This document shows, piece by piece, positions 1 through 44,505 of a stretch of DNA of 44,505 nucleotides. The stretch is from Corynebacterium sp. (GTDB taxonomy: Bacteria > Actinomycetota > Actinomycetes > Mycobacteriales > Mycobacteriaceae): assembly GCA_041830435.1 (NCBI GenBank), contig JBHAQQ010000095.1:1-44505 (forward strand). Reading direction: 5' to 3'. The position numbers and the translations under genes were made by a program. Positions within the stretch are counted from its first letter, which is position 1. Every line of letters begins with the position of its first letter. Under the pieces are notes generated by a model. It saw nothing but the letters and a program-made list of their open reading frames with translations, was not told where the DNA came from and did not search any database.

Positions 1-2
1 CA

Positions 3-320
3 GCAATGAAATGTCTCGGCGGTGAAATTCAAGGCAAGTTGCACCCAACCAGCGATGCTGAACGTGAAAAGGCACTGGCAGCTGGACTGGACCTCAACCA
101 GGTGCTCACCACCAATGACCTCGTAAACTCCGATCACTGTTTCTTCGTCGCAACTGGTGTGACCAACGGTGACATGCTGCGTGGAGTGAGCTACTCCCAG
201 AACAGCGCTGTGACCCGTTCGCTAGTCATGCGTTCCCGTTCCGGCACCATCCGATACATCGAATCGGTGCACCAATTGGCAAAGCTGCAGAAGTACTCCG
301 TACTTGACTACATCAACTAG
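3..320 (+). CDS. glpX: Class II fructose-1,6-bisphosphatase, C-terminal part (5' end outside window)
   Basis: FFVATGVTNGDMLRGV and SLVMRSRSGTIR motifs; glpX-fumC synteny. Confidence 0.93.
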   Translation, partial: AMKCLGGEIQGKLHPTSDAEREKALAAGLDLNQVLTTNDLVNSDHCFFVATGVTNGDMLRGVSYSQNSAVTRSLVMRSRSGTIRYIESVHQLAKLQKYSVLDYIN

Positions 321-438
321 CCCCGCAGCAAGAACCACACCTGTTCCGTTCCCCTCGCAAGCACCCGCGTACGCACCGTTGTGAGCGATTGGGAGTAAAC
401 TAAAGACACACCTACGACATGTATGAAAAGGATGTTTC

Positions 439-1839
439 ATGACTGAGCAACAGTTCCGCATCGAACACGACACCATGGGTGAAGTGAAGGTACCAGTTAA
501 TGCCCTGTGGCGTGCACAAACCCAGCGCGCAGTGGAAAATTTCCCAATTTCCGACCGCCCGCTTGAGGCAACCCAGATCCGCGCCATGGGTCTGCTGAAG
601 GCAGCTTGTGCTCAGGTCAACAAGGATCGTGGTTTGCTGCCTGCAGAGCAGGCCGATGCGATCATCGCAGCTGCGAAGGAAATCGCCGAAGGTAAGCACG
701 ACGCGGAATTCCCAATCGACGTGTTCCAGACCGGATCCGGAACCTCCTCCAACATGAACACCAACGAGGTCATTGCCTCGATTGCGAAGGCCAACGGTGT
801 TGAGGTTCACCCGAACGACCACGTGAACATGGGCCAGTCCTCGAACGATACCTTCCCAACTGCAACCCACGTTGCGGCAACCGTTGCTGCGGTCAATGAC
901 CTCATTCCAGCGCTGCAGGTGCTGCACGCTTCCCTGGATGCGAAGGCAAAGGCTTGGAAGACGGTTGTGAAGTCCGGCCGTACCCACCTGATGGATGCAG
1001 TTCCAGTGACCTTGGGCCAGGAATTTTCCGGCTATGCTCGCCAAATTGCCGCTGGTATTGAGCGCGTAGAGGCAACCCTGCCGCGTCTGGGCGAACTGCC
1101 AATCGGCGGTACCGCCGTGGGCACCGGTCTGAACACTCCTGCTGACTTTGGCGCGAAGGTTACCGCTGAACTGGTGAAGCTGACTGGTGTGACGCAACTC
1201 CGCGAGGCAGAAAACCACTTCGAGGCTCAGGCTAACCGCGATGCCCTGGTTGAATTCTCTGGCGCTATGCGCACCATTGCAGTTTCCCTCAACAAGATTG
1301 CCAATGACATCCGCTGGATGGGTTCCGGCCCATTGACCGGCCTTGCTGAAATCCAATTGCCTGACTTGCAGCCAGGTTCTTCCATCATGCCTGGCAAGGT
1401 TAATCCGGTGCTGTGTGAGACCGCTACCCAGGTTGCGGCTCAGGTTATCGGCAACGACGCTGCTGTTGCCTTCGGCGGTTCCCAGGGCCACTTCGAGCTG
1501 AATGTATTCATCCCACTCATGGCGCGTAACGTGCTGGAGTCTGCGAAGCTGTTGGCGAACACCTCCCGGGTGTTTGCTGAGAAGCTCGTCGACGGCATCG
1601 TTCCAAATGAGGAGCGTATGCGTACCCTTGCTGAGTCTTCCCCGTCCATCGTGACCCCATTGAACTCCGCAATTGGTTACGAAAACGCCGCGAAGGTTGC
1701 AAAGACCGCACTGAAGGAAGGTAAGACCATCCGCCAGACCGTCATCGACATGGGCTTTGTTGATGGCGAGAACCTCACCGAGGAAGAGCTCGACAAGCGC
1801 CTCGATGTTTTGGCTATGGCCAACACTGACCGCGACTAA
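439..1839 (+). CDS. fumC: Class II fumarate hydratase
   Basis: [11 protein letters not shown] signature, [22 protein letters not shown]; AAAGGA RBS. Confidence 0.98.
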
Positions 1840-1889
1840 TCGCGTTGCTCGTTAAACCTCAGTGTGTGGGGTTTAGCGGAAATATTTCG

Positions 1890-1933
1890 ACGCCGCATGC
1901 TAGCGACTCCCCTGCCGCTAGCGTGCGGCGTTT
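1890..1933 (+). terminator. Hairpin terminator after fumC
   Basis: ACGCCGCATGCTAGCG (1890-1905) pairs with CGCTAGCGTGCGGCGT (1916-1931), one G-U pair, followed by T residues. Confidence 0.75.
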
Positions 1934-2005
1934 GCGTATGCTGCGCAATCCAACAGCCTCGCTGCTAGATGGTGTGCATAGCTCCAGCACTATTCCCTAA
2001 ACCGC

Positions 2006-2036
2006 TTGACACATCAACCGAGAGGGGCGTAATACT
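2006..2036 (+). promoter_or_regulatory. SigA-like promoter for the MFS gene, probably leaderless
   Basis: TTGACA at 2006-2011, 18-nt spacer, TAATACT at 2030-2036, ATG 6 nt later. Confidence 0.6.
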
Positions 2037-2042
2037 GAAGGG

Positions 2043-3629
2043 ATGAAATCGGATTCATCTGCCTCAGCCTCAGCATTTCACCCTGCGGAAACGGCAAGAG
2101 CGAACAACCTGCCACTGGTATTTACTGCGCTCGTCACCGGCATGCTGATGAGTTCGCTCGGGCAAATGATGTTCTCCACGGCTCTTCCGACTATGGTTGG
2201 CGAACTTGGCGGTGTGGAACGTATGAGCTGGGTCATTACCGGTTTCCTCCTCACCATGACGCTTTCCATGCCAATCTATGGCAAACTTGGCGACCAAATT
2301 GGGCGCAAGCCGCTGTACCTCATTGCCATTGCGCTGTTTTGCGTGGCGTCGATCCTTGGTGCGTTGGCCACCACCATGCCGCAAATGATCGCCGCCCGCG
2401 CGTTCCAGGGCGTGGGCGCCGGCGGACTCATGGTGCTTTCGCAATCGATCATTGCGGATGTTGTGCCACCTCGGCAGCGCGGAAAGTACATGGGTATCAT
2501 CGCCGCAGTTTTTGGCGTGAGTTCCGTACTCGGACCACTTCTGGGCGGCTTTTTCACCGACGGACCTGGCTGGCGATGGGCATTGTGGTTCAATGTGCCA
2601 CTATCCGTGCTAGCTTTCCTTATTTCCGCATTTGCCATTAAGCTGCCGCATCACAAGGTCAAGGCTCATCTGGATGTGCTCGGCACCATTTTGCTCATCA
2701 CCGCGACGACCTGTCTGATTCTGCTGCTCTCATGGGGTGGCCGTGACTACGGATGGACCGATCCCATGATCCTGATCCTGGGCACCATAGCCATTGTGGG
2801 TGCTGTGCTGTTCGTCCTGGTTGAACGTCGAACTCATGATCCGCTGGTGCCGCTCAGCCTGTTCCGCAGCCATAACTTCACACTGGCAACCATTGCGGGT
2901 TGGCTCATGGGCATTATGATGTTCGGTTCGATGGCATTCTTGCCTACATATCTGCAAATGACCTTCCGTTTGTCCCCGACTGAAGCTGGCCTTATGCTCG
3001 TGCCGCTGATGGCAGGGTTGCTGATTACCTCAAACATCCTGGGCCGCTATGTCACGACCACGGGCAATTATCGTTGGTTCCCAGCCGCCGGCATGGTGGT
3101 GTACGCCGCTGGCCTCGTGCTGTTGTCCACGATTCACGTCAATGACCCACTGTGGAAGATTGGGGTGATCTTCTGCATTCAGGGTGTGGGACTGGGACTA
3201 TTCATGCAGTTGCTACTGCTCATTGTGCAGAATTCCTTCCCTCACGCGCTGGTTGGAACGTCCACGGCTACGCATAATTTCTTCCGGCAAATCGGCGGGG
3301 CGATGGGTTCGGCGATCATCGGCTCGTTCTTCGCCCATCGTTTGACCACGGACCTGCAACAATCGCGCGCACTCCTTGAGACCATGGGGACGGTTGGCGC
3401 AGCCGAGCAGGGTTCGAACATGGACGACGCGGGTCTGGCATCCGGAATCAACAACATCACACCCGAGTTGGTGCATAACCTTGCCGAGCCGATTCAGGAA
3501 CTCTTTGCGTGGAGCTATAACCATGCACTCATCCCAATTCTTGTTGCATTGGCGCCAGTGGCTCTGATCGGTGCAGTGCTATTGGCGTTCCTCAAGCCGG
3601 AGCCATTGGGCAACCGGGTGGATAACTAG
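2043..3629 (+). CDS. MFS drug:H+ antiporter, DHA2 (EmrB/QacA-like) family
   Basis: GKLGDQIGRK motif A, RAFQGVGAGG, GPLLGGFF, WRWALWFNVP; many hydrophobic segments. Confidence 0.92.
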   Translation: MKSDSSASASAFHPAETARANNLPLVFTALVTGMLMSSLGQMMFSTALPTMVGELGGVERMSWVITGFLLTMTLSMPIYGKLGDQIGRKPLYLIAIALFCVASILGALATTMPQMIAARAFQGVGAGGLMVLSQSIIADVVPPRQRGKYMGIIAAVFGVSSVLGPLLGGFFTDGPGWRWALWFNVPLSVLAFLISAFAIKLPHHKVKAHLDVLGTILLITATTCLILLLSWGGRDYGWTDPMILILGTIAIVGAVLFVLVERRTHDPLVPLSLFRSHNFTLATIAGWLMGIMMFGSMAFLPTYLQMTFRLSPTEAGLMLVPLMAGLLITSNILGRYVTTTGNYRWFPAAGMVVYAAGLVLLSTIHVNDPLWKIGVIFCIQGVGLGLFMQLLLLIVQNSFPHALVGTSTATHNFFRQIGGAMGSAIIGSFFAHRLTTDLQQSRALLETMGTVGAAEQGSNMDDAGLASGINNITPELVHNLAEPIQELFAWSYNHALIPILVALAPVALIGAVLLAFLKPEPLGNRVDN

Positions 3630-3695
3630 CGAGGAACAATAGGAAACGCCCTGGGCGTTGGGTTTCCTTGCTGGACGTTGGGAAACCTGGTGCCC

Positions 3696-4358
3696 CTAGG
3701 AGCGCTTTGGTTTCGGACGACGCTTGCTGAGTTTTTGCCGGCCCGATTCCGCAGAGCGTCCTCGACAAATTCCCACGAAGTCTTGGATCACTTCGCTGTC
3801 GTGCTCTTTCAGCCACACCAGCGCCACTCGAGTACGACCGATTTCTGCAGGGGCGTCGAGCAAATCGCGGTGCACCACCCCACGCTGATTGATCGCCCGC
3901 AGGAGTGGTCGAGGCGCGATACATAGGCCAACGTTTGCCGCAACGACCATCAGGGCCTCGCGAACAGCGGCGATGTCGATTTCACCGTTGGGTGGGGTTT
4001 GGTAGTTCATAATCTCATCGGCGAGTTCTTCCAAATCCGTTGGCTGCACGGTATCGAATGCCGCTAGCGGGTGTTCTTTGGGCGCGGCGATGCCGATTTG
4101 TTCTTCGTACAGGCGGACGTGGTGCAAAGATTCATCCACACCTATCGCAGCCAACTCCCCTTCCGCCGGGAGCCGCACGATGGCGATGTCTGCTGCTTGT
4201 GCGGTGATGTATCGGATTGGGTCGTCGGTTTGTGCGCCGGCAGCCCGCCAGCCTCTGGTTCGTTCGTCGAAGCGTCCGAACCATTTGTCTGGGGTCACGC
4301 CGGGGCTGAAAACTACTTTGAGGTAGTTGGTTTGGGGGCGTGTGCCTGCGTTGTTCAT
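3696..4358 (-). CDS. Stand-alone LysR-type substrate-binding domain protein (no HTH)
   Basis: FSPGVTPDKW, ADIAIVRLP, LYEEQ..PKEHPLA, VAANVG, QDFVGICRGR; 220 aa; -10 TAAGCT 7 nt upstream. Confidence 0.8.
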   Translation of the reverse strand: MNNAGTRPQTNYLKVVFSPGVTPDKWFGRFDERTRGWRAAGAQTDDPIRYITAQAADIAIVRLPAEGELAAIGVDESLHHVRLYEEQIGIAAPKEHPLAAFDTVQPTDLEELADEIMNYQTPPNGEIDIAAVREALMVVAANVGLCIAPRPLLRAINQRGVVHRDLLDAPAEIGRTRVALVWLKEHDSEVIQDFVGICRGRSAESGRQKLSKRRPKPKRS

Positions 4359-4405
4359 ACCTGCCAGCTTAACGCTTCCTGGGGAGATGGTTTAGCATTG
4401 AGGGC

Positions 4406-4789
4406 ATGACAGATGCTGTAGATAAGGAAGTTGCATCCCCAGCGCGGGCTGCGGCGAAAGGCCCAGGCATGAAGCCGTTGACGGCTGCGAAGAAATTGGG
4501 GATTCATTTGCCTGCTACCCCTGCTTCGTTTCAGGAGGCTTCGTTGAGCCATGAGGAGTTTGTGGCTTTGCAGGAGCATCCGCCGGAGTGGTTGGTGGAG
4601 TTGCGTCGGGTTGGTCCTCATCCGCGCCCAGAGGTGGCCCGTAAGTTGGGGATTACCATCACTGCGTTGAAGAAGAACGATATGGATCGGCCGTTGACGA
4701 CTGCGGAGATTAAGGCGCTGCTGGAGGATCAGCCGGAGTGGTTGCGTGCTGCGCGTACGTCGTTGGCGGAGGAGCGCAGTCGGAGTTAG
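4406..4789 (+). CDS. DUF5997-like conserved actinobacterial protein
   Basis: MKPLTAAKKLGIHLPATP and GPHPRPEVARKLG, PEWL repeats; divergent from the LysR-domain gene; -10 TAGCAT 7 nt upstream. Confidence 0.8.
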   Translation: MTDAVDKEVASPARAAAKGPGMKPLTAAKKLGIHLPATPASFQEASLSHEEFVALQEHPPEWLVELRRVGPHPRPEVARKLGITITALKKNDMDRPLTTAEIKALLEDQPEWLRAARTSLAEERSRS

Positions 4790-4830
4790 CGATCGGAGTT
4801 AGCGATCGGAGTTAGCGATCGGAGTTAGCG
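4780..4830. repeat. 13-bp tandem repeat (TCGGAGTTAGCGA), 3.9 copies
   Basis: Units start at 4780, 4793, 4806, 4819; the first includes the TAG stop of the upstream gene. Confidence 0.95.
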
Positions 4831-5354
4831 CAGCTTAGCTGCTGGCGAAACGCTCCACTGGTGAGTTCCAACAGTGTCGTACCAACAGCGTGGTTTCAGC
4901 ACTGTAATACCAGCACAGTGGTACCAACATGGAGGAAAGGGGATGCTTCACTTTTGTGAGGCATCCCCTTTGTGACGTGTTTCTTGGTCGAATCTGATGG
5001 GTGACGAGTCCACCAGTTGGAAAACACGATCGCACAACATCCGGTTGCCGCATGCCTGCAAAGGGAGAAGAGAGAAAACCTCTGTAGGGCGAATGTTGGA
5101 TGGGTTGTTGCGACGTTTGACTATCCACAACTGCTTGCGTCTTGGGCGACTAACCCTTGACACGTTTATGAGGTTAGCCTGCACTAAGTTCAATGTCAAG
5201 CCTTTTAGAAACATTTTTGTTTCTTTATTCGACGCCGCATCCAAATGTGGGGTAATCCGCAATGAAAATTGCCCCCATTCTTCACACTCCCCCACAGGAA
5301 GAATGCTAATATTTTCAACAGTATTTTCTGTCACACTTTGAAAGGATCGAGACG

Positions 5355-6527
5355 GTGAAAAACTTCCTTCCACGCACCATTTTCGAAGAAGAACACAACA
5401 TGTTCCGCGAAGCTTGCCGCGACTTCGTTGAAGCTGAAGTTCGCCCAAACGTAGACCGTTGGCACGAGCAAGGCTACTGTGACCGTTCCCTGTTCAAGAA
5501 GGCCGGCGAAATGGGCCTGCTTGGCATGATGGCTCCAGAAGAGTTCGGTGGCGGCGGCATGACCAACGACTACCGCTTCAACGCAATCCTCTCCGAAGAA
5601 CTCGCAGAAGCTGATTCCGGATCCGTCATCGTTGGCATCCAAACCATCAACGACCTCGTTATCCCATACCTGGACCGCTTCGCCAACGACGAGCAAAAGG
5701 AACGCTTCCTTCGCCCACTGTGTGCAGGCGACAAGATTGCCGCACTGGCAATGACCGAACCAGGCGCAGGTGCAGACCTTGCAGGTATCCGCTCCTACGC
5801 TCGCAAGGACGAAAACGGCGACTACATCCTCAACGGCTCCAAGACCTTCATCTCCAACGGTGTGCAAGCTGACTTCACCCTCGTCGTAGCAGTCACCAAC
5901 CCAGAAGCAGGTCGCGCTGGCGTCTCCATGCTTATCATCGAAGACGGCATGGAAGGCTACACGAAGACTGGCCCACTCAAGAAGGTTGGCCTGAAGTCTC
6001 AGGACACCGCAGAGCTGGCATTCGAAGACGTACGCATTCCAAAGGAAAACCTCCTTGGTGAAGAAGGTGCAGCATTCGGCTACCTGCGCACCAACCTGGC
6101 ACAGGAACGACTCTCCATCGCAGTAGGCTCCGTCGCAACGTCTCGTCGCGCATTTGACCTGGTGTACAAGCACTCCCAGGACCGCAAGACCTTCGGCTCC
6201 CGCCTCGTTGACCACCAGGCATACCGCTGGGAACTCGCAAAGATGGCCACCGAAATCCAGTCTGCACAGTCCTTCGTGGATGCCGCCATCGTCGAGAAGG
6301 TTGCAGGCAACCTCGACGAAGTAACCGGCGCAATGGCAAAGTACCTCTCCACCGAACTGCAGATCAAGGTTGTAAACACCGCACTGCAGCTCCACGGCGG
6401 CTACGGCTTCATGCTGGAATACCCAATCTCCACCCACTACCTCGACTCTCGTGTCCAGCCAATCTACGGCGGTCCAAACGAGATCATGCTGGAGATCATT
6501 TCCCGCCGCCTCGCCAAGGGTGAATAA
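5355..6527 (+). CDS. Acyl-CoA dehydrogenase (long-chain type)
   Basis: AMTEPGAGADL, NGSKTFISNG, QLHGGYGF, IYGGPNEIM; GAAAGGA RBS before GTG. Confidence 0.95.
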   Translation: MKNFLPRTIFEEEHNMFREACRDFVEAEVRPNVDRWHEQGYCDRSLFKKAGEMGLLGMMAPEEFGGGGMTNDYRFNAILSEELAEADSGSVIVGIQTINDLVIPYLDRFANDEQKERFLRPLCAGDKIAALAMTEPGAGADLAGIRSYARKDENGDYILNGSKTFISNGVQADFTLVVAVTNPEAGRAGVSMLIIEDGMEGYTKTGPLKKVGLKSQDTAELAFEDVRIPKENLLGEEGAAFGYLRTNLAQERLSIAVGSVATSRRAFDLVYKHSQDRKTFGSRLVDHQAYRWELAKMATEIQSAQSFVDAAIVEKVAGNLDEVTGAMAKYLSTELQIKVVNTALQLHGGYGFMLEYPISTHYLDSRVQPIYGGPNEIMLEIISRRLAKGE

Positions 6528-6560
6528 CACTCCCCTGAACTGAGCAAACCCAAGAGCAAA

Positions 6561-6606
6561 CCACTACGGGTGGGAGCAGCACCAATGCTGCTCCCACCCG
6601 TAGTGG
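6561..6606. terminator. Perfect 21-bp hairpin between convergent genes, likely bidirectional terminator
   Basis: CCACTACGGGTGGGAGCAGCA-ccaa-TGCTGCTCCCACCCGTAGTGG. Confidence 0.85.
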
Positions 6607-6652
6607 ATTCACCTATATGTACGCGGGCCAGGCGCACGCAGAGCTGCGCAGC

Positions 6653-7459
6653 CTAACGGCCCTGCAACTTTGGCTGGCGCTTTTCCACAAATGCCATGAC
6701 CGACTCCAAATGATCATCCGTGAGGAACAAGCGCCCTTGCGCACCAGCCTCCAAATCCGCGGCGGCATGCACCGCATCAGCGTTGCGCAGCAAAGCTTTC
6801 AATTCCTTGTATGCCATCGTTGGGCCACCCGCGAAACGTGCCGCCAATGCACCAACAGCCTCATCCAATGCCTCCGGCTCAACGACCTGATAGACCAAGT
6901 CGAGGGAAGCTGCGGTCTCGGCGTCGATCTTCTCATCCAATAGCAACAACTGCAACGCGCGAGTCTTGCCAACCACATCAGCGAGCGTCTGCGACAGACC
7001 CGCATCAGCAGACAATCCCACGCCCGTAAACGCCCCCTTGAACGAAGCCGAGGTAGACATGATGCGGAAATCACACGCCATCGCGATACCCCAACCAGCA
7101 CCCGCAGCAGGCCCTTGAATAGCCGCGATCACCGGTACCGGGATGCTCAACAGGGCCGCAATCATCGGGTTGTACTCCTCAACAACCTTGTCCGAAGTTT
7201 CCCGCGCCATGGACTCCTTGAGCTGTTCCTTCAAATCCTGGCCAGTGCAAAACGCCCCACCCGTGGCATTCAACACCACAGCTCGGACTTCCCCACCTGC
7301 TGGCGACGCCGCTGCCGCCGCATCCTCAAACGCCGCGCGCAGTTCCAAGCGCAGCGCCTTATTCAACGAATTGTAGGCGTCCGGACGATTGATGGTGATT
7401 GTGCGAACACCATCGTTTTGCGAAACAAGTACCAATGCATCTGCGTGAGTATCAGTCAT
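6653..7459 (-). CDS. Enoyl-CoA hydratase/isomerase (PaaG-like crotonase)
   Basis: INRPDAYNSL, FCTGQDL, GPAAGAGWGIAMACDFR; -10 TAGAAT 6 nt upstream. Confidence 0.92.
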   Translation of the reverse strand: MTDTHADALVLVSQNDGVRTITINRPDAYNSLNKALRLELRAAFEDAAAAASPAGGEVRAVVLNATGGAFCTGQDLKEQLKESMARETSDKVVEEYNPMIAALLSIPVPVIAAIQGPAAGAGWGIAMACDFRIMSTSASFKGAFTGVGLSADAGLSQTLADVVGKTRALQLLLLDEKIDAETAASLDLVYQVVEPEALDEAVGALAARFAGGPTMAYKELKALLRNADAVHAAADLEAGAQGRLFLTDDHLESVMAFVEKRQPKLQGR

Positions 7460-7468
7460 GTCGCAATT

Positions 7469-8050
7469 CTAGCGAACAATCTCCACCCCAAGCGCGGACA
7501 ATTCCAAACAAACTTGCTCTGTGTTATCCGGGTGCACAGCTGCACACAAATCCAACAACAGACGCACCGAAAAACCTGCAGCAACCGCATCCAGAACAGT
7601 AGCTCGCACGCAATAATCCGTAGCGATGCCGCAAACATCTACGGTTTCCACATTGGCTGCACGCAACACGTCAACCAACGGTTCACCAGTTTGCGACTCG
7701 ACCCCTTCAAACCCAGAGTATGCCGCCTCAAACTGACCCTTGCGGAACCACTGATCCACCGGGGCCTGCATGGCCGGAAATGGTTCACTCCCCCACGTAT
7801 CTGCAACGCAGTGCACTGGCCACCTATCCACAAAGTCGGCAGGCTCCTGCTCTGTGGCAAAGTGACCGATCGGATTGATATGCCAATCCTGCGTACCAAT
7901 AATCAGCCCATAGGGTTCCGTACGCTCGTTGGCATAGGTGGTGATGGCTGCGGCGACTTCCGCACCCCCAGCAACCGCTAGGCTGCCTTCAACGAAGTCA
8001 TTCTGTACATCAACAATGATGAGAGCACTGGTTGCCACCGCACTGTCCAC
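7469..8050 (-). CDS. pncA: Nicotinamidase/pyrazinamidase
   Basis: VDVQNDF, QDWH, WPVHC, GIATDYCV. Confidence 0.92.
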   Translation of the reverse strand: MDSAVATSALIIVDVQNDFVEGSLAVAGGAEVAAAITTYANERTEPYGLIIGTQDWHINPIGHFATEQEPADFVDRWPVHCVADTWGSEPFPAMQAPVDQWFRKGQFEAAYSGFEGVESQTGEPLVDVLRAANVETVDVCGIATDYCVRATVLDAVAAGFSVRLLLDLCAAVHPDNTEQVCLELSALGVEIVR

Positions 8051-8090
8051 CTTTCAATGTCCGTCCTTACTGCGTACCCCTACGCAGAAA

Positions 8091-9377
8091 TTAGTTGAGC
8101 TTCCAAGACTCCAAGCCCTCGTACAGAGGGAAGTCGCTTGCAACCTTGGCGACGCGACTCCGCAGCGCATCCAGGTCGGCGTTACCGGCCAAAGCGGTTC
8201 CGATAATATCGGCAACTTCGGTGAAAGCTGCCGCATCCAGGCCACGAGAAGCCAAGGCCGAAGCACCAATACGCAAACCGGAGGTCACCATTGGTGGACG
8301 TGGATCGAACGGCACCGCATTGCGGTTCACCGTGATGCCAACCTCATGCAGCAAGTCCTCCGCCTGCTGACCATCCAACTGGGAATTACGCAGATCAGCC
8401 AGTACCAAGTGCACATCAGTGCCACCAGTCAGCACCTGTACACCTGCAGCCTGGGTATCAGCAGCGCCCAAGCGTTCAGCAATGATCTTCGCACCTTCCA
8501 AGGTACGAGCCTGACGATCCTTGAACTCCTCGGTCTGTGCAACCTTCATGGAAACGGCCTTAGCAGCCACCACATGCATCAACGGACCACCCTGCTGTCC
8601 AGGGAACACGGCAGAATTCAAGGCCTTTGCGTACTCCTGCTTTGCCAAGATCATGCCGGAACGCGGACCACCGAGGGTCTTGTGCACGGTAGTGGAAACC
8701 ACATCAGCATGTGGCACCGGTGAAGGGTGCAAACCAGCTGCCACCAGGCCAGCAAAGTGTGCCATATCAACCCACAGCTTCGCGCCTACTTCATCAGCAA
8801 TCGCCCGGAACGCTGCAAAGTCTTGGTGGCGAGGATATGCAGACCAACCAGCAATCAACACCTGTGGCTTTTCGCGCAACGCCTGTTCACGAATCTTGTC
8901 CATGTCCAAACGGAACGATTCAGGATCAACCTCGTAAGCTGCAACTTCGTACAACTTGCCGGAGAAATTCAGGTGCATGCCGTGGGTCAGGTGCCCACCA
9001 TGAGCCAAGGAAAGACCCATGATCTTATCGCCTGGGTTAGCCAGCGCCATGAGCACTGCAGCATTGGCCTGCGCGCCCGAGTGTGGCTGGACGTTGGCGA
9101 ACTCCGCACCAAAGACAGCCTTCGCGCGTTCACGGGCCAAATCTTCCACCACGTCGACATGCTCACAACCACCGTAGTAGCGGCGACCTGGGTAGCCCTC
9201 TGCATACTTGTTGGTCAGCACCGATCCCTGCGCTTGCAGCACTGCACGCGGAACGAAGTTTTCCGAAGCGATCATTTCGAGGGTGTCGCGCTGGCGGGCC
9301 AGTTCACCCGCGATCGCTGCGGAAATTTCTGGGTCAAATTCATCAAGTGGAATGTTGTGTTGCGGAGTGCTGCTCAT
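8091..9377 (-). CDS. glyA: Serine hydroxymethyltransferase
   Basis: [32 protein letters not shown]. Confidence 0.98.
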
Positions 9378-9533
9378 CAGTTCCGTGGGCCTTCCCTGTG
9401 TATTGCTTCGTACGAATTATTTGGGTTGGGGTGTGCATTTTGCTGTTTTAGTTTAGCTGGTTGGTGCAGTGTTGGCCTATCCCAAGGTTGCCCTATTTCA
9501 CAATTGGCCCCGTTTAGGTGCATGATAGTGGCT

Positions 9534-10481
9534 ATGTCTTTTACCCCATCTCCCGCTAAGGAGTCGCATAATCCAAGTCCTTACGTGGAATTGGATCGTA
9601 CGCAGTGGCGGGAGTTGCGGAAGTCAATGCCGCAGGTGCTGAGCGAATCTGAGTTGGATTCTTTGCGCGGCATTGGTGACGAGTTGGATTTGGAAGAAGT
9701 TTCCGAGGTCTACCTGCCACTGTCACGCTTGATTAATCTCCGGGTGGAGGCGCATAAGAAGTTGAATGCCGCCACTGAGGAGTTCTTGGGTACCGAGCTA
9801 CCAAAGATCCCGTACATCATTGGGGTGTGTGGTTCGGTGGCGGTTGGAAAGTCTACGGTGTCGCGTGTGTTGCAGGTGTTGCTGCAGCGTTGGGATTCTT
9901 CACCTCGAGTGGATCTGGTCACCACCGATGGTTTCCTCTACCCCACGAAGGAGCTTGAGGAGCGTCGGTTGCTCCATCGCAAGGGCTTTCCGGAGTCCTA
10001 TGACCAGGGTGCCTTGTTGCGGTTCGTTACTCAGGTGAAATCTGGGCGGCGTAATGTGCAGGCCCCGGTGTATTCTCACGAGCAATATGACCGTGTTCCT
10101 GATGCGTTTATTACGGTGGATCAGCCCGATATTTTGATTGTGGAGGGTTTGAATGTGTTGGAAACCGGTCCACGGTTGATGGTTTCGGACTTATTCGACT
10201 TCTCGATTTATGTCGACGCCCGCCGTGAGGACATCGAGGACTGGTACATTGACCGTTTCTTAAGGCTGAAGAATACGGCCTTCCAGGATCCGGGGGCGCA
10301 CTTCCATCACTTTGCCCATTTGTCGGATGATGAAGCGAGCTTTGTGGCTCGTGAGATCTGGCAGTCGGTGAATTTGCCGAACTTGATGGAAAATATTCTG
10401 CCTACCCGTGTGCGGGCGTCGTTGGTGCTGCGCAAGGGCCCGGATCATCTGGTGCAGAAAGTGCGCTTGCGGAAGGTCTAG
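9534..10481 (+). CDS. coaA: Type I pantothenate kinase (start reassigned to ATG 9534)
   Basis: GSVAVGKS P-loop, [19 protein letters not shown]; the upstream part of the 584-aa track ORF is antisense to glyA. Confidence 0.96.
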
Positions 10482-10488
10482 TTCGACG

Positions 10489-11256
10489 TTATTTCCCAAA
10501 CCTGCGGTGGCGCTTTGAGTAGTCCCGCAGTGCCCGGAGGAAATCCACTCGCCGAAATGCCGGCCAATACGTTTCGGTAAACCAAATCTCCGAATAAGCC
10601 GACTGCCACAACAGGAAACCGCTGAGTCGCTGTTCCCCGGATGTACGAATCACCAAATCCGGATCAACCTGGCCAGAGGTGTAGAGATGATTACCAATCG
10701 CTTCGGCACTGATGTGCTTACTCATCTCTTCGGCTGGAATTCCCTGGTCGGCAAATTGCTCCACCATATCTGTCACCGCCGAGACAATTTCCTGGCGACC
10801 ACCATAACCAACGGCCACATTCACCGTCACACCGGTATGTGCACTGGTCAGCGCAGCGTTTTCCTGCAACCGAACCTGCATTGCCTCTGGGAGCAAATCC
10901 AGCTGCCCCAGCAACTTCAAACGGAAACCGGCTGGATGATGGGATAGTTCCTCCGCAACATCTCCAATAATGGTGCACAACAAGGCCAACTCTTCCGGCT
11001 CTCGGCTGAGATTCTCCGTGGACAACAAGTACACCGTGACCGTTTCCACACCTAATTCATCACACCAAGTGCACACTTCCGCGATTTTCGCCGCCCCAAC
11101 CCGGTGCCCGTGGGACACATCGGCAAAGCCATTTTCCTTTGCCCACCGGCGGTTACCATCCGCCATAATCGCAATGTGCTTCGGCACCGCTACCCCAGCC
11201 AATTCTTTCATCAGGCGGGCTTCATAGACGGGGTACAAGAAATCTGGGAGCTTCAT
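10489..11256 (-). CDS. uppS: cis-isoprenyl diphosphate synthase (short-chain, Rv1086-like)
   Basis: HIAIMADGNRRWA, LSTENL, GYGGRQEI, RTSGEQRLSGFLLWQS. Confidence 0.93.
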   Translation of the reverse strand: MKLPDFLYPVYEARLMKELAGVAVPKHIAIMADGNRRWAKENGFADVSHGHRVGAAKIAEVCTWCDELGVETVTVYLLSTENLSREPEELALLCTIIGDVAEELSHHPAGFRLKLLGQLDLLPEAMQVRLQENAALTSAHTGVTVNVAVGYGGRQEIVSAVTDMVEQFADQGIPAEEMSKHISAEAIGNHLYTSGQVDPDLVIRTSGEQRLSGFLLWQSAYSEIWFTETYWPAFRRVDFLRALRDYSKRHRRFGK

Positions 11257-11280
11257 GGCTCGTCCCTGCTGATCCTTCGA

Positions 11281-11718
11281 TTATTGTTCTTCGTGCTCAG
11301 ACGACTGCTTCTGCGCTGCAGCGCGTTCCGCATCGATTGCAGCTGGCCCCTTCAAGGTACCGGAAGCTGGCGTGAATCGATCACCCAAATCCGCCACCTC
11401 AGTGCGCGCATACATCACACCCTTTGCACCCTTCCCCCCACGAGTCTCTTCAAAGCCCACCTCCCGCATTTTCGCTTCCAAGGCAGCGGCGTCGAAAAGA
11501 TCAATCCCGTATTGCTCCGCAAACGCCCGACGCCGCTCCATACGGCGAATGCGCTTATTCATGCTAAAGCCCAGCAACAGCACCACAAGGAGCAAAATCA
11601 CCACGATGAACAACCCCATCGGCGCAGCTTTGCCAAACTCCGGCCCCATTGGGCCCTGGTGACTCTGATCCTGCGCAAACAACATCAGCGCATCAAACAT
11701 GGGAACACTCCTTGCCAT
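11281..11718 (-). CDS. Conserved single-TM membrane protein downstream of mca
   Basis: GPEFGKAAPMGL followed by a TM segment and a basic stretch; position between mca and uppS. Confidence 0.8.
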   Translation of the reverse strand: MARSVPMFDALMLFAQDQSHQGPMGPEFGKAAPMGLFIVVILLLVVLLLGFSMNKRIRRMERRRAFAEQYGIDLFDAAALEAKMREVGFEETRGGKGAKGVMYARTEVADLGDRFTPASGTLKGPAAIDAERAAAQKQSSEHEEQ

Positions 11719-11812
11719 AACAACATTTCACCCTCGCAGGGCTATCGGCCAAGGCTCCAAGCCACCACACACAACTTCATGCGATAACTTGTAACAAACC
11801 TCATAACCGACA

Positions 11813-12760
11813 CTACAGACCTGCAAACAAGTCCGTCTCATACGCTTCACTGTACTGTGCAGGCACACCGAAGTGCGAACGGACAAGCTCAAACTCCTCG
11901 GTTGGCCAAACCCGCTGCTGAATCTCCACCGGACAAAACAAAAACGGCCCTTCCGGATCAATCTGCGTACCATGCGCCCGCAGTGCATCATCCCGACGCT
12001 CAAACCACGGCGCCACCGGCACCCGCGTCGTAATACGGTCATCAACCTGGTGAACGAGCGACCATTGCTGCAACGTCTGCCGAATATCGTCCCCCACAAC
12101 CATTCCGCAGCGTTCCATTTCCGCAATCAACATCTGGAACCGCCGAGGCACAAACCCATGGGTGTAATACACCTTCGGCACCGACCAAATCTGCCCCAAC
12201 TCCGGTTGGTACGTTTCGTCCGCTGCCAAATCAACTGCCAACATACTCGCCTCGTGCACTAGCAAATGATCCGGATGGGGATACCCACCGCGCTCGTCAT
12301 ACGTCACCACAACATGGGGCTGAAACTCACGAATAATGCGCACCAAACGGCACGCCACCTGCTCCGCCGGCTCATGGGCAAAACACTCCGGAGGTAACGG
12401 CGGCAACGGATCTCCTTCCGGCAAACCCGAATCGACATACCCCAACCACTCATGTTCAATCCCCAAAATCTGCGCGGCTTTCATCATTTCCTGCCGGCGG
12501 ACCAGACGCATCCACGCCAAACGGTCCAGCTCCGAATACAAACTCAGACCTTCGAAATCGTCAAATCCTCCCACCTCACCCGGCACGGAATACATCGGGT
12601 TCAATATGTCACCGCGTTCCCCTCCCGTGCAGGTCACCACCTTCACGCGATGCCCTTCATCCACGTAGCGCGCCATGGTTGCCGCCCCCTTCGACGACTC
12701 GTCATCCGGATGGGCATGAATCGCCAACAGCCGGTAACTCGGCGATGAAGGACTGGTCAT
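11813..12760 (-). CDS. mca: Mycothiol conjugate amidase
   Basis: HAHPDDESSKGAAT, CTGGERG, GGYPHPDH; GGAGGGAG RBS. Confidence 0.95.
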   Translation of the reverse strand: MTSPSSPSYRLLAIHAHPDDESSKGAATMARYVDEGHRVKVVTCTGGERGDILNPMYSVPGEVGGFDDFEGLSLYSELDRLAWMRLVRRQEMMKAAQILGIEHEWLGYVDSGLPEGDPLPPLPPECFAHEPAEQVACRLVRIIREFQPHVVVTYDERGGYPHPDHLLVHEASMLAVDLAADETYQPELGQIWSVPKVYYTHGFVPRRFQMLIAEMERCGMVVGDDIRQTLQQWSLVHQVDDRITTRVPVAPWFERRDDALRAHGTQIDPEGPFLFCPVEIQQRVWPTEEFELVRSHFGVPAQYSEAYETDLFAGL

Positions 12761-12868
12761 AACGAGAAACTCCCTCCTGGGAATTTGCGGAACAGGTGAG
12801 GGCCGATCAGCCTAAGGTGCCACGAGGAATCCTAGGTTGACCACCATTTGAGTTAAGCTAAACGTATC

Positions 12869-13300
12869 ATGAATGCCCAACAGACCTCTGCCGCACCAAG
12901 TGCCCAATACCGCAAGCGCAACAATGGCACCTTCGCCGGAAAACTCATGGCGGTAATTTTTGCGATCATCATGATTGCTGTTGGCGTTTATATGGTGCAG
13001 ATGTTCCGACAAGTGTCCGCTGTTGACGTGGAAGCAGTAGAAACCGGTGGCACCGTCATCTCCGACAATGAACTCCAAGCAACGGTAGACATCACGCGGG
13101 ACGACACCAGCAAACCAGCGTATTGCATCATCTACGCCCTTGATTACAACAAGGCTGAAGTTGGGCGCCGTGAATTGGTTATTCCTGCTGGTGGAGAACG
13201 CGTCCAACGGGTGGAATTCACCATGCCAACGTTTGCCCGTGCGCACGCCGCGCAAGTCTATGGCTGCTCTACCGTGGTTCCACCTCACCTGAGTATGTAA
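12869..13300 (+). CDS. DUF4307-like membrane-anchored protein
   Basis: N-terminal TM, CIIYALDY..AEVGRRE, YGCS; mca/greA synteny. Confidence 0.85.
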   Translation: MNAQQTSAAPSAQYRKRNNGTFAGKLMAVIFAIIMIAVGVYMVQMFRQVSAVDVEAVETGGTVISDNELQATVDITRDDTSKPAYCIIYALDYNKAEVGRRELVIPAGGERVQRVEFTMPTFARAHAAQVYGCSTVVPPHLSM

Positions 13301-13399
13301 CACTCACCTGGGAAGCTACGTGCTTTGCTCACGTGTAAGGGTTCCACATGCTTCACCTGATGCGGCGCGACTAGCGCCGCATTTGTTAGTATTTGGGGC

Positions 13400-13921
13400 A
13401 TGTCTGAGAATCACACCAACTGGCTCACCCAAGAGTCCTATGACCGCCTGCACCAGGAATTGGTGGCATTGAAGGAAAACCGCCCAGTGTTGGCGGCGGA
13501 AATTAACGAACGCCGCGAAGAAGGCGACTTGAAGGAAAATGGTGGCTACCATGCCGCTCGCGAACAGCAGGGCCAAGAGGAAGCTCGTATCGCGTACCTT
13601 GAAGAGCTGCTGGAGAACGCCACCATCGGCGAAGCTCCAATGGAGTCTGGTGTGGCACTCGTAGGTACCGTTGTGCACGTGTACTACGACGATGACAAGG
13701 ACGATACCGAAACCTTCTTGATCGGCACCCGTGGCCTGGAATCCTCCAACCCTGACCTCGAAACCTACTCGACTGATGCTCCACTCGGTGCTGCGTTGGT
13801 TGGTGCAAAGGAAGGCGAGTCTCGCGAGTACTCTACTCCAAATGGCGACACCGTAAAGGTGACCTTGGTTAAGGCAGAGCCATACGACCCAGATCGTGAC
13901 GTTCCGCGCTCCCAGCAATAG
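13400..13921 (+). CDS. greA: Transcription elongation factor GreA
   Basis: [27 protein letters not shown]; -10 TAGTAT 7 nt upstream. Confidence 0.97.
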
Positions 13922-14018
13922 CTCCCAGCAGTCACGCAATTGGGCTCAACGTTTCGTCTCCCTAATGGGAATGCCCAAATGTGAAAGTTCAAACGTGAAC
14001 GCCCTAATGGGATCAAGG

Positions 14019-14058
14019 AAAACGCGGGTTGAGGACATACATCCTCAACCCGCGTTTT
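14019..14058. terminator. Bidirectional intrinsic terminator
   Basis: AAAACGCGGGTTGAGGA-6nt-TCCTCAACCCGCGTTTT between convergent genes. Confidence 0.88.
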
Positions 14059-14098
14059 GCGTTTGCTACTCCCTCGTTGCTTCCGAGGGTTGATTGCG

Positions 14099-14989
14099 TT
14101 ATTCGCTGCGCAGAATTGCCAGCAGACGCAGAATTTCGGTGTAGAGCCATACCAAGGTGATGGCCAGGCCCATTGCTACACCCCACGCCATCTTGGATGG
14201 TGCGCCTGCACGAACCAGCTTGTCTGCTTGGTCGAAGTCCAGCATGAAGCTCATTGCTGCAAGACCAATGCAAACCAAGGAGAACAAGATTGCCAACGGT
14301 CCACCATCGCGCAGCGGACCAGCGCTACCACCGATCAAGCCAATGACCAGGTTACCCAGTGCCAAAACCATCACACCGATCAGTGCGGCAACCATGAAGC
14401 GAGTAAACTTCGGGGTAACTCGGATAGCACCCGTCTTGTAGACAAAGAGCATGCCAACGAACACACCGATGGTGCCAAGCACAGCCTGTGCGATCAGCGC
14501 GCCAGCATCGGCACCGCCCACGTACGTGCCAGCAATGAGGAAGCTGAAACCGCCAACAAACAAGCCCTCAAACGCGGCGTAGACCAAAGTAACAACCGGG
14601 GAACCGTACTTCTTGCCGAACGAGGAAATCAATACGGCAATCAGTCCACCAATCATGCCCACAAACGTCAGCAGCATGCCCAAAGCTGGATTCGTTACGG
14701 ATACGCCGTAAGAAAGCACTGCGCCGGCAATGATCACTGCCAAGACGATTGCCGTCTTCGAAACAATATCGTCGATGGTGATCGGACGGTCAGCCGCACC
14801 CGCTTGGCGGTAGTTGGCTGCCTGTTCCATTCCATATTGGTGGGCAGCAGTGGCAACTCCTCCACGTGCGGAAGCATATGGGTTCTCCGGTGCTGCCATG
14901 CCGGAATTGTGTTGCGCTGGTGAGCCAAACGGATTTTGCTGCACCTGCGAATTGGTCAGCGAGCCCATAAATGGGTTCGAGCTCTTCAT
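14099..14989 (-). CDS. Bax inhibitor-1/YccA family membrane protein
   Basis: SSNP start, ITIDDIVSKT, YAAFEG, LDFD, TLVWLYTEILRLL; AAGGAG RBS. Confidence 0.9.
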   Translation of the reverse strand: MKSSNPFMGSLTNSQVQQNPFGSPAQHNSGMAAPENPYASARGGVATAAHQYGMEQAANYRQAGAADRPITIDDIVSKTAIVLAVIIAGAVLSYGVSVTNPALGMLLTFVGMIGGLIAVLISSFGKKYGSPVVTLVYAAFEGLFVGGFSFLIAGTYVGGADAGALIAQAVLGTIGVFVGMLFVYKTGAIRVTPKFTRFMVAALIGVMVLALGNLVIGLIGGSAGPLRDGGPLAILFSLVCIGLAAMSFMLDFDQADKLVRAGAPSKMAWGVAMGLAITLVWLYTEILRLLAILRSE

Positions 14990-15217
14990 TGTTTCTCCTT
15001 ATGAAAATGGTGGTTCAATGAGCTTTGCGTTTCATCCTACCAACGAGTGATGGGTTGAGTTTGTTCCCGAACGTGACAATTGGCCGGCCGCCGACCTCTC
15101 CGCCCCCCGCTGCGGGGCCGCAAGCTACAGAACGCCTGCCAATTTGGTGGCGAAGAATTCCGGGTATTTGGGCTGATTTGATCCATAAACATATCCATTT
15201 TGGTAGTCTGCAAAACC

Positions 15218-16816
15218 ATGAACAACATTCTGAAGAAGCGACTCGCAGTTGGCCCACTTCCGGCTGATTTGCAAGAGGAATTGCGTCGAATTTCTGGTAA
15301 TGCCCGGGTTGCCCCTCAGCGTAAGCTCGACCCGGAGGGTGCCGTGCTCCGCATCGAAGCTCCTTTTACTGGGGAAGAGATCGGCTGGGTTGCCAGCGGT
15401 ACTGCTGAGGATGTTGAGGCTGCGTTTGCCGTCGCCCGTCGCGCTCAGCAAACGTGGCAGCACGTGTCCTTTGCTGAACGCAAGCGGATTTTCTTGCGCT
15501 TCCACGATTTGATTTTGAAAAATCGTGAACTCATGGCGGACATGATCCAGTTGGAAACCGGTAAGGCACGGTTTTCTGCTTTCGATGAAATTCTGGATGT
15601 TGCAAACAATGCTCGGTACTACGCGAAGCACGTCGAGGAGTTCATGACACCGAAGCGTCGCGCCGCTGCCCTCCCGGTGCTGATTAAGTCGCGTGAGCAC
15701 CGTCAACCGTTGGGTGTGGTGGGGCAAATTTCGCCGTGGAATTACCCGCTGTCGTTGTCAATTGGTGACGCAATCCCAGCGTTGCTCGCCGGTAATGCGG
15801 TGGTTGCGAAACCGGATTCCAACACCCCGTTCACGGCTCTCCTCGCCTTCAAATTCTTGTTCGACGCCGGCCTGCCGCGCGATTTGGTCCAGTTGGTGAC
15901 CGGTTCCGGTCGTGTCGTTGGTACCGCAATTGCGGAGCAATGTGATTTCCTCATGTTCACCGGTTCCACCGCCACTGGCAAGGTGCTGGGTGAAACCATG
16001 GGCCGTCGACTGGTGGGATACTCGGCAGAGCTGGGCGGCAAGAACCCGCTCATCGTGACCAATGACGCTGATATGGCGTACACCGTCCGTGGTGCAGTGG
16101 ATGCCTGTTTTGCGAACTCTGGCCAGCTTTGCGTGTCCATTGAGCGTATCTATGTGGAACAGGCTTCCTATGAAGAGTTTGTTGCTCGTTTCGGCGATGC
16201 GGTGAAGGCCATGTCGTTGGGTCCAGGTTTTGAACCGGAGGTGCACATGGGGTCGCTGGCAAGCCAAGACCAGCTCGATACGGTCACCATGTATGTCGAC
16301 GACGCCGTTGCAAAGGGTGCTCGGGTGGTAGCTGGTGCTCGTCCGCGCCCAGACTTGGGTCCATACTTCTACGAACCAACCGTTCTTGCTGATGTCCCCG
16401 AAGATGCGCGTCTGCGGACCGAAGAAGTGTTCGGCCCAGTGGTGTTCATCGAACCAGTCAAGGACCAATTGGAAGCAATTGAAAAGGCGAATAACACCAG
16501 CTACGGTTTGAACGCCTCTGTCTTCGCCAAGCCAGAAACTGGCTGGCGCATCGCGGCCCAAATCCAATCCGGTTCTGTTGCCATCAACGATGGCTACACC
16601 TCTGCTTGGGCGGCTATTGATAACCCAATGGGTGGTATGAAGGAATCTGGCATGTCCCATCGCCACGGCGAAGAAGGCATGACCAAGTACACTGCTTCCC
16701 AAAATATCTCCGAGCAGCGATACATGTACTTCCGCGGTCCTGAATGGATGAGCAAGAAGTTGTATTCCAATGTGATGGCCAACGCCATGCTCATTGGCAA
16801 GCGTTTCCTACCGTAA
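15218..16816 (+). CDS. gabD: Aldehyde dehydrogenase, succinate-semialdehyde dehydrogenase-like
   Basis: ISPWNYP, FTGST, ELGGKN, NSGQLC, EEVFGP; start placed at ATG 15218; substrate inferred. Confidence 0.8.
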   Translation: MNNILKKRLAVGPLPADLQEELRRISGNARVAPQRKLDPEGAVLRIEAPFTGEEIGWVASGTAEDVEAAFAVARRAQQTWQHVSFAERKRIFLRFHDLILKNRELMADMIQLETGKARFSAFDEILDVANNARYYAKHVEEFMTPKRRAAALPVLIKSREHRQPLGVVGQISPWNYPLSLSIGDAIPALLAGNAVVAKPDSNTPFTALLAFKFLFDAGLPRDLVQLVTGSGRVVGTAIAEQCDFLMFTGSTATGKVLGETMGRRLVGYSAELGGKNPLIVTNDADMAYTVRGAVDACFANSGQLCVSIERIYVEQASYEEFVARFGDAVKAMSLGPGFEPEVHMGSLASQDQLDTVTMYVDDAVAKGARVVAGARPRPDLGPYFYEPTVLADVPEDARLRTEEVFGPVVFIEPVKDQLEAIEKANNTSYGLNASVFAKPETGWRIAAQIQSGSVAINDGYTSAWAAIDNPMGGMKESGMSHRHGEEGMTKYTASQNISEQRYMYFRGPEWMSKKLYSNVMANAMLIGKRFLP

Positions 16817-16835
16817 CGATTCACGGATAGCTGTC

Positions 16836-16861
16836 AGGCCCCAGGTTTCAACTTGGGGCCT
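16836..16861. terminator. Hairpin between convergent genes
   Basis: AGGCCCCAGGT-ttca-ACTTGGGGCCT. Confidence 0.7.
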
Positions 16862-16887
16862 TGCTTGTACCATTCGCCAGTCCTTGC

Positions 16888-17778
16888 CTACAGCAAGGCA
16901 ACGCCGTGCAGGATACTTGCCAGCGCTGTTTGCGTCGACTCTACAAGTTTGCTGGCACTGATCGGCGCGCAACCATAAGGGGTTTCGGCAGCTAATCGTG
17001 CTGCCCGTGCGTGGGTAACAACAGCTGCAACAGCTACTTCCAGAAGTGAACTGCCCTCACCAGCTGCTGCGGCAAAAGCGCCGAGCAGACCGCTAAGCAC
17101 ATCACCAGAACCGGGAGTTGCTAACCAACCACTCCCCACATCCACCATCACTGCTTCACCTCCGGGATCAACAATGACCGTTTCACGGCCTTTGAGCAGT
17201 ACGCATGTTCCAAGCTCCTGGGCTACTAACTGCACGTCACGGATGCGTTCTGCTCGCCCAGCCCATTGCGCACCCTCCGTTCCACGGATGCGGGCAAATT
17301 CTGCCTCATGGGGAGTGAGAATTGTCTGCAGTCCAGCGTCGCTACGTTGAATCAAGGTAGAGGTACATTCTGGGTCTGAGGCAATGAGGCTGAGGGCGTC
17401 GGCGTCGAGAATGAGTGGCGCACGCAGCGTGAAAAGCTGCAACAATTCTTCACGAGACGCGATGTCCGTACCCCGCCCTGGGCCGTGCACCCATGCGTCC
17501 GGGCGTGGCACAATTTCCGATGAATGCAGCACCTCCGGAGCGGTGGCGAAGGCCTGCGGAATTCGAACCCCAATAACCGCCCCATTCGACGCCGCAACAG
17601 CAGCCGCGACCGCCAGATGCCCCGCACCCGGATATGCTGTACTACCGGCACAAACCCCGACTGTGCCGATGCTGTATTTATGATCATTCGCTCCCGGCTC
17701 ACCGGGCACCCAACGCCGAAACCGATCAGGAAGAACGGCAAAAGCGTGAATCACATCTACCGAATGAGCAGCATTCAT
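16888..17778 (-). CDS. nnrD: ADP/ATP-dependent NAD(P)H-hydrate dehydratase (YjeF-C domain only)
   Basis: HKYSIG, GSTAYPGA, LDADAL, LTPHEAEF, LLKG, GSGDVLSG; AGGAG RBS. Confidence 0.88.
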   Translation of the reverse strand: MNAAHSVDVIHAFAVLPDRFRRWVPGEPGANDHKYSIGTVGVCAGSTAYPGAGHLAVAAAVAASNGAVIGVRIPQAFATAPEVLHSSEIVPRPDAWVHGPGRGTDIASREELLQLFTLRAPLILDADALSLIASDPECTSTLIQRSDAGLQTILTPHEAEFARIRGTEGAQWAGRAERIRDVQLVAQELGTCVLLKGRETVIVDPGGEAVMVDVGSGWLATPGSGDVLSGLLGAFAAAAGEGSSLLEVAVAAVVTHARAARLAAETPYGCAPISASKLVESTQTALASILHGVALL

Positions 17779-18094
17779 AGACTCCTACCTTCCGTTAGCT
17801 GGGTGTACACACGCCCTGGTTGCTGATAGTCCCACGTCACTGGAACCGGCTCCAGGGAACCATATTCCGTAACATCTAAACAAACTTCAAACAGCTTTAG
17901 ACCAGAGCACTTTCGAGGAAACAAACAAGCTACAACCGAAACGATAGTGCAGAGAAAACTGGGTTAAGTAGCAAAAGCATGTCCGGCCAACCCGCATCCC
18001 CCAGATCACACTGAAAACACGAGGTTTATAAACCACCTTTAACAACTCAATACCACCACCCACACCCTGCCTGCGTTAACAACACAGGGATTGC

Positions 18095-18380
18095 TCACTC
18101 CTTGAACACAAACAGCCCCCATGCCCAACTCTGCATGCCGGCAGCTACACCTGCAAGAAGGTTACACAAGTAAGCGCGGGTTCCACTGTTTACTGCAGCA
18201 GAGGCCATCATCCGCTGTGCCATCGGGAGTGATTATGTGATCAGTGCTTGTGCCATTCACTGAGACAGAGGTGCGGGTAACGGAGGTTGCATTCTGCGCA
18301 ATGGCAACCCCGCCGCTTGTAAAAGCAATGACGGAAGCAATGGGCAAGGCAAGCGCTCTTGCCAGGATTTTCCTCTGCAA
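18095..18380 (-). pseudogene. Probable frameshifted secreted peptide/bacteriocin-like precursor
   Basis: AAGGAAG RBS plus TTG; signal peptide MQRKILARALALPIASVIAFTSGGVAIA/Q; a second frame (18211-18095) reads MMASAAVNSGTRAYLCNLLAGVAAGMQSWAWG. Confidence 0.5.
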
Positions 18381-18453
18381 CTTAAACTTCCTTAGGCAGG
18401 GTGAATAGTATTGTCTCGCCTAGCCATTTTCAACATATCCCTAAAGGTTTGTC

Positions 18454-18777
18454 ATGGAAAAGAATATTCTTGTTGCAGGAATCCTAATCCTAGCCCTGGG
18501 CGCGGCCCTTTTTGCAGTAGGAAGCACAACCGCTGGAATTCTTGTTTTGACCGTTGGCTCCGTCGACTCTCTAGCGGTTATCTTCTGGCCTCAGCTGACT
18601 AAGACACCTTCGCGGCGGAATGACTATTCTCTCGGCAACCAAGTATTGGATACTCTCTTTATTGTCAGCGGCGTTGCTCTCACCGCTACTACCGAAATGT
18701 TTGTTTTCCTAGCTCTGATAGTGTGCGGAATAGCTTCTTTGGTCTATCGCTATCGGCAGGACACAGCAGTAGCCTAG
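18454..18777 (+). CDS. Small ~4-TM membrane protein (immunity-like)
   Basis: 107 aa, four hydrophobic stretches, AAAGG RBS, T-rich codon usage unlike core genes. Confidence 0.7.
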   Translation: MEKNILVAGILILALGAALFAVGSTTAGILVLTVGSVDSLAVIFWPQLTKTPSRRNDYSLGNQVLDTLFIVSGVALTATTEMFVFLALIVCGIASLVYRYRQDTAVA

Positions 18778-18982
18778 GCGTAGTCAAAGGTCACTAGTTG
18801 ATACACGCCAGCGCTCCGCACCCTGCAACTGATCCAAGCACAGCGTAGGAAAGCAAAATGACCTGGTGCGCTTTGTATACCTTTGCCATACCTGCTGATT
18901 GTGGGATGTTTGCGCTGTTCGTGGGCTGTTTTCACCGGCGTTAGCACTTGTGCTATTAAGGCCTAATATGGTGGTATTTGGT

Positions 18983-19010
18983 GCCGCATGTCGTGGAATT
19001 GTCGTGGAAT
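18983..19010. repeat. Putative integrase arm-type site (tandem TGTCGTGGAAT) next to tRNA-Leu
   Basis: GCCGCATGTCGTGGAATTGTCGTGGAAT, 25/28 identical to 29183-29210. Confidence 0.65.
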
Positions 19011-19059
19011 ACGGTTTAATTAGGGGGCTTTTTATGGCCTGAACTGCGGTTATATGTTG

Positions 19060-19133
19060 TCCCCCCAGTCGGACTCGAACCGACACTGAATGGATTTTAA
19101 GTCCACTGCCTCTGCCAATTGGGCTATAGGGGG
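19060..19133 (-). tRNA. tRNA-Leu(TAA), 74 nt, short variable loop
   Basis: Acceptor CCCCCTA/TGGGGGG, anticodon arm GTGGA-CTTAAAA-TCCAT, T-arm GTCGG-TTCGAGT-CCGAC; CCA not encoded. Confidence 0.96.
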
Positions 19134-19140
19134 CGGTTGC

Positions 19141-20136
19141 TTACGCGTTGCGCGCAATTACCTCTGCGAGAATACCATCTAGGATATCTTTTTCGCTTAT
19201 TGAAATTGTTTGCAGCCCGTGGCGCTCGAGACGCTTCGTAAACGCCTCCACCACGATAGCGCCGCCGCCGATCACATCGGCTCGCCCTGGATGCATCGGG
19301 CCAAATCCCAATCGTTCCTCAGGCGTTTTCCACAGCAAGTCCAGTGCGGTTGAACGCAATTCTTCCAGCGTCATTTGGTGCATGTGGATCCGATCCCGAT
19401 CGTATTCCTCGAGTCCTTGGGCAAGAGCACAGAGCGTTGTCATTGTGCCTGCAACTCCAATGACGCTGCGTACGCGTTGAAAATCTACTCGTGCCTCAAC
19501 TTCATCCATCAGCGTTTCCACCATGGCCCGTGCTTCCGCCACTTCCGCTTCGGTTGGTGGTTGGTGGGTGAGGAACCGTTCCGTGAGCCTCACGCACCCC
19601 ATGTTCGCGGAGAAGGCCTGGGCTTGGTTGGTGTTACCATCGATGACGAATTCGGTGGAACCTCCGCCTAGGTCGATCACCAGGATTCCCTCTGCCGCGG
19701 AGGCCGCTGTGGAGTCCGCCGCGGAGTTTGTTGTATCGGCGGCGTGGAAATCCATGACTGCGCCGGCGAACGACAGGCGGGCTTCTTCCTCGCCGGTGAT
19801 TACCTGTGCGTGAGCACCTGGGCGAATTTCACTGAGCAGGGCATCCGTCATTGCAAAGAAGGCTTCACGGTTGCCGGCGTCGCGAGTCGCGCTGGTTGCT
19901 CCCATCATCACATCGACAACGCCGTATTCCTGCATCCGCTCGACATAGGTTCGTAGCGCCGCTTCGACGCGTGCGAGTGCGTCTGGGTGGAAATTGCCGG
20001 TTTCATCCACACCTTGGCCAAGTCGAACGATGATGTTGTCGCGGTCGAGTTCCGTGACGGTACCGTCGTGGTTGACTTCTGCGATGAGCAGACGGATGGA
20101 GTTGGTTCCGCAGTCAATGGCAGCGTAGCGGCTCAT
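19141..20136 (-). CDS. ppx: Ppx/GppA family exopolyphosphatase
   Basis: AIDCGTNSIRL, ATSATRDA, IDLGGGSTE, GVAGT, GRADVI. Confidence 0.93.
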   Translation of the reverse strand: MSRYAAIDCGTNSIRLLIAEVNHDGTVTELDRDNIIVRLGQGVDETGNFHPDALARVEAALRTYVERMQEYGVVDVMMGATSATRDAGNREAFFAMTDALLSEIRPGAHAQVITGEEEARLSFAGAVMDFHAADTTNSAADSTAASAAEGILVIDLGGGSTEFVIDGNTNQAQAFSANMGCVRLTERFLTHQPPTEAEVAEARAMVETLMDEVEARVDFQRVRSVIGVAGTMTTLCALAQGLEEYDRDRIHMHQMTLEELRSTALDLLWKTPEERLGFGPMHPGRADVIGGGAIVVEAFTKRLERHGLQTISISEKDILDGILAEVIARNA

Positions 20137-20164
20137 GTTGGTTCTCTGTTCTCGCTGTGTTGAG

Positions 20165-20204
20165 GGGTTGCAGGGTTGCGGTGTTGCAGGGTTGCGTGGT
20201 TGCG
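20165..20204. repeat. Degenerate 8-bp tandem repeat (nnGTTGCR), 5 copies
   Basis: GGGTTGCA GGGTTGCG GTGTTGCA GGGTTGCG TGGTTGCG in the DUF501-ppx spacer. Confidence 0.8.
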
Positions 20205-20243
20205 GTGGTAGGGATGTTGGTGTCGACTCAATCGCGGCGGGGG

Positions 20244-20795
20244 TTATTCATCGTCCACGATCGACGCCGCTTCCATCGAAGTCCCCAACGATGCAGCACT
20301 GGGCCAATCACTTGGAAGGGCGGTGCCAACGAGCTTGGGATTGTTTTCCGCTGCGAGGGCTACCGCTTCCGTGGCAAGTCGGCAACGATCTGGGCCTTCG
20401 GCCAGTGCGTAGGCCAACAGGACATGGAGGCATTTCACACGGTCTGGCATTCCCCCACCGGAAAAGTCGGTGCCGAGATCTTCCATGGCGTTACGCACAT
20501 CCAAATAGTGTTGGTGAGCCGCCTGGTAGTCTGCCGCGAGTTCCGGGTCGGTTGCTAGCCGCGCTTGCATCGTCTTCATCACACCGGCAACTTCCAAGCG
20601 GGATGCTTCAGCGGTCAGCCGAGGATCGGTGAGATAGTACAACGTTGGAAATGGTGTGCCATCTGGCAGCTTTGGCCAGGTCTTGACCACAGCTGGTTGG
20701 CCATCTGGGGTTCGGTAGCTCACGTCAACAGCGCCCCGTGGGGCACGGCCGAGTTGTTGTTCCATAATTGCGAGATCGTGTTCACTGACGGTCAT
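20244..20795 (-). CDS. DUF501 family protein
   Basis: QLGRAPRG, PDGTPFPTLYYLT, GGMPDRVKCLH; eno-divIC-DUF501-ppx synteny. Confidence 0.92.
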   Translation of the reverse strand: MTVSEHDLAIMEQQLGRAPRGAVDVSYRTPDGQPAVVKTWPKLPDGTPFPTLYYLTDPRLTAEASRLEVAGVMKTMQARLATDPELAADYQAAHQHYLDVRNAMEDLGTDFSGGGMPDRVKCLHVLLAYALAEGPDRCRLATEAVALAAENNPKLVGTALPSDWPSAASLGTSMEAASIVDDE

Positions 20796-20910
20796 GGCTG
20801 TTGTTTCGTCGTTTCCTCGTTGAGTGTGATTGGGCTTGCTATGTCGAAATTATTGAAAGCGTTACTTGGCGGAACCCTTGTGAGCTATGCGCCTCATTGC
20901 GAGGGGCTGC

Positions 20911-21534
20911 TCAAGGGTTAGGTTCCGGTTCCGGGGCAATGGTTGGAAGTTGAAGCGGCGCTGTTTGTTCTTCCTCCACCCCAAATTCTGTGGTCTCTGC
21001 GATTTCTGGAACACTCACGCTATCCCATAGCTGCAAGTACCACGGTTGATCTGCTGCCGCTTGCTCTTCAGCTTCTGGGTTGACCAGGGGGTCTGTCCCG
21101 TCGGAGTGCAGTGCAGCTCCGGAGCGAATACTTGGGCTGATGATGCGGTAGGCGGACTCCCCTGGTTCAATCAGGCCCAGTCGTGTGCGGGCTTGTTCCC
21201 GCAGGAAGTTGTCATTGTTGTAGCGGTCAAGCTCTTGCTCCAGTGCGGCTTTGTGTGCCTGCTGTTGTTCGATGGTGGCTGCGAGTTGCGCTAATTCATT
21301 GCGTTGTTCGAAGTAATTTCGCAATGGGGTGGCAAGAGAAACCACCATGAATACGATCAGCAAAGCTGCCACAAGCGTGGCGATGGGATTGATGCGGCTT
21401 GGTAGCTGCACGAAATTCCGCGCGATACGTTTTGGTGCGGATCGCACTTGGGCACGTCGTGCTGCTTGGCGTTCCACGGAGCGGGCGGTGGGAATGCCGC
21501 CTGGTGATTCTTGTGCTCCGGGTGTGGTGTTCAT
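20911..21534 (-). CDS. Septum formation initiator (FtsB/DivIC-like)
   Basis: TM, coiled coil, QARTRLGLIEPGE, PWYLQLW; start reassigned to ATG 21534. Confidence 0.88.
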   Translation of the reverse strand: MNTTPGAQESPGGIPTARSVERQAARRAQVRSAPKRIARNFVQLPSRINPIATLVAALLIVFMVVSLATPLRNYFEQRNELAQLAATIEQQQAHKAALEQELDRYNNDNFLREQARTRLGLIEPGESAYRIISPSIRSGAALHSDGTDPLVNPEAEEQAAADQPWYLQLWDSVSVPEIAETTEFGVEEEQTAPLQLPTIAPEPEPNP

Positions 21535-21715
21535 GATGTGTTTCAGTGTAGCTGGAATTGTGGTGTTTTCACATGAAGGCGCGGTGTGGCCGTTCCTGTT
21601 GTTGTGACCACACCGCGCCAAACGATGCTAGTGAGTGGCAGCACCTGGTGCATTTGCCGCACGCGGGTTGCGGTTGCACACCTGGGGGTGAGTGCCGCGC
21701 ACCCGCCGCGATTCC

Positions 21716-23047
<1,332 letters not shown>

Positions 23048-23080
23048 CTATCACGCTTGGACTCCCCCATTATTACAGCT

Positions 23081-23896
23081 TTATGCTCCCGCGCGCTGCC
23101 CCAGGGCATAGTTTGCAGCCGCGTCGCGGACATTTCGCACGTACTCGTTACTGAAGTTATACCCCCGAATGGCTGCAGTCCACCCTTCCGGGGTGGTGAG
23201 CACCCGATCCTTATCACACAACAAGCGCACCGCTGCACCCACCGCATCGTCAATATGGCTGGGAAGCACACTGCCATCATTGTTCATGTCCACGCCATAC
23301 AAACGCCACGCTTCCGGAATGAATTGCATCGCCCCCACAGCACGGTCCCATTCGGTATCGCCGTCGAGCGTGCCCCCATCGGAGTCCCGAATTGCCGCAA
23401 ACCCATTGCCGTCGAGCTGTGGTCCCCGAATAGGACTGCTGGTAAAACCATCCGCTTCAATAAACGAACCACCAAATCGGGTGCCGTTATAGGTTCCATG
23501 AACCGTCTCCACAAACCCAATACCAGCCAGTGTATTCCACGCCAACCCACAGGACGGGAAATGCACCCGCGCATAATTTTCACCCAGCCCATACGCCATC
23601 AGCGCCCGGGCAGGGATCGCCATGTCCTGTTCGCCGACAACCGCCCAGTCAGCCAATTGTTGGGCAGGATCAGGCAACGCCAAATCCACGATTGGCGCCG
23701 GTAATGCCGCCGCTGGGGGCACGTCCTCAGGGATGGGAATGCGCGAAGCTTGCGTTTCGCGTTCGAGATTGCCGATCCATGTTCCGACCGCCATCACCAG
23801 CAACACCATTACTCCGAACAGCGCACCGAGGCTCAGCAACAACCGCCCACACCCTGCTGGCCGTTTCGAATCATTAGCTGTTTTCCGCGTAGGCAT
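23081..23896 (-). CDS. Membrane-anchored lytic transglycosylase (LpqU-like)
   Basis: LAGIGFVET, DRAVGAMQFIPEAW, YNFSNEYV. Confidence 0.88.
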   Translation of the reverse strand: MPTRKTANDSKRPAGCGRLLLSLGALFGVMVLLVMAVGTWIGNLERETQASRIPIPEDVPPAAALPAPIVDLALPDPAQQLADWAVVGEQDMAIPARALMAYGLGENYARVHFPSCGLAWNTLAGIGFVETVHGTYNGTRFGGSFIEADGFTSSPIRGPQLDGNGFAAIRDSDGGTLDGDTEWDRAVGAMQFIPEAWRLYGVDMNNDGSVLPSHIDDAVGAAVRLLCDKDRVLTTPEGWTAAIRGYNFSNEYVRNVRDAAANYALGQRAGA

Positions 23897-23937
23897 CCGT
23901 TAGCTCTATGGTCTATCTCTACAGACAGCGCCGGAAC

Positions 23938-25146
23938 TTAACGCTGCTGCTCGGCAGCTCGCGCCGCCAACACCAATGCAAATGCTTGCACCGCATCCAG
24001 CAACCGCTGTTCCGCCTGCCCTGGTTCATCAAGCTCCAATCCCACCATTGGATAGCGAATATCCGTCGGAATTTCTCCATCAGCAAGCCCAAGCGCACGA
24101 GCCTTGCGGATCACGGCTTCCGCCGCCGCAATACCCGATACTGGTTGCGGGTCAGCCCCCAGATTGGCACCCGCTGGCGCCTCGCCAGCGGCGTCGGCCC
24201 CAACTGAGGAGCCCACAGGCTCCTCCAGAAACGCCGCATAGGTTTCCCCGAACTTCGCCAAACGAGCCTGCCGCGAACGGCGCTTCGCTTCCTCCCACAA
24301 GCGATCCTGTTCCTCAACAGTGACCTCGCGTTCCACCTCCTCAAACAAATACGGCGCCCGCTCCCGCAACTTCACCACCAGTGCCCCAGCGACATGACCA
24401 ATATCAAACGCACCCCGCATATTCGCTAGCTGCGCATGGAACAACACCTGCAACAACACATCCCCCAATTCCTCACAAAGCTCCTGCTCCACCCACGCTG
24501 GTTTCATCGCAGCAGGCTTGCCACCCTTGCCATAACGATCCACAACCGCAGCAATACGCGCCAGCTCAAGCGTCTCTTCCTGCAAGAACTGCACCAACGA
24601 CGAGTGATTCTGCTGCCGTTCCCACTCCCCTTGCCGCAATGCCCGCGCCATCACCGCAATAGCGTCCTCAAGCTCATCCATCACACTCGCCGGCACCTCA
24701 GTCCGCGTTGTGCGACGCAACCCCGCCACCACCGCAGTGTGATCATCAGTCGCCAGGATCTCACCATCCACAACCGCAGCACCAGAGTGGGAAATTTCCT
24801 CCACCGCGACCAATGGCGCAGCCGCAGCGCCATCTGCGGGCTCACTCAACGCCCCCTCGGCAGCCGGGGCGGCCAACAGCTCCCGATCACCCTCCAGCTC
24901 CACCAGCAACGACGGCGCTTTCACCAGCGTGTCGCCATCCTCCAGGCGCTCCACAACCAACTCATTCGAGACATCGGTGGTCACCAGCACCTCCGAATCG
25001 AGCACTGTATGTCCCCCCAAATCCGCAATGACCCAACGCACCCGGATCGGCACTTCCTCAGTAAAGGACACATCGCCCTCCAACATGCGGATCGCCTCTA
25101 CCGGGATCATTGCAGGGAAACGAGGATCGAGCAGGACAACAGTCAT
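23938..25146 (-). CDS. mazG: MazG nucleotide pyrophosphohydrolase domain protein
   Basis: LQEETLEL and EELGDVLLQVLFHA; mfd-mazG-lpqU-eno synteny. Confidence 0.88.
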   Translation of the reverse strand: MTVVLLDPRFPAMIPVEAIRMLEGDVSFTEEVPIRVRWVIADLGGHTVLDSEVLVTTDVSNELVVERLEDGDTLVKAPSLLVELEGDRELLAAPAAEGALSEPADGAAAAPLVAVEEISHSGAAVVDGEILATDDHTAVVAGLRRTTRTEVPASVMDELEDAIAVMARALRQGEWERQQNHSSLVQFLQEETLELARIAAVVDRYGKGGKPAAMKPAWVEQELCEELGDVLLQVLFHAQLANMRGAFDIGHVAGALVVKLRERAPYLFEEVEREVTVEEQDRLWEEAKRRSRQARLAKFGETYAAFLEEPVGSSVGADAAGEAPAGANLGADPQPVSGIAAAEAVIRKARALGLADGEIPTDIRYPMVGLELDEPGQAEQRLLDAVQAFALVLAARAAEQQR

Positions 25147-25164
25147 GTCCGCTACCTTACCTGT

Positions 25165-28100
25165 CTACTCTGTCATCGAACGTGAAGGCAGGCCGGCCAA
25201 ACTCGTCAATGCATCCGCAACCCATTGCACCAACTCCACCCCAGCCAACGGCACGGCACGCATGCCCGCACCCTGCTTCGGAATTGGCAACAGCACCACT
25301 TTTGTGGTGGCCCGATACTGCGCAGCCGGGAACAAGCGTTTCAAACGAACCTGGCCCGAATCCGGCAACACAATCGGCGACAAACTGATCTTTTGCCCCG
25401 CCAACACCACATCATGCACCTTCAGATCACGACACAACAGACGCAAGCGTGTCAGCACCGCCAACATCACAATGCTGACCGGTGGTTCACCATAGCGGTC
25501 CTGCAACTCCTCCAACACCGCAGTGATACCTGCCGCCTCAGTAATCTCCGCAAACTTACGGTACGCCTCCAAGCGGAGCCGTTCCGCCGCAATGTAATCA
25601 GCCGGAATATGCGCATCAACCGGCAAATCGATACGGATTTCCTTCGACTCCTCCTCCGTACCGTCCACGACCTTGCCCTCAGCCAGCGCGCGATACGCCT
25701 CCACAGCCTCGCCGACCAGCCGAACGTACAGGTCAAATCCCACGCCCGCGATGTGGCCAGATTGCTCCGCGCCCAACACATTGCCCGCGCCGCGCATCTC
25801 CAAATCCTTCATTGCAACCGCCATACCGGCCCCCAGGTCGTTATTTTGCGCAATGGTTGTCAGCCGGTCATAACTCGTCTCGGTCAATACTTCACCCCGC
25901 GGATACAGGAAATACGCATAGCCTCGTTCCCGCGATCGACCCACCCGACCGCGGAGCTGATGCAATTGCGACAATCCCATATGGTGGGCATTTTCCACAA
26001 TCAAGGTATTGGCATTTGCAATATCCAAACCGGTTTCCACGATTGTGGTGGAAACCAAAACATCAAATTCTCGCTCCCAGAACCCCTTCACGGTGGTTTC
26101 CAATTGATCTTCACTCATTTGCCCATGGGCCACAACCACGCGTGCTTCTGGCACCAGCTGACGAATCTTCGCGGCGCAATCCTCAATGCTGCGCACCCGG
26201 TTATGAACATAAAACACCTGGCCATCGCGCAAAAGTTCGCGGCGAATGGCAGCAGCGACATGCTTATCTTCTTGCACCCCAACGTAGGTCAGCACTGGGT
26301 GACGATCCTGCGGAGGAGTGAGAATGGTGGACATTTCTCGAATCCCCGCCATCGACATTTCCAAGGTGCGGGGAATTGGAGTAGCCGACATCGTGAGTAC
26401 GTCCACGTGCGTTCGCAAGCTCTTGATGTGTTCCTTGTGCTCCACACCAAACCGCTGCTCTTCGTCAACAATGATGAGGCCCAAGTTTTTCCACGTCACT
26501 CCCGTCTGCAGCAATCGGTGCGTACCAATCACAATGTCGACGGTGCCTTCGGCCAATCCGCTCAGAATTTCCCGGGATTCCTTTGCCGATGTAAAACGCG
26601 ACAGTTCCCGAATCGTCGTAGGAAAATCCTGCATGCGTTCCCGGAACGTAGCAACATGCTGCTGCGCCAACAGTGTGGTTGGCACCAGCACAGCCACCTG
26701 CTTGCCGGACTGCACTGCCTTGAACGCTGCACGAACCGCCACCTCGGTTTTGCCGTAGCCCACATCGCCAACGATCACGCGGTCCATAGGAACGGGCTTT
26801 TCCATATCGGCCTTCACAGCCTCAATCGCCTGGTATTGATCTTCCGTCTCCGTGTACGGAAACGCCTCCTCCATTTCCCGCTGCCACGGAGTGTCAGGAG
26901 CAAACGCATATCCAGGGGCTGCCTGCCTCGCCGCGTACAGCTGCACCAGTTCACCGGCGATTTCCCGCACTGCGCCGCGGGCTTTGCGCTTGGTGTTTTT
27001 CCAATCGCTGCCACCCATCTTGGAAAGTGCGGGCCGCTCACCACCGACATAGCGGCTCAACAGATCGAGTTGATCCATCGGCACATACAGCTGGTCACCC
27101 GGCCCGCCTCGCTTGGACGGCGCATATTCCAGCACCAAATATTCCCGCCGGGATTGCTCTCCCGGGCGACCCACGAGACGCTCCGTCATCTCCACGAACT
27201 TGCCAATGCCGTGCGTATCGTGCACCACCAGATCGCCCGGTTCCAACGCCAATGGATCCACCCGGTTGCGCTTCTTTGCTGGTTTACGGCGGCCGGTGGA
27301 GGCGGCGTCGACCCGATTTCCAGTTACATCCGTTTCCGTCACAATCAGCAGTTCAGGGCGCGAATCATCACCCTTGAAGGGAATGATCAACCCTTGGTGC
27401 GCTACCGCCACAAACACCCGCACGCAGGCCTCTCCGTCCCGCGCTTGGCGAATCCCGCGCACCGCGAAACCTTCCGCCATGCAAGGAATTCCAGCTTCGT
27501 TCAGGCGGCGTAGCATACGTCCCGCAGCGGTGATATTCGGCGCCGCGAACACCACCTGCTGGCCAGCTTCAACCCGCTGGCGGAATTCATTGAGGAGTGC
27601 ACTGATTGCCTCGAGATCACCGTGTGGTGCAGGCGCAGGTTGGTATTCCAACGTGAAGGTTTGGGCATCTTCTGGGTTGAGCTCTCCTGGATCTTGTAGA
27701 TCGACGCCGCTTCCATCCAGTCCCCATCCTGGTGCGGACCCTGTCCACCATGCACCTCCGCGCTGCAACTGTGCGAGCTCCACACCTCGCAGCGACAGGA
27801 ATGCCACCCCTTCCATCGGCGCATCTCCACCGGCCGCTGCGATTTCCCAGCTCGCTTCCATGAATTGCTGGCCAGTTTCTTCCAGGTCCTTTGCCCGGCG
27901 CGCCGCTGCCTCTGGCGCGAGCAGCAGAATGTGCATGTCCTGGGGCAAGAGTTCCGGCAGCGGTACAAGTGCTTCGGGGCGCAGGAGCCCGATGGCACTT
28001 TCAAGCCCTTGGACCTGCATGCGTTGGCTGATCTTGTCGAGGAACTCTGCCAGTTGGGGTTGTCCGGCGTACGTTTTGGCTGCTCGTGCTGCTGCCTCGG

Positions 28101-28890
28101 TAACTTCATCGGTCAGCAGCAGTTCACGGCAGGGATACACCACTACTTCAAGGTCGGCAGGGGCTTCCGCAATGGTGCGCTGGTCACCAGTGGTGAAAGG
28201 GCGAACTTCACTGATTTCATCACCCCAGAAATCCACGCGAATTGGCAGTTCCTCGGTGGCTGGGAAAATGTCAATCAATCCGCCGCGGGTTGCAAAGTGC
28301 CCTGGTTTAGCCACCACATCCACCTGGGTGTATCCAAGTTCGACGAGGCGTTCTTTGAGTGCAGTGAACTCCCATTCCACGCCAGGTGCGATGTGAATGG
28401 GTTCCACCTGCGGCAAGTCCTGTTGTACTGGCTGCAGCAGTGCTCGCACGGGGGCAACGACGATGCGCAATGCGGGGTCAACAGCGAGGCGTCGAAGGGT
28501 TTTCATGCGGGCGGCGACGGTGGCCACACCCGGCGATAGCCGCTCATGTGGCAAGGTTTCCCAGCCGGGCAGCAGGTCAGCGGCGTCACCTACGAGTGAG
28601 CGTAGTTGGGCGAGCAGATCCTCTGCCTGGCGCGCACTGGGGGTAACCACCATCAGGCGAGTTTCTTGCGCTAATACTGCCGCCGCAAACGGCCACACGG
28701 CGTCGAGAGCCTGCAAACGCAATTGGCGTTGACCTACGTTGGCGAGCAAACCACGCATCGCTGAATCCGCAGCAATAACCGGAATCAGGGAAGCCAAACT
28801 CCCCAGCGTTGGATTCGAAGCTGAGTTCACTGCTGTGTTCGCTGATGAAGCGTTGGGTGCGTTGCGGGGAGAGGATTTCGATGCGCTCAT
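25165..28890 (-). CDS. mfd: Transcription-repair coupling factor
   Basis: [48 protein letters not shown]; start (28890 vs 28902) uncertain. Confidence 0.98.
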
Positions 28891-29010
28891 GATGCATTCC
28901 ACTATAAGCGCAATGGGGTTTCACACGAAGATGGGGCAAATTGCTATTCCATACAGGCTTGGGGTACAGTGTTGCCCGTACGTTCGCTTACGGAAGTAAG
29001 TGGATGACGT

Positions 29011-29082
29011 TCTCCCATGGTGTAATTGGCAACACTCCGGTTTTTGGTACCGTCATTCTAGGTTCGAGTCCTGGTGGGAGAG
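29011..29082 (+). tRNA. tRNA-Gln(TTG)
   Basis: Acceptor TCTCCCA/TGGGAGA, anticodon loop TTTTGGT, T-loop GGTTCGAGTCC. Confidence 0.97.
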
Positions 29083-29118
29083 CTTTTTTATACCCTCTTG
29101 CGACCTGCGTTTTGGCTG
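29061..29118 (+). repeat. Left att-like direct repeat (tRNA-Gln 3' end plus 36 bp)
   Basis: 56/58 identical to 30461-30518; 29069-29118 is an exact 50-bp match. Confidence 0.95.
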
Positions 29119-29182
29119 GTTGTGGGGCGTTTTTCAAAAGTTAGCGCATGTGCTATTTCGGCGAATTTTAGCGAGTTTTAGC

Positions 29183-29217
29183 GCCGCGTGTCGTGGAAAT
29201 GTCGTGGGATTGGTGTG
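29183..29217. repeat. Putative integrase arm-type site, left end
   Basis: GCCGCGTGTCGTGGAAATGTCGTGGGATTGGTGTG; 29199-29217 recurs exactly at 30401-30419. Confidence 0.65.
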
Positions 29218-29634
29218 AAATTGTCGCAGGACTTTGGAATGCCGATCCAGCGAATCCCCATCTCACGATACTTATCACGCTCTGGCAACCTGTCCCGTCT
29301 CTCCACCTATTAAATGTCTGAATTGAAGACCGCATCAAGGTTCCCGCTCGCAAGTAAGTGGAAAGTTCAAGGACCTCGTCTCAGAGATGTCCTTTGCCTG
29401 CCACAAACCAGTTGAGACCCCAGCAGGAACCCACATGCTTTTGAGCCCCACAGGGGTCATTGCTTAATTGCCACAAATCCACCTCAATCTCCGGCGGCAC
29501 AACAATATTCGCCGCCGACGCCAGGATTGGTGCAATCAGTTCTTGTCATAGGTAAGCAAAAGACCCCTTCGCTTGCTCAAAGTCGGCAGCAAGAAAGGAG
29601 GTTGAGAAAGTTTCAAGGAATTTTCTTAATGCAG

Positions 29635-29665
29635 TTGGCTAGATTCAGCGTAAGCGCGCTATGCT
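29635..29665 (+). promoter_or_regulatory. Candidate promoter/operator of the small-gene module
   Basis: TTGGCT(29635-40)-19nt-TATGCT(29660-65) with a short inverted repeat AGCG-N6-CGCT (29647-29660) in the spacer. Confidence 0.4.
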
Positions 29666-29711
29666 TTAGGTGCACCAACCGGAACAAAAACCAAATAGAG
29701 GAAGTGGCGCT

Positions 29712-29813
29712 ATGGACTTAGCGGCGCTGATCATTAGCTCCATCAGTCTGGAGTTGCAGATCATGCAATACCGCCAGTCCAACCCTCCATACAGAGGGGA
29801 GCATCGCAAATAA
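29712..29813 (+). CDS. 33-aa hydrophobic peptide with basic tail (type I toxin-like); not in ORF track
   Basis: MDLAALIISSISLELQIMQYRQSNPPYRGEHRK; GAGGAAG RBS; stop directly followed by a GC hairpin. Confidence 0.6.
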   Translation: MDLAALIISSISLELQIMQYRQSNPPYRGEHRK

Positions 29814-29853
29814 CCCCGGGCGCTGGCTATCACCATTAGCCAGCCCCACGGGG
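29814..29853. other. GC-rich hairpin directly after the peptide stop (terminator, processing site or antisense-RNA stem)
   Basis: CCCCG..GCTGGCTA-tcaccat-TAGCCAGC..CGGGG; no U-tract; minus-strand TAGTGT -10-like hexamer at 29869-29864. Confidence 0.65.
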
Positions 29854-29885
29854 CTATATCCTCACACTACACGAAAGGACTCTCA

Positions 29886-30044
29886 ATGACCTGGAAGCAA
29901 GCAAGTGCTGCAAGTGGAATCATTGCCGCAGCCTGTTACGCATTCATCGCAGCAACTCCCTTCTGGCCACTCGTCATAGCCCTAGCGGCACTGTCCGGAT
30001 ACAACCTCGCCACAGCGACTGCAGAAAAGAATCGAAAGCAATGA
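29886..30044 (+). CDS. 52-aa two-TM membrane protein; not in ORF track
   Basis: GAAAGGA RBS; MTWKQASAASGIIAAACYAFIAATPFWPLVIALAALSGYNLATATAEKNRKQ; ATGA overlap with next gene. Confidence 0.75.
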   Translation: MTWKQASAASGIIAAACYAFIAATPFWPLVIALAALSGYNLATATAEKNRKQ

Positions 30045-30301
30045 CGATCCGTATTACAGACACCACGACTGGCCGTGAGCTTTGGACGATTGCCCAATGC
30101 GCCGCTCATTGCGGCGTCACCGCTTCGACGTGGCGCAGCTATAGCCGAACGGGCGGAAAGCTTTCGCCACCCGAAGCGACTCAACACCTCGACGGGCGCA
30201 CACCCCTATGGGACGCCGAGGAGGTTAAGGCCTGGCATGCAGCCCGCCCTGGCTCACCCGTGAAAAACGCACCCCGCGCCAAAGCCAAGTCCAAGCACTA
30301 G
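30041..30301 (+). CDS. Excisionase/AlpA-like winged HTH DNA-binding protein
   Basis: LWTIAQCAAHCGVTASTWRSY...PPEA...GRTPLWDAEEVKAW pattern; translationally coupled to upstream ORF. Confidence 0.8.
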   Translation: MTIRITDTTTGRELWTIAQCAAHCGVTASTWRSYSRTGGKLSPPEATQHLDGRTPLWDAEEVKAWHAARPGSPVKNAPRAKAKSKH

Positions 30302-30420
30302 CTGGGTCATAAGGACGCAGCTTTTACGTTGAATACGTAGTTGCGTTGCTTGATGCTGATTTGGATCAGATTGGGGAGGCGTTGAAATCGGCATTGTCGG
30401 ATGTCGTGGGATTGGTGTGG
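30302..30420 (+). pseudogene. Tyrosine integrase C-terminal remnant
   Basis: LGHKDAAFTLNT[ta-]VALLDADLDQIGEAL matches box II LGH...T...Y with a 1-bp loss in the catalytic Tyr codon (30338-30339). Confidence 0.8.
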
Positions 30421-30460
30421 TTTGGAGTGTTAATGCTGGCCATTTGGAGTGTTTAGGCTG

Positions 30461-30518
30461 GGTTCAACTCCTGGTGGGAGAGCTTTTTTATACCCTCTTG
30501 CGACCTGCGTTTTGGCTG
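30461..30518 (+). repeat. Right att-like direct repeat
   Basis: GGTTCAACTCCTGGTGGGAGAGCTTTTTTATACCCTCTTGCGACCTGCGTTTTGGCTG duplicates the tRNA-Gln 3' end and flank. Confidence 0.95.
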
Positions 30519-30595
30519 TTGGTGGCGAATTTTAGGGAAACCAGCAATCACCCCCAATTTCCCAAAATAGACAGCACTGTCTACCGTGGTGGGTT

Positions 30596-32073
30596 ATGAC
30601 TCAGTCACATTCCCCTCACACAACCCAACAGCCGCCCATCGTTGCCAATGGAGGCGTACGCCGTGCACTCGAAGTGCGCCACCTGGTCATGATCGCACTC
30701 GGCGGTGTCATTGGCTCCGGCTTGTTCATCAGCTCCGGCTACACCATCACCCAAGCTGGCCCACTCGGCGCGGTACTCGCGTACCTCATCGGCGCAGCGG
30801 TGGCCTGGATGGTCATGGCTTGCATGGGAGAACTCGCGGTGCAATACCCACACGCTGGCGGATTCCATATCTACGCCTACAAAGCGCCATCAGCCCCGCC
30901 GCTGGTTTTGCCACGGCCTGGCTCTACTGGCTGTGCTGGGTCGCCGCCCTCGGCAGTGAACTCACCGCCTCCGGACTCCTGCTCCAACGCTGGTTCCCAG
31001 ACATTCCCGTGTGGCTGTGGGCACTGATCCTCGCCACCGTCCTGTTCACTATCAATGCACTCACTGTTCGCGGCTTCGGCGAAACAGAATTCTGGTTCTC
31101 CTTGATCAAGGTGCTCGCCGTCGTGGCCCTCATCATCGTGGGCGCCGCCGCGATGTTCGGATTCAACACCGACGCCCCAGCGCCACTATTCAATAATTTT
31201 CAAACTCCTGATGGACTCTTCCCCACCGGTGGAGCCGGAGTACTCGTCACCATTCTGGCAGTATTTTATGCCTTTTCTGGTACTGAACTGATCGCCATCG
31301 CAGCTGGTGAGGTGAAAGACCCGCAACGCGCAATCCCGGCGGCACTGCGCACCACCCTCATCCGGCTGGTGATCTTCTTCGTTGGTGCGATCACCGTGAT
31401 CGCCGCCCTCATCCCTTGGGAAACCTTGCAAGACATTTCCGGTAGCGAATCGGTGGAGAATAGCCCTTTCGTGATCGTCTTTGATCAGGTCGGTATCCCT
31501 TATGCTGCCGATATCATGGCTGCCATCGTCATCGTGGCCTTGCTCTCTGCAGGCAACTCGGGCCTATATGCATGTTCCCGTTTGCTGTACTCCATGGCAA
31601 CGGTGGGTCAGCTGCCTGCCATCTTCGGCAGCACCTCGAAGCGAGGCGTGCCCCTGTTCGCGATCGGCATTTCTATCCTGGGCGGCCTCGCCGCGCTGCT
31701 GTCTTCCGTGATTTCCCCTGGCGCTGTGTATCTCGCGCTGGTCTCCATCGCCGGCTTCGCGGTGGTAGCTGTGTGGATCGTCATCGTGGTGGCCCAGATG
31801 CGCAACCGACGCCAATTCCTCGCCGCCGGAGGCAAATTGGAGGACTTGGTGTTCCGCACTCCGCTCTACCCGGTTCTCCCACTGCTGGCCCTCGCGGCAT
31901 GCGTCATTTCTCTTATCGCCGTGGCGTTTGACCCTTCTCAAGTCGCGGCCCTGTACTTCGGCATTCCTTTTGTGGGCCTGTGCTATTTGGTGCACTGGTG
32001 GAACACCCGCCGCAATCCTCAAGGCATCACTTCACCAGCAGCGTTCGCGCCTCACGGATCTGCTCAGGAGTAG
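30596..32073 (+). pseudogene. mmuP: S-methylmethionine/amino-acid permease (APC family), frameshifted near 30884-30888
   Basis: [17 protein letters not shown] in the frame starting 30596; [32 protein letters not shown] in the other frame; adjacent to mmuM. Confidence 0.85.
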
Positions 32074-32899
32074 TCCTACAACAGCCCCCGATAATATTCA
32101 CTCCCGCGGCTTGCAGTAGTGGCACTGCCTCTACCAAGCCAAGGGAGTTTGCTGTTTCTCGGACCCAGGTACGCGCTTCATGATCCCAGGTTTCCCCACT
32201 GTTTGGGTACGCAATGATCGGCAGATCTAGGCCTTCGCGAAACTGCTCAACAACCCGCAGTGCCACCTCTGCACTGCAACAGTTCACACCGACCGCACAG
32301 ATGTGTTGGGCTTGTTGCACCAATGCAATGACCTCCTCCACTGCTGCTGGGTCTGCGGCGAGAACCCCGGTGATGCTCAGCGCATAGGGTTTTCCACTGC
32401 GGTCAAGGAGTTTCAACAGCGCCGCGACTTCCTCAATATTTGGAATGGTTTCCGCCAACAGGAAATCAGCTGAGGTATCAGACAGCACGGAAATTCTTTT
32501 CGCATGCCATGCCTCCAGCTCATCGCGGCCGATCCCGTATTCCCCGTCGTAATCTGTTCCCTGTCCCGGGCCCGCCCCGTAAGGACCGATCGACGCCACC
32601 ACCAAGCAGTCACCCTCCGCCGCTTCGCGGGCCAGATCGACACTCCGACGTAGTAAGGCCTCCGCCTCTTCTCCCAACGCCTCAAAGGTCACTTGGTAGG
32701 AACATGTAATCGCTACATCGGCACCCGCTGCAAAGAAATCCCGATGCGCCGCAGCAACTTCAGCGGGATGGTCCCGGAGAATCGCCGCCGACCACAACTG
32801 GCCAGTAATGTCATTGCCTCGCTGCTCGAGGTGGGTACCAAAGCCACCGTCCAGCACCAAGGTGCTTCCCAATTTCTGTTTCACCAAGGTGCTATCCAT
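32027..32899 (-). CDS. mmuM: Homocysteine S-methyltransferase
   Basis: LDGGFGT, LWSA, SIGPYGA, LAETIP, GVNCC, YPNSGE, IGGCCRT; start placed at ATG 32899 (TAAGCT 7 nt upstream). Confidence 0.93.
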   Translation of the reverse strand: MDSTLVKQKLGSTLVLDGGFGTHLEQRGNDITGQLWSAAILRDHPAEVAAAHRDFFAAGADVAITCSYQVTFEALGEEAEALLRRSVDLAREAAEGDCLVVASIGPYGAGPGQGTDYDGEYGIGRDELEAWHAKRISVLSDTSADFLLAETIPNIEEVAALLKLLDRSGKPYALSITGVLAADPAAVEEVIALVQQAQHICAVGVNCCSAEVALRVVEQFREGLDLPIIAYPNSGETWDHEARTWVRETANSLGLVEAVPLLQAAGVNIIGGCCRTTPEQIREARTLLVK

Positions 32900-33076
32900 G
32901 AACTCCAGCTTAGCTGTTGCCACCGCTGATGCCCGAAGCCTTACGGCACCAGGTTTGCGCTAAACTGAAGAAACGTTGAGAGTACGGCGTCGAAGAGACT
33001 CATTAGCGAACCGCCAATGCGAACCATCAACTCCTTACTCGCCACAATCACCGAATCAAACACCAAAGGAATTCCC

Positions 33077-34567
33077 TTGACGAACACCCCAGTTGCAGTG
33101 ATTGTGCTGGCAGCAGGCGCTGGCACCCGCATGAAATCCACGCTCCAGAAAACGCTGCACTCCATCGGCGGACGATCCCTCCTCTCCCATTCGCTGCACG
33201 CCGCAGCTGGCATGGAACCAACCAACATTGTGACTGTCATCGGACACGGGCGCGACCAGGTAGGACCAGCAGTGCAAACAGTCGCTGAAGAATTGGGACT
33301 CAACATCCCAGCCCCGGTGCAAGAAGAACAGCTCGGCACCGGCCATGCGGTGCAGATCGGTATGAGCGCACTTGAGGACTTTAGCGGCACCGTGATCGTC
33401 ACCAATGCCGACGTTCCACTCCTGCAATCCAGCACCCTCACCGACCTCCACCGCGCCCACACCGCGGCACCAACAGCGGTAACTGTCCTGTCGGTACAAC
33501 AAGACGACCCAACTGGATACGGCCGCATCATCCGCTCCGCCGACGGCGACGTAACCGCCATCGTCGAAGAAAAAGACGCCACCGCAGAACAACGGGCAAT
33601 CACTGAAGTCAACTCCGGTGTATTCGCATTCGACGCAGATATTCTCCGCACGGCACTCGGCCAATTGAAGTCGGACAACGCACAAGGCGAGCTGTACCTC
33701 ACCGACGTCCTTGGCATCGCCCGCGCCGCCGGCCATCCTGTGCGCGCCCACATGGCAACCAATGCCGACGAACTTGCCGGGGTGAACGACCGCGTCCAAC
33801 TGGCCGCAGCAGGAGCTGAACTCAACCGTCGTATCGTCGAAGCCGCAATGCGTGGCGGCGCTACCATTGTCGACCCTGCAAATACCTGGATCGATGTGAC
33901 CGTGACGATCGGCCAAGATGTCACCATTCTCCCTGGCACCCAACTGCACGGCCGTACCCACATCGCCGACGGTGCCACCATCGGCCCCGATACTACCCTC
34001 ACCGACACCACCGTGGGAACCGGAGCCACCGTCATCCGCGCCCACGGCCAAGAAGCCGTTATCGGCGCCAACGTCAACGTTGGACCATTCGCTTACATGC
34101 GCCCAGGTACCGTGCTTGGCGATGGAGCAAAACTCGGCACCTTTGTGGAAACCAAAAACGCCGCCCTCGGACGTGGCACCAAGGTCCCACACCTCACCTA
34201 CGTGGGAGATGCGACCATCGGCGAAAACACCAACATCGGCGTCTCCAGCGTGTTCGTGAACTACGACGGCGTGAACAAGCACCACACCACCGTAGGATCC
34301 AACGTCCGCACCGGCTCCGACACCATGTTCATTGCACCAGTAACCATCGGCGACGGAGTGTACTCCGGCGCTGGAACCGTCATCAAGGAAGACGTACCTC
34401 CAGGTGCGCTGGTTGTTTCCGGTGGCACACAGCGCAATATCGAGGGCTGGGTCGAGAAGAATCGCCCAGGTACCGCCGCAGCAGAAGCAGCCAAAGCAGC
34501 CCGTGAACGCATGCAAAACGGCGGCGAGCCAGCATCACCAACCACCGAAACCCACGCGCGGGGGTGA
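33077..34567 (+). CDS. glmU: Bifunctional UDP-GlcNAc pyrophosphorylase/GlcN-1-P acetyltransferase
   Basis: LAAGAGTRMKS, GTGHAV, GYGRI, ELYLTD, hexapeptide repeats; AAAGGA plus TTG at 33077. Confidence 0.97.
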   Translation: MTNTPVAVIVLAAGAGTRMKSTLQKTLHSIGGRSLLSHSLHAAAGMEPTNIVTVIGHGRDQVGPAVQTVAEELGLNIPAPVQEEQLGTGHAVQIGMSALEDFSGTVIVTNADVPLLQSSTLTDLHRAHTAAPTAVTVLSVQQDDPTGYGRIIRSADGDVTAIVEEKDATAEQRAITEVNSGVFAFDADILRTALGQLKSDNAQGELYLTDVLGIARAAGHPVRAHMATNADELAGVNDRVQLAAAGAELNRRIVEAAMRGGATIVDPANTWIDVTVTIGQDVTILPGTQLHGRTHIADGATIGPDTTLTDTTVGTGATVIRAHGQEAVIGANVNVGPFAYMRPGTVLGDGAKLGTFVETKNAALGRGTKVPHLTYVGDATIGENTNIGVSSVFVNYDGVNKHHTTVGSNVRTGSDTMFIAPVTIGDGVYSGAGTVIKEDVPPGALVVSGGTQRNIEGWVEKNRPGTAAAEAAKAARERMQNGGEPASPTTETHARG

Positions 34568-34705
34568 GTCGCGTATCCGAACTTGGGCAATTCCTTGTTC
34601 AATAAGCGCGCTGCCCACTAATGTGAAAACCGACAACTCTCATTGACTCAACCATGGAAGGCAATCGAAACGGTTGCCCACCTGGTTCCTTGGAAGGCAA
34701 AAGTA

Positions 34706-35677
34706 GTGTCCACAACTCACTGGATTGACAACCAGAAGAACCTGATGCTGTTCAGCGGCCGAGCACACCCAGAACTCGGTGAAGCCGTAGCACGCGAACT
34801 CGGCATCGAAGTAACCCCAACTACCGCCCGCGATTTCGCCAACGGCGAGATTTTCGTACGCTTCGAAGAATCCGTACGCGGTTCCGACGCATTTGTTTTG
34901 CAGTCCCACCCACAGCCACTGAACAACTGGCTGATGGAACAGTTCATCATGATTGATGCCCTGAAGCGTGGTTCCGCCAAGCGCATCACTGCAATCCTGC
35001 CGTTCTACCCTTACGCACGCCAGGATAAGAAGCACCGCGGACGCGAGCCTATTTCCGCTCGCCTGGTTGCCGACTTGCTCAAAGCTGCAGGCGCAGACCG
35101 TATCGTTTCGGTAGACCTGCACACTGACCAAATTCAGGGCTTCTTCGACGGTCCAGTGGATCACATGCACGCCATGCCAATCCTCACCGACTATGTTCGC
35201 AAGAACTACAACCTGGACAATATCTGCGTTGTCTCCCCAGATGCCGGTCGTGTAAAGGTGGCCGAAAAGTGGGCAAATGTCCTCGGTGACGCACCATTGG
35301 CCTTCATCCACAAGACCCGCGACATCGACGTCGCCAACAAGGTGACCGCCAACCGTGTGGTTGGTGATGTAGCTGGCCGAACCTGCGTATTGCTCGACGA
35401 CATGATCGACACCGGCGGCACCATTGCCGGCGCAGTAGGTGTTTTGCGCGACGCTGGTGCCGGCGATGTCATCATCGTTACCACCCACGGTGTGTTCTCT
35501 GACCCAGCCCGCGAACGCCTCTCCTCCTGCGGTGCTCGTGAAATCATCACCACGGATACCCTTCCGCAGAACACCGAAGGCTGGGACAACCTGACCGTCC
35601 TGTCCATCGCTCCACTGCTGGCTAAGACCATCCGTGAAATTTTCGAAAATGGTTCCGTAACCACCCTGTTCGAGTAA
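34706..35677 (+). CDS. prs: Ribose-phosphate pyrophosphokinase
   Basis: FANGEI, YARQDKK, VSPDAG, LDDMIDTGGT; GGAAGG plus GTG at 34706. Confidence 0.97.
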   Translation: MSTTHWIDNQKNLMLFSGRAHPELGEAVARELGIEVTPTTARDFANGEIFVRFEESVRGSDAFVLQSHPQPLNNWLMEQFIMIDALKRGSAKRITAILPFYPYARQDKKHRGREPISARLVADLLKAAGADRIVSVDLHTDQIQGFFDGPVDHMHAMPILTDYVRKNYNLDNICVVSPDAGRVKVAEKWANVLGDAPLAFIHKTRDIDVANKVTANRVVGDVAGRTCVLLDDMIDTGGTIAGAVGVLRDAGAGDVIIVTTHGVFSDPARERLSSCGAREIITTDTLPQNTEGWDNLTVLSIAPLLAKTIREIFENGSVTTLFE

Positions 35678-35747
35678 GCATTCGCCAAGATTGCCCACCA
35701 ACGGGATTCATCTACGGGATTCACCCTCCCGTCCCACGCGTCGGCCC

Positions 35748-36017
35748 TTGCCCAGACAACTGCTCATACGCTAGAATGAGCAACAGTCTCGGCGAGGGCC
35801 GATTCTTTTTGTTGACTTCAACCGCCAACGGTTGTGACAAATAGGATTAGCCGTTATCGGCGCGAACCGTTCAAACCAATTCTCAACTTGGCGTTGCCAA
35901 TTCCATTGGGATGATTCTTGAACAGTATTTTCGCCGCGAGTACCGCGGCATTTTTTATGCCCGCACCCCACTCGCTCGAAGACCACGACCCTAACACACT
36001 GATCCAAGGAGATCCCC
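35748..36017 (+). promoter_or_regulatory. rplY promoter and long structured 5' leader
   Basis: TTGCCC(35748-53)-18nt-TAGAAT(35772-77), implying a ~230-nt UTR with a nested hairpin around AACCG-ccaa-CGGTT. Confidence 0.55.
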
Positions 36018-36653
36018 ATGGCAGAATTGACCCGCCTTTCCGCAGAGGCCCGCAACGAGTTCGGCAAGGGTGCATCCCGTCGCCTGCGCCGCGCCGGCCG
36101 CATCCCAGCAGTTATCTACGGCAACCACGAAGAGCCAGTACACGTACACGTTGACAACCTCGAGTTCCACGCAGTTCTGCGTAACGAAGGCGTAAACGCC
36201 GTTGTTGAGTTGGTTCTGGAAGGTGCTGAGCACCTCGTCATGATCAAGTCCGTTGATCAAAACGTACTCACCCTCGAAGCTGACCACGCTGACCTCATGA
36301 ACGTCAAGCGCGGCGAAAAGGTTGAGGTTGAGGTACCAGTTGTCGTCACCGGCACCCCAGCACCAGGCGCACTGGCAATGCAGGATGCAGACACCGTAGC
36401 AATCTCCGTCGAGGTACTGCACATTCCTGAAGAAATCGAAGTAAACATCGAAGGCAAGGAAATCCACCAGCACGTAACCGCAGCTGACCTGGTGCTCCCA
36501 GCAGGTGCAGAACTCGTATCCGAGCCAGATACCCTCATCGTCAACATCATCGAGCCAGTTGAGGAAGAACTTCCTGAACCAGGCGAAGAAGGCGCAGCAG
36601 ACGCAGTTGGCGACGTCAACGCTGAGGAATCCGCAGAAGAATCCGCTGAGTAA
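36018..36653 (+). CDS. rplY: 50S ribosomal protein bL25/Ctc
   Basis: GKGASRRLRRAGRIPAVIYG, HADL, acidic tail; AAGGAG RBS. Confidence 0.96.
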   Translation: MAELTRLSAEARNEFGKGASRRLRRAGRIPAVIYGNHEEPVHVHVDNLEFHAVLRNEGVNAVVELVLEGAEHLVMIKSVDQNVLTLEADHADLMNVKRGEKVEVEVPVVVTGTPAPGALAMQDADTVAISVEVLHIPEEIEVNIEGKEIHQHVTAADLVLPAGAELVSEPDTLIVNIIEPVEEELPEPGEEGAADAVGDVNAEESAEESAE

Positions 36654-36704
36654 CACTCACAGCACTGGCTAGCGCCAAGCCAACCAAATACGGCGCACAA
36701 CCCT

Positions 36705-36740
36705 AAAAGCGGGGAGGACCACCACGTCCTCCCCGCTTTT
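36705..36740 (+). terminator. Intrinsic terminator after rplY
   Basis: AAAAGCGGGGAGGAC-caccac-GTCCTCCCCGCTTTT. Confidence 0.88.
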
Positions 36741-36789
36741 GCACAACCAAGGTTAGGAAAACTCCCCACCGCAACATAAACTCATCACT

Positions 36790-37365
36790 ATGAGCGAAAC
36801 CCAATCATGGCTGGTCGTGGGACTCGGCAACCCCGGGCCGCAATACCACAACACCCGCCACAACATCGGCCGCATGGCACTAGCCGAACTCGCCAACCGC
36901 CAAATCCCCACCGCCACCCTCTCCACGCACAAACGCTCAAACGCCGACATCGCAGAAGTACGCTTCACCACCCGCGCAGAGGCGTCGAATATCCACATGA
37001 TCCTCGCGCAACCACGCACCTACATGAACCTCTCCGGCGGACCCGTAGCAGCGCTCACATCCTTCTTCAATATCCCACCCGAGCGCGTCATCGTGATCCA
37101 CGACGAACTCGAACTCAACCCCTGGGCAGTCAACGCCCGACTCGGCGGAGGCGACAAAGGCCACAATGGGCTCAAAGACATCAGCAAAGCTCTCGGCACC
37201 AAAGAATATTGGCGCATACGGTGCGGAATTGGCCGCCCTCCAGGACGGATGGATCCAGCTGCCTATGTCCTCAAACGCTTCCCCAACAGCGAAGAAGCCG
37301 ATGTTGCAATCATGTGCGCCGACGCCGCCGATGCCATCGAACGCATCATCTCCGAAACTCCATAA
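36790..37365 (+). CDS. pth: Peptidyl-tRNA hydrolase, copy 1
   Basis: GLGNPG, TRHNIG, YMNLSG, HDEL, GHNGL, GIGRP. Confidence 0.95.
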   Translation: MSETQSWLVVGLGNPGPQYHNTRHNIGRMALAELANRQIPTATLSTHKRSNADIAEVRFTTRAEASNIHMILAQPRTYMNLSGGPVAALTSFFNIPPERVIVIHDELELNPWAVNARLGGGDKGHNGLKDISKALGTKEYWRIRCGIGRPPGRMDPAAYVLKRFPNSEEADVAIMCADAADAIERIISETP

Positions 37366-37401
37366 ACCCACACACAAGGTCAACGAAACACAAGCACACC
37401 C

Positions 37402-38082
37402 ATGGGATTCCTCAACAACGTTCGCGCCCGCCTCAGCAGCCTCCTCGGCAAGTCACCAGCAGCCGGTGCCACGGCAACCGAAAACACCACCGTCGAAGCC
37501 CCAACCTGGCTAATCATCGGCCTGGGAAACCCCGGTACAAAATACGCCACAACCAGGCACAATATTGGCTACTGGGTCATCGATGCCCTCTTGGAAGAAC
37601 ACGGCACCAGCCTCAAACCCGCTGGCCGAACCCCGGCACACATAGCCCACGTCCGCATCGCAGATCAGCCCGTTGCGCTCGTTCGCTCCACCACCTACAT
37701 GAACGAATCAGGCCTAGCTGTTGGCCCGCTGGCACAGCAATGGAACATCCCCGCAGAGCGGATCATTGTTGTCCACGACGAAATGGACATCGCCGCCGGG
37801 CTCGTGCGCATCAAACATCGCGGTGGCGAAGGAGGACACAACGGGCTGCGCTCCATCAGCGCAGAACTCACCACGCAGCAATACCTCCGCGTCCGCCTCG
37901 GGATCGGCCGCCCGCCACAGGGCACGAGCGTTATCGACTATGTCCTCAGCAGCTTCACCGAGGCAGAACGCGAACACGTTGAACGCGCCGTCACGCATGG
38001 TGCCGACGCTGTACGCCTAGTGATCACCGAAGGCATCGACAAAGCTCGCAACGACATCCACACCCGGGATCGCGCGAGCTAG
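37402..38082 (+). CDS. pth: Peptidyl-tRNA hydrolase, copy 2, with N-terminal extension
   Basis: GLGNPG, TRHNIG, YMNESG, HDEMD, GGHNGL, GIGRP. Confidence 0.95.
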   Translation: MGFLNNVRARLSSLLGKSPAAGATATENTTVEAPTWLIIGLGNPGTKYATTRHNIGYWVIDALLEEHGTSLKPAGRTPAHIAHVRIADQPVALVRSTTYMNESGLAVGPLAQQWNIPAERIIVVHDEMDIAAGLVRIKHRGGEGGHNGLRSISAELTTQQYLRVRLGIGRPPQGTSVIDYVLSSFTEAEREHVERAVTHGADAVRLVITEGIDKARNDIHTRDRAS

Positions 38083-38116
38083 GTTGCCTCGCCCAGGTTG
38101 GGTAGGCTGTGTATCT

Positions 38117-39760
38117 ATGAGTATTGTTGCCGAAGCTTCGCGTCGTCGTACCTTTGCCGTTATCGCCCACCCGGACGCCGGTAAGTCCACGCTCACCGAG
38201 GCTCTCGCGCTCCACGCGCACATGATCAAGGAAGCCGGCGCGGTCCACGGCAAAGCGGGGCGCAAGGCCACCGTTTCTGACTGGATGGAAATGGAGAAAG
38301 ACCGCGGCATTTCCATTGCGTCCTCGGCGCTGCAATTTGAATATGCCCCGGCTGGTCACGACGGCGAACCGTACATGATAAACCTCGTCGACACCCCTGG
38401 CCACTCAGACTTCTCGGAAGATACCTACCGTGTGCTTTCAGCAGTCGATGCTGCGGTGATGTTGATCGACGCCGCGAAAGGCCTGGAGCCGCAAACCCTG
38501 AAGCTCTTTCGCGTATGTAAAGCGCGTGGCTTGCCAATCATCACCGTCATCAACAAGTGGGACCGTCCAGGTAGGACCCCGCTTGAGTTGGTCGATGAGA
38601 TCGTAAATGAAATCCAGCTCCAACCCACTCCCCTGTTCTGGCCAGTGGGCGAAGCTGGGGATTTCCGTGGGCTTGCCCGAATCAATGCAGACGGTGAAGC
38701 CGAGGAGTATATCCACTTCCTCCGCACCGCCGGCGGGTCCACGATTGCCCCAGAGGAGCACTATGATCCTGCGGCAGCGGCAGCAAAGGAAGCCGACGCC
38801 TGGACAAATGCAGCTGAAGAGGTGGAACTCCTGGCTGCTGATGGCGCACTGCATGATCAGGAATTGTTCCTCGATTGCACCACCTCACCGTTGATCTTCG
38901 CTTCTGCAATGTTGAACTTCGGTGTGCATCAAATTCTGGATACCCTGTGCGAACTTGCTCCTGCCCCGGCGGGACGCGACGCCGACCCGGCGGTATTGGA
39001 AGCCGCCGCTGGGGGCAATAGCGGTGCGGTGGATGACCGTCGAGAACCAGCCGATGACTTCGCCGGTGTGGTGTTCAAGGTGCAAGCCGGCATGGACAAA
39101 AACCACCGCGACTCATTGGCATTCATGCGGGTGGTTTCCGGAGTATTTGAACGCGGCATGCAGGTTACCCATGCCCAATCTGGTCGGAGTTTCTCCACGA
39201 AGTACGCGTTGACGGTATTCGGCCGGACGCGTTCCACGGTAGAGGCGGCATATCCTGGCGACATTGTGGGCTTGGTTAATGCTGGTTCCCTGGCCCCTGG
39301 TGACACTATTTTTGCCGGCAAGAAGATTCAGTTCCCGCCAATGCCGCAGTTCGCCCCTGAGCATTTCCGCACGCTGCGCGCCAAATCCTTGGGCAAGTAC
39401 AAGCAGTTCCGTAAGGCCTTGGATCAACTTGCCGCGGAAGGTGTGGTGCAGATTCTTCGCAATGACGCTCGTGGCGATGCAGCGCCCGTCATGGCGGCAG
39501 TGGGCCCAATGCAGTTTGAGGTCATGATGGCGCGCATGGAGCTGGAATACAATGTAGAAACGGTGGCTGATCCAATTCCGTACTCCATTGCGCGGCGTAC
39601 CACCCCGGAGACGGCACCGGAATTGGCGAAGCAACGTGGGGTGGAGATTTTCACCCGTACTGATGGTGAATTGATTGCGCTATTTGGCGATAAGTGGAAA
39701 TTGGCGTTTATTGAGAAGGAACACCCAGAGTTCGAATTGTTCGCGCTAGTTGCTGACTAA
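38117..39760 (+). CDS. prfC: Peptide chain release factor 3
   Basis: RRRTFAVIAHPDAGKS, SDWMEME, DTPGH, NKWD; start ATG 38117. Confidence 0.96.
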   Translation: MSIVAEASRRRTFAVIAHPDAGKSTLTEALALHAHMIKEAGAVHGKAGRKATVSDWMEMEKDRGISIASSALQFEYAPAGHDGEPYMINLVDTPGHSDFSEDTYRVLSAVDAAVMLIDAAKGLEPQTLKLFRVCKARGLPIITVINKWDRPGRTPLELVDEIVNEIQLQPTPLFWPVGEAGDFRGLARINADGEAEEYIHFLRTAGGSTIAPEEHYDPAAAAAKEADAWTNAAEEVELLAADGALHDQELFLDCTTSPLIFASAMLNFGVHQILDTLCELAPAPAGRDADPAVLEAAAGGNSGAVDDRREPADDFAGVVFKVQAGMDKNHRDSLAFMRVVSGVFERGMQVTHAQSGRSFSTKYALTVFGRTRSTVEAAYPGDIVGLVNAGSLAPGDTIFAGKKIQFPPMPQFAPEHFRTLRAKSLGKYKQFRKALDQLAAEGVVQILRNDARGDAAPVMAAVGPMQFEVMMARMELEYNVETVADPIPYSIARRTTPETAPELAKQRGVEIFTRTDGELIALFGDKWKLAFIEKEHPEFELFALVAD

Positions 39761-39762
39761 CG

Positions 39763-40824
39763 TCAGCTCCCCTGCACGTCGTCCAGGAGGTCTTCCCAGT
39801 ATTGGGCGTCCACTTCGGTGGCAGTGGCCGGTTGGAATGCTGGCTTGCGGTCCTTGTCGACCAGCACTGCTCGCACTCCCTCTGCGAAATTTGGCCGACG
39901 GCGGAGCGCGTCACCCACCGCTTTTTCCATCCGCAATGCTGTGGCAAGGTCGACATGCTGCGCACGACGGAACAACGCAAAGCCCGCCACCAGGGATTCT
40001 GGGTTGGCAGTATCCAATTGTTCCTTCACAGCAAGCGCAAACTCATCCGTTGGATCCTGTTCTACCCAACTGCGCATTTCTTGCTCCACTTCCACCCACG
40101 TAGGGTGTGAACATGCCGCAATGATGCGGTCGCGTTCCCGTTGCAACACTGACTCGCCGAATCGTTGCGCATATTCTTCTGCGGGGTGTGCCACCGCAGG
40201 CAGTGCCTCCCACAATGGGGTGCGCACCAATTCCAGTCGGAGCGTTTGGTAATCCGGAACTGCGTGGGTTGCCAATCCGGTGTACAGCATATCCGCGGCA
40301 TGCAAACGCCAGCCGGTCATGCCGATGAAGGTTCCCAGCTCTGGCCCCACAGACAGGTGCGTCAGGACGTGCGACATGCCCACATCAGGAACAAACCCGA
40401 TGGCCATTTCTGGCATTGCGCCCAGGGTACGTTCCGTGACGATGCGGTGAGAACCGTGTGCAGAGATGCCGAATCCACCACCCATAACAACACCCTCAAG
40501 CATTGCAATGATGGGTTTGTTGTACCGTGCCATATCGAGATTCAGGGCATACTCTTCGGCGAAGAACTCATCCCCTGCTGAAAAATCACCCGCAAGATCC
40601 GTTTCTCGGACACTGCGGACATCACCACCGGCACAAAATGCCCGGTCTTCGGTTGAAGCAATGATGACCAGGAGAATGGAATCATCACCGGCAAAGGTAT
40701 CCAATGCCCGTTGTAAGGTTTTGATCATCCCCAGGTTCAGGCTGTTTAAGGCCTTTGGTCGGTCAAGCTCGATAATTCCACATGCACCTTCAACAAGTAC
40801 CCTGACATCATCATTGCTTCTCAT
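39763..40824 (-). CDS. 3-hydroxyisobutyryl-CoA hydrolase-like crotonase family protein
   Basis: RPKALNSL, FCAGGDV, GVVMGGG, MPEMAIGFVPDVG, FAEGVRAVLVDKD. Confidence 0.9.
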   Translation of the reverse strand: MRSNDDVRVLVEGACGIIELDRPKALNSLNLGMIKTLQRALDTFAGDDSILLVIIASTEDRAFCAGGDVRSVRETDLAGDFSAGDEFFAEEYALNLDMARYNKPIIAMLEGVVMGGGFGISAHGSHRIVTERTLGAMPEMAIGFVPDVGMSHVLTHLSVGPELGTFIGMTGWRLHAADMLYTGLATHAVPDYQTLRLELVRTPLWEALPAVAHPAEEYAQRFGESVLQRERDRIIAACSHPTWVEVEQEMRSWVEQDPTDEFALAVKEQLDTANPESLVAGFALFRRAQHVDLATALRMEKAVGDALRRRPNFAEGVRAVLVDKDRKPAFQPATATEVDAQYWEDLLDDVQGS

Positions 40825-40897
40825 GTATCCATACTTTCATGTATCGATTCCGCTTGCATACTTTTGCAGCAAATTTTTCTGAACACTTACAATCAAG

Positions 40898-40932
40898 CGC
40901 CCACGACATTGCAACATTGCATGTCGTGGGCG
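40898..40932 (-). terminator. Hairpin downstream of ppk2, probable terminator
   Basis: CGCCCACGACAT (40898-909) pairs with ATGTCGTGGGCG (40921-932). Confidence 0.6.
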
Positions 40933-41043
40933 TATTTGTGTTCAGTAGAAGATTTACAAACGACCGCACGGCTCCGCGCCATACATGTCAGTAACTTCCA
41001 TCTTCACAGGAAGCAGTACCGGAAACCAGCCAGTTTCTGGGTG

Positions 41044-41991
41044 CTACTGCTTCTTCTTGCTCTTTGCTTTTGCAGACTTTGCATCCTTCGCAGACTTTCC
41101 AGCCTTTCCAGCCTTGCCCACGGACTTACCGGAAGACTTGCGCTTCGAGCCCGCGTCCTTATCATCCTTGTCGTCCTTACGTTCCAAGGCCTTCGCCGCA
41201 TCTGGAACATAGCGTTGCGAAGAACGCGCAGGGCGTTCATAACCCTTGTCCTTGTTCTGTGGACGCTCTGGAATCTCCGGAACATTCTTTTCCACATACT
41301 CCCAAGGAATCGTGTTCAACAAGTGGTTGATGACATTAATACGGGAACGCTTCTTGTCTTCAGATTCCACCGTGTACCACGGCGCAGAAGGGATGTCGGT
41401 GTGCACAAACATCTCATCCTTCGCCCGGGAGTAGTCCTCCCACCGAGTGATCGACTGCAAATCCATTGGAGACAATTTCCATTGGCGAAGCGGGTCAGAC
41501 TGACGAGACTTGAAGCGCTTGATCTGCTCCTCATCAGAAACTGAAAACCAGTACTTCCGCAAAATGATGCCATCTTCCACCAAGAGACGCTCGAAAATTG
41601 GCGCTTGGTGCAGGAAACGACGGTATTCCTGGGTGGTACAGAAGCCCATGACCCGTTCCACACCAGCACGGTTATACCAAGAACGGTCAAAGATCACGAT
41701 CTCGCCGGCAGTTGGGAGTTTTTCAATGTAGCGCTGGAAGTACCACTGCCCCTGTTCGCGGGAGTTCGGTGCTGGCAATGCCTCAACTCGGCACGTGCGC
41801 GGATTCAAGTACTGCGTGATGCGCTTGATAGCCGACCCCTTGCCTGCAGCGTCGCGGCCCTCCATGATGATCACCACGCGCGCACCGGTCTTGACAACCC
41901 ATTGCTGCATCTCGACGAGTTCTGCCTGCAGTCGAACGAGTTCCGCTTCGTAAGCTGCCTTATCCAGTTTCGGTGGTTTGTTTTTGCTCAT
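41044..41991 (-). CDS. ppk2: Polyphosphate kinase 2
   Basis: EGRDAAGKG, WYFQRY, FDRSWYNR, WKLSPMD; -10 TAGAAT 7 nt upstream. Confidence 0.96.
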   Translation of the reverse strand: MSKNKPPKLDKAAYEAELVRLQAELVEMQQWVVKTGARVVIIMEGRDAAGKGSAIKRITQYLNPRTCRVEALPAPNSREQGQWYFQRYIEKLPTAGEIVIFDRSWYNRAGVERVMGFCTTQEYRRFLHQAPIFERLLVEDGIILRKYWFSVSDEEQIKRFKSRQSDPLRQWKLSPMDLQSITRWEDYSRAKDEMFVHTDIPSAPWYTVESEDKKRSRINVINHLLNTIPWEYVEKNVPEIPERPQNKDKGYERPARSSQRYVPDAAKALERKDDKDDKDAGSKRKSSGKSVGKAGKAGKSAKDAKSAKAKSKKKQ

Positions 41992-42043
41992 GGTTGAAAT
42001 TCTAGTCTGCTACCCCTATCACCACGAAACACCGGCAACGCAC

Positions 42044-43507
42044 TCAGCATTCAGGGATATTGACGGCCACGTTCGTTGCCAAACCACCGCCAGCGGTTTC
42101 CTTGTACTTGTGGTTCATGTCCGCACCGGTCTGACGCATCGTCTCTATGACCTCATCCAAAGAAACATAGTGCGTGCCATCCCCTCGCAGTGCCATTTTT
42201 GCCGCATTGATTGCTTTACCTGCACTAATCGCATTGCGTTCGATACATGGAATTTGCACCAATCCACCAATGGGATCACACGTTAATCCCAATGAATGCT
42301 CCATCGCTATTTCCGCCGCATTATGCACTTGTGCCGGTGTGCCGCCGAGAATTTCCGCAAGTCCAGCTGCAGCCATCGAAGCCGCTGACCCAACCTCGCC
42401 CTGGCATCCCACCTCTGCACCGGAAATCGACGCCCGCTCCTTATACAAAGAACCAACTGCCCCAGCTGCAAGCAGAAAACGACGATTCACTTCCCGTGGA
42501 TCCTCGTTGCCTGCCTGGGTAAAGTTCCGCGCGTAGAACATCACCGCCGGAATGATGCCCGCCGCCCCATTCGTCGGCGCCGTCACCACCCGACCACCGG
42601 CAGCATTTTCCTCATTCACACTCAACGCCACCAAATTCACCCAGTCTTCAGAAAACGCTGCGGTACACTGCGGATCTTCATCCATCAACTGGTCATACCA
42701 CCGCTTGGCACGGCGTCGAACCAACAACGACCCAGGAAGCACACCATCAAACGTCACTCCCCGTTTGAAGCAATCCTCCATCGCCTGCGCAATGGCATCA
42801 AGATAATCTCGAATCTCCCCCGCTGAGCGAACCTGCTCCTCACAGCGAAACTGCACCTCCGCTGTGGACAACCCATGGCGCTGCGAAAGCTGCAGCAACT
42901 CCGCCGCTGAAGCGTAGGAAAACGGACCATCCAACACCGTCATCGCCGGTGCCTCATCCTCCACCCGAATGAAGCCACCACCAATGGAATAGTACGTCTG
43001 CTTCCAATTGCCTTCCGGAAACCCAATACCCACAAAAGTCACCGCATTGGTATGGATCGTCCGCCGTACCCCCGGACGCAAAATAATATCTTCAAAACCA
43101 CACTGGATCTGGCAATCGTCCGCCCCAGCCAGCCTGATTGTGCGAGTCTGTTTGATCTGCTGCAACCGCACCTGCATATAGTCCGGGTCGATGGTGGCGG
43201 GATCATTACCATCTAACCCCAGCAGGCAGGCCCCTAACGTCCCGTGCCCAGCACCGGTCGCAGCCAATGAGCCGTAGAGAATCACGCGAATCTGCGGTCC
43301 TTCAGCCAAGGGAACGTCCGGGGTGACAACCTCTGCCACCGCATCCGCTGCCACGGGAAGCAGGGATGTCGCTTCCGGCGCAACGTCGCCGCGCGCAATG
43401 CGGAGCAGTTCTTCGGCAAATGCCAATCCGGCTTTCATCGGCCCCACGGTGTGTGACGACGAAGGACCAACCCCAATGCTGAACAGGTCAAAAACGCTGA
43501 CGGTCAT
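42044..43507 (-). CDS. sdaA: L-serine ammonia-lyase (Fe-S)
   Basis: [41 protein letters not shown]. Confidence 0.96.
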
Positions 43508-43590
43508 GGCTCACAGCCTAGCTGAATTGCCCCTCGCCTGCCCTAGGAATGCGTCTCAAGCATGTCCCCGCCAATCGTGCCTTGGGTTTG

Positions 43591-44505
43591 TTAGGACTCT
43601 AATTGCTCGCCAAGTTCCAGCCACGCCATTTCCAGTTCCTCATGTTCCTGTTGCGCAAGCTGCAAATCGGTATCGAGTTTCGCCAGCAGCTCCGTGTCGA
43701 GCTCTCCATTCGACGCCGCCTCCGCCGCAGCATGCATCGCATCGTGGATGTCGGTTATCCGTTGAGCCACCTTATCCATTTTTCGTTCCAGCGCATTGAG
43801 TTGCTTTTGTATTTCTCGCTGCTGCTGGTTACTGAGCTTCGAGGCCGCAGGCTGCGTGTTCCCGCTGGTAGCTGTCCCACCACCTGCGGTCCCTGGGGTA
43901 CTTGCACTGGTGGTAGTAGCAGGCATCGCCAGCACATTGTCATTTCGGCCCGCCGCCGCCAACAGCTTCGAACGTTGTTCCAAATACTGCTCAATACCGC
44001 CAGGAAGGTTGGTGAGTTTACCATCGCCGAACAGCGCCCACGTGGAATCACACATGCGCTCAATGAGGTAACGGTCGTGGGAAATCACCACCATCGTTCC
44101 GGCCCAGGAGTCCAGCAAGCTTTCGAGTTCCTGCAGGGTATCGATATCGAGGTCATTCGTCGGCTCGTCCAGCAATAGTACATTGGGCTCTGCCATGAGC
44201 ACGCGGGTGAGTTGGAGGCGGCGTCGTTCTCCACCCGAGAGGTCGCCAACCGGGGTTCGTTGACGTTTCGCCGAGAACCCCAGCCGTTCAGCCAGCTGTG
44301 AAGCAGAAAGTTCCTTATCGCCAAATTGCACATAGCTGGCAACATCCTGCACCGCCTCCAGCAGGCGCATCGTAGGATCCAGGTCGTCGAGTTCTTGGCG
44401 CAGCCAACCAATGGATACCGTACGCCCTTCAACACGGCGCCCAGCCGACAGCGGGTAGTCGCCGGCGAGGGTTCGCAAGAGTGTTGTTTTGCCGGAGCCG
44501 TTCAC
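43591..44505 (-). CDS. ABC-F family ATPase (Uup-like), C-terminal part (5' end outside window)
   Basis: NGSGKTT, LSGGERRR, LLLDEPTNDLD, ISHDRY, C-terminal coiled coil. Confidence 0.92.
   Translation of the reverse strand: MNGSGKTTLLRTLAGDYPLSAGRRVEGRTVSIGWLRQELDDLDPTMRLLEAVQDVASYVQFGDKELSASQLAERLGFSAKRQRTPVGDLSGGERRRLQLTRVLMAEPNVLLLDEPTNDLDIDTLQELESLLDSWAGTMVVISHDRYLIERMCDSTWALFGDGKLTNLPGGIEQYLEQRSKLLAAAGRNDNVLAMPATTTSASTPGTAGGGTATSGNTQPAASKLSNQQQREIQKQLNALERKMDKVAQRITDIHDAMHAAAEAASNGELDTELLAKLDTDLQLAQQEHEELEMAWLELGEQLES

What the first reader, a model, noticed from the sequence alone, without database searches (positions are those of the whole stretch)
29635..30301. Unannotated peptide-hairpin-membrane protein-wHTH module: candidate type I toxin-antitoxin-like system with extra components
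Seen: a candidate promoter with a short inverted repeat in its spacer, RBS plus a 33-aa ORF (29712-29813, hydrophobic N-half, tail RGEHRK), a 40-nt GC hairpin starting at the base after its stop, a minus-strand TAGTGT -10-like hexamer (29869-29864) pointing into the hairpin and the peptide gene, a strong-RBS 52-aa two-TM ORF (29886-30044), and an ATGA-coupled 86-aa HTH gene. Two of the three ORFs are below the ORF-track cutoff. All three frames are open while flanking element DNA is decayed. Established: Fst/Ldr/TxpA-type type I toxins are ~30-60-aa single-helix peptides with charged tails, often controlled by convergent antisense RNAs. Inference: a toxin-like peptide and antisense RNA, plus a membrane partner and an autoregulator, acting in element maintenance, exclusion or phage defence. 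I know of no named system with this arrangement. The Glu in the hydrophobic stretch could mean this copy is attenuated.
Basis: partly seen in the sequence, partly recalled or inferred. Interest (0 to 1): 0.82.

Follow-up and report, generated by a model that had tools for sequence, protein, structure and literature searches.

The report
Actinophage peptide, antisense and partner cassette
A three-gene cassette left by a decayed prophage in a Corynebacterium genome is conserved across many actinobacterial phages and likely holds a small membrane-damaging peptide in check with a matched membrane partner, a predicted 50-base antisense RNA and a likely self-repressing DNA-binding protein; this copy's peptide looks weakened.

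Summary
The module sits in a 1.4-kb prophage remnant between att-like repeats at tRNA-Gln of a Corynebacterium. The same order (promoter with palindrome, 23-50 aa one-helix peptide, hairpin, 41-59 aa two-helix protein, MerR/Xis-like wHTH) recurs in Corynebacterium, Gordonia, Rhodococcus, Dietzia and Mycobacterium (pro)phages, including Sbash 34-33-32 and Butters, where the peptide is hidden inside annotated gene 34. The hairpin covaries (12 of 14 pairs), and an antisense TAnnnT follows it in 34 of 43 picked modules (7.4 by chance), predicting a ~50-nt hairpin RNA. Across 30 modules the peptide tracks the two-helix protein (r 0.77) and the operator tracks the HTH (r 0.43); cross-links are weak (0.16-0.19). 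So a matched peptide/partner pair is swapped inside an autoregulatory shell. Best reading: a toxin-antitoxin-like cassette with protein and RNA control (0.45); rival: a two-subunit exclusion complex (0.3). Toxicity, binding and the RNA are untested; published Sbash delta-34 lysogens are stable with unchanged defence. No named family matched. This copy has polar or acidic changes at three peptide positions and is probably attenuated.

The parts
29011..29083 (+). tRNA-Gln(TTG), integration site of the element
   Evidence: ARAGORN; Rfam
29058..29133 (+). left att-like direct repeat (tRNA 3' end plus 50 nt)
   Evidence: family D1
29229..29342 (-). broken remnant of a corynephage att-proximal gene (like the LGCMVI_0002 region), two in-frame stops
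   Evidence: tblastx 53% over 38 aa, E 1e-7
29635..29665 (+). predicted sigma-A promoter TTGGCT-19-TATGCT (homologues mostly TTGACA-18-TATAAT)
   Evidence: not listed by the simple scan
29646..29661 (.). predicted operator for the HTH, AGCG-n6-CGCT variant of the family palindrome TA(A/G)CG-n8-CG(T/C)TA, overlapping the -10
   Evidence: 12.7 of 18 positions palindromic vs 4.9 shuffled in 19 promoters, 8 of 18 here; operator-HTH r 0.43
29712..29813 (+). ORF1, 33-aa one-helix peptide with charged tail; predicted toxin; probably attenuated allele
   Evidence: 58% identical to intact orthologues in L211-L215; family alignment
29814..29853 (.). conserved intergenic hairpin starting at the ORF1 stop; A-rich 5' flank gives a U tail on the minus strand
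29803..29857 (-). predicted ~55-nt antisense RNA, essentially the hairpin plus U tail (not observed)
   Evidence: inference
29864..29869 (-). antisense -10 hexamer TAGTGT
   Evidence: TAnnnT in 34 of 43 picked modules vs 7.4 +/- 2.4 shuffled
29886..30044 (+). ORF2, 52-aa two-helix membrane protein; matched partner of ORF1, predicted immunity protein
   Evidence: 63% identical to L211 orthologue; model of that orthologue is a helical hairpin, pLDDT 74.5; ORF1-ORF2 r 0.77
30041..30301 (+). 86-aa winged HTH of MerR/Xis/BldC fold (phrog_597); predicted autorepressor
30458..30533 (+). right att-like direct repeat
   Evidence: family D1

Best explanation
This is the surviving cassette of a collapsed tRNA-Gln prophage, and it is likely a toxin-antitoxin-like unit in which the ORF1 peptide would damage the membrane, the matched two-helix ORF2 protein would neutralise it, a predicted ~50-nt antisense hairpin RNA would tune the ORF1 message, and the HTH likely represses the shared promoter. 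Shown: gene order, hairpin covariation, the antisense -10 motif, pairing of ORF1 with ORF2 families and of operator with HTH, and (published, Sbash) lysogenic transcription of the three genes as one operon. Inferred: the RNA is made, pairs with the mRNA hairpin (loop to loop) and lets RNase III cut between ORF1 and ORF2, so that the peptide message is lost and the partner and repressor are kept; when host transcription stops (phage attack, loss of the element) the short RNA and the balance decay and the peptide depolarises the cell, giving abortive infection or addiction. The peptide/partner/hairpin unit diversifies and is swapped between phages, as specificity units do. This copy carries polar or acidic residues at three positions that are hydrophobic or basic in its closest orthologues and is probably attenuated.
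For: Same order in Finkle 39-38-37, LGCM-VI 8-7-6, REQ2 33-32-31, Ebert 33-32-31, Herod 36-35-34, Whack 35-34-33, Sbash 34-33-32, and with an unannotated ORF1 in Butters, Vendetta and Catfish. Automatic count: of 105 HTH hits in L013-L111, 95 had a hairpin of -15 kcal/mol or better, 77 an ORF2, 48 both ORFs (redundant loci included). Hairpin: 12 of 14 consensus pairs have compensatory changes in 22 sequences; z <= -3 in 42 of 43 vs 1 of 43 control windows; Butters vs Sbash ORF1 129 of 132 bases identical but spacer only 67 matches over 82/86 nt with the hairpin and a TAnnnT both kept. Antisense TAnnnT 34 of 43 vs 7.4 (max 17 in 5000 shuffles), 16 different hexamers, sense orientation 3 of 43. 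U tail favours the minus strand: mean 5.5 A in 12 nt 5' of the stem vs 1.7 T in 10 nt 3'. In 30 dereplicated modules r(ORF1,ORF2) 0.77, r(operator,HTH) 0.43, r(ORF2,HTH) 0.17, r(ORF1,HTH) 0.16, r(operator,ORF1) 0.19; ORF1's nearest neighbour is in ORF2's top three in 27 of 30, against 7 of 30 for ORF2 vs HTH. ORF1 decays first: in one phage family 6 of 34 alleles keep an intact ORF1 and 34 of 34 a full-length ORF2; stops, frameshifts or deletions in ORF1 with ORF2 intact in several other modules. Sbash 32-34 is a lysogenically expressed operon (PMC6426596). ORF1 shape matches type I toxins (established knowledge; weak Hol_Tox hit for 2 of 27, E 0.023).
Against: No toxicity, binding or RNA data were obtained. 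Sbash delta-34 grows lytically, forms stable lysogens and defends as wild type against the phages tested; a Butters delta-30-36 lysogen was made and still blocks Island3. The predicted RNA is almost wholly paired and shows no cognate pairing with the ORF1 ribosome-binding region (p 0.64, n 22). The A-rich flank is partly the stop codon and Lys codons, and is weak in high-GC members. Some ORF1 tails are acidic (Finkle, REQ2, Dietzia). The 43 modules were picked by me for having a hairpin, and kin are not independent; an A-n-TA control pattern also scores 22 of 43 because the commonest hexamer contains it. The 6-of-34 count was anchored on ORF2 sequence, the alleles are related, and three in-frame altered alleles were scored as not intact. 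ORF1-ORF2 co-inheritance could partly be linkage. One locus has ORF1, hairpin and ORF2 all broken (L107).
Confidence: 0.45

Rival explanations
1. ORF1 and ORF2 are two subunits of one small membrane complex that blocks entry of, or aborts, competing phages (superinfection exclusion); the hairpin and antisense promoter set subunit ratio and the HTH sets the level. Neither protein is toxic alone.
For: Matched-pair inheritance; lysogenic expression and location in defence regions beside Sbash/Butters 30-31; Sbash 32 and 33 remain candidates for the unexplained Giles defence; Butters delta-30 keeps marginal defence.
Against: Delta-34 keeps Giles defence, and no plasmid tested gave it; ORF1 decays while ORF2 is kept, which a two-subunit effector does not predict; no PADLOC match for either small protein.
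Confidence: 0.3
2. A classical type I pair (ORF1 plus convergent antisense RNA, as TxpA/RatA or SprA1/SprA1AS); ORF2 and the HTH are unrelated neighbours read through the hairpin.
For: Toxin-like ORF1 and an antisense promoter 3' of it, the Gram-positive layout described in T1TAdb.
Against: ORF2 families track ORF1 families (r 0.77) and the operator upstream of ORF1 tracks the HTH; the three genes are one operon in Sbash.
Confidence: 0.1
3. The HTH is a recombination directionality factor (excisionase) and the small membrane proteins and RNA gate its expression, controlling prophage excision.
For: Best folds are RdfS (Z 7.3, rmsd 2.5, 57 aligned), BldC (6.8), GIsul2 Xis (6.6), Pukovnik Xis (6.2); phrog_66 excisionase E 2e-8; annotated 'excise' in some Gordonia phages; often beside an integrase.
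Against: phrog_597 scores far better (E 8e-20); the HTH covaries with its own promoter palindrome; it occurs far from integrases, in tandem copies, in cluster B mycobacteriophages (lytic, recalled) and as a stand-alone chromosomal gene; Butters delta-30-36 could be built as a phage and lysogen.
Confidence: 0.08
4. ORF1 is a membrane-sensing leader peptide whose translation opens or closes the hairpin and so controls ORF2 and the HTH (attenuator).
For: ORF1's stop abuts the hairpin and the ORF1-ORF2 gap is 62-87 nt in 28 of 29 modules; weak cognate pairing of the C-rich tract with the ORF1 RBS (p 0.008, about 1 kcal/mol).
Against: No conserved arrest motif (no invariant column); the hairpin lacks a U tail on the sense strand; it does not explain the antisense -10.
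Confidence: 0.05

Closest known systems
Gram-positive type I TA systems with a 3' convergent antisense RNA (TxpA/RatA, BsrG/SR4, SprA1/SprA1AS, Fst/RNAII; layout from T1TAdb PMC8594479, passages)
   Same: Short one-helix peptide with a charged tail; antisense promoter 3' of the peptide gene; shared hairpin; prophage location.
   Different: No Pfam or Rfam match to these families; the message continues into a matched membrane protein and an HTH; predicted RNA is hairpin only; host phylum is Actinomycetota, outside the phyla listed for type I systems in PMC12390103 (passages).
Sbash genes 34-33-32 and Butters genes 33-32 plus a hidden ORF1 (PMC6426596; PMC7542560; bioRxiv 2023.01.03.522681)
   Same: Same cassette: order, sizes, hairpin, antisense -10, phrog_597 HTH. 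Lysogenically expressed.
   Different: Those papers call the genes unknown and, in the passages read, describe no hairpin, antisense promoter or system; Butters gene 34 is annotated in another frame over the peptide.
Type II TA operons with autorepression and small toxin/immunity membrane pairs (e.g. RexAB-like Sbash 30/31, Butters 30/31 as two-gene prophage defence)
   Same: One autoregulated operon; a matched pair of partner proteins; expression in the lysogen.
   Different: Both partners here are under 60 aa and membrane-bound, the repressor is a separate third gene, and a conserved antisense promoter lies between the partners.
MerR/Xis/BldC winged-HTH proteins (RdfS, BldC, Pukovnik Xis; phrog_597)
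   Same: Fold and binding site in a long (18-19 nt) promoter spacer, as for MerR regulators (recalled).
   Different: No effector domain; inverted-repeat operator rather than BldC/Xis direct repeats (recalled); travels with variable cargo (Schmidt, Catfish, Rem711).

Membership tests
Type I toxin-antitoxin system (class) | Small (<60 aa) hydrophobic peptide gene | tested here: met
   23-50 aa one-helix ORF1 in 29 of 43 picked modules by script, more by eye
Type I toxin-antitoxin system (class) | Peptide is toxic when expressed | not testable with these tools
   No assay; no screened phage with the module found. Indirect: ORF1 decays first
Type I toxin-antitoxin system (class) | An antisense RNA is transcribed | tested here: inconclusive
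   Antisense TAnnnT in 34 of 43 vs 7.4 and minus-strand U tail; the RNA itself was not observed
Type I toxin-antitoxin system (class) | RNA pairs with toxin mRNA and silences it | tested here: inconclusive
   Full complementarity to the mRNA hairpin is by construction; no cognate pairing to the ORF1 RBS region (p 0.64)
Fst / Ldr / TxpA / Hol-Tox / TisB toxin families | Sequence match to the family profile at its cut-off | tested here: not met
   27 ORF1 members vs Pfam: only Hol_Tox 2 of 27 (best E 0.023) and TisB 1 of 27 (E 0.12); window ORF1 none
Known antitoxin RNA families (Rfam) | Covariance-model match at gathering score | tested here: not met
   28900-30700: only tRNA passes; hairpin's best is F6 at 20 bits vs 46
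Known anti-phage systems (PADLOC-DB 2.0) | Component profiles present in system order | tested here: not met
   Only the HTH hits mad1 (E 6.5e-6); no hit for the small proteins among 8 tested
Toxin with cognate protein immunity (type II-like) | Partner co-inherited with the toxin | tested here: met
   r 0.77; 27 of 30 nearest-neighbour concordance
Toxin with cognate protein immunity (type II-like) | Direct binding and neutralisation | not tested
   Complex prediction could not be run
MerR/Xis/BldC winged HTH (phrog_597) | Profile match and fold | tested here: met
   phrog_597 E 7.5e-20; model pLDDT 80.8; RdfS Z 7.3, BldC Z 6.8; Pfam MerR below cut-off, 18.6 vs 28.2 bits
Excisionase (RDF) | Needed for excision; binds att arms | not testable with these tools
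   Context argues against a general RDF role

The most novel reading that the evidence does not exclude
The first antisense-controlled toxin system of Actinomycetota, and a new hybrid design: a membrane toxin held by both a cognate two-helix immunity protein and a ~50-nt hairpin-only antisense RNA encoded between them, the whole specificity unit being swapped among temperate phages inside a shared operator/repressor shell, with a host-encoded chromosomal paralogue of the repressor.
Probability: 0.3. Interest if true: 0.85.

Novelty: new variant of a known kind. Interest (0 to 1): 0.7.

Why it matters
A 2025 paper lists type I toxin-antitoxin systems only from Proteobacteria, Firmicutes and Tenericutes, plus its own cyanobacterial case (PMC12390103, passages); a confirmed case here would add a phylum and a layout with both RNA and protein control. 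The cassette is common (HTH family in 107 of 201 Corynebacterium genomes searched, many of them the chromosomal paralogue; 650 phage records hit by the Butters HTH, many with other cargo) and is expressed in well-studied M. smegmatis lysogens whose genes 32-36 have no assigned role, so it can be tested at once with existing phages and a published deletion. It also corrects annotations (Butters gene 34; missed peptides in Vendetta and Catfish).

Tried and rejected
Rfam, Pfam, NCBIfam, PHROGs and PADLOC gave no family for either small protein or the hairpin; ESM Atlas hits were under 0.9 and unnamed; Foldseek of the ORF2 model against viral structures gave nothing under E 1. No RNA holder listed for the window, so expression was not examined. 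Contigs of four runs showed no joint across the att repeats; contigs show presence, not absence. Anti-SD reading of the C-rich tract: only about 1 kcal/mol cognate advantage, while the T, A, T positions are fixed and the middle bases vary, so I prefer a promoter. ORF1-ORF2 fusion or read-through: phase and frame openness are random. Trans pairing of the predicted RNA to the ORF1 RBS: none. C. diphtheriae NCTC 13129 DIP1820A (228 bp, start sites 297, 116 and 36 nt upstream; PMC5784534 supplements 3, 4 part 1 of 2, 6 and 9) has a suggestive size, but no locus I held matched its layout (the latter output cut), so I do not use it. Order-wide search found mostly stand-alone HTHs without the peptides (34 of 151 genomes with a hit; 30 blocks inspected, none with the module). 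Cluster B mycobacteriophages, Daob, StAugustine, Schmidt, Rem711 and P1312 have the HTH with other cargo. The Xavia screen paper (passages) does not cover the module. ORF1-ORF2 complex prediction: no verdict, never queued. Dedrick et al. 2017 is not held and is cited only through the Butters papers. Earlier-findings look-ups returned nothing. Literature searches that found no description of the cassette; most subscription papers and bioRxiv supplements are not searchable.

Full report
Setting. The window is from a Corynebacterium (HTH homologues named; flanking mfd, amino-acid permease, glmU and prs-like ORFs, names recalled from their sequences). The module lies in a 1.4-kb island between two 76-nt direct repeats, 29058-29133 and 30458-30533, that include the 3' end of tRNA-Gln-TTG. 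Relatives keep the tRNA but not the island, except G014, which has an ORF1-truncated module beside the same tRNA at the end of a larger element. The left flank holds a stop-interrupted homologue of a corynephage att-proximal gene. So this is a collapsed prophage of which only the cassette is intact. Contigs from four oral-metagenome runs of one study show no letter difference inside the module where they cover it.

Observation. In this copy alone the promoters are not above chance.

Conservation. The HTH has 46 close hits and 1191 representatives at E <= 0.001; it is phrog_597 with a MerR/Xis/BldC winged-helix fold. Upstream of it the order peptide, hairpin, two-helix protein recurs in Finkle, LGCM-VI, REQ2, Ebert, Herod, Whack and Sbash as annotated genes, and in Butters, Vendetta and Catfish with the peptide unannotated. 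In Butters the 43-aa peptide lies out of frame inside annotated gene 34. Of 105 HTH hits in L013-L111, a script found a hairpin in 95, ORF2 in 77 and both ORFs in 48 (redundant loci included, some intact ORF1s missed). More distant HTHs carry other cargo or stand alone, so the full cassette is a subset of the family.

Hairpin and antisense promoter. In 22 aligned sequences 12 of 14 consensus pairs show compensatory changes; 42 of 43 hairpins have z <= -3 against 1 of 43 control windows. For 43 non-redundant modules that I picked for having a hairpin, an antisense TAnnnT lies 3-16 nt beyond the stem in 34 (shuffles 7.4, maximum 17; nAnnnT 39 vs 21.5), with 16 different hexamers; the sense orientation scores 3; spacing controls score 22, 4, 13 and 4. 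The stem has an A-rich 5' flank and no T-rich 3' flank, so as a terminator it faces the minus strand. Together these predict a 39-64 nt RNA that is the hairpin plus a tail, ending near the ORF1 stop (22 modules; 55 nt here). It shows no cognate pairing to the ORF1 ribosome-binding region (p 0.64). Between Butters and Sbash the spacer has diverged much more than ORF1 while hairpin and -10 are kept. No RNA was observed.

Two covarying pairs. The sense promoter is mostly TTGACA-18-TATAAT with a palindrome over the spacer and -10 (12.7 of 18 vs 4.9, 19 promoters). In 30 dereplicated modules (two spurious and one partial row dropped, three added) ORF1 tracks ORF2 (r 0.77) and the operator tracks the HTH (r 0.43), while the cross terms are 0.16-0.19; 11 pairs have alike HTHs with unrelated cargo. 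The ORF2-HTH junction overlaps physically yet is the one that is shuffled. Inference: the peptide and the two-helix protein are a functional pair swapped inside an autoregulatory shell. Kin are not independent in these tests.

Decay pattern. In one phage family 6 of 34 alleles keep an intact ORF1 while all 34 keep ORF2 (anchored on ORF2, related alleles, three in-frame altered alleles counted as not intact). Other modules have ORF1 stops, frameshifts or deletions with ORF2 intact; L107 has all parts broken. The window's ORF1 is 58% identical to orthologues in L211-L215 but has Ser, Glu and Glu at positions 10, 14 and 30 where they have Leu, Ala and Arg, and a Gly-to-Glu change in the helix occurs in decayed alleles of the other family. 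This fits a costly peptide and an attenuated copy here.

Literature. Gentile 2019 (PMC6426596; passages and section 3 part 2): Sbash 32-34 is a lysogenically expressed operon of unknown function; delta-34 forms stable lysogens with unchanged defence; 32 and 33 were not deleted and remain candidates for Giles defence; the word antisense does not occur. Mageeney 2020 (PMC7542560; passages): Butters 32-36 are expressed, roles unknown. bioRxiv 2023.01.03.522681 (passages): delta-30-36 lysogen made, still blocks Island3. PMC12390103, PMC5367252 and PMC8594479 (passages) give the known range and layouts of type I systems and do not mention Actinobacteria. My searches found no description of the cassette; figures, most subscription papers and bioRxiv supplements were not visible.

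Verdict. A real, widespread, undescribed actinophage cassette. It works most likely as a toxin-antitoxin-like unit with protein and RNA control (0.45), or as a two-subunit exclusion complex (0.3). It is not a member of any named toxin, RNA or defence family tested. The class resemblance makes it a new variant of a known kind; function is unproven and this copy is probably weakened. Interest 0.7.

Noticed in passing
G000:C50:2802-3029 (minus); L223-L232: A stand-alone chromosomal paralogue of the HTH, apparently leaderless (a -10-like hexamer 6-7 nt before the ATG), lies beside rpiB and/or tRNA-Gly in the own genome and in 10 of 10 weak-hit genomes sampled; the 9 copies put in a tree form one side of a branch, 100/98. 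A possible host regulator related to the phage repressor; G006 has a broken cassette at the same site (L107).
   Followed up: partly
L075:3499-3630 (minus), Butters KC576783: Annotated gene 34 (147 aa) overlaps, out of frame, the real 43-aa peptide that is 129 of 132 bases identical to Sbash gene 34; Sbash gene 33 is annotated from an upstream GTG through the hairpin rather than from the SD-led ATG.
   Followed up: yes
L017, L098, L100, L101, L103-L105, L150, L207: Tandem cassettes 560-900 nt apart with different peptide/partner families, as expected for collected specificity units.
   Followed up: partly
L069 (Catfish), L070 (Schmidt), L072 (Rem711), L074 (P1312): The promoter-plus-HTH shell carries other cargo: Catfish has an extra gene between ORF2 and the HTH, Schmidt has only a related extra gene; a second operator-like copy lies at a divergent promoter.
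   Followed up: partly
P0047, P0048, P0052, P0055, P0056, P0112, P0117: Proteins of 240-620 aa made of 4-7 tandem copies of this wHTH domain.
   Followed up: no
window:29199-29217 and 30401-30419: An identical 19-nt sequence occurs inside both ends of the island, with related copies at 18940-19010 near tRNA-Leu and on contig C102; possible integrase arm sites.
   Followed up: no
window:30586-32073: The amino-acid permease gene right of the island is frameshifted near 30890-31027 (start in one frame, body in another); assembly error or pseudogene.
   Followed up: no
L025 / L109: A contig titled Staphylococcus chromogenes is the same sequence as a locus of a genome in the window's genus (G019), with ORF1 cut by an insertion sequence; the title is probably a mislabel.
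   Followed up: no
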